Shown piece by piece: positions 1-64,000 of a stretch of DNA of 64,000 bases (positions are counted from its first letter, which is position 1; every line of letters begins with the position of its first letter). The notes below the pieces were generated by a model. That model was not told the origin of the DNA. It saw only the letters and a list, made by a program, of their open reading frames with translations, and ran no database searches. A program made the position numbers and the translations under genes. Source of the DNA: Epithemia pelagica (taxonomy: Eukaryota > Protista > Bacillariophyta); contig OX337235.1 of assembly GCA_946965045.2 (NCBI GenBank), forward strand, positions 1,178,001 through 1,242,000. Direction: 5' to 3'.

Positions 1-410
1 TGGCCAGCCGGGCCAAGCGTCTGCATCTCTTGAGAAGAAAAGCGGCGCTGAACGTCGGTGACGTCGACGCCATAGAAATGATAAACACCATTTTCTTGGG
101 TGAGACCATGGAAACTACGAGGTCGCGAGGATGAGGTGGTTTCCGAGATGAATCGGTGGCGTCCTTGGTTACGTGAAGGAACAGTAACGTCGGGAAAAAG
201 TTCGGATACTTCACGCGAGATATAGGAAATCGCGCCGTGAAGGTCGGAACGGAGGGTGATGCGAACGTGTCCTTTAATAACAGCGAACTCAGGTGAGGTG
301 ATTCGAATGTTGTCGATGAGAATTTTTACTTGGTTGGATGGGGTGCGACGGTTTGGCGTGTTTTCCAGGGTGCGAAAAGCCTTGAGTAACTTTGCAACTC
401 GGAAGCACAC
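1..410 (-). pseudogene. Truncated gag-like fragment of a third LTR retrotransposon family (CoDi-like), running off the window start
   Basis: Stop-free minus frame 410->1, absent from the ORF track because it has no ATG and is open at the edge: ...VAKLLKAFRTLE...NQVKILIDNI...DLHGAISYISREVSEL...FYGVDVTDVQRRFSSQEMQTLG. This resembles the C-terminal gag region of diatom copia elements (recalled from memory). An in-frame stop lies about 10 codons upstream of 410, so the 5' part is missing. Confidence 0.5.
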
Positions 411-818
411 CCAACCAAGCAAGATTCCGCCACCGCCCCATCATGATTCCCACGTCCCTCCAACACAGACTGACGTTGACACTATTGTCCTCGTACGAAG
501 CCAACGAGCTCACTCCTGTCGTAGGAATCCAATGCAACTCATTGATTTGACCATCCTTGTCCTACAATGCGAACTTTAACGTTGCAACACGTATCCTGAC
601 GCATGCGGTGGATGGGCAAACCCGCAATTCTCGCGATCAATCCATATCGTGTAACAGCACAAAGATACTCGTCAGAGAGATCCTCTCCGCAGTCGTGCCC
701 TTCCTGATTCAGATTCCTAGTCGAATCAGAATCTCATCTCTCATCCAAAGTTGCTTTCCCACAAGGCTCATAATCTGCAAATCAAGCAACTTATCAACAC
801 AAACACCAAATCGTCAAC

Positions 819-1538
819 ATGAAGCTTTCTGCCGCCACTCTTGCCCTTTTCGCCACTGGTGCTTCTGCCTTCAACTTCGGCAAGGCCCCTGCTGCCTCCA
901 AGACCTCCTTGGAAGCCGCCTCCCTCAATGGCTGGACTCCTGATGCCACCAAGTTCGCCTACGGTCTTCCAGGATCTTTGGACCCTGTCCCTGAATTCGA
1001 CCCCTTGGGTTTTGCCGCTGATGCCGATTTGGACAAGGTGAAGCAATACCGTGAAGCCGAGCTCCAACACGGCCGTGTTGCCATGTTGGCCGTGATCGGT
1101 TTCCTTGTCACCGAAGAACCGATTGAGTTCCACCCTCTCTTTGAGGCCGCCAACAAGGACATTGGCCCTGCGATCCGTCATTTGGACGAAGTGCGTGCCG
1201 TTGCTCCTATTTTCTTTGAGTTGTTGGCTGTTGTGATTGGAACTTTGGAATTGAACCGTGCCTTGGTTGGCTGGATCCGTCCTTCGGAAGTCAAGAAGCA
1301 AGTGTTGAACGACGACTACTTCCCTGGTGATGTTGGTTTTGATCCTCTTGGCTTGAGGCCTGAAGACGAAGAGGAATTCCTCGCCTTGCACACCAAGGAA
1401 TTGCAAAATGGCCGTCTTGCCATGCTTGGAGCTGCTGGTATTGTCGCCCAAGAATTGGTGAACGCCAAGGAGATTTTTGTCAACTTGGGCTTGTCTCAAG
1501 ACCGATTGGACCCTTCTTCTCTTCCTGTTCAATTTTAA
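819..1538 (+). CDS. LHCX: Light-harvesting complex protein, Lhcx/LI818-like (copy A), 239 aa
   Basis: Bipartite-type presequence (GASA-FNF) and LHC motifs FDPLGF, REAELQHGRVAMLA, PGDVGFDPLGL, KELQNGRLAM. GPAIRHL and ELNRALVGW resemble the Lhcx subfamily. The subfamily call is less certain than the LHC call. Confidence 0.85.
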   Translation: MKLSAATLALFATGASAFNFGKAPAASKTSLEAASLNGWTPDATKFAYGLPGSLDPVPEFDPLGFAADADLDKVKQYREAELQHGRVAMLAVIGFLVTEEPIEFHPLFEAANKDIGPAIRHLDEVRAVAPIFFELLAVVIGTLELNRALVGWIRPSEVKKQVLNDDYFPGDVGFDPLGLRPEDEEEFLALHTKELQNGRLAMLGAAGIVAQELVNAKEIFVNLGLSQDRLDPSSLPVQF

Positions 1539-2271
1539 AAAGTACTGCAAACATTTGAGCATACCCAATTTGAGATCATTCATCAAGGGATAAAGTAAAA
1601 GGAAACGTTTTTCTTTAGTACCCAGTCAGGTGTCGTTATATCCAGAACAAAGTGGAATAGTCTTTGCATTCCATCTGCGACTATGAACAGTTAAGGCTCA
1701 ATGGAGAGAGTTCTAGAGTGAGAGCTTGCACACTCTACCTGATGGGTTGGATCGCGTAAGAGAAGTTGATGTGAAGGGTTTTTGTGCGAGAAAACGGTTT
1801 GACTTGCTTGATACATGGAAAGAACGACCTATGGAATCTCCGCATATGGTTGCATTGGTATCTATCCATAAGCTTCTTTCTCTGAGTTTGACTGTATTTG
1901 TGCACATTGTTGAACGATCGTGAAGGAGTCGGAAATACCATGTTGTCGTTTGGATTGGTTGCTGCTACCCTTCATCATAGAGTCTCCGGAGTTTTCAACG
2001 GTAACGCAACTCTCACAACTCTTGGATCGACGCTGATAAAAAAAAAGCCTGAATGCCTGATTTTTCTTGCGAAAGAACTGCCCTACTCCTATTTTTCTTT
2101 TGGTAGCAAAGTATCCGGTGTTGAGATGGAACCAAGATAGTTTTCGATTCTTTCTCTGACCGAGAGGAAAGAAAAGAGGAGACAGAAGACGCCTCCTCAG
2201 CTCCGTTCCTGCGGAGCATTTCTTGTCCTTTCGACGCAACTCTGACACTCACCCACATGACACGAACGATT

Positions 2272-2288
2272 TGGTCGAAAATTGTTCA
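2272..2288 (+). repeat. Left target-site duplication of the LINE (TGGTCGAAAATTGTTCA, 17 bp)
   Basis: An identical 17-mer occurs at 18396-18412, and the two copies bracket the LINE exactly. Confidence 0.9.
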
Positions 2289-2413
2289 AAAAAAAATTTA
2301 CAGTCTATTTTAACGCTGCCGCACGTATCCAGCTAGGATATCGCCGACCCACGCGCCGGGCCTCCGAGCTAACGAAGGCGAGGACTAACTGTAATGCAGA
2401 AACATGTAGCAAA

Positions 2414-4600
2414 CTAGGTGTGGTTGGCAGATTGTAGGATGACCAGTCTCCAAGTGTTGAGCCATGAACGGAGAGCAACAGAGGTCGTATCGATAGAGAA
2501 ATGTGTGTCAAGAGAGTCATAGAAGAGTGATGCGTCACGAGGGAGAACAGTATGGCGGATGGCGTACAAGGCGGCAACTTCACATTTCGCTTGGTCGTAT
2601 GCAGCGGTTTCGTGAGTCTGAGGAGTCGAGCCATGTAGAGCTTCATTCCGAGTGAGCCACAGTTTGTAAGTATGTGCCCAAACGATCTTGATCGTACCCG
2701 TAACAAATCGGGGACCAGAGATGGCAGCGTCAGGAGAGGAAGCAGAGAAGGAGTCTTGATGAGTCGACCAGAGGAGAGAAAACCGACCGAGAATCAGTTG
2801 ATCGAGTCCAATTTGTAATTGAGTGCGTTGAAGAGTGTAAAAGGGTGAAGTCGGAAGGAGAGGTGAAGGAGGGGAGGATGAGAACCAAGAATGTAGATAT
2901 TCGGTGAGAAGGGAACGAAGAGAGGGGTCGACATGATTATCTTGCCAGAAATCACGGAGAGAGTCGAGAAGAGCGCCTAACCATGATCGATTAGGACAAC
3001 GGAGAAAGTGATCCTGGTCTTCATGCGTAGGTTCTGAACAAGAAGGACAGGTATCAGAATAATACGAAGCGTATCGCGAACGTAGATGACCGAGAGGAAG
3101 CCATTGATGTAGAAACTTGATGACAAAATGTCGGCGCGAGAAATGAGAACGGACAACAATACCATGAGATTCCCAGTCAATAGATTGGAAAGTTTCAGGG
3201 GACCATTCGTGTTTGTTGCATAGGTAGTCACGTAGAGAAGGAGCTGACGCCAAAGTACGGAGAATAGACCGGTAATTAGAGTTGATCGTACCGTAGGGAC
3301 CATGTAGGAGAGCTGTTGCACCCCCAATAAGAGGGGCGATGCGCGATGAAATAGTTGGTGGGTAGATATAAGAAGAAGCAAGGGAGTCAGCTTCAATGTT
3401 CAATTGGGCTGGGAGAGAGAGAGTGGACGAATCGGCATGATTATCTTGATGGCCCTTTACATGGAGGAAAGCTGGGACTTGAGGCAATTGTCGAACAGTA
3501 GAGGAAATTGCTTGTTGAATATCCCAGTCGGGATTCATTGTAGAATAAGTAAAGTCGTACGACCATTCGAGCCGCTTGTGTATTGTTTGGATGAGACTCT
3601 TAGAATCGGTGTACACTGTGACAGCCTCAGGTAAAGGTTGGGCATAAAATTCAAACAGACGAAATAGAAAGCGAAGAATACTGAGACAACCGTAGCTTTC
3701 CGACCGAAAAGACGAAGTTCGATAACCGGGAGCAGGACCACTGAGACGAAAAAGCCTGACACCTTGAAGTGAACACCCAACGCAACCGAATGTGCCACGA
3801 AATTGCGCAGCGGATCCGTCGCTACATAGGAGAAGTTGTAGATTGGTATGAAACAGCTCCTGATGCAGAATTTCGAGAGAACAAAGAATATCATGTCCAG
3901 TGAGCAGTTGGGATTCCCAGTCGTCCAGTTCCGAGATATGGCTAGACAGATTGGGTGAATTGGCCACAGGTGGGGTTATCATCGCTGGAGAGACAGGTAG
4001 GAGAGTTCGTCGGCCATTGTGGTGTACGCTCTGCGCTGGAAGGCATTGCGATGGTAGCATAGAAACCAACGATGTGGTGGGAAAGAAGTAGGGACGTTGG
4101 TAGGTAAATCTTTCAAACCGGTCCTCGACCTGTACGTAGAGAGAGTATGTTGATGGGTCTAAATACTCGTTCCAGTGGCGGTATGTGTTGTAGCCAGTCA
4201 CCAGCCATGCACCAAGTGGGTTAAGCAGACGTTTCAAGGAACCGGGGGCAGTAAAAGTCAGCATCAGTCTTTTCCATAACACCCAAGCTTTCCGACTTGG
4301 ATTGGTTTGGTAAGGTAGTAGTCCTTTGGCTCGTGAGTGTGTATCCCGAGAACAATCAACAGCAAACAAGGATAGATATCTTCCATCAGCAGTCACAATA
4401 TCACTCATGAGAGTGACACCCAAGTAGAGTCGACATGCATTAACGAGACACAGCTCGGTGTCAGTGAAGTTCTGTGAAATCGCGTGATCCATAAGAAAGC
4501 TATCTCCGTGACGCTGGAGAGGTGGGACAAAAGTAGTTGCCAACTCAACAGTACATTTGACAGATGACAAAAAGTTTCGGACTTGTGGTACCCAGACCAT
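2414..4600 (-). CDS. LINE ORF2, 3' part (728 aa): RNase H and C-terminal zinc-binding region
   Basis: RNase H motifs CSDGS, FRSESYG, YTDSKS, HVKGHQD, NIEADSLA, and CPSC...HFLRC. Joins in frame to the 5' part (..HMEP|MVWVPQ..) once the copia and one AGGTT copy are removed. Confidence 0.9.
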   Translation of the reverse strand: MVWVPQVRNFLSSVKCTVELATTFVPPLQRHGDSFLMDHAISQNFTDTELCLVNACRLYLGVTLMSDIVTADGRYLSLFAVDCSRDTHSRAKGLLPYQTNPSRKAWVLWKRLMLTFTAPGSLKRLLNPLGAWLVTGYNTYRHWNEYLDPSTYSLYVQVEDRFERFTYQRPYFFPTTSLVSMLPSQCLPAQSVHHNGRRTLLPVSPAMITPPVANSPNLSSHISELDDWESQLLTGHDILCSLEILHQELFHTNLQLLLCSDGSAAQFRGTFGCVGCSLQGVRLFRLSGPAPGYRTSSFRSESYGCLSILRFLFRLFEFYAQPLPEAVTVYTDSKSLIQTIHKRLEWSYDFTYSTMNPDWDIQQAISSTVRQLPQVPAFLHVKGHQDNHADSSTLSLPAQLNIEADSLASSYIYPPTISSRIAPLIGGATALLHGPYGTINSNYRSILRTLASAPSLRDYLCNKHEWSPETFQSIDWESHGIVVRSHFSRRHFVIKFLHQWLPLGHLRSRYASYYSDTCPSCSEPTHEDQDHFLRCPNRSWLGALLDSLRDFWQDNHVDPSLRSLLTEYLHSWFSSSPPSPLLPTSPFYTLQRTQLQIGLDQLILGRFSLLWSTHQDSFSASSPDAAISGPRFVTGTIKIVWAHTYKLWLTRNEALHGSTPQTHETAAYDQAKCEVAALYAIRHTVLPRDASLFYDSLDTHFSIDTTSVALRSWLNTWRLVILQSANHT

Positions 4601-4605
4601 AGGTT

Positions 4606-5388
4606 TGTTACAATTCTTTCTGAATCGTAGGGACATTGATGCTCGGTAGAGCAGACAATCAGGTAGGTCACCAACCGATACAAGCTTCTCAGGGTCAGAG
4701 AAGCAAGCAAGTCAAAGTCTATCAGAAGGATAGTCGGGACACAAAAGAAGATGTGATAAATGGTGATATTGTTAGATTGTGTGTTGATTACTACGATAGG
4801 TCTACGTGAAATGTTCGGTCCTGCCAAGGGTCATGTATCATAGGTTCTTGGCGGCAACAGGTTTGGAATAGTTGGAGTCGATTCATGTGATGTATATGAC
4901 ATGTATATGTGGGCGGATAACATATACAGGGTCAACAGCTCTTGCTTTGGGTTGGCATAGTTGTTTTCATGGCGCGCAGCTTGTTGACAATTTGGAGATT
5001 GTGGGAATGGAAATATGGTCTCGCGTGATCGTGTGTCGTGCTTGGGATACTTAGACCGTTGGGTCGGATAGATGCCGACAGCGCTCGGATGTCGCTTGGG
5101 TGCGCTCGATGATTTCGGGCGCGTACGCTTAGGGCGTTAGTATAATGTCCGAGCAACGGCCAAATTTACGTCCGTTGTAATACCGCACGACCCAGTTTAG
5201 TCTTGAGAGTGAGTTCGTCAATCTATTCTCACTTTTCATGATTTGCGAAGAAATATAGGTCGATATAGCGCGAAGCTAGGGAACATAGCTCGAAGCTAGA
5301 TGGCATGATGCGATAGCACGAGGCTATGTGACATGGGGAATCGATGAGATGTAGAATCTAACCACCCTAGACGGTGAGAATTCTAACA
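4606..5388 (-). repeat. 3' LTR of copia 1 (783 bp)
   Basis: Matches 12207-12989 with 3 substitutions seen by eye. Preceded on the minus strand by a PPT-like ...GTGGGGAG (5389-5396). Confidence 0.97.
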
Positions 5389-8300
5389 CTCCCCACAACT
5401 CGTCGTTTCAGCCTTGTCATCATTGGATTTGTTGAGGTCTTGAACTTCTCCTTTCCAAAACAACAATGGCTTGAGCATAGGCCAAATAGATACGAAATCC
5501 CAATGTTTGCTAAGGATATCGGCAGGGTTGGTCTTTCCATCTTTCCAGTAGAATGCAACATACTTTGCTGCGATGGCTTCACGAACTCGGTGGTATGACA
5601 GAAGATGGTGTCTCTTGGATAGTATGGAATGAGGAACGGTTGCATTGAGCACAACAGATCTGTTATCTCCGTACATGTAACTTCGCTCTCGGATAGGTAC
5701 TCCAAGGTAGCGGAGAGAATGTCGTAATTCTGTAATCTGATCTATTGCTGTCCTTGCAGCCACAAACTTGGATCCATAGGTAGCAGTTTCCACCGTGCTC
5801 TGTCTCTTGCTGTACCAGTCAATAGGTGTTCCGTTCAACAAATGTAGAACAGCAGTGACGGATTTACCAGTGACTATGTCATGCATGAGATTGGCATCAA
5901 CATAATGAGTTGTGGTAACATAGCGGCCAAGAGGTGTTGGGCAGTCTTCAGGAATACGTTCACTTGCATTCGAATAGACAGTGCGAGTCCAATCAAATTC
6001 TTGGGTAGGAAGACTTGAATAATCAGGCTCTCCAATCCTAAATCTGATTGCGCCTTCTGGGAGATGTGCAAGGTATCCATAGATACGCTTGGCTCTATCA
6101 AGATGTCCTTTCCTCGGAGCAGCACGAAAGCGTGATAGCGTCATTGTAGCGGTGAAGACGTCGAAACGACCAATAGTGATCACCCATTGGAGTTGTCCAA
6201 TCAGAGTTTGGAAATGGCTAGTACCTTCTTCATCAAGGAGCTCAGAATCATCCAATTCAGGATGGTCTCCACCAATAAGAGGTGTTTTGGCTTTCTTGGG
6301 TTTCTCCTTGAAGATTCGTTCGAAAGTGTCCATCATCTTACCAATGTAGCGTCTTGGATCTGCTACTAATGTTCCATCAGAATCCTTGGTGTAACAACAT
6401 CCCAAGTGGAAATCAATAGGTCCATCTCCTTTGAGTTTGAAGTTGTATTTCTCCTTCAGGATCTTGCAGATATTCCCAGGATCAGTAGAAATAATGGCTA
6501 AGTCATCAACGTATACGGCAATGTATTCGTAACAGTCTTCTCCAGGTGCTTTCCTCATCCAGATATCCGGATCTGCTTTGCTTGGTGAAAATCCCATGTC
6601 TGTCAAAACATCGAATAAGACATCATGCCAGCGTGTGCCTGATGACTTCAATCCATAAAGTGCCTTGTATATAATCAGGATGTGACCTTCTAATTCCTTG
6701 AATTCAGGTCCTGCGACAATGAAAATTTTCTCCCCTGTCAAGGCTTCCAGATATGCGTTTCCAATATCTGCTCCCCATATTTCTAAGTCATTCAAAGTAC
6801 CCAGGAATAAGGCAATGCGGAGGTTGCGAATGGAAACAACACCTGAATAGATTGTCTCAACAGGTTCTTTTGTGAGATGTCCATCTGCGACAAGTCTTGC
6901 TTTATGTCGTCCATCATGTTTTACGTCAAAGACAAGATGTACACGTATCTTATGATATCCTTCAGGTGCATTGGATACTTTCCCTTTAATGAAGATGGCT
7001 TTCCCAAAATCCTTGAATGTCTTGTAGGACTGGATCTGTGACAATTCTAATTCTGTTGCATCCTGCCACTTTGTGTTGCCATGTTGTTTATCAAGAGCGA
7101 CAGCTTCCTCATAGTTGCGTGGTACTTGGAATCCAAACTTATACTTGACGGAATGGTGAACTTGTTTAATCCTTGACTGTTTGGCTGCTCGAATGAGACG
7201 TTTGCTTGTTTTGACATAGCGTTTCAAATGCTTCCATCCAGGTTCGTTGAGTAAACCATGTTTCTTTCCATAAATTGCTACAGTGATCGGATCATCATTG
7301 GCGATAAGTGATAAAGGTTCATAGGTAGTCTCCCCAGTTTCCCAATCAACAAGCAAATTATATTTGCTCCCCTTGTAATCTGGATCAGTTGTGTTCAGTG
7401 GGCCTTGATGGGCAATGACGTCCCTGAACCTGAAAAGATTATCTCCAGAGGTTTGAGCTTGGTTATCTCGTTCGATATACTCCATGAGTTGATTATAGGA
7501 TATCATCTCATCAACATCAGAATTTGTCTTTCGGTAGATGTACTTGACACGTTCTTCCTGTTTCGTTGCTTCTTCATTAAGATCAATGACTCGTTTGATG
7601 ACACGTGCACGGTGTCGCTCCCCATTTTCTTCTGTGTCGCATAGGAATGTGCGTCCTATCATGTCGTCAAAATCGATCGTGGGCATTGGTTTGGATGGAT
7701 CTTCACTATCACTGCGAATGAAGACAGTGTCAGCTTGCTTATCATTGTCATCCTTCTCAGACAAATCCTCCCCTGAAGGTCGATCCACACGTAGGTTAGG
7801 TGTAGTGGATTCAACACGGCGAACGGCAGAACGGTAGATTATCTGGTTATCCTGGGTGAGAATCTTCCAAGTAAAAGAATCACCAACGTTGTGAGCAAAA
7901 CCAACCCAGTGGCCAAGTTTCTCATCAGAAGAAGATGGATATGAACCAGAATTGGGTTCAGCGGGGTCGACACGGTAGTAAACCTCATCCCAGAAAGGAA
8001 AGAACAAGAGATGAGTAATGTCGGGTGGGCGTCCGGAGAGAGCCTCAAGAGGAGTGCGACCGGAATGGGTGGGTGATGACGTATGGTTCAATAAGTCACA
8101 GACATACTCAAGGCAAAGAAGCCAGGTGTTGGCAGGGCAACCAGTGGCATTCATGAGAGCGTTGGTCATACGTTTAACGGTCTGGTAACGGTTTTCAGCC
8201 TTATTCTGGTGTTGATGATAAGGTTCAGATCGATACTCCCCAATAAGCAAAGTGCGAAGAATGTCTTTGACCTTTTGAGAGATGAGAGATGAACCACCAT

Positions 8301-11070
8301 CATTGATAAGAGTCTCCATGGCACCACGAAACCGGATGTTGTCCTGAAGAGTATTGACAAACTGTTTGGTTGACTTGATCCCATAGATATCAGTAACCAG
8401 AGTATCTCGACCAACAAAGATTTGTGCGACTTTACCGCCATGGTCAACAGCAGGGGTGTCGGAGAAAACCGAGTCAGTAGCAACGGGTTCATGGCGTCGA
8501 GGTATATTAAGGACCGGATTGCGAGCCTTGAAATGTTTCTTGAGGGTGTCGTGGTCAAAAGTAATGCTACCATTACGTGTAGTGTGCTTGAACGTATCGG
8601 CAATAACATCTTCAGATTGCCAACCAAAGAATGGACGGAACTTCTTCCAGTCATACGCTTCCTGGTAACGACGGTGGACAGAGGCATGAAGTGTAGGATC
8701 ATTACCTTCTGCGTCAGCATAGATAGAAAAGAAGGGTGCGTCGTCAGGTCCATGATCGTATGGGAGATCCAAAAGGAGATTGAGGTTACAAACAACACGA
8801 TCAGTGTACTCCCCATAGTTGTCATATGGATGGTTCGACATACTACCATCAGTCTTGACGTGTTTCCAATCAGGATCATTGTCAGAGGGTGTGGGAGAAT
8901 ACGAATGGTCCAGAACACCAGGATCCCATGTGTCGGGTGACGTGAAGATGATCTGAGGTAAGGTATCCATGTCATCGTCGCTGGGGATACCCAAGGAGTG
9001 GATGTAGGCTAACCCATCCTTGATGTGAAGAGGTATAGCACGACCATCAAGTGTAGTGATGCGTTGTTTACCATCAACTTTAACAGATCGTTCATCAACA
9101 GCAAGTCCGAAATGCTCGAATTGACCAGGAGCATGGATAGATAAGCCCTTTCCATAATAAGCATATTCATTGAAGATGCCGACAATAGGTCCATCATTGG
9201 TCTCAAACTTTGCGGCACATGTGACGACAGGAAGTCCAGTAAGTTCATGGTTATCAATACCCACAATAGTGATATGGCGGCCAGTCTTAGAAAGGATGCG
9301 CATGTCAGAACCAGCAAGTCCTCCATTAGCACCACGGTCAATCAATTGATTTCCTGGTAAAGTAGATTTCCTGGAAAACAAATAGCGTGGAACATGTCCT
9401 GCTTGTTTATGCATGTTGGCTTTGAAAGTAACCTTCTTGCTCGTCTTGGACTTGGCGTTAGAAAGAACACTAGTCAGGTCAGTTGCCGGGTGATTGATAT
9501 CAGTCGTCATGGCTTGGTTGATAAATTGTGTAACCGGATCTGAATCATCTGGATGCTCAGGGACTACGCCAGGTGAGTCGTCATCAGATGCAACTTGGTT
9601 GGGGTCAGGATCAGGTTCCGGATCAATGTCGAGGGCATGTGTTTGCACTTTCCTCGGTGTTGTTGATGAAGGTGCTCGAATCATCTTGTTATACTCAATG
9701 ATCAACTTGCGATCTTCTTCAGAAAGTTTGAACCATAGGTCACGCGGTAGACTAACCTTGGACGAAGAGGATGGAGATTCAGATGTCGCTCTGGTGTTGT
9801 GGACATGATACTCCATATCATCTTGTGAGGTTATGTCAGCATCTGTATCTTGGCCATATAGTGATTCATGTTGTTTGACATGTCGACGGCAACTATGAAC
9901 AGATGACTGGGTTGCTTGATCATGGTCATAAGCTGCGTCTAGAAGGAGACGGAAGTATGATTGATAGCAAAGGGATTTTGCACCGGATTTGGTGTTCACC
10001 ACATTATCCAAGATCTTGACTCGGCGGAGATCAGGTACCTTTTCTACAGCTTGCATGAGGAAGGTCATCCTGGTATGATCAGGGATGTGATCAGACAATG
10101 TCACTAGATTGTCTAGCAAACGTAGCTGCTCTTGAAAGTGTAGAAGAAATTGACGTGTTGTTCCGCGCCATGTGTCGTCAAGACGTAGATTGGAAATGTA
10201 GTTGGTTAAACGGAGGACTTCTCGCTTTGCTAGGTCGGATTCGGTATGCAAAGAGTGTAACTTCTGCAATACGGCACGCACATCTTCATCATGTTCATGT
10301 TCACGTACATAGGCTCGACCTTGGTCAGTCTGAATGATACGGACAAGAACAGAGTAAAGAAATACTTGTTGCTCTTGAAAAAGTTCTTCGGCATACTCAT
10401 CATCATGGGGTCGTGTGTATTTGAAATTCAGAACGTTGGATAGGCCTTGAGCCTTAGCTGTAGTCTTGAATACACGCCAGAATGAATCGTAGTATCGTTC
10501 ATCCTTGAATACCTCATATGCAGTTGCGTCGCGTTTAGTTCCCTTTCTGAATGCTGTAAGGTCTTGTTGAGATTGGGATGCGGCAGTAACTGTGCTGACA
10601 GATTTCACAAATGACGGTGACTTCATTGGCGAGACTGGGACTTGGCTAGGTGGTCCCTTAGAGAAATCTGTGTTGATCCTCCAAGTGTTGAACTCTTTCC
10701 TCGTTAGGTTCATCCAGTCGCTATTGGATAGCTCGTCTTGAATTTCATTGGTCTTGTATATGGCCCAATAAGCCAAGAGCTTGATCTGCTGTCTTGTGGG
10801 GCCTTGTAGATCATGTGTCTGTTTGTTGACCTTGTATTGTGTCAGTTCCTTCATGGATTCCTCGGTATTAGTTTGCATATACGAGATAACATGGGTAATG
10901 TTCTCAAAACCATGGTATTTCATCCACTTCATTAAGTAGTCGGCCCTTTCCTTGGTAAAGAATTGGCAGACAGTAAATATGATGTGGTCGAATAGGTCTG
11001 TGTTCGAGACATTGTCTTGGTTATCTTCTCCCTTAGGAGTCGTAGGTGTCTTGGGTGATTGAGGATCCAT
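5383..11070 (-). CDS. Gag-Pol polyprotein of copia 1 (1895 aa)
   Basis: Protease LIDRGANGG; integrase VATDSVF / INDGG / KAENRY; RT HKARLVADGH, LYGLKSSG, YVDDL; RNase H YVDANL, YGDN, NPADIL. The RNase H Glu position reads Lys (TYGSKF). Confidence 0.95.
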   Translation of the reverse strand: MDPQSPKTPTTPKGEDNQDNVSNTDLFDHIIFTVCQFFTKERADYLMKWMKYHGFENITHVISYMQTNTEESMKELTQYKVNKQTHDLQGPTRQQIKLLAYWAIYKTNEIQDELSNSDWMNLTRKEFNTWRINTDFSKGPPSQVPVSPMKSPSFVKSVSTVTAASQSQQDLTAFRKGTKRDATAYEVFKDERYYDSFWRVFKTTAKAQGLSNVLNFKYTRPHDDEYAEELFQEQQVFLYSVLVRIIQTDQGRAYVREHEHDEDVRAVLQKLHSLHTESDLAKREVLRLTNYISNLRLDDTWRGTTRQFLLHFQEQLRLLDNLVTLSDHIPDHTRMTFLMQAVEKVPDLRRVKILDNVVNTKSGAKSLCYQSYFRLLLDAAYDHDQATQSSVHSCRRHVKQHESLYGQDTDADITSQDDMEYHVHNTRATSESPSSSSKVSLPRDLWFKLSEEDRKLIIEYNKMIRAPSSTTPRKVQTHALDIDPEPDPDPNQVASDDDSPGVVPEHPDDSDPVTQFINQAMTTDINHPATDLTSVLSNAKSKTSKKVTFKANMHKQAGHVPRYLFSRKSTLPGNQLIDRGANGGLAGSDMRILSKTGRHITIVGIDNHELTGLPVVTCAAKFETNDGPIVGIFNEYAYYGKGLSIHAPGQFEHFGLAVDERSVKVDGKQRITTLDGRAIPLHIKDGLAYIHSLGIPSDDDMDTLPQIIFTSPDTWDPGVLDHSYSPTPSDNDPDWKHVKTDGSMSNHPYDNYGEYTDRVVCNLNLLLDLPYDHGPDDAPFFSIYADAEGNDPTLHASVHRRYQEAYDWKKFRPFFGWQSEDVIADTFKHTTRNGSITFDHDTLKKHFKARNPVLNIPRRHEPVATDSVFSDTPAVDHGGKVAQIFVGRDTLVTDIYGIKSTKQFVNTLQDNIRFRGAMETLINDGGSSLISQKVKDILRTLLIGEYRSEPYHQHQNKAENRYQTVKRMTNALMNATGCPANTWLLCLEYVCDLLNHTSSPTHSGRTPLEALSGRPPDITHLLFFPFWDEVYYRVDPAEPNSGSYPSSSDEKLGHWVGFAHNVGDSFTWKILTQDNQIIYRSAVRRVESTTPNLRVDRPSGEDLSEKDDNDKQADTVFIRSDSEDPSKPMPTIDFDDMIGRTFLCDTEENGERHRARVIKRVIDLNEEATKQEERVKYIYRKTNSDVDEMISYNQLMEYIERDNQAQTSGDNLFRFRDVIAHQGPLNTTDPDYKGSKYNLLVDWETGETTYEPLSLIANDDPITVAIYGKKHGLLNEPGWKHLKRYVKTSKRLIRAAKQSRIKQVHHSVKYKFGFQVPRNYEEAVALDKQHGNTKWQDATELELSQIQSYKTFKDFGKAIFIKGKVSNAPEGYHKIRVHLVFDVKHDGRHKARLVADGHLTKEPVETIYSGVVSIRNLRIALFLGTLNDLEIWGADIGNAYLEALTGEKIFIVAGPEFKELEGHILIIYKALYGLKSSGTRWHDVLFDVLTDMGFSPSKADPDIWMRKAPGEDCYEYIAVYVDDLAIISTDPGNICKILKEKYNFKLKGDGPIDFHLGCCYTKDSDGTLVADPRRYIGKMMDTFERIFKEKPKKAKTPLIGGDHPELDDSELLDEEGTSHFQTLIGQLQWVITIGRFDVFTATMTLSRFRAAPRKGHLDRAKRIYGYLAHLPEGAIRFRIGEPDYSSLPTQEFDWTRTVYSNASERIPEDCPTPLGRYVTTTHYVDANLMHDIVTGKSVTAVLHLLNGTPIDWYSKRQSTVETATYGSKFVAARTAIDQITELRHSLRYLGVPIRERSYMYGDNRSVVLNATVPHSILSKRHHLLSYHRVREAIAAKYVAFYWKDGKTNPADILSKHWDFVSIWPMLKPLLFWKGEVQDLNKSNDDKAETTSCGEC

Positions 11071-11390
11071 GGTGTTATTTGGTTGGTTCGATGTTTATTT
11101 AATGTGCGGTGTGATGTGGTTTATTTAATGTGTGATGTGATGTGAACCCGGATGTACCACGTGTGCCACGTATGTACCACGTATGTGATACCCGGATGTG
11201 TGTTGTGATGTGCGACTCCTGGAAATTTCCGTTGATTCCGACAAATTTTCGCCGAGTTTCAACAAATTTTCGCCGAATTTTCGCGATTTGACGGGAATGT
11301 GTGGCGTGTTGTGCGACCAAGGGTACCCGGATGTGCGTTGAGTTTAAGTCTTGGAAAGGTTTTGAGAGGACGGGAGTTAACTATGAGTAA

Positions 11391-12170
11391 TTAAGCTTCG
11401 GTCTCCGAATCCCCACTCTCTTCCGAATAATCAGAGTCGTTTCCAGGCTCAGATGGGGCAGCACAAGCAACAGAAGAAGGGGTATCACCTTCAGCCAGGT
11501 GGTTCTCGACCTCGGTACGCAAAGGGAAGATAGTTGCACGATGGTCCTCGATGGTATGGACCTCGTGGATGTAGGCAACGTAGTTATCTAGGCGTACAAC
11601 GTTAGGAGGCAGAGGGCAAGTCGTCGCGTTCACGACGTGGATGGTATTGTAGTATCCAGTTGGGCGCTCGAAGGTTAGGAAGCAGAGGTGGACAGTACGG
11701 ATGGGGTTGCCCGAGAGGGCGGCCAGGATGAGGCGACGCCTCGGAAAACGATGAAGTTGGTCGTTCAGACGGTCAATGTCTTCTTGGTCGACGATGTGGG
11801 TCACCGATTGGAACTGGCGTTCGATCTGGGTCTCCCCACGGATGATCTCGGGATCGAAGGTCGAACAAGTTGGTTGACGGAAGTACTTGATATGATCAGC
11901 AATCAACCGGGTGGTACGACGGGATCGAGAAGGGACGAGCCGACGAGGCGGACTCGGGGGCCGAAGCAACGGCGCAGGGATCGGAGCGTGAGGCTGGGTT
12001 GGAGTCTCGAATGGGTTGCTGTTGGAACTGTCGACGGAGATGTTGACCGATGTGTTGGCTGCCTTCGGCGTCGGCACCAGTTCCTGCTGCACCAGGGTAT
12101 CGGGCTGCCCGGGATGCAGTTTGGCTCGATAGATCTGTCGTACAGGAGTGATAAGCTCGTTAGTATCCAT
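11391..12170 (-). CDS. Extra ORF (259 aa, unknown function) between the PBS and gag-pol of copia 1
   Basis: ATG 23 nt after the PBS, same strand as gag-pol. Pro/Ser/Arg-rich N half, globular-looking middle, acidic tail. No recognisable family. Confidence 0.6.
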   Translation of the reverse strand: MDTNELITPVRQIYRAKLHPGQPDTLVQQELVPTPKAANTSVNISVDSSNSNPFETPTQPHAPIPAPLLRPPSPPRRLVPSRSRRTTRLIADHIKYFRQPTCSTFDPEIIRGETQIERQFQSVTHIVDQEDIDRLNDQLHRFPRRRLILAALSGNPIRTVHLCFLTFERPTGYYNTIHVVNATTCPLPPNVVRLDNYVAYIHEVHTIEDHRATIFPLRTEVENHLAEGDTPSSVACAAPSEPGNDSDYSEESGDSETEA

Positions 12171-12192
12171 GAAACCACAAGGAAATAAGCTT

Positions 12193-12206
12193 TGAGACTG
12201 TTAATC
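12193..12206 (-). other. Primer-binding site of copia 1 (GATTAACAGTCTCA)
   Basis: Directly abuts the 5' LTR. The same sequence follows the 5' LTR of copia 2. Confidence 0.85.
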
Positions 12207-12989
12207 TGTTACAATTCTTTCTGAATCGTAGGGACATTGATGCTCGGTAGAGCAGACAATCAGGTAGGTCACCAACCGATACAAGCTTCTCAGGGTCAGA
12301 GAAGCAAGCAAGTCGAAGTCTATCAGAAGGATAGTCGGGACACAAAAGAAGATGTGATAAATGGTGATATTGTTAGATTGTGTGTTGATTACTACGATAG
12401 GTCTACGTGAAATGTTCGGTCCTGCCAAGGGTCATGTATCATAGGTTCTTGGCGGCAACAGGTTTGGAATAGTTGGAGTCGATTCATGTGATGTATATGA
12501 CATGTATATGTGGGCGGATAACATATACAGGGTCAACAGCTCTTGCTTTGGGTTGGCATAGTTGTTTTCATGGCGCGCAGCTTGTTGACAATTTGGAGAT
12601 TGTGGGAATGGAAATATGGTCTCGCGTGATCGTGTGTCGTGCTTGGGATACTTAGACCGTTGGGTCGGATAGATGCCGACAGCGCTCGGATGTCGCTTGG
12701 GTGCGCTCGATGATTTCGGGCGCGTGCGCTTAGGGCGTTAGTATAATGTCCGAGCAACGGCCAAATTTACGTCCGTTGTAATACCGCACGACCCAGTTTA
12801 GTCTTGAGAGTGAGTTCGTCAATCTATTCTCACTTTTCATGATTTGCGAAGAAATATAGGTCGATATAGCGCGAAGCTAGGGAACATAGCTTGAAGCTAG
12901 ATGGCATGATGCGATAGCACGAGGCTATGTGACATGGGGAATCGATGAGATGTAGAATCTAACCACCCTAGACGGTGAGAATTCTAACA
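12207..12989 (-). repeat. 5' LTR of copia 1 (783 bp)
   Basis: Direct repeat of 4606-5388, followed by TSD AGGTT. Confidence 0.97.
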
Positions 12990-15900
12990 AGGTTCCATGT
13001 GGGGCAAGCGAATATCGACATGCTGGAGTATCGGCTTGCTAATACCTGCCAAGAATTGTCCCCATGACACTGCGATTAGAGCTAATTTCGAAGCAACTCC
13101 TTGAGATCGTACACAAGCGAGAAAGAGATAGATCTGGCTGACGCTCTTTTCCACGGATAAATCTCGTAATGCCAAACCTCCATATTCCGCAGGACCGTAT
13201 ACCACAGCGTTGGGAGTGTTGCGGTTAAATCCGTACTTGGGTAGGAACACTTGCTTGAAAGAACATTGTAATGACCGACAGTTCGAATCCGACAGAGTAG
13301 AAGAGGGAAGAGGATAAGTCATACTGGGCAAGTAGATCGAGTGGTAGTAAGCCCAAGAGTCTACGCGATTGAAGGGACTGTTAGCCATAGTTCGAGTATG
13401 AACTTTGTTCTTCTTTTCAAGTGCTGCATAGAGTTCGTTGTCGGTGCATTTGGGTGATTTTTGTACGCCAAGGGTTTTGTGGCACGCATACGAGGAGAGC
13501 TGTCGAAGCTTTTGAGGTTGGTCTGTGCCATCTAAGCGAATTGTAACATCTGGTCCACACCTGCCAACTTGTAAATTGGGTAATCCGTCTATGCTGAACG
13601 TGTAATGCATGAAGTGATAGGTGCATTTTTCGAGGTTGAGAGCACCGCCAGAGAGACTTAGCGTGTCATTCCAACGTTGAGCGTCGTGGGTGGCCTTGGA
13701 AATGTATGAGTCGAGTGGGGCTTGAGTAGGTAAAGCAAATTCATTTGTACTCCCACTTGTATCGTCAACAAAGCCGATCATGTAGATCTTCGTTTTGTAC
13801 TTGCCGCAAGGAGATTCGAATGTTGCCCCGTGAGCTTTCTCTTCGTATACGTCAAAGAGCACACAGCTGATCACACACCAGATCGCTGGTGAGTTTCCCG
13901 CGCCTTGTCCTGATCCGTAGATCGGAAAGATCTGACAATGTTTGTAGAATCTTTCTGAGACACCGAGTTTAGTTTTTAAATAATATTTCGCTTCAGCCAA
14001 ATTCTTTGCATTGATAAAGGTAATAGAACGATGCTGTCCAAAGGCGCGAGAAGCAAGACTGCCGAAATTCATCACGATACGGTCATAACAAGCAGTGGCG
14101 TCATAGTCCATATGGACTAAGGGACGTTTACTTGCTCGCGATATCTCATATTGCATTTCTTCGATGAAAGTAGGGATTACTGCGTCTTTGCCGGGTACTC
14201 CACCAAACTGCAAAGGATTGAGAACCTGTTGATTAGAGCAATGCGAGATCATTTTCTTCCACTTGGTGGCCAAGACAAGATTATAGTCTTGCTCGTATAA
14301 GTGGATAACCCTTAGTCGATGAATTTTTAGATTGCCTGGTTGTTTAAGGATCATTACGTGCACAATATGCTTCCATCGTTCGTAACAGTAGCTGTTCAAC
14401 AAGGCTGTATTCAGAAGTCCAAGTTGCCAATCAATCAAGTCCTCTCGTTTGTGTTCCAGAGCTTCGTACTCGGTTGATTGTGATTGTGGGTCGAGGTCAG
14501 TCGGAGCAATAAGAACTTTACTATGTCCAAGATGAAATCCCGACGGAGACGTGGTAGTCGACTCGGGCCATGCTTTGATCTTTCCAATCCATTCTTCTTT
14601 CGTGAGACCGCCTTGGACACTATCGAGTTCAACTCGCGCTTTCATGTGTGATATCATGCTCTGAGAAAGTTCATCGATGTCGGGTGGTTCCCAATTGCCT
14701 TCTAAAATGAGCTCGGCGGTAAGACTAGAAGCTCCCCAGTCCACCCACTCCGAAAAAGGGGGTATCGTTGGATAGGTGTTTTCTGCCTGGCCAAAGTGGC
14801 GGCGGTTACGTTGTAGCAACCGAGTTTCAATTTCTGACGGTGTATCAATCGTAATCCAGTCTCGGCAAGTCGCGTAATCCATGTCGTTTTCGTCTCTTGG
14901 AACATCTAACCGGGTAATACCGTTTTTGGTAGAGCCTCTGCACTTGCGGAGTTTATCGTACATGGCTTTTGTTCTTTCAGCAGCCATTCTATGTTTGATT
15001 GCTTTAGACGTTTTGGTGTCACCTGTTTTTGTTGCTTCGTCAAGCGCCAGTTTTAGTTCATTCTGCCTTCGAAAAACGGCTGTTTTGGTAATTTCAGAGA
15101 TTTGTCTTTGTACTGAACGAAGTTGTGTTTGACATTCTTCCAGGGAATCCGGAACAAGAAAGGAGTGGCCATGACGGGTGGTATGTTGTAAACCTGCGTC
15201 AAAGTTCCGATTGAGGCGAATAGAGGATATTACTTTCAGGAGCGTGTTCTTTTGAACTCTCAATTCTGCAAGTTCGCGGGAAAACGGGATGGATCTTGGT
15301 TTCTTAGTACATCTTTTTGCGGCGTAGCTCCCAGCTCTTTGAAAGTCTTTATCGAGTCGCTCTGCTAGGTTTGGGTCCCAAGTCTCTCTCAGTTGTTGAA
15401 GTCGCGGTCCAAAGTTATGGCGTATCAGAAACTCATGTTTCGACTCAATATACTGGCGATTCGTAGCTCGGTCCTTGCTGGTGAATCCACGGGCTGACAT
15501 AGGTCCAAGAGCAGGTGTTTCATTGCCAAATAATTCTACCACGTCAAAGTCCACAACCATGTTACGGTGGTCGCCTCGTCCTCGTTTCTGGAAGGGTTCG
15601 TAACACCCAGTTAGTGCAGCTTGTGCGGCGTTTGGCGTACATAATATATAGTCTATCCTCTCGTGCCCTGAGACGTGTGTTCCAAAGGTAGACGATCCTG
15701 TGAGTTGGTACATGAGATCCACTAGTCCTCTGTCTGACTGTAGTTTCAACATTCCTGTCATTGAGTCGCCCAGCGCTTCATTGAAATCTCCCATGAGTAT
15801 CACTTCTGATTGTTGTGACTGACGGGCCTCTTTAAACTTGTTCAAATCTTCAATGAATGCTACTCTCGGTGTAATATCCCGACCGGCTTGTCGCAGTAAG

Positions 15901-16556
15901 CTAATTTGTTGGGCTGATGCTGTGAAACTCCTGATTCTGTTAGTTGTCGAGTCAATCAGAGGCTGAGAGCATACTTGGTACGCTGTGATTATTGTAACAG
16001 ACTTCTGCCCTCTTCCGGATAAGATCTGATAGCTCCATCTCCCAAGTTTATCATTGCCTTGGCATACCACTCTTCCTGACATGTGTCCTCTGGTTGCTAA
16101 AAGGGTTCCTCCTGGTTTGTAGAATGACCGACGTGGAGAAGGTATCACACTGCTGCTGAGTACCATGCGCGATTGCTCGAAATGTTGCTGTACTGTCTTG
16201 AAAAGTATCTCTTTACATTTTGTGTTCGTAGTATCTAGTTTGGTCTCGTTGATTCCCCATGAGTCTGCTTCTAAGTCGTGTATCTCTTCGCATAGCTCAG
16301 CGAAATCGCCTCCTTGGCTATCGATGGTTAAACCGTTGGGGTTTTTGCAAAATATTCTGTATATATTGGGTGTTTTGGTGGGTGGAGCGGTGCCAATGAG
16401 TTCGTTGTGTGCGTAGTTATGGTGTGCTGTATCATCGAGTGCGTTGAAAAATTCGTGTGCTGGTGAAGTATCAGTGTAGGTTGTAATGGATTCGTCTAAG
16501 TAATCAGTGAAATGATTGTCGCTATGATGACTAACCATTGGTGGTAAAGCTTGCAT
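12990..16556 (-). CDS. LINE ORF2, 5' part (1189 aa): apurinic-like endonuclease and reverse transcriptase
   Basis: APE motifs KNPNG, GINET, MGDFN, IDYIL, GDH; RT motifs DYDATACYD, GSGQGAGNSP, GFVDD, KTLG. The reconstructed ORF2 is 1917 aa. Confidence 0.93.
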
Positions 16557-18267
16557 CGGCGGTCATGCTAACATCCGAAGTCTCGCTGGATGTTTGTTCA
16601 TGGACCATGCTCTCATCAGTAGAAACCCGTGGAGCTGTAATCTTGGAGTCACCAGCGTCACCTTCCTTTGAAGTTTTACGCGCTGTAATGCTCCCGTCGT
16701 TATGTGGACGCTTGTTCGTAGCTGTTGTATCGTCGTTGCTGGATGCATGTTTAGTTGCGGCTTGTGGTTCGTTCTTCTCGGCGCAGATTGCCTGTCGTAC
16801 AATCAGAGCGATACGATCGTCTTCACTAGATTGCCTTGACATGAGTTGTTCAAATTTGTCCTTCAAACTGATCAATTCATTTTCCAAACGTTCATTACGT
16901 GTGCGAAGTTTGTCGTAGTCTTCCTGTGTAATCTGGCTTTGACTGCCTGTATCGTTGGTTACAACTGTTTTGGTTTCGACAACAGATGGGATTTGGACTC
17001 GAGCCGTTGACCAGGCTTGCATCACGGGTGTAGAGGTTGCAGGCGGAAGATCGTAAGTCCCATTGATTCCTGAGGTAGAGTTGTGAGTGTAAAGTGTAGA
17101 ACAAGCTGTTACATACGACTGAAAGGATCTTGCTTCACTATTTTCATGTTCTTCATCAGGTCCAAGCATGGGGATGTCACTACGGAAGCAAAGTCGTGGA
17201 TTGGAGACTTGTATTTCTGTCACGTCAATCTTTTCACGCTGTACAATCTCTTCGGTCCAAGCAGCTAAATTCGTACGAATGATTCGAACCACTTCATCGA
17301 AATTGCGTTTGGTCGTGTGGATACTGTAGCGTCCTCTGGTAGCCCATTTTTTGTGTTTTGCAACGATTCCGACTCCTGGAATTTGGCGTAGTTTCAATTC
17401 GACGTAGAACATTGCTTGGGGATGCACTCCTTCAACTGGTACAATTCGACTTCAACTGAGGAACAGGTTCTGACGGATGATAGATTTCTTGTAAGTATCT
17501 GCTCCTTCTTTCATGTGTCTCATCTTGTGGAAAATGAATCGAGGGTTCTTTGCGTAGGTCTTCATCAAGATACTAATCATTGCTTTGGCGTCCGCTTGTC
17601 GGCATTGTAAATCGTAAGCTTTGGTGGAGAGTCGATTGTTGCCATCGGTGTAGGTAAACGGAGACGAGAAGTTACACTTGAACTCGGGGACCTTTCCCAA
17701 AGGAATGTTTGCTTTCACGATGTCGTCTTGAACGGATTTGATCATTTCTTCATTGATTACGTTTGAAGCATCAGTACCCACGAAAAATCCCAGATTTGAT
17801 ACATTGAGGTCGTCCTCAGACCAAGGGTGGATGGTCATGCGTCCTTTAGTGAGTAGAAGTTGATCGGAAACATCGGTATGACGTCGAATTTCACTCAAGG
17901 TGATGCGAGAGCGAAAGCGGTGGATAGCCACGTAGATGGGAATTCGGTTCTTCGTTTCGTTTCCTTTGGAGTAATGCAACTTAAAGTTACGCAGGTAATC
18001 GTTGTAAGACATCAATCGTTTAAAGGCCTTCTTCGACTGTCCATAATTATTGAAGATCTCAATTTCTGGGAAGACTTTCATGATCACATGGAGGGTATCG
18101 TAGTGAGACTTGGCGACGTTAATATTCTCTTTAGGAGAGGGGCGAAAAAGGAACTTAACCACAAATTCTTTCTCTTCACCTTCGTAAGAGATGAATTGGT
18201 TCTTCGTGTTCGGAGTAGAAGTACTGGCATCGTCGATAGACATGCCGTTCGGAGAGCTTTCCGCCAT
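16531..18267 (-). pseudogene. LINE ORF1 (578 codons) interrupted by one in-frame TGA at 17452-17454
   Basis: ORFs 17452-18267 and 16531-17427 are in the same frame (FLS*SRIVPVEGVHPQAMFY). ORF1 overlaps the ORF2 ATG by 26 nt and has a coiled-coil-like stretch near the C-terminus. Confidence 0.8.
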
Positions 18268-18395
18268 GGTGGACAGCCACTCTTTCGGTCACAAGGAGGG
18301 CTACGGTAGGGCCGGTACTAAGAGTACTGATTGGGCCTGATTCTCTTACACAACAGAAAATTAGAGTCTTTCTGTTTTGCTCGACCAGAGAATTA

Positions 18396-18412
18396 TGGTC
18401 GAAAATTGTTCA
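18396..18412 (+). repeat. Right target-site duplication of the LINE
   Basis: Identical to 2272-2288. Confidence 0.9.
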
Positions 18413-18494
18413 GAGGATGGGTGTGGTCGCAAAGGCGACTGGATGATTCAGCGGACGCACTCGTCAGGGAGTATTTGAAGCGTCCGCCAGCAAG

Positions 18495-19017
18495 TCGCAC
18501 AAGGTAGATGACCGTGACTGATCGTACGATGAGTCACGATCAATACCTAGTGGTTTCATCTGGCTGTGACGTCATAATATACAAACACCTAGCACATGTA
18601 GATCGTAGTTTAGACAATGGGGAGAAAGGGAATACGATAGGAGGCGCTTTCAATGGCCTTGGACATGAGCTAGACATCATCCATGAACATGTGCGATATC
18701 TTGGGACGATTGAATGCGATCTAGATGTCAGATGCACACGAACCAGCAATGCTGCGTGTAGATTTCTACGTACCTAGTACAAATGGATGGAAAAGGGGGA
18801 ACAACAACAACGAGCACTAACATAGACGATAACACTCACAATTCTAAAAAGCATCATCATCACATCTCTTTGTGTCCTACCTACTCTTCTAGTAGTTGTT
18901 GGCCTTTTCCTTGACCCGTGGGGGATTGGCTACGTGGTTGGTGCCTTGAATTGTCTAACGCTTTGTTGTATCTTTGATTGTTGTGTCGTAACGACCGGAG
19001 TCCTTCATCTTTTGTCA
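18495..19017 (+). repeat. 5' LTR of copia 2 (523 bp)
   Basis: Identical by eye to 25691-25965 plus 27584-27831 (275 + 248 bp). Confidence 0.95.
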
Positions 19018-19031
19018 GATTAACAGTCTCA
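19018..19031 (+). other. Primer-binding site of copia 2 (GATTAACAGTCTCA)
   Basis: Abuts the LTR end ...TGTCA and is identical to the PBS of copia 1. Confidence 0.85.
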
Positions 19032-20089
19032 ACAGCACGCCTGTTGATTGTTGTTCTCGTTTCCTTTCCGAATCGTTTGGTTGATTGTTGTCTTTGACCG
19101 ATCTCTTGCGTTGTTTGTGTTTGTTGGGTTCGCTCTTACTTCCGAAGGTAAAATTCGTTCGGAGGGATTGATTCTCATATCCCGTCCTCTCCGTCTCGTC
19201 ATATTCGATCGATTCATCCATTTGGTTGGTTGTTGGGTCGGTTGGTTGTCGTCTTATTGTTGTCGAAAAATCTTCATTGTCGGCATCGAATTTTGTTTTT
19301 CGTCGTTTCTTGTCTGTGTCGGAAAACAGAGTTGGGGGAACTATCCGAGGTAACCAATCCCACGGGCAACCCAACTCCCAGTCCCCGCGAGACTGTCGTA
19401 TCCCCATCCCGTACTTTACGTACAAGTAAGCCGCAAGGCCGAAAAGAGGGCGATCCTTGCCAGACCGGCTGGATACCGTCAGGGGGCGAAGTTAAGGTAC
19501 TCAACAGGTACTACTTCGCGTGCTCCGGCACACGTGTTCGTTACTAACAACGCATCTGTTGCTGTCGCCCGCCAAGCGATCAGGCTCTCTATCTTTGCGC
19601 TGTGGACAGATTGCTTAACCGCCAGACGTTACCTTCCTGGTGCGCGATTGTTCTTGGTTTTTCCCGCCTTTTGATCGCTTCTTTTTCCTTCCTACACGTG
19701 GAGTTTGGGCTAGGGATTGGCAATCCCGGTGTGTGGAGTCAAGAACAGACACCGTCAGATCTTGCTAGTTCTTCGTTACCCTCGGGTAGCAACCTAGCCT
19801 AAAGACTGCAGTGGAAGCGCGTCACATTCTAATTAGCTTCGCTCAGCGAGCCCCGTGACATTGCTCCCGGTTCTGAATAGCACCTCTGCTTGGAGTTTTA
19901 TTTTCAATCAGTTTGATTTCAAGTGTTTTATTTGGTTTTATTTTCAAGTTTTTCAAGTTTTTGGAGACGGATACAAGTAGGCTACTACCTGGTGAATTTG
20001 ATTCAGAGGGCTCTTCAGTAGTAACTTCATCCTATCTCCGCTCAAGATATTCAAGTTTTTCACCTAGTTCTACCTAGTTTACTGATATC

Positions 20090-23000
20090 ATGACGGAACC
20101 GACTGAGAATGCAGTAGATCTTTCCCAGGATCCAGTTTTTCAGCACATCTTTACTACGATCTTGAATCAACCCCCAGATCGCCTTACTGATTTCCAAGAC
20201 TGGTTTACTCATCACAAGTTTTTAGACTTCTCTGAGTTTCTTGAGTTGTATGTCTTCGAACCTGAAACCCTTGCGGATGACCTTGAATTTAAAACTAAGC
20301 GACAGCCTAAGACCCAGAAATTACATCCTACCTTCGCTAAGCAAATTCGTGCTTTCCTTCTTTGGGCTAATCATCTTCACTCTCTCGCCCAGCGTTTCTT
20401 TGGTGCTGATGACTGGTTAGCCCTTACTCGCGAGGATTATGGTCGGTTTCGCATCGGGACTTATTTCCCTACTTCTTCTCAGTCTCGGGCCTTAAACGTG
20501 CCGTCTACTCCAGGTACTCCATCTCTTGGCACTCCGGGGGGGAAGTCTACTATGTCTAACTCGTCTCAGTCCCAGCAAGATTTGACTACCTTTCGTAAAG
20601 GCATTAAACGCGACTCAACGGCATATGAAGTACTCAAGGAAGAGAAAAACTATGACCCCTTTATGCGTAGTTTTCGTGCTACTGCACTTGCTCAAGGATT
20701 AGGCAATGTTTTGGATCCTTCTTTTGTTGTGGATTCCACAGATCCTGCTGCCTCTGCTCTTTACCGAGAACAACAGATCTTTCTATATTCAGTTTTAGTT
20801 CGTTGTTTACAAACTGATAAAGGTCGTGCTATCATTCGTGCCCATACTACGGACATGGATGCTACAGCCGTCCTAGATGAGTTACGCACTCATCATACGG
20901 ACTCCGAGTTGTCACGCAAGGAAATCATGCGTCTCACTGCCTATCTTACAAACATTCGTCTTGATTCAGCATGGAGAGGCACTACATCCCAGTTCTTGCT
21001 TCATTTCAATGAACAACTACGTCTTTTAGATAGTCTATGTGATTCTAGCCAAAAGCTACCTGATTTTTCACGTACTACTTTTCTCATGCAAGCTGTGGAT
21101 GGTAATGAAGATCTTCGACGTGTCAAGATTTTCGATGATTTTCTTAAATCCCAATCTGGGACTCATGCAAAGATGTCCTATGATGACTACTATCGTGTGT
21201 TGACTAATGCTGCTTTTCAATTTGATCAGCACTTAGCTAGCAAGAATGGATCTAAACGACGAGCTTATGCTTCCCAACAGTGTGATCACGATATTTTTGA
21301 CTCTGATCATTCTAGTTCTCATGATGATTTCATTCAAGAGGATCTTGTATCTATTTTTCAAGCTAATCGGACTCGTAATCGCATTGATACTCGTACTCAG
21401 CGTATTTTTCTCCCTAAGGATATTTGGGATGCTACTTCAGATGAAGTTAAAGAGATGCTAAAAGCACACAATAAACGTATCTTGGCTAACTCACCTAATT
21501 CTAAACCTCGTCAAACGAACCTACATGAGGTTAGTGAATCATCTGCTGATGAAAATCCAACAGCTACTGATAATACTGAAGAAGCTTGCCAAGAAGCTGC
21601 TGTTGCTACTGAGTCTGATCCTAGTCCTGATCAGCTTCTCACAATGTTACATGAGCAAACTGATTATCCTGAATCTGATATTCAGCGCGTCCTTTCTGCC
21701 AACAAGGCTAAATCTAAGGGTGTTAGTTTCTCTATCAATGCTACCTATCGCTTCTCCAAGGCTAACCTTAATCCTACCTTTCAGTTGATTGATAGAGGGG
21801 CCAATGGTGGTTTAGCTGGGAGTGATTTGAAGATTATCCACAAAACTGGTCGAAAGATTAACATTATTGGCATTGATAATCACGAGGTAACTGGTTTGGA
21901 CATTGTTACCGCTGCAGGTCTTTATTCTACACAGCTAGGTACAATCGTTGGTATTTTCCATGAGTATGCTTACCTTGGCAAAGGTCGTTCGATTCACTCT
22001 CCGCCACAAATGGAATATTTCAAGACTCTTGTTGATGACAAGTCAGTTCTTGTCGGTGGTCGACAGCGTATTGAGACTCTAGACGGTTATGCCTTACCTT
22101 TGATCTTTAAGGGTGGACTTGTCTATTTGGATAGTCTAGGCATTCCTACTGATAATGACCTAGCTACTTATCCTCATGTCGTCTTTACGTCACCCGATGA
22201 ATGGAATCCTGACGTCATGGATCATTCTCATTCGTCCAATCCTGATACACATTCTGATTGGATGGATCTTGTCAACCCAGACCCTATTGATCGTGATTTT
22301 TCTGCGACTGGAGACTATGTTCATCGCGTCAACCTAGTTTCCCAGATTCTTACCCTTCATCAACAGACAAACCTAGCTGGTGCCGTCGACTTTCAGCACA
22401 GTCGTTATCATCAACAATCTCTGAAATCTGAAGATTTTGAAGCCCTACGTCCTTATTTTGCTTGGGCATCGGCTGATAGCATAGCTAATACCTTTAAGGT
22501 TTCTACACGCTATGTGGGATTTTCCCCTCATGATTATCTCAAGAAGCACTTTCGCACTCGTAACCCTGTGCTCAATATCGGTCGTCGTCGTGAAGGGGTT
22601 GCCACTGATACAGTCTTTGCTGATACACCTGCTATTGATAATGGTTCTAAGGCTGCTCAGATTTTTGTTGGAAGAGATACCCTTGTTTGCGATGTGTATG
22701 GAGTCAAATCTGATGCTCAATTCGTCAATACCCTTGAGGATAATATCCGACTACGGGGAGCTATGGACGTTTTAATCAGTGATCGTGCTCAGGCTTTAGT
22801 TTCTAAGAAAGTACAAGACATCCTACGGTCTTTGTTTATTTCTCAGTACACATCTGAACCTCATCATCAGCATCAGAATTTTGCTGAAAATCGGTACTCT
22901 ACTCTTAAGCGCTGGACTAATCTTATTCTCAATACCTCTGGTTGTCCACCTAGCTGCTGGTTACTTGCTCTAGACTATGCGTCGACCGTGCTTAACCACC

Positions 23001-25717
23001 TTGCTTCGCCGGCGCTTAACGGTCGCACCCCCATTGAGCGCCTGACGGGCTCCACTCCTGATGTTAGTTTCTTACTTGCTCATTATTTCTGGGAACCAAT
23101 TTATTTTTCTTATGATCCTGATCGATCTTCTTACCCTTCTACTGGTAATGAATCTAAAGGTCGTTGGGTAGGTTTTGGTACTGGGGTTGGGGATCCATTA
23201 ACATGGAAGATCCTTACTGATGAGACCTCTACGATTTTGTTTCGATCTACTATTCGTAGTGCTACCTCTTCTTTACCTAACCGACGTCTAGATCCAGAAA
23301 AAGGGGAGATAGTTCATGTCAGAGGTCGTCATGAAGATAGTTCTTCTGGATCTACACCTTCTATGCCTACTATAGATCCACATGATCTACTTGGCCGTAA
23401 ATTTCTTGGCCCTAAACTGGAAACTGGGGAGCGTTTCCGTGGGTTAGTTGTTGCTATGGTCCAAGATCAAGCTTATCGTGACCGAAAACGTTTTGAAGAC
23501 CTCAGTTTTGAAGTGGAATATGATGAAGGTCGCCTTCGTGAGATTGTCACTTACAACGAACTTCTCAATCATCTAGATCATGATCCTGACGACGTTGTTT
23601 TCTCTGAGCAAGAGTATCGCATGCGGCAAATCACTGCTCATCAAGGTCCTCTCAAACCTACTGATGCTCATTACAAGGGATCTAGCTACAACGTTCTTGT
23701 CGAATGGGAAAATGGGGAGACTAGCTATGAGCCTCTTTCTTTTATAGCTAGTGATGATCCTTTGCTATGCGCTATCTATGCCAAGAATAATGGACTACTC
23801 GACTTAGATGGCTGGAAGCACCTAGCTAAATACGTCAAGACTGAAAAACGACTCATCAAGACACTCCGTCGACATTTGCAGCAAGCCAAGAAAAAGATGA
23901 TCCGGCGTAACTCTCGCGCGCAAATCAAGTACCGTTTTGGCGTGCAAGTCCCACGGGATTATGATGAAGCTATCCTGCTAGATGTTCAGAACAAGAATAA
24001 CTTATGGTCAAAAGCAACTGAACTCGAGCTAGATCAAGTCATTCATCAATATAAGACATTCCTAGTTCGGGATAAGGCTATTTTTCAAAATGGGAAGCTT
24101 ATGAATGCTCCTGAAGGATACCAACGGTTGAGAGTTCACCTAGTTTTCGATGTCAAACATGATGGACGTCGAAAAGCTAGACTTGTAGCTGATGGGCATT
24201 TGACTATACGAGACCCGTCTATGTCAAGCTACTCAGGAGTGGTATCAATACGTGGCCTACGTCTAGTTATCTTCCTCAGTGAACTGAACAAGCTGGAGAT
24301 CTGGGCAGCTGACATTGGAAATGCTTACCTAGAAGCACAAACAAAGGAGAAGCTATTCATCATAGCTGGTCCTGAATTTGGAGATTTGGAAGGAAAAATC
24401 TTGATTTTTGATAAGGCACTTTACGGGCTTGTGACCAGTGGAGCACGATGGCATGATAAACTCTACGACGTTTTACAAGAAATGGGATTTAAACCATGCA
24501 AGATTGAACCTGACATCTGGTTTAAGCTAAACGAAGAGCACGGTGTCTACGAGTACATAGCAGTTTACGTAGACGACCTAGCAATTGCTGCAAAGAATCC
24601 GAAAGAAATTTGTGATACTTTCACTGAAAAATTTAAATTCAAACTCAAAGGTGTGGGCCCAATAGCATATCACCTAGGGTGTACATACAAGAGAGAACCA
24701 GATGGAACATTGGTTGGGGACCCCAGACGATACGTTGAGAAGATACTCGAAGGATACGAAATCTTATTCGGGAACAAACCGAAAAAGTACAAGACTCCAT
24801 TAGACCGGCAAGATCATCCTGAACTAGATGATAGCGAGCTATGTGAAGAAAAGGACATTGCCATCTATCAATCCATTATAGGGCAACTGCAATGGGTGGT
24901 GACTATAGGTCGTTTTGACATCTTCACTTCCGTCATGACATTGGCTAGATTCCGTGCCGCTCCACGAATTGGCCATTTGGAACGTGCAAAACGAGTTGTT
25001 GGATACCTAGCAGGCATGTATCATGGAGCAATCCGTTTTAGACTACATGAACCAGACTACTCCAATCTGCCAGACCAAAACTATGACTGGTTCCGCGTTT
25101 ACGATGGAGCACGAGAGGAAGTTCCAAAAGATGCACCGGAACCTAAGGGTCTACCCGTTGTTACAACTACCTTTGTCGATGCTAACCTAAAGCACGACAT
25201 GATTACGGGGAGATCAGCATCTGGGATTCTACACCTAGTCAATGGAACTCCCATGGACTGGTACTCCAAGCGACAGGCAACGGTTGAGACTGCAACCTTT
25301 GGCTCTGAATTTGTCTCTGCACGGATTGCATGTGATCAAATCATGGAACTACGCATTTTTCTTCGTTACCTAGGAGTACCACTACGAGATTCTAGCTACC
25401 TATTCGGAGATAACAAGTCAGTGGTAACCAATAGTACGGTACCACATTCAATCCTTAGCAAACGCCATCATTTTCTGAGCTACAACCGTGTACGTGAGTG
25501 TATGGCATCGAAGGCTATCAAGTTTTACTGGAAGGATGGCAAGACCAATCCCGCTGACGTGTTGACTAAAAATTGGGATTTTGTCACGGGATGGCCACTC
25601 CTTAAACCTCTGCTATTCTGGCGAGGTGATGTTAGTGCTTTGAACGATAAGATCAATGAACCAAAACAAGACAGACAGACGAAAGGGGAGTCGCACAAGG
25701 TAGATGACCGTGACTGA
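20090..25717 (+). CDS. Gag-Pol polyprotein of copia 2 (1875 aa)
   Basis: Protease LIDRGANGG; integrase VATDTVF / ISDRA / FAENRY; RT RKARLVADGH, LYGLVTSG, YVDDL; RNase H FVDANL, FGSEF, FGDN, NPADVL. All expected catalytic acidic residues are present. Confidence 0.96.
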   Translation: MTEPTENAVDLSQDPVFQHIFTTILNQPPDRLTDFQDWFTHHKFLDFSEFLELYVFEPETLADDLEFKTKRQPKTQKLHPTFAKQIRAFLLWANHLHSLAQRFFGADDWLALTREDYGRFRIGTYFPTSSQSRALNVPSTPGTPSLGTPGGKSTMSNSSQSQQDLTTFRKGIKRDSTAYEVLKEEKNYDPFMRSFRATALAQGLGNVLDPSFVVDSTDPAASALYREQQIFLYSVLVRCLQTDKGRAIIRAHTTDMDATAVLDELRTHHTDSELSRKEIMRLTAYLTNIRLDSAWRGTTSQFLLHFNEQLRLLDSLCDSSQKLPDFSRTTFLMQAVDGNEDLRRVKIFDDFLKSQSGTHAKMSYDDYYRVLTNAAFQFDQHLASKNGSKRRAYASQQCDHDIFDSDHSSSHDDFIQEDLVSIFQANRTRNRIDTRTQRIFLPKDIWDATSDEVKEMLKAHNKRILANSPNSKPRQTNLHEVSESSADENPTATDNTEEACQEAAVATESDPSPDQLLTMLHEQTDYPESDIQRVLSANKAKSKGVSFSINATYRFSKANLNPTFQLIDRGANGGLAGSDLKIIHKTGRKINIIGIDNHEVTGLDIVTAAGLYSTQLGTIVGIFHEYAYLGKGRSIHSPPQMEYFKTLVDDKSVLVGGRQRIETLDGYALPLIFKGGLVYLDSLGIPTDNDLATYPHVVFTSPDEWNPDVMDHSHSSNPDTHSDWMDLVNPDPIDRDFSATGDYVHRVNLVSQILTLHQQTNLAGAVDFQHSRYHQQSLKSEDFEALRPYFAWASADSIANTFKVSTRYVGFSPHDYLKKHFRTRNPVLNIGRRREGVATDTVFADTPAIDNGSKAAQIFVGRDTLVCDVYGVKSDAQFVNTLEDNIRLRGAMDVLISDRAQALVSKKVQDILRSLFISQYTSEPHHQHQNFAENRYSTLKRWTNLILNTSGCPPSCWLLALDYASTVLNHLASPALNGRTPIERLTGSTPDVSFLLAHYFWEPIYFSYDPDRSSYPSTGNESKGRWVGFGTGVGDPLTWKILTDETSTILFRSTIRSATSSLPNRRLDPEKGEIVHVRGRHEDSSSGSTPSMPTIDPHDLLGRKFLGPKLETGERFRGLVVAMVQDQAYRDRKRFEDLSFEVEYDEGRLREIVTYNELLNHLDHDPDDVVFSEQEYRMRQITAHQGPLKPTDAHYKGSSYNVLVEWENGETSYEPLSFIASDDPLLCAIYAKNNGLLDLDGWKHLAKYVKTEKRLIKTLRRHLQQAKKKMIRRNSRAQIKYRFGVQVPRDYDEAILLDVQNKNNLWSKATELELDQVIHQYKTFLVRDKAIFQNGKLMNAPEGYQRLRVHLVFDVKHDGRRKARLVADGHLTIRDPSMSSYSGVVSIRGLRLVIFLSELNKLEIWAADIGNAYLEAQTKEKLFIIAGPEFGDLEGKILIFDKALYGLVTSGARWHDKLYDVLQEMGFKPCKIEPDIWFKLNEEHGVYEYIAVYVDDLAIAAKNPKEICDTFTEKFKFKLKGVGPIAYHLGCTYKREPDGTLVGDPRRYVEKILEGYEILFGNKPKKYKTPLDRQDHPELDDSELCEEKDIAIYQSIIGQLQWVVTIGRFDIFTSVMTLARFRAAPRIGHLERAKRVVGYLAGMYHGAIRFRLHEPDYSNLPDQNYDWFRVYDGAREEVPKDAPEPKGLPVVTTTFVDANLKHDMITGRSASGILHLVNGTPMDWYSKRQATVETATFGSEFVSARIACDQIMELRIFLRYLGVPLRDSSYLFGDNKSVVTNSTVPHSILSKRHHFLSYNRVRECMASKAIKFYWKDGKTNPADVLTKNWDFVTGWPLLKPLLFWRGDVSALNDKINEPKQDRQTKGESHKVDDRD

Positions 25718-25965
25718 TCGTACGATGAGTCACGATCAATACCTAGTGGTTTCATCTGGCTGTGACGTCATAATATACAAACACCTAGCACATGTAGATC
25801 GTAGTTTAGACAATGGGGAGAAAGGGAATACGATAGGAGGCGCTTTCAATGGCCTTGGACATGAGCTAGACATCATCCATGAACATGTGCGATATCTTGG
25901 GACGATTGAATGCGATCTAGATGTCAGATGCACACGAACCAGCAATGCTGCGTGTAGATTTCTAC
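25691..25965 (+). repeat. 3' LTR of copia 2, first segment
   Basis: Identical to 18495-18769. Confidence 0.95.
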
Positions 25966-27579
25966 CATTGGTCCTCGGAGGGGATGTAGGATCCCTGCAC
26001 GTACCTATTTACTATAGCCCAATTTTTACTGTAGCTCATTTTTTTAGTTAGTGTATGTAAGTAAGATTGTATCAAAGCGATGGGCCAAAAACCAAAAAGT
26101 GAGCGGAAGAAACGAAACGCCACATCGAATAGAGAGTACGAAGCAGCCCATACCAAACCAACAGCAACCAAACCATCCCCAAGAGACAGCGACCAAAGGG
26201 AAGCAACAACCAACCAGAACACAAGAGACAACACAGCAACCAAAGGGAAGCAACAACCACAACCAGCAACCACAGAAACAGCAACCAAAATGAAACAACA
26301 ACCAACCCAAAGCACAGAGACAGATTTTGCAACCGAAGGCCAAAGAGTCACAACAAGCAGAAGCACAGGGACAACAAGCAGAAGATGCAATAACCAACCA
26401 AAAAGCACAAGAGACAACACAGCAAACAAAGAGAGACCACAATAGGTAGACCACAATAGGTGAAACAACAACCACAGGGAAACAACAACCAACCAAAAGC
26501 CCACGAGGCAACACAGCAACCCATCCAACACAACAATCAATGAGACAGCAATCCAGGCAAAAGGAACCAACCACCAAAGAGAGACAGCCATCAAAGCAAG
26601 ACAGGAACCAACCAAAAGAACAACACCGAAGCACCAAAACAAAACAACAACCAACCAAAGCAAGGAAACAGCACCCAACCAATCACAACAACCAAATGAA
26701 GAGAGAGAGAGAGACATGGTGAGACATGCTTGAGAGGAAAGAAACAATCAAACATGAAGGAGAACTCAAAGAATGACACATACCTTGAAGGAAAGGAAGA
26801 CAAGGAAGACGGACCAAAAGAGAAGCCACGACTCTCATCCAGGGTGCTAAAACAGATAGAGAACAACAATGTAAGTAAACAGATTGAAGAGAAGACAAGA
26901 GAAGAAACAAATAGGACTTACTTTGATTGATGGGTTGATGTTTTGTTGCTTCCATGGTCATTCCAACATTCCACACTAAATTTGATCGAACGAGGAAAAA
27001 TGAGACCGAGAGAGGAATGAGAAACCTGCCACAGTACAGTGTGGCCCGTAGGCCACACGTAGAAGCAGTACATAACAAATGCGACCAGGGAATGCTCGCG
27101 CGCTAGAGGAAGATTTGAATTCAGACGTGCGTGACACATGACCCGGTCACAAGTCATAAGCAATGACTGACGGTCGGTTGGGGTAGACACGATCAGTCTA
27201 ATTAGCAACCATCTTCTTAAGTAACTCTGCCTAAGTGATTAGGAAAGTGCCTAAGTATCAGAATCTTACGGCTAAGTAGGTCTTTTTTATCGGATTGTTG
27301 TCGGCATGTGGAATGTCTAAGTACTACGATTACTTAGTCCCCTCCTCGGACACAACGGAAGCGCACGACATCTGCTCCTCGTCGTGATTCTCGTCGGGGG
27401 CACTTCTCGGGGGCCTAACTCCTCGGCGGGCAATAGGTCCTCGTCGTGTACTGCCCCAAATCCGCTTATAGCGGATTTGTCGGGGCAGTACACTCCTCGG
27501 ACCTATTGCCCTTCTCGGAGTTAGGCACCCTCGTCGTGCCTCCCTCCTCGTCTCACTCCTCGGAGCAGATGTAGAACTA
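25966..27579. mobile_element. Unclassified 1614-bp insertion: non-coding, A/C-rich core, structured terminus
   Basis: Absent from the otherwise identical 5' LTR and flanked by a CTAC duplication (25962-25965 and 27580-27583). 17/20 direct repeats near both ends, no TIRs, no credible protein. Confidence 0.85.
27368..27572 (-). other. 205-nt rod-like hairpin with periodic purine internal loops (minus strand)
   Basis: Stems of 11, 4, 8, 3+10, 13, 12 and 9 bp read directly from the sequence. Loops read GAGGA/GACGA-type on the minus strand. Confidence 0.9.
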
Positions 27580-27583
27580 CTAC

Positions 27584-27831
27584 GTACCTAGTACAAATGG
27601 ATGGAAAAGGGGGAACAACAACAACGAGCACTAACATAGACGATAACACTCACAATTCTAAAAAGCATCATCATCACATCTCTTTGTGTCCTACCTACTC
27701 TTCTAGTAGTTGTTGGCCTTTTCCTTGACCCGTGGGGGATTGGCTACGTGGTTGGTGCCTTGAATTGTCTAACGCTTTGTTGTATCTTTGATTGTTGTGT
27801 CGTAACGACCGGAGTCCTTCATCTTTTGTCA
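27584..27831 (+). repeat. 3' LTR of copia 2, second segment
   Basis: Identical to 18770-19017, followed by TSD GCAAG. Confidence 0.95.
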
Positions 27832-28134
27832 GCAAGCGTCTCTGACTTCGAATAAACGTCATACTTAGTATGTCGCTGTCGCTCCGCGTTTCAGATTGCA
27901 GATTTCTATGAAAAAAAATATGTCTCACATAATATGTTCTTTCGCCATCGTCTGATATGGCACCTTGACTCAACATCCCGTCAGTAAGTTATCCCTATCG
28001 CGCAACTACACTTCAGACATCAGATCCCCTTACTGCGCTGTTACATGACCATTGCTTGTCGAAAGACTTCCACTTCCTTCTCACAAATCGATCGACAAGA
28101 AGATCATCAAGCCAAAAACCCTGACAACATTACA

Positions 28135-28851
28135 ATGAAGCTCTCCGCCGCCACTCTTGCCTTCTTCGCCACTGGTGCCTCTGCCTTCAACTTCGGCAAG
28201 GCCCCTGCCGCCAAGACCTCCTTGGAAGCTGCTTCCTTGAACGGCTGGACTCCTGATGCCACCAAGTTCGCCTACGGTCTCCCAGGATCTTTGGACCCTG
28301 TCCCTGAATTCGACCCCTTGGGTTTTGCCGCTGATGCCGATTTGGACAAGGTGAAGCAATACCGTGAAGCCGAGCTCCAACACGGCCGTGTTGCCATGTT
28401 GGCCGTGATTGGTTTCCTTGTCACCGAAGAACCGATTGAGTTCCACCCTCTCTTTGAGGCCGCCAACAAGGACATTGGCCCTGCGATCCGTCATTTGGAC
28501 GAAGTGCGTGCCGTTGCTCCTATTTTCTTTGAGTTGTTGGCTGTTGTGATTGGAACTTTGGAATTGAACCGTGCCTTGGTTGGCTGGATCCGTCCTACGG
28601 AAGTCAAGAAGCAAGTGTTGAACGACGACTACTTCCCTGGTGATGTTGGTTTTGATCCTCTTGGCTTGCGGCCTGAAGACGAGGAGGAGTTCCTCGCCTT
28701 GCACACCAAGGAATTGCAAAATGGTCGTCTTGCCATGCTTGGCGCTGCTGGTATTGTCGCCCAAGAATTGGTGAACGGCAAGGAGATTTTTGTCAACTTG
28801 GGTTTGGCTCAAGACCGTTTTGACCCCTCCACTCTCCCTGTTCAATTCTAA
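28135..28851 (+). CDS. LHCX: Light-harvesting complex protein, Lhcx/LI818-like (copy B), 238 aa
   Basis: Paralogue of 819-1538. The start was placed at the ATG equivalent to copy A (MKLSAATLAFF), not at the upstream ATG of the ORF track. Confidence 0.85.
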   Translation: MKLSAATLAFFATGASAFNFGKAPAAKTSLEAASLNGWTPDATKFAYGLPGSLDPVPEFDPLGFAADADLDKVKQYREAELQHGRVAMLAVIGFLVTEEPIEFHPLFEAANKDIGPAIRHLDEVRAVAPIFFELLAVVIGTLELNRALVGWIRPTEVKKQVLNDDYFPGDVGFDPLGLRPEDEEEFLALHTKELQNGRLAMLGAAGIVAQELVNGKEIFVNLGLAQDRFDPSTLPVQF

Positions 28852-29165
28852 ATGAATTGAACTTGAGACTTATCAAGAAAAACAGGAACAATAGAAACAA
28901 TAAATGGATAAAGTAGACGCTCAATTTCATCCAACCACAAAAGTTTTTGGAGCCTTGCTCGTCGAGAGAGATAATGTAGAGTTGATTAAGGACATCGGAA
29001 ATTCAGAGTTCATGTCAGTTTCCTGGGTCATGGAGCGAATGACGGAACAAGTGGTGTAACGACTAACGACAAACACCTACTATCGCAACACATTTAAGCG
29101 TCGAGCCGGTCAATAGTCGAAATGATTCTCCTACTCTTGTGATGGTCAGAATTTCCCTGTAGGAG

Positions 29166-29467
29166 TACGACAGCAAGCGGCGACAACGACCAGCGACGAC
29201 AACAATATGCGACGAGACAGCAAGCGGCGACAACGACATCCGACGACAACAATGACATACTCAACAATCAACTGATCGTTTCGGTCAAACGGCATAACAA
29301 TCGGCGACCACGGCACGGCAACAGCACCATACTCAACACCGAAACGATTGCCTACGACCTACGACACATAGACGCATTTACAAAGCTAGGTAGATGTTCT
29401 GAACTAGCAGCTGTTTATATGCATACTCGTAGAGGAGGCGGGTTGATTGTTGTGCTAGCGCCTCCTC
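29166..29467. repeat. Cluster of short direct and inverted repeats
   Basis: Two copies of a ~38-bp unit GACAGCAAGCGGCGACAACGAC...CGACGACAACAAT; CATACTCAACA twice; inverted pairs ATCGTTTCGGT/ACCGAAACGAT (29275-29285, 29338-29348) and GAGGAGGCG/CGCCTCCTC (29432-29440, 29459-29467). Confidence 0.7.
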
Positions 29468-29702
29468 ACCACCGGAAAGCGAATTCAATCGCGACCCACG
29501 CAATGGTTTTGGATATCAAACAGGCTACTTACAACGTCAACCTTTAGACAAAGATTACATCCCCTTCAGCTCGGGATTGATTGCTTCTTCTCGTCCGTTG
29601 CTGCAAAAACAAGTCACACAGCGTCCACCAGTTGTTCCACTTGCTGTCATCGGAAAGATCCAACAAAGTAGGCCGAGTCCGTCAACCGTGCATTGAAAAA
29701 TG

Positions 29703-29800
29703 AATCCTAAGCCTGCGGCCAGTATGCTACCGGATAGTCTTTAAAACTAAGAATTCACTTATATATGTATAATCCTAAGCCTGCGGCCAGTATGCTACCG
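29703..29800. repeat. Perfect 30-bp direct repeat flanking a 38-bp AT-rich spacer
   Basis: AATCCTAAGCCTGCGGCCAGTATGCTACCG at 29703-29732 and 29771-29800. Confidence 0.9.
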
Positions 29801-29874
29801 CGGGATGGTCCAGCATACGCCATTGGTTTCGCTACATCGTTTACACGTGCCAACGTCAACAATTGGTATCCTCA

Positions 29875-30852
29875 CTACGACAATGAATCAAAGATCGCTT
29901 TTGCGGAAATCTTGTAAGGGTTCCCGGGTGCCCCCGAATAGTTTCCGAGGCGGAGATCCTGTGCCGTGATTTCCATCACAACATCTTGACCCCCAGGGGC
30001 GTACACAGAATGACTGGCCCCTTTGCGGTTCGCCTTCGCATCTTCGTACGTGGTACCATGAGGGATTCTGTATACATCCAAACATCGCAAAATCTTCCGG
30101 CCATTACGGTCACGCTTCTTCCCTTTGAAACGTACTTCGAGAAGAAAGCCAAGTGTGGGCGCTTCGTTGTTGGGCTGAAGAGGCGTATAGCTAACAACGG
30201 CATTGTTCATCATGTCGTCGATCGCATCTATCTCGTAGCCCTTGGCATTTCCCCAGCTAAATTGAAACACAACATCTGGGTTGACGCGCTCTGTCTGCTC
30301 TCTAGTTGCATGGATTTTTGGTGGATTTGCTAAGTCCTTTGGTTCCAACAATCCTTTCACATGCACGCACTTGTCTCTCCCCCAAAATGCAATGTCTGGC
30401 TGGCGTCGCGTTTCTTTGTGGTTCGGTAAAGCTTGGATGAAAACATTCGTGCTTCCATCTACCGCAACCCCCCATACATCGTCGCCCCACTCTTTGTTGA
30501 ACAATCGAGTGTACCGATCGGTTACCTTGTCGTGTGCACCCGAGGTTATTCGCAAACGAGCCGTCCGGGATTTTGGATCAATCACCACAGGGAGGTCTGG
30601 AAAGCCACGCTTCACCAGTTCTGCTTCGAGCTCGTCCAGATACTCAAACGTCTTGTCCTTCAGCCGTCTCAGTTCTTTTGGCAGGTCCACCAGTTCTCCG
30701 TCCTCAGAGTCGTCGTCGTCGTCGTCGTCGTCAGGGCCCTCGAACAGAGCGGTTTCCGAGTCCTCCTTAGGGTCGATCAAGCGGTCTTCTGCTGTGTCCT
30801 CGCAATCCGTTTTCCCTCCTTCCCACTCCTTTTTCTCTTCCTGGATATCCAT
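29875..30852 (-). CDS. Uma2/DUF820-like (PD-(D/E)XK restriction-endonuclease fold) protein, 325 aa
   Basis: SGAH..., RQPDIAFW and NPDVVFQFSW match the Uma2 pattern H..PD...PDxVxExxS, with Gln in place of Glu. Acidic N-terminal tract. Confidence 0.55.
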   Translation of the reverse strand: MDIQEEKKEWEGGKTDCEDTAEDRLIDPKEDSETALFEGPDDDDDDDDSEDGELVDLPKELRRLKDKTFEYLDELEAELVKRGFPDLPVVIDPKSRTARLRITSGAHDKVTDRYTRLFNKEWGDDVWGVAVDGSTNVFIQALPNHKETRRQPDIAFWGRDKCVHVKGLLEPKDLANPPKIHATREQTERVNPDVVFQFSWGNAKGYEIDAIDDMMNNAVVSYTPLQPNNEAPTLGFLLEVRFKGKKRDRNGRKILRCLDVYRIPHGTTYEDAKANRKGASHSVYAPGGQDVVMEITAQDLRLGNYSGAPGNPYKISAKAIFDSLS

Positions 30853-31323
30853 GGGGGAGCTCGTTGTTCTGTTCTCGAACTAATAATACGGTCCCAAAGT
30901 TGAAAGTTGGAAGTTGCTCGGTTCTGCTGCTGTATTATTTGCTATCGGGCGGGTCGGAGGGGGACGACAGACAGACGGAGTCAAAAAGAGTCAAAACGTG
31001 ATTGAACAAATAAGGAATTGGTTGACTCTACGGTAGCTAGACTAGAGACTATGGAAATAGACTACCTAGAAGCAACTAATTTTTCCGCATTTCTACCGAA
31101 CATTATACTTATTTCCCACGCTGGCTACGAAATGCATGATGTGGACGCAAACGGAGTGGATGGCTCTATTGAAAGGCTTGCGAGGTTTTCGAGGAATTTG
31201 TCTGTAGGTCGGGCTAATAGCTTACTTGGTTTTATGTGGCATAGCCGTGCCTCTGGCTTCGCGTCATTCGTCTTAGCTATTCAGGGTGGTGTATGGATGG
31301 GAGACAAGGATCCTTTTACATTT

Positions 31324-34300
31324 CTACAAACTCTCCCAGGGGCTTTGGATGCATGAAGGAACACGATTGACTGCATAGTTGGACTCGGAGATATCGACAC
31401 AGTTGACACTGGCCAAGGTCAAGTCTCCGGTTCCCAGACGGACCACCAATTCGGTTTGGACATTGTCAATGCCCATGGATTGGAGAAACGCGCAGTTTCG
31501 ATGCAACCAATCTTGCGCTGGAGAAAGGGTCGAATGACGACAATAGACGTGATACCGTCCTGGAAGCTCGGCCATGACCACAATCGGTTTTTGTCGATTC
31601 CAGCCGCCGGGTCGCATGGAATGAGGAACTGGTAGACCCGTGTCCTTATCCAGAGGAGGTTCCACGCGAAAGTCTCCCCCATGATTGGCCTGCGTGTGTC
31701 GTTCGGTATCAAACATGTTGCCTTCGGGAATCAAACAAAGGTCCTTGACGCCTCGTTTGGCCAATCGTTCTTGTTTACTGCGAGCACAAAAGGTCATTTT
31801 CGAACGCCGTCCCGTGTCATGCTCCGTGACCATGACATCGGTCCAATGACGTGACCAAACATGGGGTGCGCTTTCCAAAACCAAATGATCCAAATATGTG
31901 CGGTTCGCAATGTGAGTTACATTGTAACCAATGTGAGGCCGGTATCCCGAATACATGGGAATGTTGGACAGAGGCCAAAATTCAAGTTGTTGCACCATGA
32001 CCAACACCAAGACCATGGCATTTACAATCGGCAACGCTGCCAGCATCTTGGACGACACTGTCGACGTAGGAACTGTTGGCGGTGTGTCTCTGTCTGCCAA
32101 GGTCTCTTTGCTGCTGTCTGCAGGTTCCGGAGAATGCATTCGAGTACCATTGCTGCCACCACGAGGAGACTCTTCCTGCGAGTCGGCAGGGTCCTCCTGT
32201 ATTAGTTTCGGATTGGCTGGTACAACGAGGACATGATAAAGTCGCTGGAGATGGGAAACGAGATACTTCCAATCGTTTTGATCCAGTACCAAGGTGAATT
32301 GAATGACCACCGAGGTAAGATAATTCACACCGAGCGTGTACCAAATCATGCCGTGAAAGACGGCTCCCAAAAAGGGAAAGACGATGCGATAGGATCGGGA
32401 TACCAACACCAAAAAGGTGGACAATTCAAAAATCGCACTCAAGGTACATTGTGCTGCCGCAAACCACACATTGGGGGGCATGGTCCACGTGTAAAAGGGT
32501 TCGGGTACGGCCTGACGAGAATTGTCAAAATAAAATTGCATACTTTGTCCATCCATCCAGGCCCACCAGGCATGGTGACTCCCGTTAAACAATTTGGACA
32601 GGCCGGCGGAAAAGAGCAAAAAGACATTCCATTGTCGAATAATGGCCAACGAAACAGTCGGTGGTAAGGCGAGGGCCATCATGCATATGGCGGGCATGAG
32701 ATGCGTGTGACTCCCACCCGTCAAACTATGTTCGTAGGCATGCAAATACAACCAACCACATCCACACAGCAAGGCGAGCCACCGTCGTGACGCCACCAAA
32801 GCATGACGCCACCACACGGTCGCTTGTGACCCTGGTTCCACGGTGGTTGTGGTTCCCACCAAAAATGGTTGGACCGTCAACAAAATCATGGCAAGCAGAA
32901 CCACGGTTTCGACCATGGCCATGTAGGGGGCAAGTGCTTCATACCAGACAAAGGAGATTCCATAGGGTTTCAACAAGACGGCCGGTGCAGCTTGATAGAC
33001 ATGGGAAATGCGCCACAATCGATCGGCACGACCACACGAAAAGGATTGAAAGCAAAGATAAATGGCCAAGAAGGTAGACCAAAATACGTGGATGCGTGGT
33101 TCCGACAAGTACTGTTGCGAAGGCGACCAGGAGGACGAGGGTGTTGCTGGCGTCGTTTGTGTGTGGACAGGGCCGGTCGTGGATTCGACAGCGACATTTG
33201 TTTGGTTTGGAGTAGTAGTGGAAGGAGTGTCGGTTTCGTTGGCACTGATACGTCCATGACGACGACGTCGTCGACGCGAAACAACTCGAGACACAATGGT
33301 CCACAACAGGGTGACAAGGCCAGCCAAGATTCCCGTGGTTGTGGTAGACGAGCCAAACAGCGTACTAGCTCCTCCCGTACTTGTGGGCAATACCACTGGA
33401 TTCGTGGTGGTAGTCGACGAAGAAACCAACCAAGATGATGACGACGACGACGACGTGTCGGTGCTGGCTGGGATGCAACTCGCCGCAGTTGTGTTGTTGT
33501 TGTCTTGAGTCGCGGTAGTAACACTTGTGTGATTGGTGATACAGTCCTCGTCCTTGGATGTTGCAGATGATGGTGGCGGCATGGCGGTACCATCCTTGAG
33601 CCGTGCTTCTTGATCGGCTTGATCATTGGCCGTCGTGACAATTGTATGAACCCCGGGAGAAACTCCCTCCAATCCCTGTCCTCGCAACAAGACACGCAAC
33701 ATTTCTCGTCGTTGCGTGGGATCGACGGACGATCGTTGATGCATAGTGGCCAAATTATCCCAAATAACCAAATCTCCGGGACGCCACGAATCATGGGTCC
33801 ATACCGCGGTGGTAATGGCATGATGCCACAAATACTCCAACAGGGCATGACCTTCGACGGTGGGCAATTCGTAAATATAACTGGTCGGTGCCGGTTGTTT
33901 GCGTCCCAAATGCAACGCCTTACGACCCGTTTGCGGATGGACAATGACCAAGGGATGCGCCGGTCCTTGCACATCCTCCCAGGTTTGGGGCAAGGTCAAG
34001 CCGGGTCGGACATGACCGGCCGAATTGCGCGAAATGTCATGGACCAAATGCCAAGGTTCAATCAAGGCTTGAATGGTCGGAGGCAAGGTTTCGTAGGCGG
34101 TATACAAGTTGCAAAAACTGGTATTGCCCCCACCATTGACCGGGTGATGCGTATTGTACAAGAGGGCCCCTTGGGCGGGCGTGTTGGTATAGGAATCGTC
34201 TTGATGCCAATCGACCCATTGCGATCCATGACCGGACGTGACCGAAACGGGCTCGCCCTGTTCATTGAGATTGCTCATGACCGACACGTGAGGCAAAGTC

Positions 34301-34686
34301 GAGGTTCGACCCGATCCGTGCGGATGACCGGCACGCATATAGTAACCTCGCGATCCAGCCGGTTTGGGATCACCGAGCCGTTGCGCCAAGTGCAACAAGG
34401 AATGTTCCGTCAAGGACTGGTTCCGAACCAACAAGACGGCATGTTGATTCCACAAGGCACGAAATTGCGCCATACAGTGGGCATCTGGTTCTTGAAAAGG
34501 AGACGGGGATGATGATGATGACAAGGAAGAAGAGGAAGAGGATGGTGTGGCGGCAAGCCAGTAGGGAAGAGTCTCTGCTCCATCCAGCACTGGAACCACA
34601 TCATTGTATCCCGAAAGTTCCAATCCAATCAATTCGGCACCCACACCCGGAAACGGCACGACTTGGAGATTTTCACAGTGAATCAT
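31324..34686 (-). CDS. TauD/TfdA-family Fe(II)/2-oxoglutarate dioxygenase fused to a multi-pass HTTM-like membrane domain, 1120 aa
   Basis: TauD motifs WHQD, GGNTSF, HPLV..HP.TGRKAL, WDNLATMHQR, REMLR. After a S/T-rich linker: FSAGLSKL..W..G, FEL, GAVFH..I..TLGVN, and EFWPLSNIPMYS. Confidence 0.75.
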   Translation of the reverse strand: MIHCENLQVVPFPGVGAELIGLELSGYNDVVPVLDGAETLPYWLAATPSSSSSSLSSSSSPSPFQEPDAHCMAQFRALWNQHAVLLVRNQSLTEHSLLHLAQRLGDPKPAGSRGYYMRAGHPHGSGRTSTLPHVSVMSNLNEQGEPVSVTSGHGSQWVDWHQDDSYTNTPAQGALLYNTHHPVNGGGNTSFCNLYTAYETLPPTIQALIEPWHLVHDISRNSAGHVRPGLTLPQTWEDVQGPAHPLVIVHPQTGRKALHLGRKQPAPTSYIYELPTVEGHALLEYLWHHAITTAVWTHDSWRPGDLVIWDNLATMHQRSSVDPTQRREMLRVLLRGQGLEGVSPGVHTIVTTANDQADQEARLKDGTAMPPPSSATSKDEDCITNHTSVTTATQDNNNTTAASCIPASTDTSSSSSSSWLVSSSTTTTNPVVLPTSTGGASTLFGSSTTTTGILAGLVTLLWTIVSRVVSRRRRRRHGRISANETDTPSTTTPNQTNVAVESTTGPVHTQTTPATPSSSWSPSQQYLSEPRIHVFWSTFLAIYLCFQSFSCGRADRLWRISHVYQAAPAVLLKPYGISFVWYEALAPYMAMVETVVLLAMILLTVQPFLVGTTTTVEPGSQATVWWRHALVASRRWLALLCGCGWLYLHAYEHSLTGGSHTHLMPAICMMALALPPTVSLAIIRQWNVFLLFSAGLSKLFNGSHHAWWAWMDGQSMQFYFDNSRQAVPEPFYTWTMPPNVWFAAAQCTLSAIFELSTFLVLVSRSYRIVFPFLGAVFHGMIWYTLGVNYLTSVVIQFTLVLDQNDWKYLVSHLQRLYHVLVVPANPKLIQEDPADSQEESPRGGSNGTRMHSPEPADSSKETLADRDTPPTVPTSTVSSKMLAALPIVNAMVLVLVMVQQLEFWPLSNIPMYSGYRPHIGYNVTHIANRTYLDHLVLESAPHVWSRHWTDVMVTEHDTGRRSKMTFCARSKQERLAKRGVKDLCLIPEGNMFDTERHTQANHGGDFRVEPPLDKDTGLPVPHSMRPGGWNRQKPIVVMAELPGRYHVYCRHSTLSPAQDWLHRNCAFLQSMGIDNVQTELVVRLGTGDLTLASVNCVDISESNYAVNRVPSCIQSPWESL

Positions 34687-36095
34687 GGTCGTTCCAATCC
34701 TCCAACGAATGGTAGACTAGGTAAACAGCTAGACGATGCAATCCAACACGTGCAACGAATGGAGACCACCGAGCAACGGAGGTTCTGCTTGTCCTCCACA
34801 CTGGAACAAGTCTGTGATAGTCAGCACACACACACAAGACAATATGTGGTTTGGTTGAGTGATGATCCTACAGAGATGGCAATGGTTCCACCAAACGAAC
34901 CGCATACGTACCTTGGCAGCAATCAATGGATGGATGGACTCTTTGTTTCACGACACGTTGTCAACAAGAGGATCAAGAGTTCCTCCGTACCAATGTGGCA
35001 GGTTCGTCTGGTTCGAGACACACTCTCTCTCTGCCTCTACGATTGCGAATCGTACGTCGGGATAATGATAGGATGGCTTCTTGAGATTGACACACGAAGA
35101 TATATAGTGATTTGTTGTCTTTTTCGTTTGTGTGTATGCCTTCAAAATCCGATCCAACAAAACAAGACACATGGAACATGTCGCACACACTGTGTCGAAA
35201 TGGTAACCACAGCAGCAGCAGGTGGGGATGGTCCACACCAATCGATCCGATTCGACGAGGGTTCGATTGGATCTTTTCCATCCATCAAACGATAGATACC
35301 AACATCTGTTCCCCGGTCCCCAAAAGATTCCCCGAATCAGCAACACTTCCGAGCTACTCCAAAAAAAACACAAGTGAATCAAATTATGAGAATTACTTCC
35401 TGTAACGATAGAGCGTATTGCATCATTCGGATTTGGGAAGGGAGAGATTTGGGTTCGCATCCACCAGGTGCTCCTATCCACGACGCATCTACTTTACAAA
35501 CGCGACCTGAGAGCATGTCCAATCACGACCACGACCATACCGGTGGATACGAATGTCGTCCACGTCATCCAAACTTCACTCGAACGATAGCATAGAAGCA
35601 TTGTGATTGGTCCATTCCGTGGAGGGACGTGGTTCTCAACCACACTGACGGATCGATCTGTTCCCGGCTGTTGTTCCATCATCACCCCATCAGGAATCAG
35701 GACCACTCGTGGACTCTGACAAGGCCTCCGTGTCTCGACATAGGCGAACAACCGAACGGCAACGACACCGACACACACACACATGTCGAGAGTATTATTA
35801 TTTTTTGCTCCTCCAGAATTCACAACACAATTTCGACCAGAGAGGGGGGCAACAGAACAACCAAAGACAACCACCGAACATTGCGCTCTCTACCAGAACT
35901 TGGCATTGCCCATTTCTTCTCGTCGATAACCACAAGACACCTGCCATTGAAGACGTCCAGAGTGCTCGGAAAAACAACAAAGGAACGAAGCAAAAAGTCG
36001 GACACTGTCGAACAGAAGCCAGTTTGCTCGAACAGACTCCAGTTTGTTCATTGTGGATCCAAGTTGCACTCTTCAATCTTTTCATTCATCAAGCC

Positions 36096-36155
36096 ATGAC
36101 TACGAAACTGGATCCTGAGGATACCACGACCGAGAACTCGTTGCTCTTGTCTTCT

Positions 36156-36189
<34 letters not shown>

Positions 36190-37835
36190 CACCATCCAGC
36201 ACAACACAGAATCCAACGCGTACTCAGGACGATGACACCCATGACCACGACCCTCCTTCCAAGCCACCAATGCCTTCAGTGTGGAAGTGGGTTTCCTTGT
36301 ACATTTTTCTTCCCACCTTGATTTTCAAATCGTGTCAACGGGCCACCATTCCCGTCTTACCCGTCTTGATTCGTTCCAACTTGGATGGGACCGATTCTCA
36401 AATTGGCCTCGTCCTGGCCAGTGTCGGTTTGGGCAAGTTGTTGGGCAATTTACCCAGTGGTCAATTGGTGGCTGTGGGGGGATCGCCCTTGGGGTTGCAA
36501 TGTGCCTGTGCCCTCTTGGCCCTGGCCTGGCTCGGTGCCGCCGTGGCCACCTCGGTACCATCCCTCTTGGTGGCATCCTATCTCGAAGGCGTCGGATTGG
36601 CCCTGTGGCAAGTGGCCCGTCAAACCTTGGTGACGGAACAAATTTCCATTCATCACGGACGGGGCAAAATTCAAGCCACGGTGGGTGGATTGGAACGCTT
36701 TGCGGCCGTCGTCGGACCGACCCTGGGAGGATGGCTGGCCACCCACTATGGATTGACGGTCCCCTTTGTCGTCAAGGCGCTGTGCATGGTTGCCAATGGA
36801 CTACTCTTGTTTTATCTCTTTCATGTCGGGGGATGTTCGCAACGCACCAATGCAACCACAACAACACTATCCACTACAACAGAACGTGGCACAGTTACAA
36901 CCAGCACGGTCGAAACGGGAGTCGATCAAATGGAACGTGTTACAACAAATGACGACACTCCAGACGCGGACAAGGCTACATCAACCAAGCACCCGTCGCA
37001 TCGACGACAAGATTCTACGGACGACAACACGGAATCGGTGCACGACTTTGGTCGCAATATGCACAAGGTTCTGTCCAATCATGGCAAGGATTTGCAACAA
37101 ATTGCCGTGTGGGCCATTTTGTTTCCCATTGCGCGTGAAACACGAACCTTTTTGTTTCCTCTGTGGGCCATGAATTTGGGGTATGGTCCACATGCGATTG
37201 GCCTCATGACGAGCCTTACCTTTGTCGTCGATACAGCTCTCGTTCCGCTGTCGGGATACCTGACGGATACCTATGGCCGCAAATATTGTGGTGTTCCGGC
37301 CGGCCTGCTCATGGCGCTTTCGTACCTGTTGGCACCCGTGGTGGGATGCGAGTTTTGGTCCCTCACGGCCATTTCCATTGTGGGTGGCATTGGCAATGGC
37401 TTGTCGGGCGGAGTCGTCAACAGTGTGGGCAGTGACATGGCACCGCGTCACCATCGGGCCTTGTTTTTGTCCAGTTTTCGTATCGTGTCCGATTTGGGCA
37501 TTTTGCTGGGCCCCCTCGTCAGTGGCCTCGTGGCCCAACAGACCCATGCGTGGTGGGGTGGCATGCAACCCGCCTTTTGGCTCATTGCCGCCCTTTCGGC
37601 CCTCTCCTCGCTGTACATGGCCTGGGTCTTGCCCGAAACCAGATGGCAGCCTCCTCCCAATGGTCCTGGCGGAACGCCACCACCACCAATGACAACGACG
37701 ACAGTGGGGGACAAGGACGGATCCAATCCTAAAACGGATACACGGTCCTCGGACGACCATGGAGAACACGACGCGCAAGCCAGCGAGCGCTTACTCGGTC
37801 CTCCAACCACGGTGGACACCTATGGTTCTGTGTAG
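36096..37835 (+). CDS. Major facilitator superfamily transporter (about 579 aa)
   Basis: Two six-helix hydrophobic bundles; motifs GYLTDTYGRK, SDMAPRHHRA, SDLGILLGP. The start was moved to MTTKLDPED because the upstream in-frame stretch looks non-coding. Confidence 0.85.
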
Positions 37836-38729
37836 TTCTAATCATTTTGTGTCATGGAGCTCGAACATGGCATGACACTTAACCATGAGTGATTCCGCAG
37901 TGCTATCAAGTGCACAACCCTTGTGGACGAGAATTTTCGGACGAGGTCGCTTGTTATTGGCGTAAATGAATGTCGGAGTGACGGACGGATCCGCGAGGCC
38001 GACTTATGTGAAACATGAGCTAGAGGCATGGGATCAAATATATGCGGGCTCTTTGAACAGGTGGTGAGCAGGACGAAGAATCTATGATACGAATGGCTTA
38101 TGTATAGAGCCTCGAAACCAGAAAGCTATGCTTCAGGGAGTATTTCATACGCTACTGAAATACTCCAGCATTCCAAAGAACCACCCCAGCAATTCCCACA
38201 TCCCAAACGGAAGTTGCCGCTCGATCTACTTTTTGAATACGAGAGTACGAAATGGAACTCCTTCTCTGAAAGACAATTTCGCACGACCAATGACCACGAG
38301 ATTCTCCTTGCATGGAGAACTACGTAGACATGGCTAGTTTCTCTACTTGGAGCCCAAAGGGTTCCGTCGTGCAACGTGCTTCAGTGTCTCACCATGTACA
38401 TCCGCCAACAGACACTGTGAAACATGATACCTTATACCTTTTACACTTTCATCATGATCAACCGTGCTAATGCTAAGGATCACACAATTCGCACTGTATG
38501 TGCCCAACCAACATCTTCTGTTAAATAGAAGGACTTTGAAATTTTCAGACAGCCACGCGCCATCTCGTCTTTTACTTCCGAATTGGATATCTATTGAGGG
38601 CCAAATAATTTTCTTTCGAGACAGGCTCAAGATTCCATACCCACACAATATCTACTTCACTCAGATATCCTTGATATCATAGTTTGTTCCAGAAGCTTTG
38701 TTGCAAGGCAAACATTGCCGACCAGAGAC

Positions 38730-40598
38730 ATGTTGATTATGCGCTTCTACTCTATTGCTTACATGGTGATCCTCGCCATTCTTCTGTTTGGTCTGGTTTC
38801 GGTGCATGCCGAGGTTCCCTCCGGATCACCCTCTGAAACCCCTTCTGAGAGCTCTGTTCCCTCTGGCAGTTCTGCTCCCTCTGGTAGTTCTGTTCCATCT
38901 GATACCTCTGTTCCCAATGAGACCTCTGTGCCGTCTGAGAGCCCTGTTCTCAATGAGAACTCGGCTCCCTCTGAGAGCCCTGTTCCCACCGAGACTTTGG
39001 TTCCCACCCTGTTGCCTGATCCAGAGTTTTTTGGGAACTGCCAAGAACCCTCGGCATGCGATGATGGGTCCTGTGGAACTTGCAAGACCAGTCGGGGTGC
39101 AGGAGATCCAGGATGCAGCTGCAGCCGATGCGCCTGCAAGGTGTGCGAAATCGATGCCTACTGTTGCATCAAACAATGGGATCCTATCTGCGTTGAAGAA
39201 GCGAATACCCTCTGTGATTGCCAGATCTTTCCTACGCAATCCCCCTCCTCGAGTCCTTCGGTGTCATCAGCGCCCTCTTATAAACCGTACCCATCCAACT
39301 TGTACTTTACATTGGCCAACCAAGACTGGCAATTGCAGAACATTACGGGTGTGTATGCCGCCAACACCGAGGGAATGGGTGGTCCACCAAGTCTCATGTT
39401 TTCTGGCGAAAGCACCCCGATTGGACTCACGGTGACATCTTGCAGCAATGATCGCAAGCTCTACTGGGTGGATCAGGCCAACAACGCGGTCAAGTACGCA
39501 AGTCTTGACCAGCCAATGGATTCGGCTAATGTCCTCTACTCGTATTTGGACGCCCGGGGCGAATACTTTACGACAATCTATGGAGTGCTTGGCATTGCCA
39601 TTAACGAAGCGCAAGGGAAACTATTCATTGGTGCCAATGGCGGATTGTACATGGCAGAACTCGATGGATCATCTACCTATGCTACTGTTTTGGAGCAGGA
39701 GTCCAAAGATATCCCCGCTCTCACTTTGGACCCCGCAACAGGATATCTGTACTATGGAGGACGTGAATACAGTGAAGTAGAAAACCGAGAAAAGTACTTT
39801 GTCCGGGAGTTGCGACCTCCGTACGACAAACCGTCTCGTGAATTGTACACTCCCGAATACTTTCGAAACAAGGCACAACCACGAGATATTGCTGTGGATG
39901 CAGCAAACGACATTTTGTACTTTACCGACAATATCAACGTCTACAAGGCTGCTCTGGATGGCACTTCTCCACAGCCCCAACTTCTCTTCTCCAATTCGGC
40001 ATTCCGTGACAATAACAGTACACATGACGATTACTACTACTACCATGAACAAGACAAAGTCCGTACTTTGGAATATCACATGGGGCGTTTGTACATGGGT
40101 GTTTTCGGTTCGGAGTATACGCGATTGTACGAAGGAAATCCGTCCGATCCGGCCAGTGGTCTTGTGACTCTCTACGACATTTCAATCTCAGGCGGTTATA
40201 ATTCGGGCATTCGAGGGATTGTCGTGTCCGATTGTCCCTCTCCTACTGCGAGTCCAACTCCTTGTGGAGATGACCAGCAACTGACCACTCTGGTTTCTCC
40301 CGTTTCGAGCACCGTTCTGGGAGTGGGAGCTGTCGCGTTTGTGATTGATACTCAATGGGCTACGGAACAGATTGAAAGCATTGGAGTGGACATTGAAAAG
40401 CTTGGGACAGCAAGCACTGAATGGGAACCGTTGGAAAGTTTCACGGTCGACCCAGCCTTGGGGACCAACGGAGTCCATGTGATTTATCGAACCTTTATCG
40501 AAGCAGGAACCTATCAGTGGCGTACCACGATTGCTGTGACGGGGGATCCTTGCCAAACAGAAGAAACAACTGAGAACACGCAGTTTACACTGGTGTAA
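38730..40598 (+). CDS. Secreted/cell-surface protein: signal peptide, PSxSxV hexapeptide repeats, Cys-rich module, YWTD-like beta-propeller
   Basis: Hydrophobic N-terminus ending VHA-EV; 18-bp repeats at about 38815-39000; CKVCEIDAYCCIKQWDPICV; LYWVD, LYYG, LYFTD, LYMG blades. Confidence 0.75.
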   Translation: MLIMRFYSIAYMVILAILLFGLVSVHAEVPSGSPSETPSESSVPSGSSAPSGSSVPSDTSVPNETSVPSESPVLNENSAPSESPVPTETLVPTLLPDPEFFGNCQEPSACDDGSCGTCKTSRGAGDPGCSCSRCACKVCEIDAYCCIKQWDPICVEEANTLCDCQIFPTQSPSSSPSVSSAPSYKPYPSNLYFTLANQDWQLQNITGVYAANTEGMGGPPSLMFSGESTPIGLTVTSCSNDRKLYWVDQANNAVKYASLDQPMDSANVLYSYLDARGEYFTTIYGVLGIAINEAQGKLFIGANGGLYMAELDGSSTYATVLEQESKDIPALTLDPATGYLYYGGREYSEVENREKYFVRELRPPYDKPSRELYTPEYFRNKAQPRDIAVDAANDILYFTDNINVYKAALDGTSPQPQLLFSNSAFRDNNSTHDDYYYYHEQDKVRTLEYHMGRLYMGVFGSEYTRLYEGNPSDPASGLVTLYDISISGGYNSGIRGIVVSDCPSPTASPTPCGDDQQLTTLVSPVSSTVLGVGAVAFVIDTQWATEQIESIGVDIEKLGTASTEWEPLESFTVDPALGTNGVHVIYRTFIEAGTYQWRTTIAVTGDPCQTEETTENTQFTLV

Positions 40599-41369
40599 AA
40601 GAAGGATGAACATCCTTTTGGTTCGTATCAGAACCCGTCTAGCTTTGGTAGTTTCTTTTTCATGGATAATTTCTAGATCCTTTTCATGCTTGTGCTGGGC
40701 CTCTTTTTCGCGAACGAATCGTTGTCACAAGGGAGGACCGACTAGTAGGTTTGAACATGGACGAGATCTATGGAAAAGTCAGGGTATATACTTGGTACCT
40801 GAACCGACCGCGAACTTCATGGCAATCCTAGAAACGATTCATGTCCAATGGTTGGCAACATGATATTTTCGCCCTCTAGAGTACTACATACACACTTGCA
40901 GGAAACCCAATTTCAATGGCACACACACATGTCGACAATGGAACACAATTCATGGAGAAGCTGTCACGCTGGTAAAGACCAGAACCATGTCGTGGAAGCA
41001 TTCACAGTCCAACAAACACGGAACCAACCAAAACGATGCAAGAGACGGCCGCTGATTGAGTGCGTGGAAACCGACTGCCACGTCAAAGAACCCAACAGAT
41101 GCGACGGAACAACAACAACAGCACAAAGACGACGACAAGGGTTTGGTTTTGAGTTTTGATTATGGAGTTTCTTCTTCTGTTGAGGAGGGCATTCACTTGT
41201 TGCCACAAGAGTGTAATTTTTGGTTGGGTGTCGACCATCGAACACACAAGTCGACACCCTCTTTTAATTTTCATCCAAGCCATTTGTCAATGCAACCACC
41301 TTTGTTTTTCAGTTTACCGTGTTTTCTTTTTCTTTTCGCTTGATTCCTTTGTTGTTGTCGGCGTGTTGT

Positions 41370-42185
41370 TTAGGGGAGAGCCTTGGTCAAGTCGTCGTAA
41401 TCCATGACAAACCAATCGGCATTTTCCTTAATGATATCACGCACCACGACACCACCGTATCCGACAAACAAATCGGCACCCCCCTCTTCCTGAATGGCTT
41501 CCAAATCGGTAATTCCATCACCTACCATGACCACCTTCTGGACACCAGTGGCCGCACGAATCTGACGAATGGCTTCGGGCTTGCCGCCATCACGGCTCGT
41601 GGGTTCCTCCAAATCAAACGTCTTGACCTTAATTTGTGGATAAAAGGAGGAATGATCGTCTTCGGAAGAAATGTAAATGAAACGATTGGCATAGATATTC
41701 TCTCGTGGCACATTGAGGTAATCCGAGACGGGCAAAATGAGTTCTCGGAATCCACCACTAATCAAATACACCGTCTTGTCACGCGATCGCAATCCTTCCA
41801 ATAAGTCAATAACTCCCGGTGCCAAGCGACTTTCGGCCGGATGGGCATCCATCCAGGCCATCATTTTCTCCACCGTGGGTTCCATAATTTCCAAACGTTG
41901 CTGCAAGGCTTCTTCCAAGCCCAAGGTTCCATTCATGGCCGCGTTGGTCAAATCTTGGACGGCCTGTCCCTTGCCCAAAAAGGCCGCCAAGGAATCCAAA
42001 CCATCCTTGGTGGTAATCGTACAATCGACATCAAAACAGACAGCTTCGGCCTCTTGCCAGAGTTGCTGAATTTCGTCGGCCGATTTGGTCGAAGCAAAAC
42101 GAGCAGACGACGACGACGAGGCCATGACACGACGGCTCCATCCACCAAGATTCTTTCCAGCGTTGAAAGCGATAGGACGAAACAT
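41370..42185 (-). CDS. PSP: Phosphoserine phosphatase (HAD superfamily), 271 aa
   Basis: CFDVDCT (motif I DxDxT), AAMNG, LISGGF, ANRF, GKPEAI, MVGDGITDLEA, FVGYGG. Arg/Ser-rich presequence. Confidence 0.9.
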   Translation of the reverse strand: MFRPIAFNAGKNLGGWSRRVMASSSSSARFASTKSADEIQQLWQEAEAVCFDVDCTITTKDGLDSLAAFLGKGQAVQDLTNAAMNGTLGLEEALQQRLEIMEPTVEKMMAWMDAHPAESRLAPGVIDLLEGLRSRDKTVYLISGGFRELILPVSDYLNVPRENIYANRFIYISSEDDHSSFYPQIKVKTFDLEEPTSRDGGKPEAIRQIRAATGVQKVVMVGDGITDLEAIQEEGGADLFVGYGGVVVRDIIKENADWFVMDYDDLTKALP

Positions 42186-43910
42186 GTTGTTTGTTTTGTG
42201 TTACTTGGAAGGATTCAACAAGAGATCTAGGTAGTTGTTGTTGTTCTTTGAATTGGATTGTCAACAAAGGATGATGACAAGACGAAAAAGAATTCTATTT
42301 GTGAGTTTTCTCTTCTCGCTCTCTACTACACACGAGTGGCTCTCAAGTACGTCGACGACGATTGATGGATTCTTCAGATGACGATGGGAGATGGGATGCC
42401 GATGGGACGAAGATTCCTTGCCAACAATCTTTTTTCTTGATCGCAATTGCAAATCAAGAGGGGTGGATGCAAGTACAGATTCGCGATGATGGCTGCCAAC
42501 AAAAGGGGAAAATCTTACTGCTCTCTCGCAGTTTTGTGGAATCGCGAGGCGGTGTGTGGGGCTGACACCTTCCCTTGCGTGACCGTGGGATTGTTTCATT
42601 CGTCACTTTCTTGTCGGAATCCGGTGTGTGGTTCCGCGCTGTACAAAGAAATGAGTCTCTCCCATACCAGTCTACATGACACAGAAAGGCCATTCCCCCA
42701 ATTCCCCCCGCCGCGGGCAGTGCTCGCGTGAACACGCCAGTCGAGAACAATCCCATCAGAATTCTGAGAATGGCGGTCGGTGTTCGAACGAGGAACCACA
42801 CCCTCAAAGTCGACCACCAGAAAAAGACGGTCCCTATTCTCATGCACGGAGCCGAATCTTCCCCATGGGAAACGTCATTCCTTCCGAACTTTTAGCTCTT
42901 CTACAAGCAATAGGAATTCACTCACAATCAAAAGCATTCCATCAGCAAACGTGCACAAAAAGCAAAAGAACAACCCAAGGAACATCATCACTAAGAAAGA
43001 ACAAGGGACCAAGGCGACGAACCGAACAATGTGAGGCGGAACAAGAACCTATCAATCATTAAATGATATGCTTCAAGGTCTGATCAAAAGGGATGTTGCT
43101 TCCTCTGTGTGCTCTCCAAATTGTCTCTCGACGGCAACTTCTTGGACGGTTTTCGTTGGTTCCACAAAATGCACAGTGAGACATGACTTTTGTGGTGAGG
43201 CTTCAAATGGCACACACTCGTTCCATGGATTCGCCGTGCGGAGCCAATCGGCGCGCGTTTTTGCAACCCATTATTGAATGAAGGATTCCTACCGTTGGCA
43301 AACACAAACGAGGACAATCCACCCTGTTCTTGTCGCCATGTGTGGAATCGTCAGGCAAGTGCTACGTCCTTTCGCACCTTCTGGACCAACCAATAAGCAG
43401 CGCCACCACTGTCCATGGCAACCTCCATGAGTGCATGTCGGGACGTTATAAAGCTCCTCCCTCATCCCCTTTGAATATACGAATCTACCACACAGACCAA
43501 AAACCTCAAAAACCTCATTAACAGGATGATTGGAATGCTTTCTCTTCACGTTTCACATATAGCGACTCGAATACACACATACAGCGACATTTGAATGGTG
43601 AAAATCGCTGTAACCCACAAGATGGTTTGGACCTTCTCCTTCAATAGCTTTGAATGATCGGAACTTGATGTTGGAATATCTGCAGTGTCCGCTCCCGCTC
43701 CCAAAGCTGTTTCGGGTAAAAGCATGCAGTCCCATTGAGTAAGTTCCATTGTTGATTGTATGGCAGTGACCAAGTCCGCTGCACTTTTTGTTTTGGTAAG
43801 GTGATGAGAAATTCAAGATCAGAGCAAGGTCACCATGTCTTCAACGACAAAGCCAAAAGAATTCTTCCCCTTGACAAAACCGAAAGCTTAAGTCTGTCAA
43901 TATTGACTTG

Positions 43911-45377
43911 TCATTTTGTTTCCCCACATACAAGGTGTTCCAAAAAGATGCGACGAGCAGCATCCGTCAGAATCTCATCCAGCGCCAAATCTTGACTCAT
44001 TTCTACATGTAGTTCTGGAACGAGCATTTCCTTGGATTTCCAATTGTTGCTCGTCTTGTCCTTGCCATCTTGTTGTTTATTGTTGCTTGTTTGTTGAATG
44101 ACACCACGGGCGCCCAAGACATTGGCATTGGGTCCGTCGTGTCGTGGAGCCTGTTGAATATGAGGTCTTACTCGTTCCGTGAGGTAGGACGTGTCTTGAA
44201 ATCCCAACACTTGAGTGACCAAGGGGCCGGCATAGGCCAGCCATTCCATGACTGTTACCAAATGAAACTTGGCGACTGTATCCAACGCTTTGCCCACCAG
44301 TTCTCCTCGTTTCCGGCTGTCGGATGCCGTCGTTCCCCGATACGTGTGTTGCACCAGACCAGCCAATGTAGGAGGATCGGCAAAGGTTCGAACATAGACA
44401 TTGGCCAAATCACGTCGGCGTTGCCACCAAAGTGTGACATTGCGCATCTTGCATCCTCGATTTTCCAAGCATTCAAACCGAAATTGCGACAGGGCACGAT
44501 CCAGAGGACGGCGAAAACTGGTGGCAAAGACGGCCGGTAATTCCCAATGGCGCGAAGGATCAAAGGCATCCCATTCATTGCCAGCCACTCGGAAATGTTC
44601 CTCTTCAAAATGTTGAATAATCTCGGCATTGCTCCAGGAATGCAGATATCCAGCTCCGGGTGTCTTGGGCCAATGCATGTCAGGCATACAATAATACCTC
44701 GGCAACGTGTCGCGAGGTAAATTGTGTTCGGCCAGGGTACAAAAGTTGGTTCCACCCGCCTTGCGCAAATGCTGGAAAAACAAAAAGTCCTTGCCGTCTC
44801 GAAATTCATCGGAACGTGTCATATTTCGTTGGTCCGGTATCGTGATTCGGTGAGAATTGGTGTCCGCCAGGTTGGTTGGACAAGGAAATAATTTGCGAAC
44901 CTCCTCCAATGGGAGGATACGGCCTTGTTTGGTTTCTTCGTCCAGGAGCTGACGCTCAAAGGAACGTACTTGAAACGGATCACGGTTCTCCAATTCTCGC
45001 AATAGATCCGGGGCCGAAAGTTGTGCTAATTGAACTGCCACATCGCGCCAATACTCATAATTTTGTAACGTTGTAGTCTTCGAATCGATAGAGGTACTCT
45101 TTCTTTGTTTTGGTTTGTTGTCGTGATGCTGAGGCATGTTGGGTTGCTTGGCGGCGTTTGAACCTTTGTCATTGTTGGAATCAGTCGATGCATCAGAGGA
45201 TGAGAAATGAAATAAATAATGGTACGAGACTAGCACCAAAACCAAGGAAATCACAATCAAGATGGCAAAGATCGATTCGAGAGGTCGATTTTTCCAGGAG
45301 AAACTAAAGGTACCCCTTTGTTTTCTTCGTTTGCTAGTGCCGCTGATTCTGCCAGCCGTTCTGTTCTGTGTTCGCAT
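43911..45377 (-). CDS. Type II membrane sulfotransferase-like protein
   Basis: N-terminal TM helix; 5'-PSB motif FQHLRKAGGTNF; 3'-PB motif FRRPLDRALSQF. First true ATG at 45377. Confidence 0.8.
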   Translation of the reverse strand: MRTQNRTAGRISGTSKRRKQRGTFSFSWKNRPLESIFAILIVISLVLVLVSYHYLFHFSSSDASTDSNNDKGSNAAKQPNMPQHHDNKPKQRKSTSIDSKTTTLQNYEYWRDVAVQLAQLSAPDLLRELENRDPFQVRSFERQLLDEETKQGRILPLEEVRKLFPCPTNLADTNSHRITIPDQRNMTRSDEFRDGKDFLFFQHLRKAGGTNFCTLAEHNLPRDTLPRYYCMPDMHWPKTPGAGYLHSWSNAEIIQHFEEEHFRVAGNEWDAFDPSRHWELPAVFATSFRRPLDRALSQFRFECLENRGCKMRNVTLWWQRRRDLANVYVRTFADPPTLAGLVQHTYRGTTASDSRKRGELVGKALDTVAKFHLVTVMEWLAYAGPLVTQVLGFQDTSYLTERVRPHIQQAPRHDGPNANVLGARGVIQQTSNNKQQDGKDKTSNNWKSKEMLVPELHVEMSQDLALDEILTDAARRIFLEHLVCGETK

Positions 45378-45797
45378 GGACAAGCTCTCGTTGACTTCTT
45401 GAGGCTAATGCTTCTCTTATTCTTTGCCAGACTGATTATACACATCGCAATAATGATACAACATCTGGAGTCATTGTCACTACAAAACTGCTAGTATCCG
45501 GGTTGTTACGAGCACATAGCTATTCTATTATTTCTATGGCATATCTATGGACTAACGCTTCTCATCCTCCTCCATCTTACAATACTCCTATGCCATCATC
45601 TATCATCTCCGAGTTCGAGAACCTTAAAAAAAGATCATGGCTATCTATCAGCGCTCTTTTCCCTAAATCTAGGAGTGGTAAGAAGACACTTGGTGGTTCA
45701 AAGGAATTATTTCATTCTTCTTCTTCTCTCAAGAACTAATAGCTCAACTTGCCACAACTGCCAACCGATCAATGTTGCATGGTTTTTATCCTGCAAA

Positions 45798-46709
45798 TTA
45801 TTTGTTTCTCCAAAACACTGGTTTCTCGGTAGAAATATCTCCCTTGAGATTCAATATTTCTTTGGATTCTTCCGCGAGACGGTAGTAATAGTGCCGGGTT
45901 TCGGGACATTGTTGTCGGTCCAAAAAAATAAGTCGTCCATTGGGCGGATTAAAGGTTTCTTCAAATTGCTCGACTGGCAATTGAAAGTACCGCATGACAA
46001 AGAGTCGCAAGGTGAGACCGTGCGTGACACACAAGATATTCACATGCTCTGTATCCAAACCCATGCGATTTTGCATCTGACCAATGTCGCGATTGAGCGA
46101 TCCCATAAAGGACGTCACCCGACTGTACACATCCATTCCACTTTCTCCATTGGGGAATCGATAAAAGAAGCGTCCAAACAAGTTTCGTTCTTCCTTGCTC
46201 GCCAATACTTTGGTTGGATTTTGGAAATTTCCAAACTGCTGTTCGGCCAAGCGCGGTTCTTGACTCATCCCAATGACCTGCTCCTCTTCGTTCAATTGAC
46301 TTTGAATTTCCTCCCATGTTTGCAAGGTTCGACGATACGGACTGCAATAGGTCACCACCGAAGGCTTCGCGGGTGGCTCGTTGCCTTTGGGCGACGATGG
46401 TTCCAAGAGCTTGGCCAATTCCTTCCCAGCCTCTTGTGCCTGCTCAATACCCTTTTCGGTTAGCTCAATTTTCCAATCTGGTGTTTTGGCATAGGTTTCT
46501 TCACTGACATTGCCCATGCTTTGTCCATGTCGCACCAAAATGATACGAACAGGCGGAATGGGCGACTTTTCAGTAGCACTGTCTTGTGGCAACAGCGACT
46601 TTGTCGAAGCCCATCGTCGACCATGAAACAACTGTGACGCAGACTGCGCACGACACCATGAATCCAAGGCCCGTCGTTGCAGATTCTGCACGGCACCTCC
46701 TCGAAACAT
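45798..46709 (-). CDS. Histidine phosphatase / phosphoglycerate-mutase-like protein, 303 aa
   Basis: LVRHGQSMGN, LTEKGIEQA, SPYRRTLQT, EPRLAEQQFG, FPNGESGMDV, CVTHGLTLR. Mitochondrial-type presequence. Confidence 0.9.
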   Translation of the reverse strand: MFRGGAVQNLQRRALDSWCRAQSASQLFHGRRWASTKSLLPQDSATEKSPIPPVRIILVRHGQSMGNVSEETYAKTPDWKIELTEKGIEQAQEAGKELAKLLEPSSPKGNEPPAKPSVVTYCSPYRRTLQTWEEIQSQLNEEEQVIGMSQEPRLAEQQFGNFQNPTKVLASKEERNLFGRFFYRFPNGESGMDVYSRVTSFMGSLNRDIGQMQNRMGLDTEHVNILCVTHGLTLRLFVMRYFQLPVEQFEETFNPPNGRLIFLDRQQCPETRHYYYRLAEESKEILNLKGDISTEKPVFWRNK

Positions 46710-47287
46710 GCTTACAATGGACTCTTGGCGTTGTTGTTCAGCAACAATAACGATAGTCTCGTTTTCCGTCGGTATCCGATATCATTATCATCTGTTTTGT
46801 TTGGCTAATGTTCTAGTGTACTAAGTGTATCTGTTTCCGGCTCTGTTCTCTCACTGACCTTTTCTTCATTGTCTTATGGCAGCTTGTCAAATTGTCGTGA
46901 ACCATCTGCTTGTGTGAAAGGGTGAAACAAATGGGGGAGGAATCTTTTTCTTTGGGTTGAGATTTTTCAGTGCGGGGTGCGGGGGCGGGGGCGCAGATAC
47001 TGCTCCAAAACGGTTAGTAGACGTTATCAAGATATAGTACAAGAGAATTTACTCTTATTCTATTGTATTGTATATTGTACAATTGTAATGGCTTCGTATC
47101 GCCGGGTGATCCTAACTTTCGGATCTCATCAACGAAATCTTCCTCGGAGGATCGCTCGCTTTCCCCTCGTTCTCATCACATGCTCGAATCCATCTCGATT
47201 GATTCCCCGTCGTACTACCCTGTTGTCGCATCAGTGTATAATTTCAAACTGAAGACTGTTTCTCTCGGACAAAGTACTGCTCGGAAA

Positions 47288-48664
47288 ATGCACAGAGCTC
47301 GACGACGCAGAAACCCTTCTCCAATCCGCCAAAGGGTTCTTGTCTTTGTCTCGGTTTCCCTTTTGGCGACGGTCTGCATTGCAGCGGTAGTTTCGACATT
47401 GACCCTTCTCGAGACCACTTCTATAGAGCAACTCCCAAGTCAATGGGAAACGAGGCCTCTTGATACTTTGCAAACTCGACAATCCGAGCCTATTCATGAG
47501 GAACTTGCAGTCAACCAGGAGTCTCCCTACCATCAAACCATTGACATTAACACACATCCAATGTCCCTCCTTCTAAGAAAACCAATCAGCAGTCAAGTCC
47601 ATATTTCTCCCCAAATACCTCATCGGCTGATTTTTACCCATGGCGAAAATATCTTGATCACGAAACGTCCGACGATCTTACATGACAATATTGATCGAAC
47701 AATTCGTTTGTACCGCGAGTTTTGGAACAACAATTCGTCGGCATCATCCAAGAATGCAACCGATGTTGCGGATCCGGTCTGGTTCTTGGATAACGAAGAA
47801 TGCCTCCGAGTCGTCGGTAAAGTGGAACCTCGTTTGGTTCCCTATTTTCAGCAAGAGGAACGAGGGGATTTCAAGGGCGACATTTGTCGAGTGGCAGCCT
47901 TGTACCTTCGTGGTGGATATTATTTTGATATTGACATGCAAGTCATTGAACCAGTACCTGTACCACCACACATATCTTTTGTGACGGCCCTGTCGGAAGT
48001 GAATCAACTGTTTTTTCAATCCATTCTGTTTTCCGAACCATTAAATCCGATTCTAAAGGAATCCATGGCACTCATGCTTTCTCACTATCAACGATGCGAA
48101 GGAGAACGTGCCCTGGTCCTGAAGTCTTCTGATCCCATCAGGACATTTCTCCAACTGGTCCAAACAGAACGAAGGAATCCGCCAATCGGTCATGTGTTTC
48201 CGACAGAAAATGACGAGTGGTATCTCAATGAAACAGAATCCATTCGAGATTTGGAACAGGGATATTCCAGTCATTCGAGAGATTGGATGCAAGGTGTCTT
48301 GTCTGCATGGCAAATGAGAAGAATCAATAGAATTCTGGGACCTCGGACACTCACAGAGGCCTATTTCAATGTTGTGTCAACAACAGAATCTCCTCAATCG
48401 TCCGAAACTATACAGATGCTCCAAGAGTCGTATTTGCATGACGTTCACAATGAACCATCATCATCCGTCTTGTACCCTGCTCTTGCACGGCAAGATCCAG
48501 CCGAGGGCATTGGTTGTAACTTTGTGGTTCACGACAAGGACCGTCACGTCCCCTACTTTTACAGCCGCCTGGTGGGTACGGACAAGTGCCAAATACCCGT
48601 TGTCAAAAAACGCCCTGTTTATGCGAATTACAAGGCGGGAACCCGTGTACGACTGAAACATTGA
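47288..48664 (+). CDS. Glycosyltransferase family 32 (DXD, OCH1/alpha-1,4-GT-like) type II membrane protein
   Basis: Basic tail plus TM helix; IPHRLIFT; KGDICRVAALYLRGGYYFDID. Start taken at MHRARRRR. Confidence 0.8.
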   Translation: MHRARRRRNPSPIRQRVLVFVSVSLLATVCIAAVVSTLTLLETTSIEQLPSQWETRPLDTLQTRQSEPIHEELAVNQESPYHQTIDINTHPMSLLLRKPISSQVHISPQIPHRLIFTHGENILITKRPTILHDNIDRTIRLYREFWNNNSSASSKNATDVADPVWFLDNEECLRVVGKVEPRLVPYFQQEERGDFKGDICRVAALYLRGGYYFDIDMQVIEPVPVPPHISFVTALSEVNQLFFQSILFSEPLNPILKESMALMLSHYQRCEGERALVLKSSDPIRTFLQLVQTERRNPPIGHVFPTENDEWYLNETESIRDLEQGYSSHSRDWMQGVLSAWQMRRINRILGPRTLTEAYFNVVSTTESPQSSETIQMLQESYLHDVHNEPSSSVLYPALARQDPAEGIGCNFVVHDKDRHVPYFYSRLVGTDKCQIPVVKKRPVYANYKAGTRVRLKH

Positions 48665-49041
48665 TCTGCGTCTGAACTAGCTCCCCTTGCACAGTATCGA
48701 CAACATCCAATGGGACACGGCCTGACTTCTGCAAATATAGACCGAAGACATTTCGTAGGTAAGGAACAGTACAGACGGTAGCCAAACACAGGTGCCAGGC
48801 TCAACGAAGACATATTGTCGGTTAGAAGGAATGGATGTGGTAATGATAGACCATTTATATGTTCTCCTTCAGTAGTAGGAGTAAGTTCGTGTTGGGAGCT
48901 GGTGGACAATGTATGAAGCGGTAGCATAGGTAGGCCATATCCATATTTTGACGGACTGGAGGCCAGACGGTCTTGGACCTTGTTTCGATTGTTAGCTCCA
49001 CAAACTGTTTGTGGCAACAGAGCAAGTAATTGACATTCACA

Positions 49042-49498
49042 ATGGTACGTGAAATCGGACGGCAAAGGATGGAGATTCTGTTTATGTGTCAGTGAAGTCG
49101 TATGAGTATCCTCCATCATAATCCGTTGGAAATGGAGGGATGAGTCGAAATTGGTTTGTCGTGTCCTTTGTTCGCTCTCTCCCATTCTTACCGCTTACCG
49201 TGTTACTATTTTTGTCTTGGACGATGTTGGATCCGATGAATGGGGCGCCATCCATGAACGAATACGAAACAAACACACTACTAATGTCTAACAGGATCAA
49301 CCTGTCAAATTGGCCAAAGTGAGCAAAGTGTTGGGTCGCACCGGAAACACGGGAAATGTGACACAAGTCCGTGTGGAATTTATGGAAGGTGGCAACACGA
49401 CGGGCCGAAGCATTGTCCGAAATGTCAAGGGACCCGTGAGAGAAGGAGATATTCTCTGTTTATTGGAATGGGAACGTGAGGCTCGTCGGCTGCGGTAA
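49042..49498 (+). CDS. RPS28: 40S ribosomal protein S28 (eS28); exons 49042-49044 and 49295-49498, 68 aa
   Basis: [16 protein letters not shown]...[27 protein letters not shown]|GTACGT donor and CTAAT..CTAACAG acceptor give an in-frame MDQPVKLAK. Confidence 0.92.
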
Positions 49499-50813
49499 AA
49501 TCGAATGGAACAACGAAGGAGCACGGCAGTATTGTTGCTTTGTGTCAATCGCCACGGGCAAATTACTTAAGGAAAAATCTACAACACAACATGACATGTT
49601 GAATGCAAAACAACCCAGTGAAATTGGAGATGGCGCTTTCATTTTCATATGTTTTTCGGGACGTTTTGAGAATACGCATTTTTGTAATGCTGGACTCCAT
49701 CCTCTGCTAGTCTATTGACTTGCGGATGAGCGAGAACCAGTATGGAGAATTGTTTCGGCTTTGTGAAATGTTTCTTGATCGACCATTGTGAATGGCTATG
49801 GTCAGGATTGTTTGTGGATTCTGGGCAGAAGTGTGTGTATTGTCAGTCGTTTCGTATGGTTGGCGCCTGGATTGTAGTTTCTAGAACGACGTCGTAGGTT
49901 CGTTCGTACATGATGATGCGCTGCTGTGTTGAGCATAAAAGGTTCTGTGGACTGGAGAATAGGAGGAGTTTGTTTCCATATATTGATTGATGCTCGTTTC
50001 ATGTCCAATCCCAGAGCCCAAGTGGATTGGAGAAACTTGCCTATTCTTTGTCCACGACAAAGGGCCGAACTATTCTCAGTGATGGAGTGTGGCTTGCTTC
50101 CCTTCTGTTCACAACAACTAGTCATGGATTGTCTTGCTTTGTGCAATGGAGGCAATCTCTTTGTTCCCGGCCATAGTAAAGCAAACAAGGATCGTATACC
50201 GAGAAAGCTATGGAGAAGTTAGTTCCTCGATCTCTATGGCGGCTACCCCAATCGTTTCCTGAAGAGAGAGTCGGCTCGACGATGCACTGCCCGCGCCTCT
50301 CAAAAGACACTTCCAAGCGTCGACGATGTATATAATTCTAATGTCAAAACTATAGATGGGTTCATCCGGACGCCTAGTTGTGTCGCATTGACACTGGGTC
50401 ATTCCACACTCCAAACCCCGAACCACACGACCAATGACCGCCTCGTGCCCTACACGGAAAACCCAACGACGATCGAGGCTTCAACGGAGAGGAGTCTTTG
50501 TTCTCGTTGGAAACCTTTTTGGCGGTGTATTGGGTGTCTTGTGTTGTGTCTCTCTCCCTCTCTGTGTGTAGTTGTCTTGGTTGTTGTTGTTATACTGTCC
50601 ACCATCATCCTTGTGTTCCAGGAGATTAACTCTGGAAGAAAAAGACCATTGCAATCGTTGTTGTGGAAAGTGAAGACTCCTTGCATCTGATTGGATCACG
50701 GAGTCCTTGGAACAGTGGTTGGCATCCTTGACTTGGTGGCACCAAAGGACTACTATCTCTTTGCGTGTTTTGGTTGAACTTGGAGCATTGCTTGAGAGAG
50801 AAAAACTGCAACC

Positions 50814-52548
50814 ATGGGCGACGATCAAAAAGAAATGAAAAAGCGCCTCAAGGTGCTCATGAATCGTCCGGAAAATCAAGTCTGCAGTGATTGTCCGGAA
50901 CGACAACCTCGATGGGCTTCTCTCATTGTACCGCCTCCTGGAGCACCCCCAGGGTCCTTACCCATTGGAGCCTTTTGTTGCCTCGAATGTTCCGGTTCCC
51001 ATCGACGACTCGGTGTCCACATTTCCTTTGTCCGGTCCATCAATCTCGATTCCTGTGAGTGTGGCGCAATCGCAAGTATACTGGAGGGTTGTGTCTGTGT
51101 GTGTTTGTTCTCATTTTATATCTCTCTGCCTGTCTCTCTACTTGTGTATGTGTGTATTTTACTTTTGTTTTGTGCGAATTGTAGGGAAGGAAAAGGAAGT
51201 TTTGGCCATGGAGAATGGAGGAAACACCAAAGTGAATGCGATTTTTGAAGCCCGTTTGAACGTGCCAAAACCATCCAATCAAGCTGATTTGCAAACACGC
51301 GAACGTTTTATTCGGGACAAGTATGAACGCCGCAAGTTTTATGACCCTGCCGCGTTTACCAAACTGGCGGCACAATTCACCACGAAAGCACAACCGCCCC
51401 CAGCAGCAAGACAGTCATCCGCGGCGGACATGGACATGCCACCCCTCAGTTCGGCACACCAAGCCAATCAGGCATTTGGCAATATGGGAGCACCGTCTGC
51501 TGCTGCGAAAAAGAGATTGGAATCGCGGAAATCGAGTGGTGTGGAAAGTACATCGTCAACGGCGGCTCGAGGCCGTGTGAGCGGACCGGCGTCTTCAGCG
51601 GCCCCAAAGACTCGCTCCAAATCGGTGGCAGCGCAACCGAAATCACAACCGGTAGGAGATTTGATTGACTTTAATGCTTCTTCCGATTCGTTTGGCAAAC
51701 CAAAGTCCAAACAAAAGAAAGCTCCCAGCACTGATCTCATGGGATTCCCCGACGATTGCATGTCGCAAGCCAGTAGTGGTACCAACAAAACCAGCTCACG
51801 AAAAAAGGCCAGTGGCAAGTCCAAAGGTCAAGATGAGTTTGCCGATTTTGCATCGGCGGCCAGCAATTCATCCAGTGGAGATTTTGGTGATTTTGCTTCG
51901 GCACCAGCAGCAGCGGCCAAAACGGCACCGAAAGCAACCGCCCCGAAAGCAACCGCTCCTAAAGCAGCAGCGGCGGCGAACACTACTTCTTCAACCAACA
52001 AGGCAAAAAATACATCGAGCGATTCCGCGCAAAGTATCATGTCTCTCTACAATACCAACCCTGGCAATGCACAAGGATTTGGTGCCAATGGTGGCATGGC
52101 TGCCATGAACAATAGTGCTTTGAACAATAGCATGGGCAATATGTCCACCATGATGCAACAAATGAGCATTCAAAACAACAACAACAACAACGCTGCGAAT
52201 AGTATGGCGGCTGCCAACACGGCCATGTCTCCCAACTCTATGCAACAGCAAGCCATGATGTATCAACAACACATGATGCGATTACAACAAATGCAACGGC
52301 AACAAAATGTGGGTGTCATGATGATGATGCACGGCAATAATAATAACAATAGTATGAACGGAGGCATGAATCCCATGGGTGGTGGCAACACTAACATGCC
52401 CTTTCCCAATTTGCAAATTCCGACACCGCAACCAATGGGTGGCATGCCAGCAGCCGCTGCCAGACCCACCACCGGTGCCCAACCCAACAAGGCTCCGGCG
52501 GCCGCTGCCGATCCCTTTGCTTCCCTTTCGGCACGTCAAGGATTTTAA
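50814..52548 (+). CDS. ArfGAP (SMAP-like) with low-complexity C-terminus; exons 50814-51054 and 51185-52548
   Basis: CSDC..PRWAS..CLECSGSHRRLGVHISFVRSINLDS|WKEKEV..GGN..N and RERFIRDKYE. A GTGAGT...TAG intron restores the frame. Confidence 0.92.
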
Positions 52549-52623
52549 AAGGTTTTAGACACTCACTCAATGTGTTACGATCTCTTTCTCTACTAGGTGC
52601 GTTGAATGAAAGTACTAGCGTTA

Positions 52624-53604
52624 TCAGGATGACTTTGGAAGGCGACGTTCCAGCTCATCGACAATCCTCGAAATAGGTGCCGTATCAATCCACACAGTTC
52701 CTGGACCACGAATGAGGACAAGTCTTTGTTGCCTCACAAATGCAACCTTGCTGATTTGTCGTGATTGCACAGCCTCCAACTCCATCTGGTCTGTCATGGC
52801 AACCCACGCTCCTGGAAAGATTCGAAGGGTTTCACCTTGTTTGATTTCCTTGGCTATAATGTTGCCAGACCCGGCCAAATACACTGTCCCTTGTGCTCTC
52901 GTAATGCGCTCCATTTTAAGGAACGAGAGAGCCAACCCCTTGAGTCGAGTGCGTTCAAAGTCCAATGCCACGTCATTGGGAGCCGCCAAAAAGCTGCCGG
53001 TATTGCCAACAATGGCACCTCCATAGTCTTGGAGACGAATGGGCACAATGCGACTGGGAAATTCCGGTGCCACACCGACATGAGCACTTGTGGAGGACAA
53101 GGTGTTGGTATAAACAGTGACATAGGGTTTGACGCCTTGTACCGCACGTCGAAAGGTACTTCCTCCCCGTGTCTCGATCGAGGATTCCACTCCATCTGTC
53201 ATGTACAGGATTGTCCGAATGTCACAAATCACTTTTCCTCCTGGTGGCAGCGTAATGTCCAACATTTCGGCGTTGGATGGTCCTTCAATCACAATGGCGT
53301 CAATGTCTTGGTGGTGATCACTGCACGGCGACATGGCGGCAGCAGGGTCATTGTTCAATGCAAACAAGAGTGCTGCGACGATTGCCATTGATCTTAAATC
53401 GACAACCTTTCCAATTCGGAGGTTAGCATTGTCTTCCTTTCGACCAAACAAACATTTTTGAAATCGCTTGGCAGCGTTGTGGATGGTATCTTGAGTATTC
53501 TGGACGACGCTCAATGTGCCGTTTCCCAGAAAGGATCTTGTCCTGCAGGTGCTCTTCCCGTTTTGGGAGAGCAGAAGAGAAACGACCAATCCATACCAAA
53601 TCAT
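52624..53604 (-). CDS. AIM24: AIM24 (TIGR00266/DUF124) family protein, 326 aa
   Basis: ITLPPG...YMTDG, GSFLAA, GTVYLAGSG, GETLRI.PG.WVAM, GPGTVWI pattern. Confidence 0.8.
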   Translation of the reverse strand: MIWYGLVVSLLLSQNGKSTCRTRSFLGNGTLSVVQNTQDTIHNAAKRFQKCLFGRKEDNANLRIGKVVDLRSMAIVAALLFALNNDPAAAMSPCSDHHQDIDAIVIEGPSNAEMLDITLPPGGKVICDIRTILYMTDGVESSIETRGGSTFRRAVQGVKPYVTVYTNTLSSTSAHVGVAPEFPSRIVPIRLQDYGGAIVGNTGSFLAAPNDVALDFERTRLKGLALSFLKMERITRAQGTVYLAGSGNIIAKEIKQGETLRIFPGAWVAMTDQMELEAVQSRQISKVAFVRQQRLVLIRGPGTVWIDTAPISRIVDELERRLPKSS

Positions 53605-54330
53605 GGTTCACGCACAAAATGTACCAAGCACAAGAATACCCATTGGTATTGGTAGGAATCTTGATCCAAGTGGTTCCTTACACGACATCGAGATTTGAGA
53701 CATGGATTAGTGGGGATGGGTGCAAGCTTTCACGCGTCACCCTGCGCGATGCATTCGTCTGTCCGGTAACCGGCAACGCGATTGCTAATGACCACATGAG
53801 CAAATGAAAGCCTATTGTCCCCTCTCTCTCGATCTAGCCGAGAACTTCGATGATAGACAGTTCTTTCATCACGGTACAATTAGCGAGGGTCGACGATGCA
53901 GGTTCTTTCACATATGAGGAGTGCATCCACGACCAGCGCCGCATAAGGCAAAATACGGATCTACAGCACATCCCTTCCCAACAGACACCACATGCATGAT
54001 ACCACTTCGGTGCGCATCGAAGCCATTGATAGAGTTCAGTTGCCGTTTCCACCCTATATCACTTCGCCTCTTGTGCCACGTTCCATAAATCTCGAGAGAG
54101 CGCGTAACCCACAGAAATGACAAGCCTTAGAAAAAGTTCTTTATACGCGTTTCTATGATCGCAAACTCTAACAACCATTCATGGTGACAGTGCGTGCGGC
54201 TGTTCCGTGACGAACCAAAATTCCACACCGTAAGAACAAGTGTGTGGCAGGAAAGCGTTCCAAAGGACAATTTGGAAATGCTCCAAAATCAAACCAAAAG
54301 AAAGACCACAAGTGTGTGGTGGGAAATCCT

Positions 54331-56420
54331 CTAATTATCCAGAATGGCCCGAATGCGTCCCGTTCCAGAGGATTCCAGTCGGTTTTGTTGCATGGTGATT
54401 CCCCGGGCATTCCTCGAGGGAATTTCCAATTGAAAAGAACCATTGCCCTGCAAGTCCGAGTCACGCAGCAACAAAGTAGCATTGTCGGTCGAAACGGCCG
54501 TAATCCCCGTTAATGTGTTGTTACTGACATTGCAATCGAGAATTTCGGCAACCCCTTGTTCCAGGTAGATTCCAGAATGGTTGCGCGCAATACCACCATT
54601 TCGACGGGCTCGGCCTCGAGATCCCAGACCATTGCGAAGAACGTCACTGGTGGAAAGCGAGGCTTGTGTACCTCGTCCGCCAATGTAGACTCCCGTGGCC
54701 GCGCAATCGTAAACGCTTGAGTCTTTCAAAGTCAACTGGCCGCCGTCAATGGTAACGACACCTCGGCCACTTTTACTGGTCACACGCAATCCACTCAAAT
54801 TCGCCACAGGCAGCTCTTCTCGTGGCAAAACAGGCGGTGGACCTCTTTGTTCTGGTTGTGGCGGTTGAATCTGGATTGCGGCATTGCCATTCCAAATATC
54901 GAGACCATTCGAGGAGTGTTCAATGTCCAGGTTTTCTGCCGCAAAGTGTCCCCTCTGGACGCGAATGGCTGGTTGATTGAGCCGACTACTTCTCATGACA
55001 ATGGTCGCACGCGTTGGTACAGGTGGCAGTTGCATCGTCGTACACTCCGGTTCCGAAACTACGGATTCCTCGTCTTCCTCCATAGCCGCGTCATTGTATG
55101 ACGTTCCGGTGCACAAAATCAACTTCAATAGTGCTTTCCCTCTGCGTTTCTTGGTTTTGCGTTCGACGGTGCAAGCTGAACCAGCATCGCTGCTAATGAG
55201 TTCAGGAGGCGGTTGATAGATATTATCGGGTAGCATCATGGAGGCAACGGTAACTTTGTGTTGGGGAGTTCGATCCACTTGAATTGGTTCTTTGATCACA
55301 TATTTTCCTGGTCGCAACCAAACTCGAACATTTTCGCCAGTGTTGGCATCCAGTGCTCTGTGAACGGTCTTGTAATCTACTGGTACACAGGGATTTTCAC
55401 GGTAATATTGCTGAGAAACAAGTCTAGGTGAGAAATTGCAAGCTTTTTTCGAAATAGACGAAAAAGATCAATTTAGCGCTGATTTCTTACCTTCCAGGAA
55501 GCAGGCTCTTCATTTCCAGGAGTCCACTAAACAAGAAAACCAAACAAGCGAATTATTGTCAGATAGGAAGGGCAGTTACAAGGCTCGAAATTGCTCTCAT
55601 TCCAATTTACCTTGTAGAGATCTTGACACATAATTCTCCAAGTAGCCTCATTTCCAATTGTTTTGAACCAGAACCGATTCACCCCTTGCAACTGCTGGGT
55701 CAATTGAGGTCCGCAAAAGGCCAAAACATGAGGGAGAACATCGGTCGGACAAGCCACGGTCAACCACTGTAAAACATTCAACTTTTCGTAGGGTTGTTTC
55801 GTCTTGAAGCCACTCGACGACATTTGAAACAAAATGACTTCGTCGTCATCGTCCGAATTTTCCGTCATGTCCATGCGAGACTGCGAAAAGAGGGTGGACA
55901 TGGTCGATTGGCGCCGAAAGCGATTCCAGGGAAGTTTGGCGTCGGCCGCCTCCGCCATGCCTGGTTTGGATAGAGGTGCAATGCGAGAGCCCGGCACGGA
56001 CGGTGCAAACGGAATCAATCGATTCGAAAGGGTCGCCGATCTCGACCGCTGCAAGGGTTGACGACTGGATCGACTGCTGTTCATGGGTTCGTTGGAAACA
56101 CGAAACGAGCTGCTTCGGGAAGGTCTGGCAATCAATCGCGAAACCAAGGATTTCGCCTTCTTTCGCAACACGACGGGTCGTGGTGCCTGTTGCGAGGCAG
56201 ATTCTGGTACGCCGTTTAGAGGAGGACCCACGAGAATCGAGGAGGATGTACTGGGAGCAACCGACGATGATTCTGCAGCACTATCGTCTTGTGCCGCGGC
56301 CGTTTCTTCTGCTGCTCGTGTGACTGGGCTGGTGGAAGCTTCGAGGGGTGCTGGAAAACTCTCGTCGGTAGGAAGAATGGATGTTGTGGATGATGATGTT
56401 GTAGCAACCGCTGCCGACAT
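54331..56420 (-). CDS. F-box protein with right-handed beta-helix (FBXO11-like architecture); exons 56420-55611, 55526-55491, 55410-54331, about 641 aa
   Basis: F-box-like PTDVLPHVLAF..QLQGVNRFW...WRIMC; two phase-0 GT-AG introns join ...LYK|WTPGNEEPASWK|QYYRENPCVPVDYKT; PbH1-type repeats. Confidence 0.8.
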
Positions 56421-57919
56421 GCTCTTCACACAATTTCAGAAGGGTGACTCTATCAAAGGCGAAAAATGGCGCGAGGTTTTGAATTCGGTCCAGAGTAACT
56501 GTGAGAGGATGCGACAATCAATGTATGTGTGACAGCCAAGCAATGCAACAAGGATAGGAGAAAGGATTAGATGAGAAAGATAATGAGGCTGTCTTGGCTT
56601 GGATGGAAACGGTTCGTTTACGAGTCGGTCAATCGAGTAACCTTTCGCAATGACACACCAAGACGAGTGAGAATGAGGTTGATTCTGATGTTTGCACACA
56701 ATCTGTCGTAGGTTCGCCCTCATTCGATTCGACTATCACGAGACATTCCGTTTGCGGCCGTTTCCCACTCGTTCGTGGATCCTGTCTCGAATTCTGCCAA
56801 TGTACTCTTTAGTCTACAGTTCCCCGGCTCCAGAAAAGTGGGGAGCAAAAGTTCACTCGGTTCTCGCCGATCAAACCGCTTGCGTGCCGCATAGTTAAAA
56901 AATGAATGCGACCGCGAATGAAACAAATACGGCTGGCTGGCGTGATTCTTAAGTGTTTCTACACCGTTGCACGATTCCTTAAAACCAATGGATTTGAAAT
57001 CTCCCGATCGAGTGTACTCCGAGACTGGCAGGCGTGAAAACACGTACTCCTATGTATAGGCTGACATACTCACGAGGAGATATCCTCGAGAAAGAGATGC
57101 CAGGGACTGACCCATTACTCCCCCATTCCGCAACCGTTGGATAACTGTCCATTTCAGCATGCGTACTACGCCCTGCTACCTACCCTACCTGCTGCGATCG
57201 ATCGGTAGTCCGTAGCATATCAATCCAAAATGTCAATAGCGGAACAAGAGGGACCGGTTCGACGATGGGGAACACGATAATATATCAATGTGCAGAAGGG
57301 GGTTCACTTTGTAAAGGGTGGACAAGTCACGAATCGGCCATCCGGACTTGGGAAAACCACTTCATCACTCGCTCACCCAGCGCGGTGTTTGGAGTCCCAA
57401 CGTCTCCAACACTACGAACAATGAGATGCTTCTCACCAAGTGAAGAACTCTGATACATCGTCTTTCCAACCTCACCATTGACTGAAAACGAAACACGAAG
57501 ACTGCAAAGCGAATTTCAAAGCTTCCAGCGAAGTCTTTGGAAAACTAGGCGAACAATTGTTGGGAATCATCATTTGGGTTCTTGCTACCTTACAACTCCC
57601 ATGGCAGCTGATAGATTGTTTCTTGGTTACTGCCTACCTAGGATTTCTCGTTTCTCCACGACAAACGCCGCTCTCCTCGACTTCCTGCTTGTTGGAACCA
57701 AGAACCTACTTGTGCATCATAAGTCTACCTAGAGGTGGTGCAATGCAACAATCCAACATCATCATGGATCTATCCAGTGCCTACACCATGTGAAGCAGAT
57801 TGTTGCCGGTGGATTGACAAATATATGGCTATTGGTTTCTTTTTACATATGAATTCTTGTGGCTAACTACTGTCCCAGCTATTGAGGATCACTCTGTTTC
57901 ATCAGGATGTTGCTCTGTC

Positions 57920-59879
57920 TTATTCATCGGTAAGGCGGTCCGATCCAGATTCTTCTTCACTAATCTCCATCTTGTTGTTCGACTCAAGGTCGGCAAATCG
58001 CAAGGAATTCATGGCTCGTCGCTTCTTGGTCACCCATACTCCAATATCTTCATCATCACCGTCTAACAAGAGCAGTTCCCATCCCTCCAAGAATCGAGGC
58101 AACCAGTAGAGACGCCCGGGAATGCACAGCAAGGTCATAAAGGGGAAGACAATGGAAATGGCCGACATGTTTTGGACAAAAAAGACGAGTCCGAAAAAGA
58201 CCAATTGCAAGATCGTGTACAGGTGTACCTTGGGTTTGTCCATGTATCGGTTAAAGACCGTGTCGGGGTACTTGCTGGGTTGTTGCAACCACAGCAAGAT
58301 ACGGTTCCAGAATTGCATGGCGGGCAGAGCAGAAAGACCCATGAACAAAAAGACACCGTACAAGACAGGCATGGGCAAGAGTTGCAAGACCTTGAGGACC
58401 AAAAGAGACAAACCAACCATTAAATGGGAAAAGAACATGGTCAATCGAGTTTCTTGGACGGAAATGATGTTGCCATCCTTGTCCTTTTCAGCCAAACTGT
58501 TGAGGTGGATAATACAAGGTACCGTGGTGGCAACCAACCAGGGAAGTCCGAGACATCCGTTGATAAAGTTGAAGAGACCACTGAGGCACAAATCGTAGTT
58601 GTAGGCTTCTCCATGTTGCAAGTTATGACTCTTGTGGTTGATCAAATGCCACGTGATACCATTGTCCAAGAAGCACAACAAAAACGCTCCCAGAGCAGGA
58701 GCGGCAGTGACAATTGGAACCCATCCCTTGCCATTCAAATCCGAGAAATCCACAAACCACGAACGAGCACCAGCAGCTTCGGCTTGATCCGGACAATCGT
58801 CTGGAAAGAATGTGAGACAAGTGCTGTCACAGCATTGGTATGTCGGCTCAAAGCGATCGGGTACATTGAGTTGTTCTGTCTCGATACTGGGGAACAAGAA
58901 TTCTTTGATCATGGTGGTAATCAAGACTGAGAGGGTCACGGCGAAGTCATGGATCGAGGTACGGACCCCTTGGTTACAGAAGAAGGATGACGTCTTGAAG
59001 CTTCGGAAAAAGAAGATGAGCGCGGTCGTACCGAAACCAAGAAGAGTGCTCAACAAGGCAACTTCCAGGTAACTGTAATCTTCATCGTCGACGTAGTCTT
59101 CATGAGACTTGTGGTTAGGGTCAAAGTATCGCAAAATACCAACTTGAGAAAAGGGATCACCGACGGCATCCAACACAAAGATACTGACAATCAAGAGGGC
59201 AAAGATTTCATCCGTGAATCGAGTGGCCAGACGAACGACGCGGGTCAAGTCAAAAAATCCAGCCAAGACACAGTAGAACAAGAGCCAGCACGAAGTCCAG
59301 GCATTGAAGGTCAAATATGGGACATCGATGCTGTCGGCAATGCGAATGACAGCCTTGGTAAAGGCAAGCACAGGTCCTGTAGAACCAATGATGCACTGCA
59401 TTGACGAAACAATAGTGTGAGATATGAAAAGCGGGCCAAAGAAGGTATTTTCGGTGCTTTCATGCTCTCGAACGTACCATGGGCATACCGCCAATCATAC
59501 TGTACGCGATGCCGACCCATGTGGTGGCCAAAATTGTTTCGACGGCACCAATTCGATTGTCCGTCTCCTTGCCGTACACGGCTCCAAAGGTGAGAGTGGG
59601 TGCAATGACGGAAATGAACATGAGCAAGGTAACAGCAATGGTTTTCTGGTTGAAGTTGGTAACCTCCTTGACCCAATGAGTTCCCACGGTTCGCTTGAAA
59701 TCGTTAATAATACCCGTACCCCATCCCTGGGCCTCGTCCATGTGGACCTGGCCGGCTCCTTCGACCAAGTCCGCGTTTGCCACAGGACCTGTGTACTTTT
59801 CAACCGATGTCACCACCGTTTGATCTTCGGTCTTTTTCGTGGCCTTGGTGTGGTCTTCAATGTTGTTCTGGTCCGCCAT
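57920..59879 (-). CDS. SLC4: SLC4-family bicarbonate/anion transporter; exons 59879-59478 and 59395-57920, about 625 aa
   Basis: MFISVIAPTLTFG, GGMPM|CIIGSTGP, TRFTDEIFALLI, FLDNGIT, YNYDL, GLPWLVATT, VQETRLT, PVLYGVFLFMG, HLYTILQ. 82-nt GTACGT...GCAG intron. Confidence 0.92.
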
Positions 59880-62021
59880 GATGTGAAGAAGTGTTTCAGA
59901 ATACTTTGAATCGAGGTTGTTGGACTGGTGGTCGTCGCAATTGTTCAACCAAAGAAATTATGAGACTGTGGAAGGTCGACCCACTTTTGTTGAGACTTGC
60001 CAAAAGTTGACATGACATCTTTGTCGTCTGACGGATGGAAGTGGAAAGAAGCTGAGATTCCAACTGGAGGACAAGCCGCATATCGCAATGCACTGATGTT
60101 TTCTCTCCCGACTCCCGACGCTCAAATCACCTCTCTCCCACCGAGTTACCAATTACCAAAGTCCACAATCAAACAATATTCCTACTTCTACGAAGTTTTC
60201 CCTTCTACTTTCCGTTCGCCTGTCTCCAAGTCTCAGTCAAGTCTCTGGTTGCAATTCGCATTCTCTTTCTCATTTCCTCGTACGAGTCGAGTATGTTAGT
60301 TCACAGAAACAGAAAACAGATAGCATAGATGTGGTGCAAACTTTGTTTCTTTTTCTTGTTGTTTTTGCTTCCTTTTGGACTTTGGACAATTTCCGTCTCC
60401 TGAGCGGTTGATCCCAGTTCTTTAATCATCACTTATAGCTATGATGTCTCGGATTGGCGAGGAGGTGTGGATATCGATTTCTTTTTAACTGACGTCATAC
60501 ATTCGATTCACGGAAAAATCTGTGTCTGAGAGATGTGCGGTTGGGAATTGGGAATGTTTCGAAATCTTCGAAAGATCCCCCAATTTCCCCCATAAAATCT
60601 GATCAATGATCAACCATGTCTCATTTCTTCTTCTCTCTTGGTATAATTTTCCACAACAATGAGTCCACTGCCGTCTGCTAATGGAAATAATGAAGATTAA
60701 AATTCGTGCAGAGATAGGGACCTGAATATCCACGCCATTTCTGGATCCGATTAGGATTTGGGAGTAGGTGTCGTTTATGAGCCCTTCCAGGTCCCTTTCT
60801 TCAGCGCTGTCTCTTCTCCAGGAGTTTCTTGCCGTGGACAAAGTTTGACCGACAGTCATAATCACTTGATACTTCGTGTTACGTGGAATAATGTTGCAGC
60901 AGGAATTTGTTCTATCTTCACGAACTTGTCTTTTGGGTATTCAAATCAATCTAGAAGATTGTCAAAGTCGGTACCTAGCTCGGTCGCTCGGAATGTCAAG
61001 GAAAACAAGGAATGAAAAGACAAAGGAGAAGGAGAAGAAGAAGGTTCATGTTGGCTTTGATTTGTTTTACGGAACTGTTTAAACATGTACTAGCTAATAT
61101 ATCAAATCCCATGACCTTCTTGGGACAGCGGCATATTGCTACTGTCGATCTTTCCATGGTCTCTTGTGCCACCGACGACCAGATTCTATAATTGAATAAA
61201 AATTTATGGGCGTGTGTTGTTTTCTGTTCACAATTCATGTTCATGTCTTCCAAACACACATTGTGAGACGGCAGAGGATCGTTCATTCGAGTTCGAGTGT
61301 CTTTGATGTGACCAGTGACAACTGAAAAAGTCGAAAGTCGAAATCCGAAGCACCCCGTGACCAGCCAAACGGTCTTAACGATGATCTAAGATCTAAATAA
61401 GTACCTCTAACCTATACGAATACACGTTGGATACATCACCACCGATCCGAACCTGTTGCTTGTAACTTGCGGTTTGCTAGAGTCATTTTAGGATGAAAAG
61501 TCCGGTCTGAAACACTGGAAACTCCAAACTCGGTATTCTCATTTTACTTGTTGGTCAGCAATGACCAGCCCCAACGAGAACTGTCGGTGAGCGAATAGAA
61601 ATGACGACAACTTATTGATATTATTTGCGTAAACGTGCTTCGAATCGAACGCTCCTCCGAGAAATGTTCATGAACCAGGGACATCCTTCAAAATGTCAGA
61701 GTTCGAATTGCGGTGGCAGCGCTCAACGTAAAGGAAGGGAAGATTGTCGTTCGAATGTTCGAATGCCTACCTACGCTCATGGACAAAAGAAACCCCTTGA
61801 ACACTCTACTTTCCAGGGAGACATTCAAATCGGATTTCGCGTCCTTCGATTTTAATTCAATAGAGCTGAACGACAAAACGCGATGTTCGCAACCGATCGC
61901 CTTAAAGTGTCGCCCACATCTGACATTCATTCCATGGAAGCCGCTCTTTTTAAAACTTTAACACAACCTTAGGAGCTCTCACCTCCATGTCATCTGTCTC
62001 CCGCAACATGAAACGAGAGAC

Positions 62022-63647
62022 TTAGCGACCACGAACCAAAGATACACATCCTCGTTTGTCGCAGACCAGAGTTCCGCCAGCGCGTGCGGCATTGGACCAG
62101 GGAATCGTTTGATGCTGCAGTAACTTCCATTCGCCTTCCCCATCTTTGATCCAGTTTTGTTGCGCTAAAAGAGAAGCATCAATGACATCCATACCGACGT
62201 CAGGAAATTCCACCACCGTGGAATAAGCGCGATCTTCGAACATAACCACGTCGGCATCTGCAACTCTCATGCCTGATGGTCGGTTGCCTTCCTTCAAACA
62301 CAGTGCCCAGGGATCCAACCGTCCTCCTTCATTCATAATGTCTGTCACTGGTGGTGACAATGAAGCATTGTCACTTGAATTGTTCGGAAAGATTCCGGAA
62401 CACATGGCGGTTTCGTCTCCTTCTGTCAACGCGCTGTAGAACTGCTTTAGCCTGTCGTAAACTAAACCTTCCTTTTCATTTATCTCGTTCTCCGAGGATG
62501 ACTCAGACGCGCTGCTCTTAGATAAAAGAGGGCTGTCGTCCTCGTCTAAGACAATCGTTGGTCTCATGTGTTGTCCCATGAGTTGAATCCACGATGGGAT
62601 ACTTCCCTGTCCAGAACCAAACGATCTTCCGAGTGCTGAGAGACCAAACCACTTGAAGTTTCCCAAAGTGCTGTCATCACTCTCGGGAGATCCGTCGTTT
62701 GATGTCGTGGATGTGGACGATAGCTCGCTGAAATAAGACTTCCACTCAGCAGCATTGCCTGGAGCTGCCAACCATGGTTGTTGTCCCCTGCTTCGAAGGG
62801 TTGACGCATCTAAACCCCAGTCCACAGGTGTGGAATCGTCAGACGGAATGGGAACAACGACAGTCTCGGATTGTACCAGTCGTCGGGAGAGTACAAACAG
62901 CTGTTCCAGGGCTTGTTTGAGTGAATCTTTGGTGCCAAAGAGGGCCAGCACACGTAGTGTTCGAGATCCTTGGAGTTGTCGAATCGTCTGGGTAGAGGAT
63001 TCGTACATGGAATCGGACAAAACTGATTTGGCGGGCATTCGAATGGGAAGCTCCAATGCCTGAAGTTCCTTTTCAAGTCGCGTCAGTTGACGATTTCGGC
63101 GTCGGCACTCCCGCACAAAATTCGCTGCAAAAGCAAGACCAGCACCAATGCAAAGAGCAGTTGTTGTCATTGGTTCACCCCCGCTGAATGTGGACAGCGT
63201 CGCACTTCCACCACTGTCTTGCATCATGGGAAGGGATGAGGAAGATGAGCTCACAATCGACGGATAGGAAAAGGAAAAGAATGCTGCCAATAAACTCAAG
63301 TTGATCCGCAAGGGTTCACTTTGATTCAAGCTATTGTACTTGGCCAATGCATCTCCTCGAACACCTCGTAGGGTATACACGTCAAAGGTCGGTTTGGTCA
63401 AATCGTATGCCTTGTAATCCTCTCGGTCGTTATTGTCATTGTAAGACAAAAGCAAGGGTGACGGTCTATTCTTTACGACTTTGTCTCGTTTGGGGCTGAA
63501 TCGATTCGGAAGGAACGATGCTTTTGTTTGTGTTCGAGTTGGATTGGCAAAAGCGGTGCATAGGTTCAATGAATTGAAGGAAACAACGATCCATAGCACC
63601 GTAACCCACATGTATTTGACGAAAGCGTTTGTAAAGGGTAATCTCAT
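62022..63647 (-). CDS. Plastid-targeted LPA1-like protein with C-terminal SnoaL/NTF2-like domain, 541 aa
   Basis: Signal plus AF motif (CTA-FAN); two TM helices followed by LELPIR...QLQG..RVLALFG...RL....VVVP resembling LPA1; C-terminal FYSAL..GD..AM / QQNW....W.L.QH. Confidence 0.6.
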   Translation of the reverse strand: MRLPFTNAFVKYMWVTVLWIVVSFNSLNLCTAFANPTRTQTKASFLPNRFSPKRDKVVKNRPSPLLLSYNDNNDREDYKAYDLTKPTFDVYTLRGVRGDALAKYNSLNQSEPLRINLSLLAAFFSFSYPSIVSSSSSSLPMMQDSGGSATLSTFSGGEPMTTTALCIGAGLAFAANFVRECRRRNRQLTRLEKELQALELPIRMPAKSVLSDSMYESSTQTIRQLQGSRTLRVLALFGTKDSLKQALEQLFVLSRRLVQSETVVVPIPSDDSTPVDWGLDASTLRSRGQQPWLAAPGNAAEWKSYFSELSSTSTTSNDGSPESDDSTLGNFKWFGLSALGRSFGSGQGSIPSWIQLMGQHMRPTIVLDEDDSPLLSKSSASESSSENEINEKEGLVYDRLKQFYSALTEGDETAMCSGIFPNNSSDNASLSPPVTDIMNEGGRLDPWALCLKEGNRPSGMRVADADVVMFEDRAYSTVVEFPDVGMDVIDASLLAQQNWIKDGEGEWKLLQHQTIPWSNAARAGGTLVCDKRGCVSLVRGR

Positions 63648-64000
63648 GGTAGGATCCCTTGTCTACTGATAATGTCGTCAAGGAGAAAGACCTCCCTCGT
63701 CATCGTTACCAAGAAAATGATGAGTGGATCATCCCAACGCATCGACGTCATGAAAACGCGATTCATAAACGACTAATCCACGATTCGAAGTGTTGTTCAA
63801 CTAGCCAGTCAGGATACATGGGCCATGGCCAGAAGTATAGTTGGAGAAGCAGTAATGGTCACGGTCTAAGATAAAGAGGAATTGTAGTCACTTGATGAGG
63901 CTGGTCCTGTAACCACTCAAAGCTCAGGGACGTCCGGTCAATCTTGAATCAGTCCATCCATACCTTGGAATTGTATGTAACTCTCACGGTTTCTTCAGAA

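What the first reader, a model, noticed from the sequence alone, without database searches (positions are those of the whole stretch)
25966..27579. Unclassified, very recent 1.6-kb non-coding mobile element inside an LTR
Seen: the two LTRs of copia 2 are identical except for this 1614-bp insert, so it arrived after a young retrotransposition. It is flanked by a CTAC duplication, though CTACTAC at the right end also allows a 3-bp TAC reading. It has no TIRs, no LTR ends, no poly(A) and no Helitron TC...CTRR. It does carry 17/20 direct repeats just inside both ends (TCCTCGGAGGGGATGTAGGA 25972-25991; TCCTCGGAGCAGATGTAGAA 27557-27576). The right end (TGTAGAACTACTAC) mimics the palindromic target (TGTAGATTTCTAC). 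Known: short near-terminal direct repeats are described for Replitron HUH transposons, and target-like ends for tyrosine-recombinase elements. Inference: a non-autonomous member of an uncharacterised family that moves through a single-stranded intermediate.
Basis: partly seen in the sequence, partly recalled or inferred. Interest (0 to 1): 0.85.

Follow-up and report, generated by a model that had tools for sequence, protein, structure and literature searches.

The report
Passenger copy of a diatom Crypton transposon
The 1.6-kb insert is a real, recently moved, non-coding passenger of a 5-kb diatom jumping gene that encodes a tyrosine recombinase (a Crypton-type DNA transposon), and it gives an unusually clean view of where this poorly understood kind of transposon cuts and joins.

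Summary
The 17/20 near-terminal direct repeat is at the stated coordinates.

The element is not unclassifiable. It has three full-length siblings in the genome (99.3, 98.8 and 75% identical). It shares its first 102 and last about 250 bases with elements of about 5 kb. Their only conserved gene has a tyrosine-recombinase (YR) fold, the R/R/H/Y catalytic residues and dN/dS 0.08. They have no reverse transcriptase, HUH Rep or helicase. So the insert is a non-autonomous Crypton-like element.

CTAC is not a target-site duplication. In 33-36 independent insertions the left copy is almost always CTAC and the right copy is C-N-A-C. The target reads W-G-T-N6-C-N-A-C. This places the exchange at C|NAC.

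The right end carries a 205-nt rod palindrome that is kept across families by compensatory changes.

"Uncharacterised family" and "single-stranded intermediate" are not shown. This scan had already called the 376-nt and 5-kb relatives on other pieces of this genome Crypton-type; I retested that here.

The parts
18758..18769 (+). Unoccupied sister target in the intact 5' LTR: GT-AGATTT-CTAC (G at -8, T at -7, core CTAC at 18766-18769)
   Evidence: it fits the target consensus
25689..27832 (+). 3' LTR of the copia element, interrupted by the insert (LTR halves 25689-25965 and 27580-27832)
   Evidence: 526/526 identity to LTR1 outside the insert
25962..25965 (+). Left junction core CTAC: the C is inferred to come from the target and TAC to be the first bases of the element
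   Evidence: 33 of 36 independent left junctions read CTAC; the exceptions vary only at the first base
25966..27579 (+). With the crossover at C|TAC the mobile unit is 25963-27580 (1618 nt)
25962..26063 (+). 5' terminal module, 85-88% identical to the first 102 nt of the 5-kb recombinase-encoding elements
25972..25991 (+). Left subterminal 20-nt motif TCCTCGGAGGGGATGTAGGA, a direct repeat of the right one; probable recombinase-binding site (inferred)
   Evidence: the motif is kept at both ends in three families
26064..27331 (+). Interior of about 1.27 kb, A/C-rich, unrelated to the autonomous elements and without a credible gene
27332..27580 (+). 3' terminal module, 94-95% identical to the last 242-250 nt of the 5-kb elements
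27368..27572 (+). 205-nt imperfect rod palindrome. Its internal loops are CTCSTCG-type motifs in the same orientation on both arms
   Evidence: DNA fold -68.1 (+) and -71.2 (-) kcal/mol, z -12.5 and -12.0; 9 pairs with changes on both sides across families
27557..27576 (+). Right subterminal 20-nt motif TCCTCGGAGCAGATGTAGAA, which overlaps the foot of the rod
27580..27583 (+). Right junction core CTAC: the C is inferred to be the last base of the element and TAC to be target. In other copies this reads CGAC, CAAC or CCAC
   Evidence: +1 C 33/33; +2 T18 G8 A5 C2; +3 A 32/33; +4 C 32/33

Best explanation
The insert is a non-autonomous member of a diatom Crypton-like family of DNA transposons moved by a tyrosine recombinase. 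It keeps only the two end modules of a 5-kb autonomous element and carries unrelated, non-coding DNA between them. The recombinase is supplied in trans by the 5-kb copies. I infer that it binds the 20-nt motif near each end and excises the element, most likely as a circle whose joint reads ...GTAGAACTAC|TACCATTGG.... It then recombines that joint with a genomic site of the form W-G-T-N6-C|N-A-C. The exchange falls between the C and the next base, so the left junction always shows the element's TAC and the right junction shows the target's NAC. No target bases are duplicated. In this window the target happened to be CTAC, which is why it looks like a 4-bp duplication. Shown: multi-copy status, shared ends, the recombinase fold and residues, purifying selection, the target consensus and the crossover position. 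Inferred: trans-mobilisation, the circle, the binding role of the motifs and any role of the rod palindrome.
For: Copies and ends: the genome holds 4 full-length copies, many elements share the 3' module, and 15 share the 5' module. Five 5-kb elements share both ends with the insert. Protein: the gene lies on the minus strand in two exons, which I searched separately. Exon B has 116 relatives. Near-invariant R165, R187, H188 and Y197 have the spacing seen in Cre and lambda Int. A profile search of PDB puts XerA, a XerC-like protein, an integrase and IntI4 among its 6 hits, all aligned on box II. The AlphaFold model has pLDDT 87. By structure, the best 28 of 48,161 chains all belong to the tyrosine-recombinase/topoisomerase IB superfamily: Cre Z 7.2, Xer 7.0, IntI4 6.6, QRICH1 (DUF3504) 6.2. 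Foldseek's top hit is QRICH1. ESM Atlas neighbours are eukaryotic Phage_integrase/DUF3504 clusters. Arg I, in an RxxE motif at the end of exon A, is invariant in 11/11 sequences. The two exons are collinear with a transcript-derived protein of the diatom Entomoneis paludosa. dN/dS is 0.08 between element lineages. No other ORF has a Pfam domain. Junctions. A third family carries CGAC instead of CTAC yet sits next to CCAC/CAAC targets and keeps GT at -8/-7. Non-autonomous Cryptons and short boundary direct repeats are already described (PMC3212892).
Against: Pfam does not recognise the protein. Each sequence match to a solved recombinase is weak on its own (E 0.05-0.8). The structural Z scores are below 8, and only the C-terminal two thirds of the catalytic domain was modelled. 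The histidine of HxxR is replaced by arginine in this family. No circle, excision footprint or transposition event was observed. The circle-joint sequence is absent from the assembly, and the public reads were uninformative. A canonical tyrosine recombinase makes cuts 6-8 bp apart and should leave mixed junctions, which are not seen. The element's GT-to-core spacing is one base longer than the target's. The nearest sibling differs by 11 bases although the LTRs show 0 differences, so the donor copy is not identified.
Confidence: 0.85

Rival explanations
1. It is still a tyrosine-recombinase element, but it integrates by an atypical one-strand pathway. One strand of the element end, organised by the folded or extruded 205-nt rod, is exchanged at C|NAC, and the junction is resolved by replication, as in integron attC x attI or CTX-phage integration.
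For: The crossover behaves as a single point. In the 15 of 33 sites where the target base at +2 is not T, the left junction never carries the target base. Under symmetric heteroduplex segregation this has a chance of about 0.5^15 (my calculation). The 4 nt before the core are inherited within subfamilies, not swapped. No homology is needed at +2, and a sister family uses CGAC. The rod is strongly stable as single-stranded DNA (z -12), is kept by compensatory changes, and recurs in a family only 40% identical in protein.
Against: The crossover lies about 6 nt outside the foot of the rod, not inside a folded site as in attC or CTX. Palindrome arms can co-vary through templated repair without any selection for folding. 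Biased mismatch repair could also hide heteroduplex. There is no direct evidence for single-stranded DNA.
Confidence: 0.2
2. One reading: a non-autonomous HUH/Rep (Replitron-, Helitron- or IS200/IS605-like) element that moves as single-stranded DNA.
For: Short direct repeats lie near both ends, a large hairpin lies near one end, insertion is orientation-specific next to a fixed tetranucleotide, and there is no duplication. These traits resemble Rep transposons as described in PMC10288648.
Against: The longer copies with the same ends encode a tyrosine-recombinase fold and nothing else recognisable. Both ends are precise, unlike Replitron's fuzzy right ends and variable duplications. There is no Helitron TC...CTRR terminus. 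Replitrons were not detected in diatoms.
Confidence: 0.03
3. The recombinase gene is a passenger or a resolvase, and the ends are cut by some other, unlinked transposase. Tec1 and Tec2 carry both a DDE transposase and a recombinase in this way.
For: No experiment links the recombinase to these ends, and the crossover pattern is not textbook tyrosine-recombinase behaviour.
Against: The recombinase is the only conserved gene. It is under strong purifying selection between element lineages (dN/dS 0.08), and it co-occurs with the same end architecture in three or four diverged families. Insertions show neither TIRs nor a fixed-length duplication, both of which a DDE enzyme would be expected to leave.
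Confidence: 0.07
4. A derivative of a DIRS/Ngaro-type retrotransposon, which carries a recombinase plus reverse transcriptase.
For: It shares the enzyme class, and DIRS-type elements also lack target duplications.
Against: The 5-kb elements have no reverse transcriptase or RNase H ORF. They have no inverted terminal repeats with an internal complementary region and no split direct repeats.
Confidence: 0.03

Closest known systems
CryptonS / Crypton DNA transposons (Goodwin 2003; Kojima and Jurka 2011, PMC3212892)
   Same: A eukaryotic DNA element whose only enzyme is a tyrosine recombinase. It has no TIRs or LTRs and has short (4-6 bp) direct repeats at the boundaries that serve as the recombination substrate. 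It occurs in stramenopiles, including a diatom. Non-autonomous derivatives that keep only the two ends are known (CryptonI-1N1_RPro).
   Different: The core is CTAC/CNAC, not the TATGG typical of CryptonS. The protein is too diverged for Pfam. The first His of HxxR is replaced by Arg. The paper reports no conserved non-coding sequence or terminal structure, whereas this family has a 20-nt motif at both ends, a conserved 205-nt rod palindrome and a defined 12-bp target consensus. Placement within CryptonS could not be tested because no Repbase sequences were available.
Integron attC x attI and CTX-phage/XerCD integration
   Same: A tyrosine recombinase, a long imperfect palindrome on the mobile partner, a crossover at one fixed phosphodiester (G|TT there, C|NAC here) and tolerance of non-homology next to it.
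   Different: In those systems the crossover lies inside the folded hairpin; here it lies about 6 nt outside. Those systems are bacterial. Single-strandedness is not shown here.
Conjugative transposons Tn916/Tn1549 and CTnDOT
   Same: Excision to a circle and insertion by a tyrosine recombinase into loosely defined targets that resemble the element's joint, with limited homology needed.
   Different: Those elements carry variable coupling sequences from the previous site. Here the bases before the core are inherited within subfamilies.
Replitrons (PMC10288648)
   Same: Short direct repeats at or near both ends, a hairpin near the right end, and orientation-specific insertion.
   Different: Replitrons encode an HUH Rep, have fuzzy right ends and variable duplications, and were not found in diatoms. 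None of this applies here.

Membership tests
Crypton (tyrosine-recombinase DNA transposon) | The autonomous element encodes a tyrosine recombinase with the catalytic R...HxxR...Y set | tested here: met
   Arg I (RxxE) is invariant in 11/11. R165, H188 and Y197 are at least 90% conserved with Cre/lambda spacing. Box II aligns to Xer and IntI4. The fold matches Cre, Xer, Int and QRICH1. One variant: the first His of HxxR is Arg.
Crypton (tyrosine-recombinase DNA transposon) | No reverse transcriptase, RNase H or methyltransferase (this separates Cryptons from DIRS, Ngaro and PAT) | tested here: met
   Nine ORFs of 100 aa or more in a 5-kb copy (L032), including every one of 200 aa or more, have no Pfam domain, though the two RT-bearing retroelement classes were not searched for by a dedicated profile. 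The element is only 5.0-5.3 kb.
Crypton (tyrosine-recombinase DNA transposon) | No TIRs or LTRs; short direct repeats at the two boundaries, one from the element and one from the target | tested here: met
   CTAC on the left and CNAC on the right in 33-36 independent copies; no terminal inverted or long direct repeats.
Crypton (tyrosine-recombinase DNA transposon) | Non-autonomous member: both termini shared with an autonomous element, no recombinase gene of its own | tested here: met
   5' 102 nt at 85-88% and 3' 242-250 nt at 94-95% identity; the interior is unrelated and non-coding.
Crypton (tyrosine-recombinase DNA transposon) | Excision as an extrachromosomal circle | not testable with these tools
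   Only assembled contigs of public runs were available. The joint sequence is absent from the assembly, which says nothing about free circles.
CryptonS subgroup | 5-6-bp terminal repeats, mostly TATGG; recombinase clusters with oomycete and Phaeodactylum CryptonS | tested here: inconclusive
   The termini are CTAC/CGAC, not TATGG. Phylogeny was not tested for lack of reference sequences. Named relatives come from the diatoms Entomoneis and Cylindrotheca.
Replitron | Rep HUH endonuclease in autonomous copies; fuzzy right end; variable target duplication | tested here: not met
   No Rep ORF; the ends are precise to the base in more than 30 copies; none were found in diatoms according to PMC10288648.
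Helitron | 5' TC and 3' CTRR termini, insertion between A and T, Rep/helicase protein | tested here: not met
   The ends are (C)TAC...GTAGAACTA(C), the target is WGT-N6-CNAC, and there is no Rep/helicase gene.
DIRS/Ngaro retrotransposons | RT plus RNase H plus recombinase; inverted terminal repeats with an internal complementary region, or split direct repeats | tested here: not met
   No RT or RNase H and no such repeat architecture.

The most novel reading that the evidence does not exclude
This diatom Crypton lineage does not use the textbook two-step double-strand pathway. Its conserved 205-nt rod palindrome, with identical CTCSTCG-type loops on both arms, organises or exposes one strand of the element end. 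The recombinase then performs a single strand exchange at C|NAC that replication resolves. That would be a eukaryotic counterpart of integron attC or CTX-phage integration, and the first Crypton with a defined att-like site and structured end.
Probability: 0.2. Interest if true: 0.8.

Novelty: new variant of a known kind. Interest (0 to 1): 0.55.

Why it matters
Cryptons are the least understood class of eukaryotic DNA transposon. Kojima and Jurka (2011; PMC3212892) state that no transposition, transcription or regulation study existed. They also found no conserved non-coding sequence and ends that are hard to define.

This genome provides several things that make the mechanism testable:
- recently active elements: this insert sits in an LTR pair with zero differences;
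- potentially intact recombinase genes in at least four 5-kb copies;
- small natural substrates of 1.6 kb and 376 nt;
- an exact empty site next to a filled site;
- a 12-bp target consensus, a crossover mapped to one phosphodiester, and a conserved structured end.

A sequence-defined eukaryotic tyrosine-recombinase integration system with a short target could also interest people building genome-insertion tools for diatoms. For annotation, it shows that an "unclassified" repeat with a Pfam-invisible partner can be placed by checking whether longer copies share both ends.

Tried and rejected
- **Assembly chimera:** rejected. There are four full-length copies and more than 40 relatives with base-precise ends.
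- **True 4-bp target duplication:** rejected. The left and right tetranucleotides differ in 15 of 33 copies.
- **Coupling sequences picked up from earlier sites (Tn916 style):** rejected. The last four bases follow subfamily markers.
- **Pfam on all large ORFs of the 5-kb element and the insert:** nothing found.
- **Single-sequence and 5-sequence profile searches of PDB:** nothing found.
- **First structure prediction with 5 sequences:** failed, pLDDT 34. The 61-sequence alignment was needed.
- **Word-indexed homology searches:** found only close relatives without names.
- **Reads:** only assembled contigs of four runs of the same organism were available. The 1618-base "skip" they show is simply the intact LTR form present elsewhere in the genome. 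No contig bridges a junction, and no circle or empty allele can be inferred.
- **Head-to-tail joint pattern in the assembly:** 0 matches.
- **Inverted-repeat finder on the distant family L071:** found nothing. A folding scan then found its rod. Its ends could not be fixed from a single copy.
- **Spliced protein:** the two exons were never joined. Each was searched by reference, so no full-length protein was folded or searched.

Full report
**1. The observation**

The window holds a copia-type element. Its 5' LTR is 18493-19018 and its 3' LTR is 25689-27832. The repeat finder matches the two LTRs at 100% in two blocks that overlap by four bases, CTAC. A script finds 0 differences in 526 aligned positions. 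The intact 5' LTR shows the unoccupied site, GTGTAGATTTCTACGTACC. The 17/20 direct repeat is at the stated coordinates. I found no TIRs, LTR ends, poly(A) or Helitron termini. None of the three insert ORFs I tested (261, 131 and 121 aa) has a Pfam domain.

**2. The insert belongs to a multi-copy family with coding partners**

A search of the whole 60.5-Mb assembly found three more full-length copies:

| Copy | Differences from the insert | Identity |
|---|---|---|
| C16 | 11 substitutions | 99.3% |
| C11 | 20 substitutions | 98.8% |
| C17 | – | 75% |

Dozens of other elements share only the last 190-250 bases.

I fetched 10 kb upstream of five of those 3' ends. They belong to elements of 5.0-5.3 kb that also begin with CTACCATTGGTCCTCGGGAGGGATGTAGGATCC, the same 5' end as the insert. 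The insert shares 102 nt at the 5' end (85-88%) and 242-250 nt at the 3' end (94-95%) with them. The 1.27 kb between is unrelated.

A second non-coding family of 376 nt has about 30 copies at 93-100% identity. It has the same end architecture with slightly different sequence.

A third coding family of 4.5 kb also shares this architecture. It was found in assembly ERZ21939226. One of its flanks is identical to a flank in this genome (C1), so that assembly appears to be the same or a near-identical genome.

**3. The protein**

On the minus strand the 5-kb elements carry one conserved gene. It has a GT...AG intron between ...ISFRCLE and IHLARITDF.... Each exon was searched by reference.

Sequence evidence:
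- Pfam and direct PDB sequence searches found nothing.
- An exhaustive profile search with exon B found 116 relatives.
- In a 61-sequence alignment the near-invariant residues are D65, G136, R165, R187, H188 and Y197.
- The motif RSxRRxGI, then RH 22 residues later, then Y a further 9 residues on, has the spacing of box II in Cre (R292, W315, Y324) and lambda Int (R311, H333, Y342). That comparison rests on my own knowledge.
- The profile picks out XerA, a XerC-like protein, an integrase and IntI4 among its six PDB hits. All are aligned on these residues.

Structure evidence:
- With the deeper alignment AlphaFold gives pLDDT 87.
- Foldseek's best hit is QRICH1, whose DUF3504 domain derives from Crypton recombinases according to PMC3212892.
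- An all-against-all structural search puts 28 members of the tyrosine-recombinase/topoisomerase IB superfamily in the top 28 of 48,161 chains. Examples are Cre Z 7.2, Xer 7.0, IntI4 6.6 and QRICH1 6.2.
- ESM Atlas neighbours are eukaryotic Phage_integrase/DUF3504 clusters.

Further support:
- Arg I lies in an RxxE motif at the end of exon A and is invariant in 11/11 sequences.
- The two exons are collinear with a transcript-derived protein of the diatom Entomoneis paludosa. A Cylindrotheca protein is another named relative.
- Between two element lineages exon B has dN 0.12, dS 1.5 and dN/dS 0.08.
- No other ORF has a recognisable domain, so there is no RT, Rep or helicase.

**4. Junctions**

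I collected 36 independent left junctions and 33 independent right junctions.

- **Left junction.** It reads CTAC in 33/36. The three exceptions (TTAC, ATAC, GTAC) differ only at the first base.
- **Right junction.** After the element's ...GTAGA-NNTA comes C (33/33), then any base (T18, G8, A5, C2), then A (32/33), then C (32/33).
- **Upstream of the left core.** G at -8 (29/36), T at -7 (32/36) and A or T at -9 (30/36).

The target is therefore W-G-T-N6-C-N-A-C, an outer GT...AC palindrome. Five sites read GTAG at -8, echoing the element's own TGTAGA end.

The left junction always carries the element's T at +2, while the right junction carries the target's base. The exchange therefore lies between +1 and +2. 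CTAC is not a duplication; this LTR simply happened to offer CTAC.

The four bases before the core (ACTA, ATTA, TATA, TCTA) follow subfamily markers and are inherited, not swapped. The third family carries CGAC as its own core, sits beside CCAC and CAAC targets, and keeps GT at -8/-7.

**5. The structured end**

Bases 27368-27572 form a rod palindrome. Folded as single-stranded DNA it gives -68 to -71 kcal/mol, with z about -12 on either strand. Its internal loops are CTCSTCG-type motifs that run in the same direction on both arms.

Across three families, 9 of 55 pairs change on both sides and stay paired. A family whose protein is only 40% identical has a rod of the same design with different stem sequence. 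The crossover lies about 6 nt beyond the foot of the rod.

**6. Mechanism**

The best-supported reading is a Crypton-like cut, circle and join mechanism carried out in trans by the recombinase of the 5-kb copies. The parts and the crossover are shown. The circle, the binding role of the 20-nt motifs and the role of the rod are inferred.

One feature is not textbook. A canonical enzyme cutting 6-8 bp apart should leave heteroduplex. Half of the insertions at non-T targets should then show the target base on the left. None of 15 does. This leaves room, at about 20%, for a one-strand exchange resolved by replication.

**7. What could not be shown**

- Public runs of this organism were available only as assembled contigs. 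They confirm that the sequences exist but bridge no junction and show no circle.
- The predicted joint is absent from the assembly.
- The donor copy is not identified. The nearest sibling differs by 11 bases.

**8. Comparison and novelty**

Kojima and Jurka (PMC3212892) describe Cryptons in a diatom and in oomycetes. They report 4-6-bp boundary repeats, non-autonomous derivatives, no terminal structure and no conserved non-coding sequence.

This family fits the class on every defining feature I could test. It adds a different core, a defined target, a mapped crossover, paired subterminal motifs and a conserved rod. I rate it a new variant of a known kind.

Earlier follow-ups of this scan on other pieces of the same genome reached the same class for the 376-nt and 5-kb relatives. 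I re-derived that here independently from the insert outward.

Noticed in passing
G000 contig C9, about 2964487-2969478, 3006354-3011615 and 3047534-3054995 (loci L009, L010, L011, L017, L035): Three 5-kb recombinase elements lie about 42 kb apart and have the same 3' flank, so a segment of about 42 kb on this contig seems to be triplicated. The third copy is interrupted by roughly 2.1 kb inside its rod palindrome.
   Followed up: partly
L063 (G000 C5:1770956-1771296) and L066/L067 (C4:280984, C3:184306): One 376-nt element lacks its first 33 bases yet is still preceded by CTAC. Two others stop inside the rod palindrome after about 250 bases. These may be aberrant recombination products or later deletions.
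   Followed up: no
L071:3690-3870 (assembly ERZ21939226, contig ctg1329l): A recombinase gene only about 40% identical in protein has its own rod palindrome upstream. The rod has CGAGGAG/CGACGAG/CGAGAAG loops at regular spacing but quite different stems. The ends of this element could not be set from one copy.
   Followed up: partly
L032:5806-6861 (minus strand) and the equivalent region of the other 5-kb copies: Downstream of the recombinase exons runs a long open frame of low complexity rich in Asn, Pro and His (repeats of NNNNGRPPYE). A Pro-rich tail also follows the recombinase-homologous region of the Entomoneis protein (P0025), as glimpsed. I did not examine whether it is a C-terminal tail of the recombinase.
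   Followed up: no
window 25977-25994: A small palindrome, GGGAT-GTAGG-ATCCC, would present the GTAG of the left subterminal motif in a 5-nt loop. It is present in the 5-kb copies as well.
   Followed up: no
window 27194 (run X3, table 7): One assembled contig leaves the insert at 27194 and continues with sequence that matches the 5' region of the 75%-identical C17 copy. It is probably a variant copy or a graph artefact.
   Followed up: no
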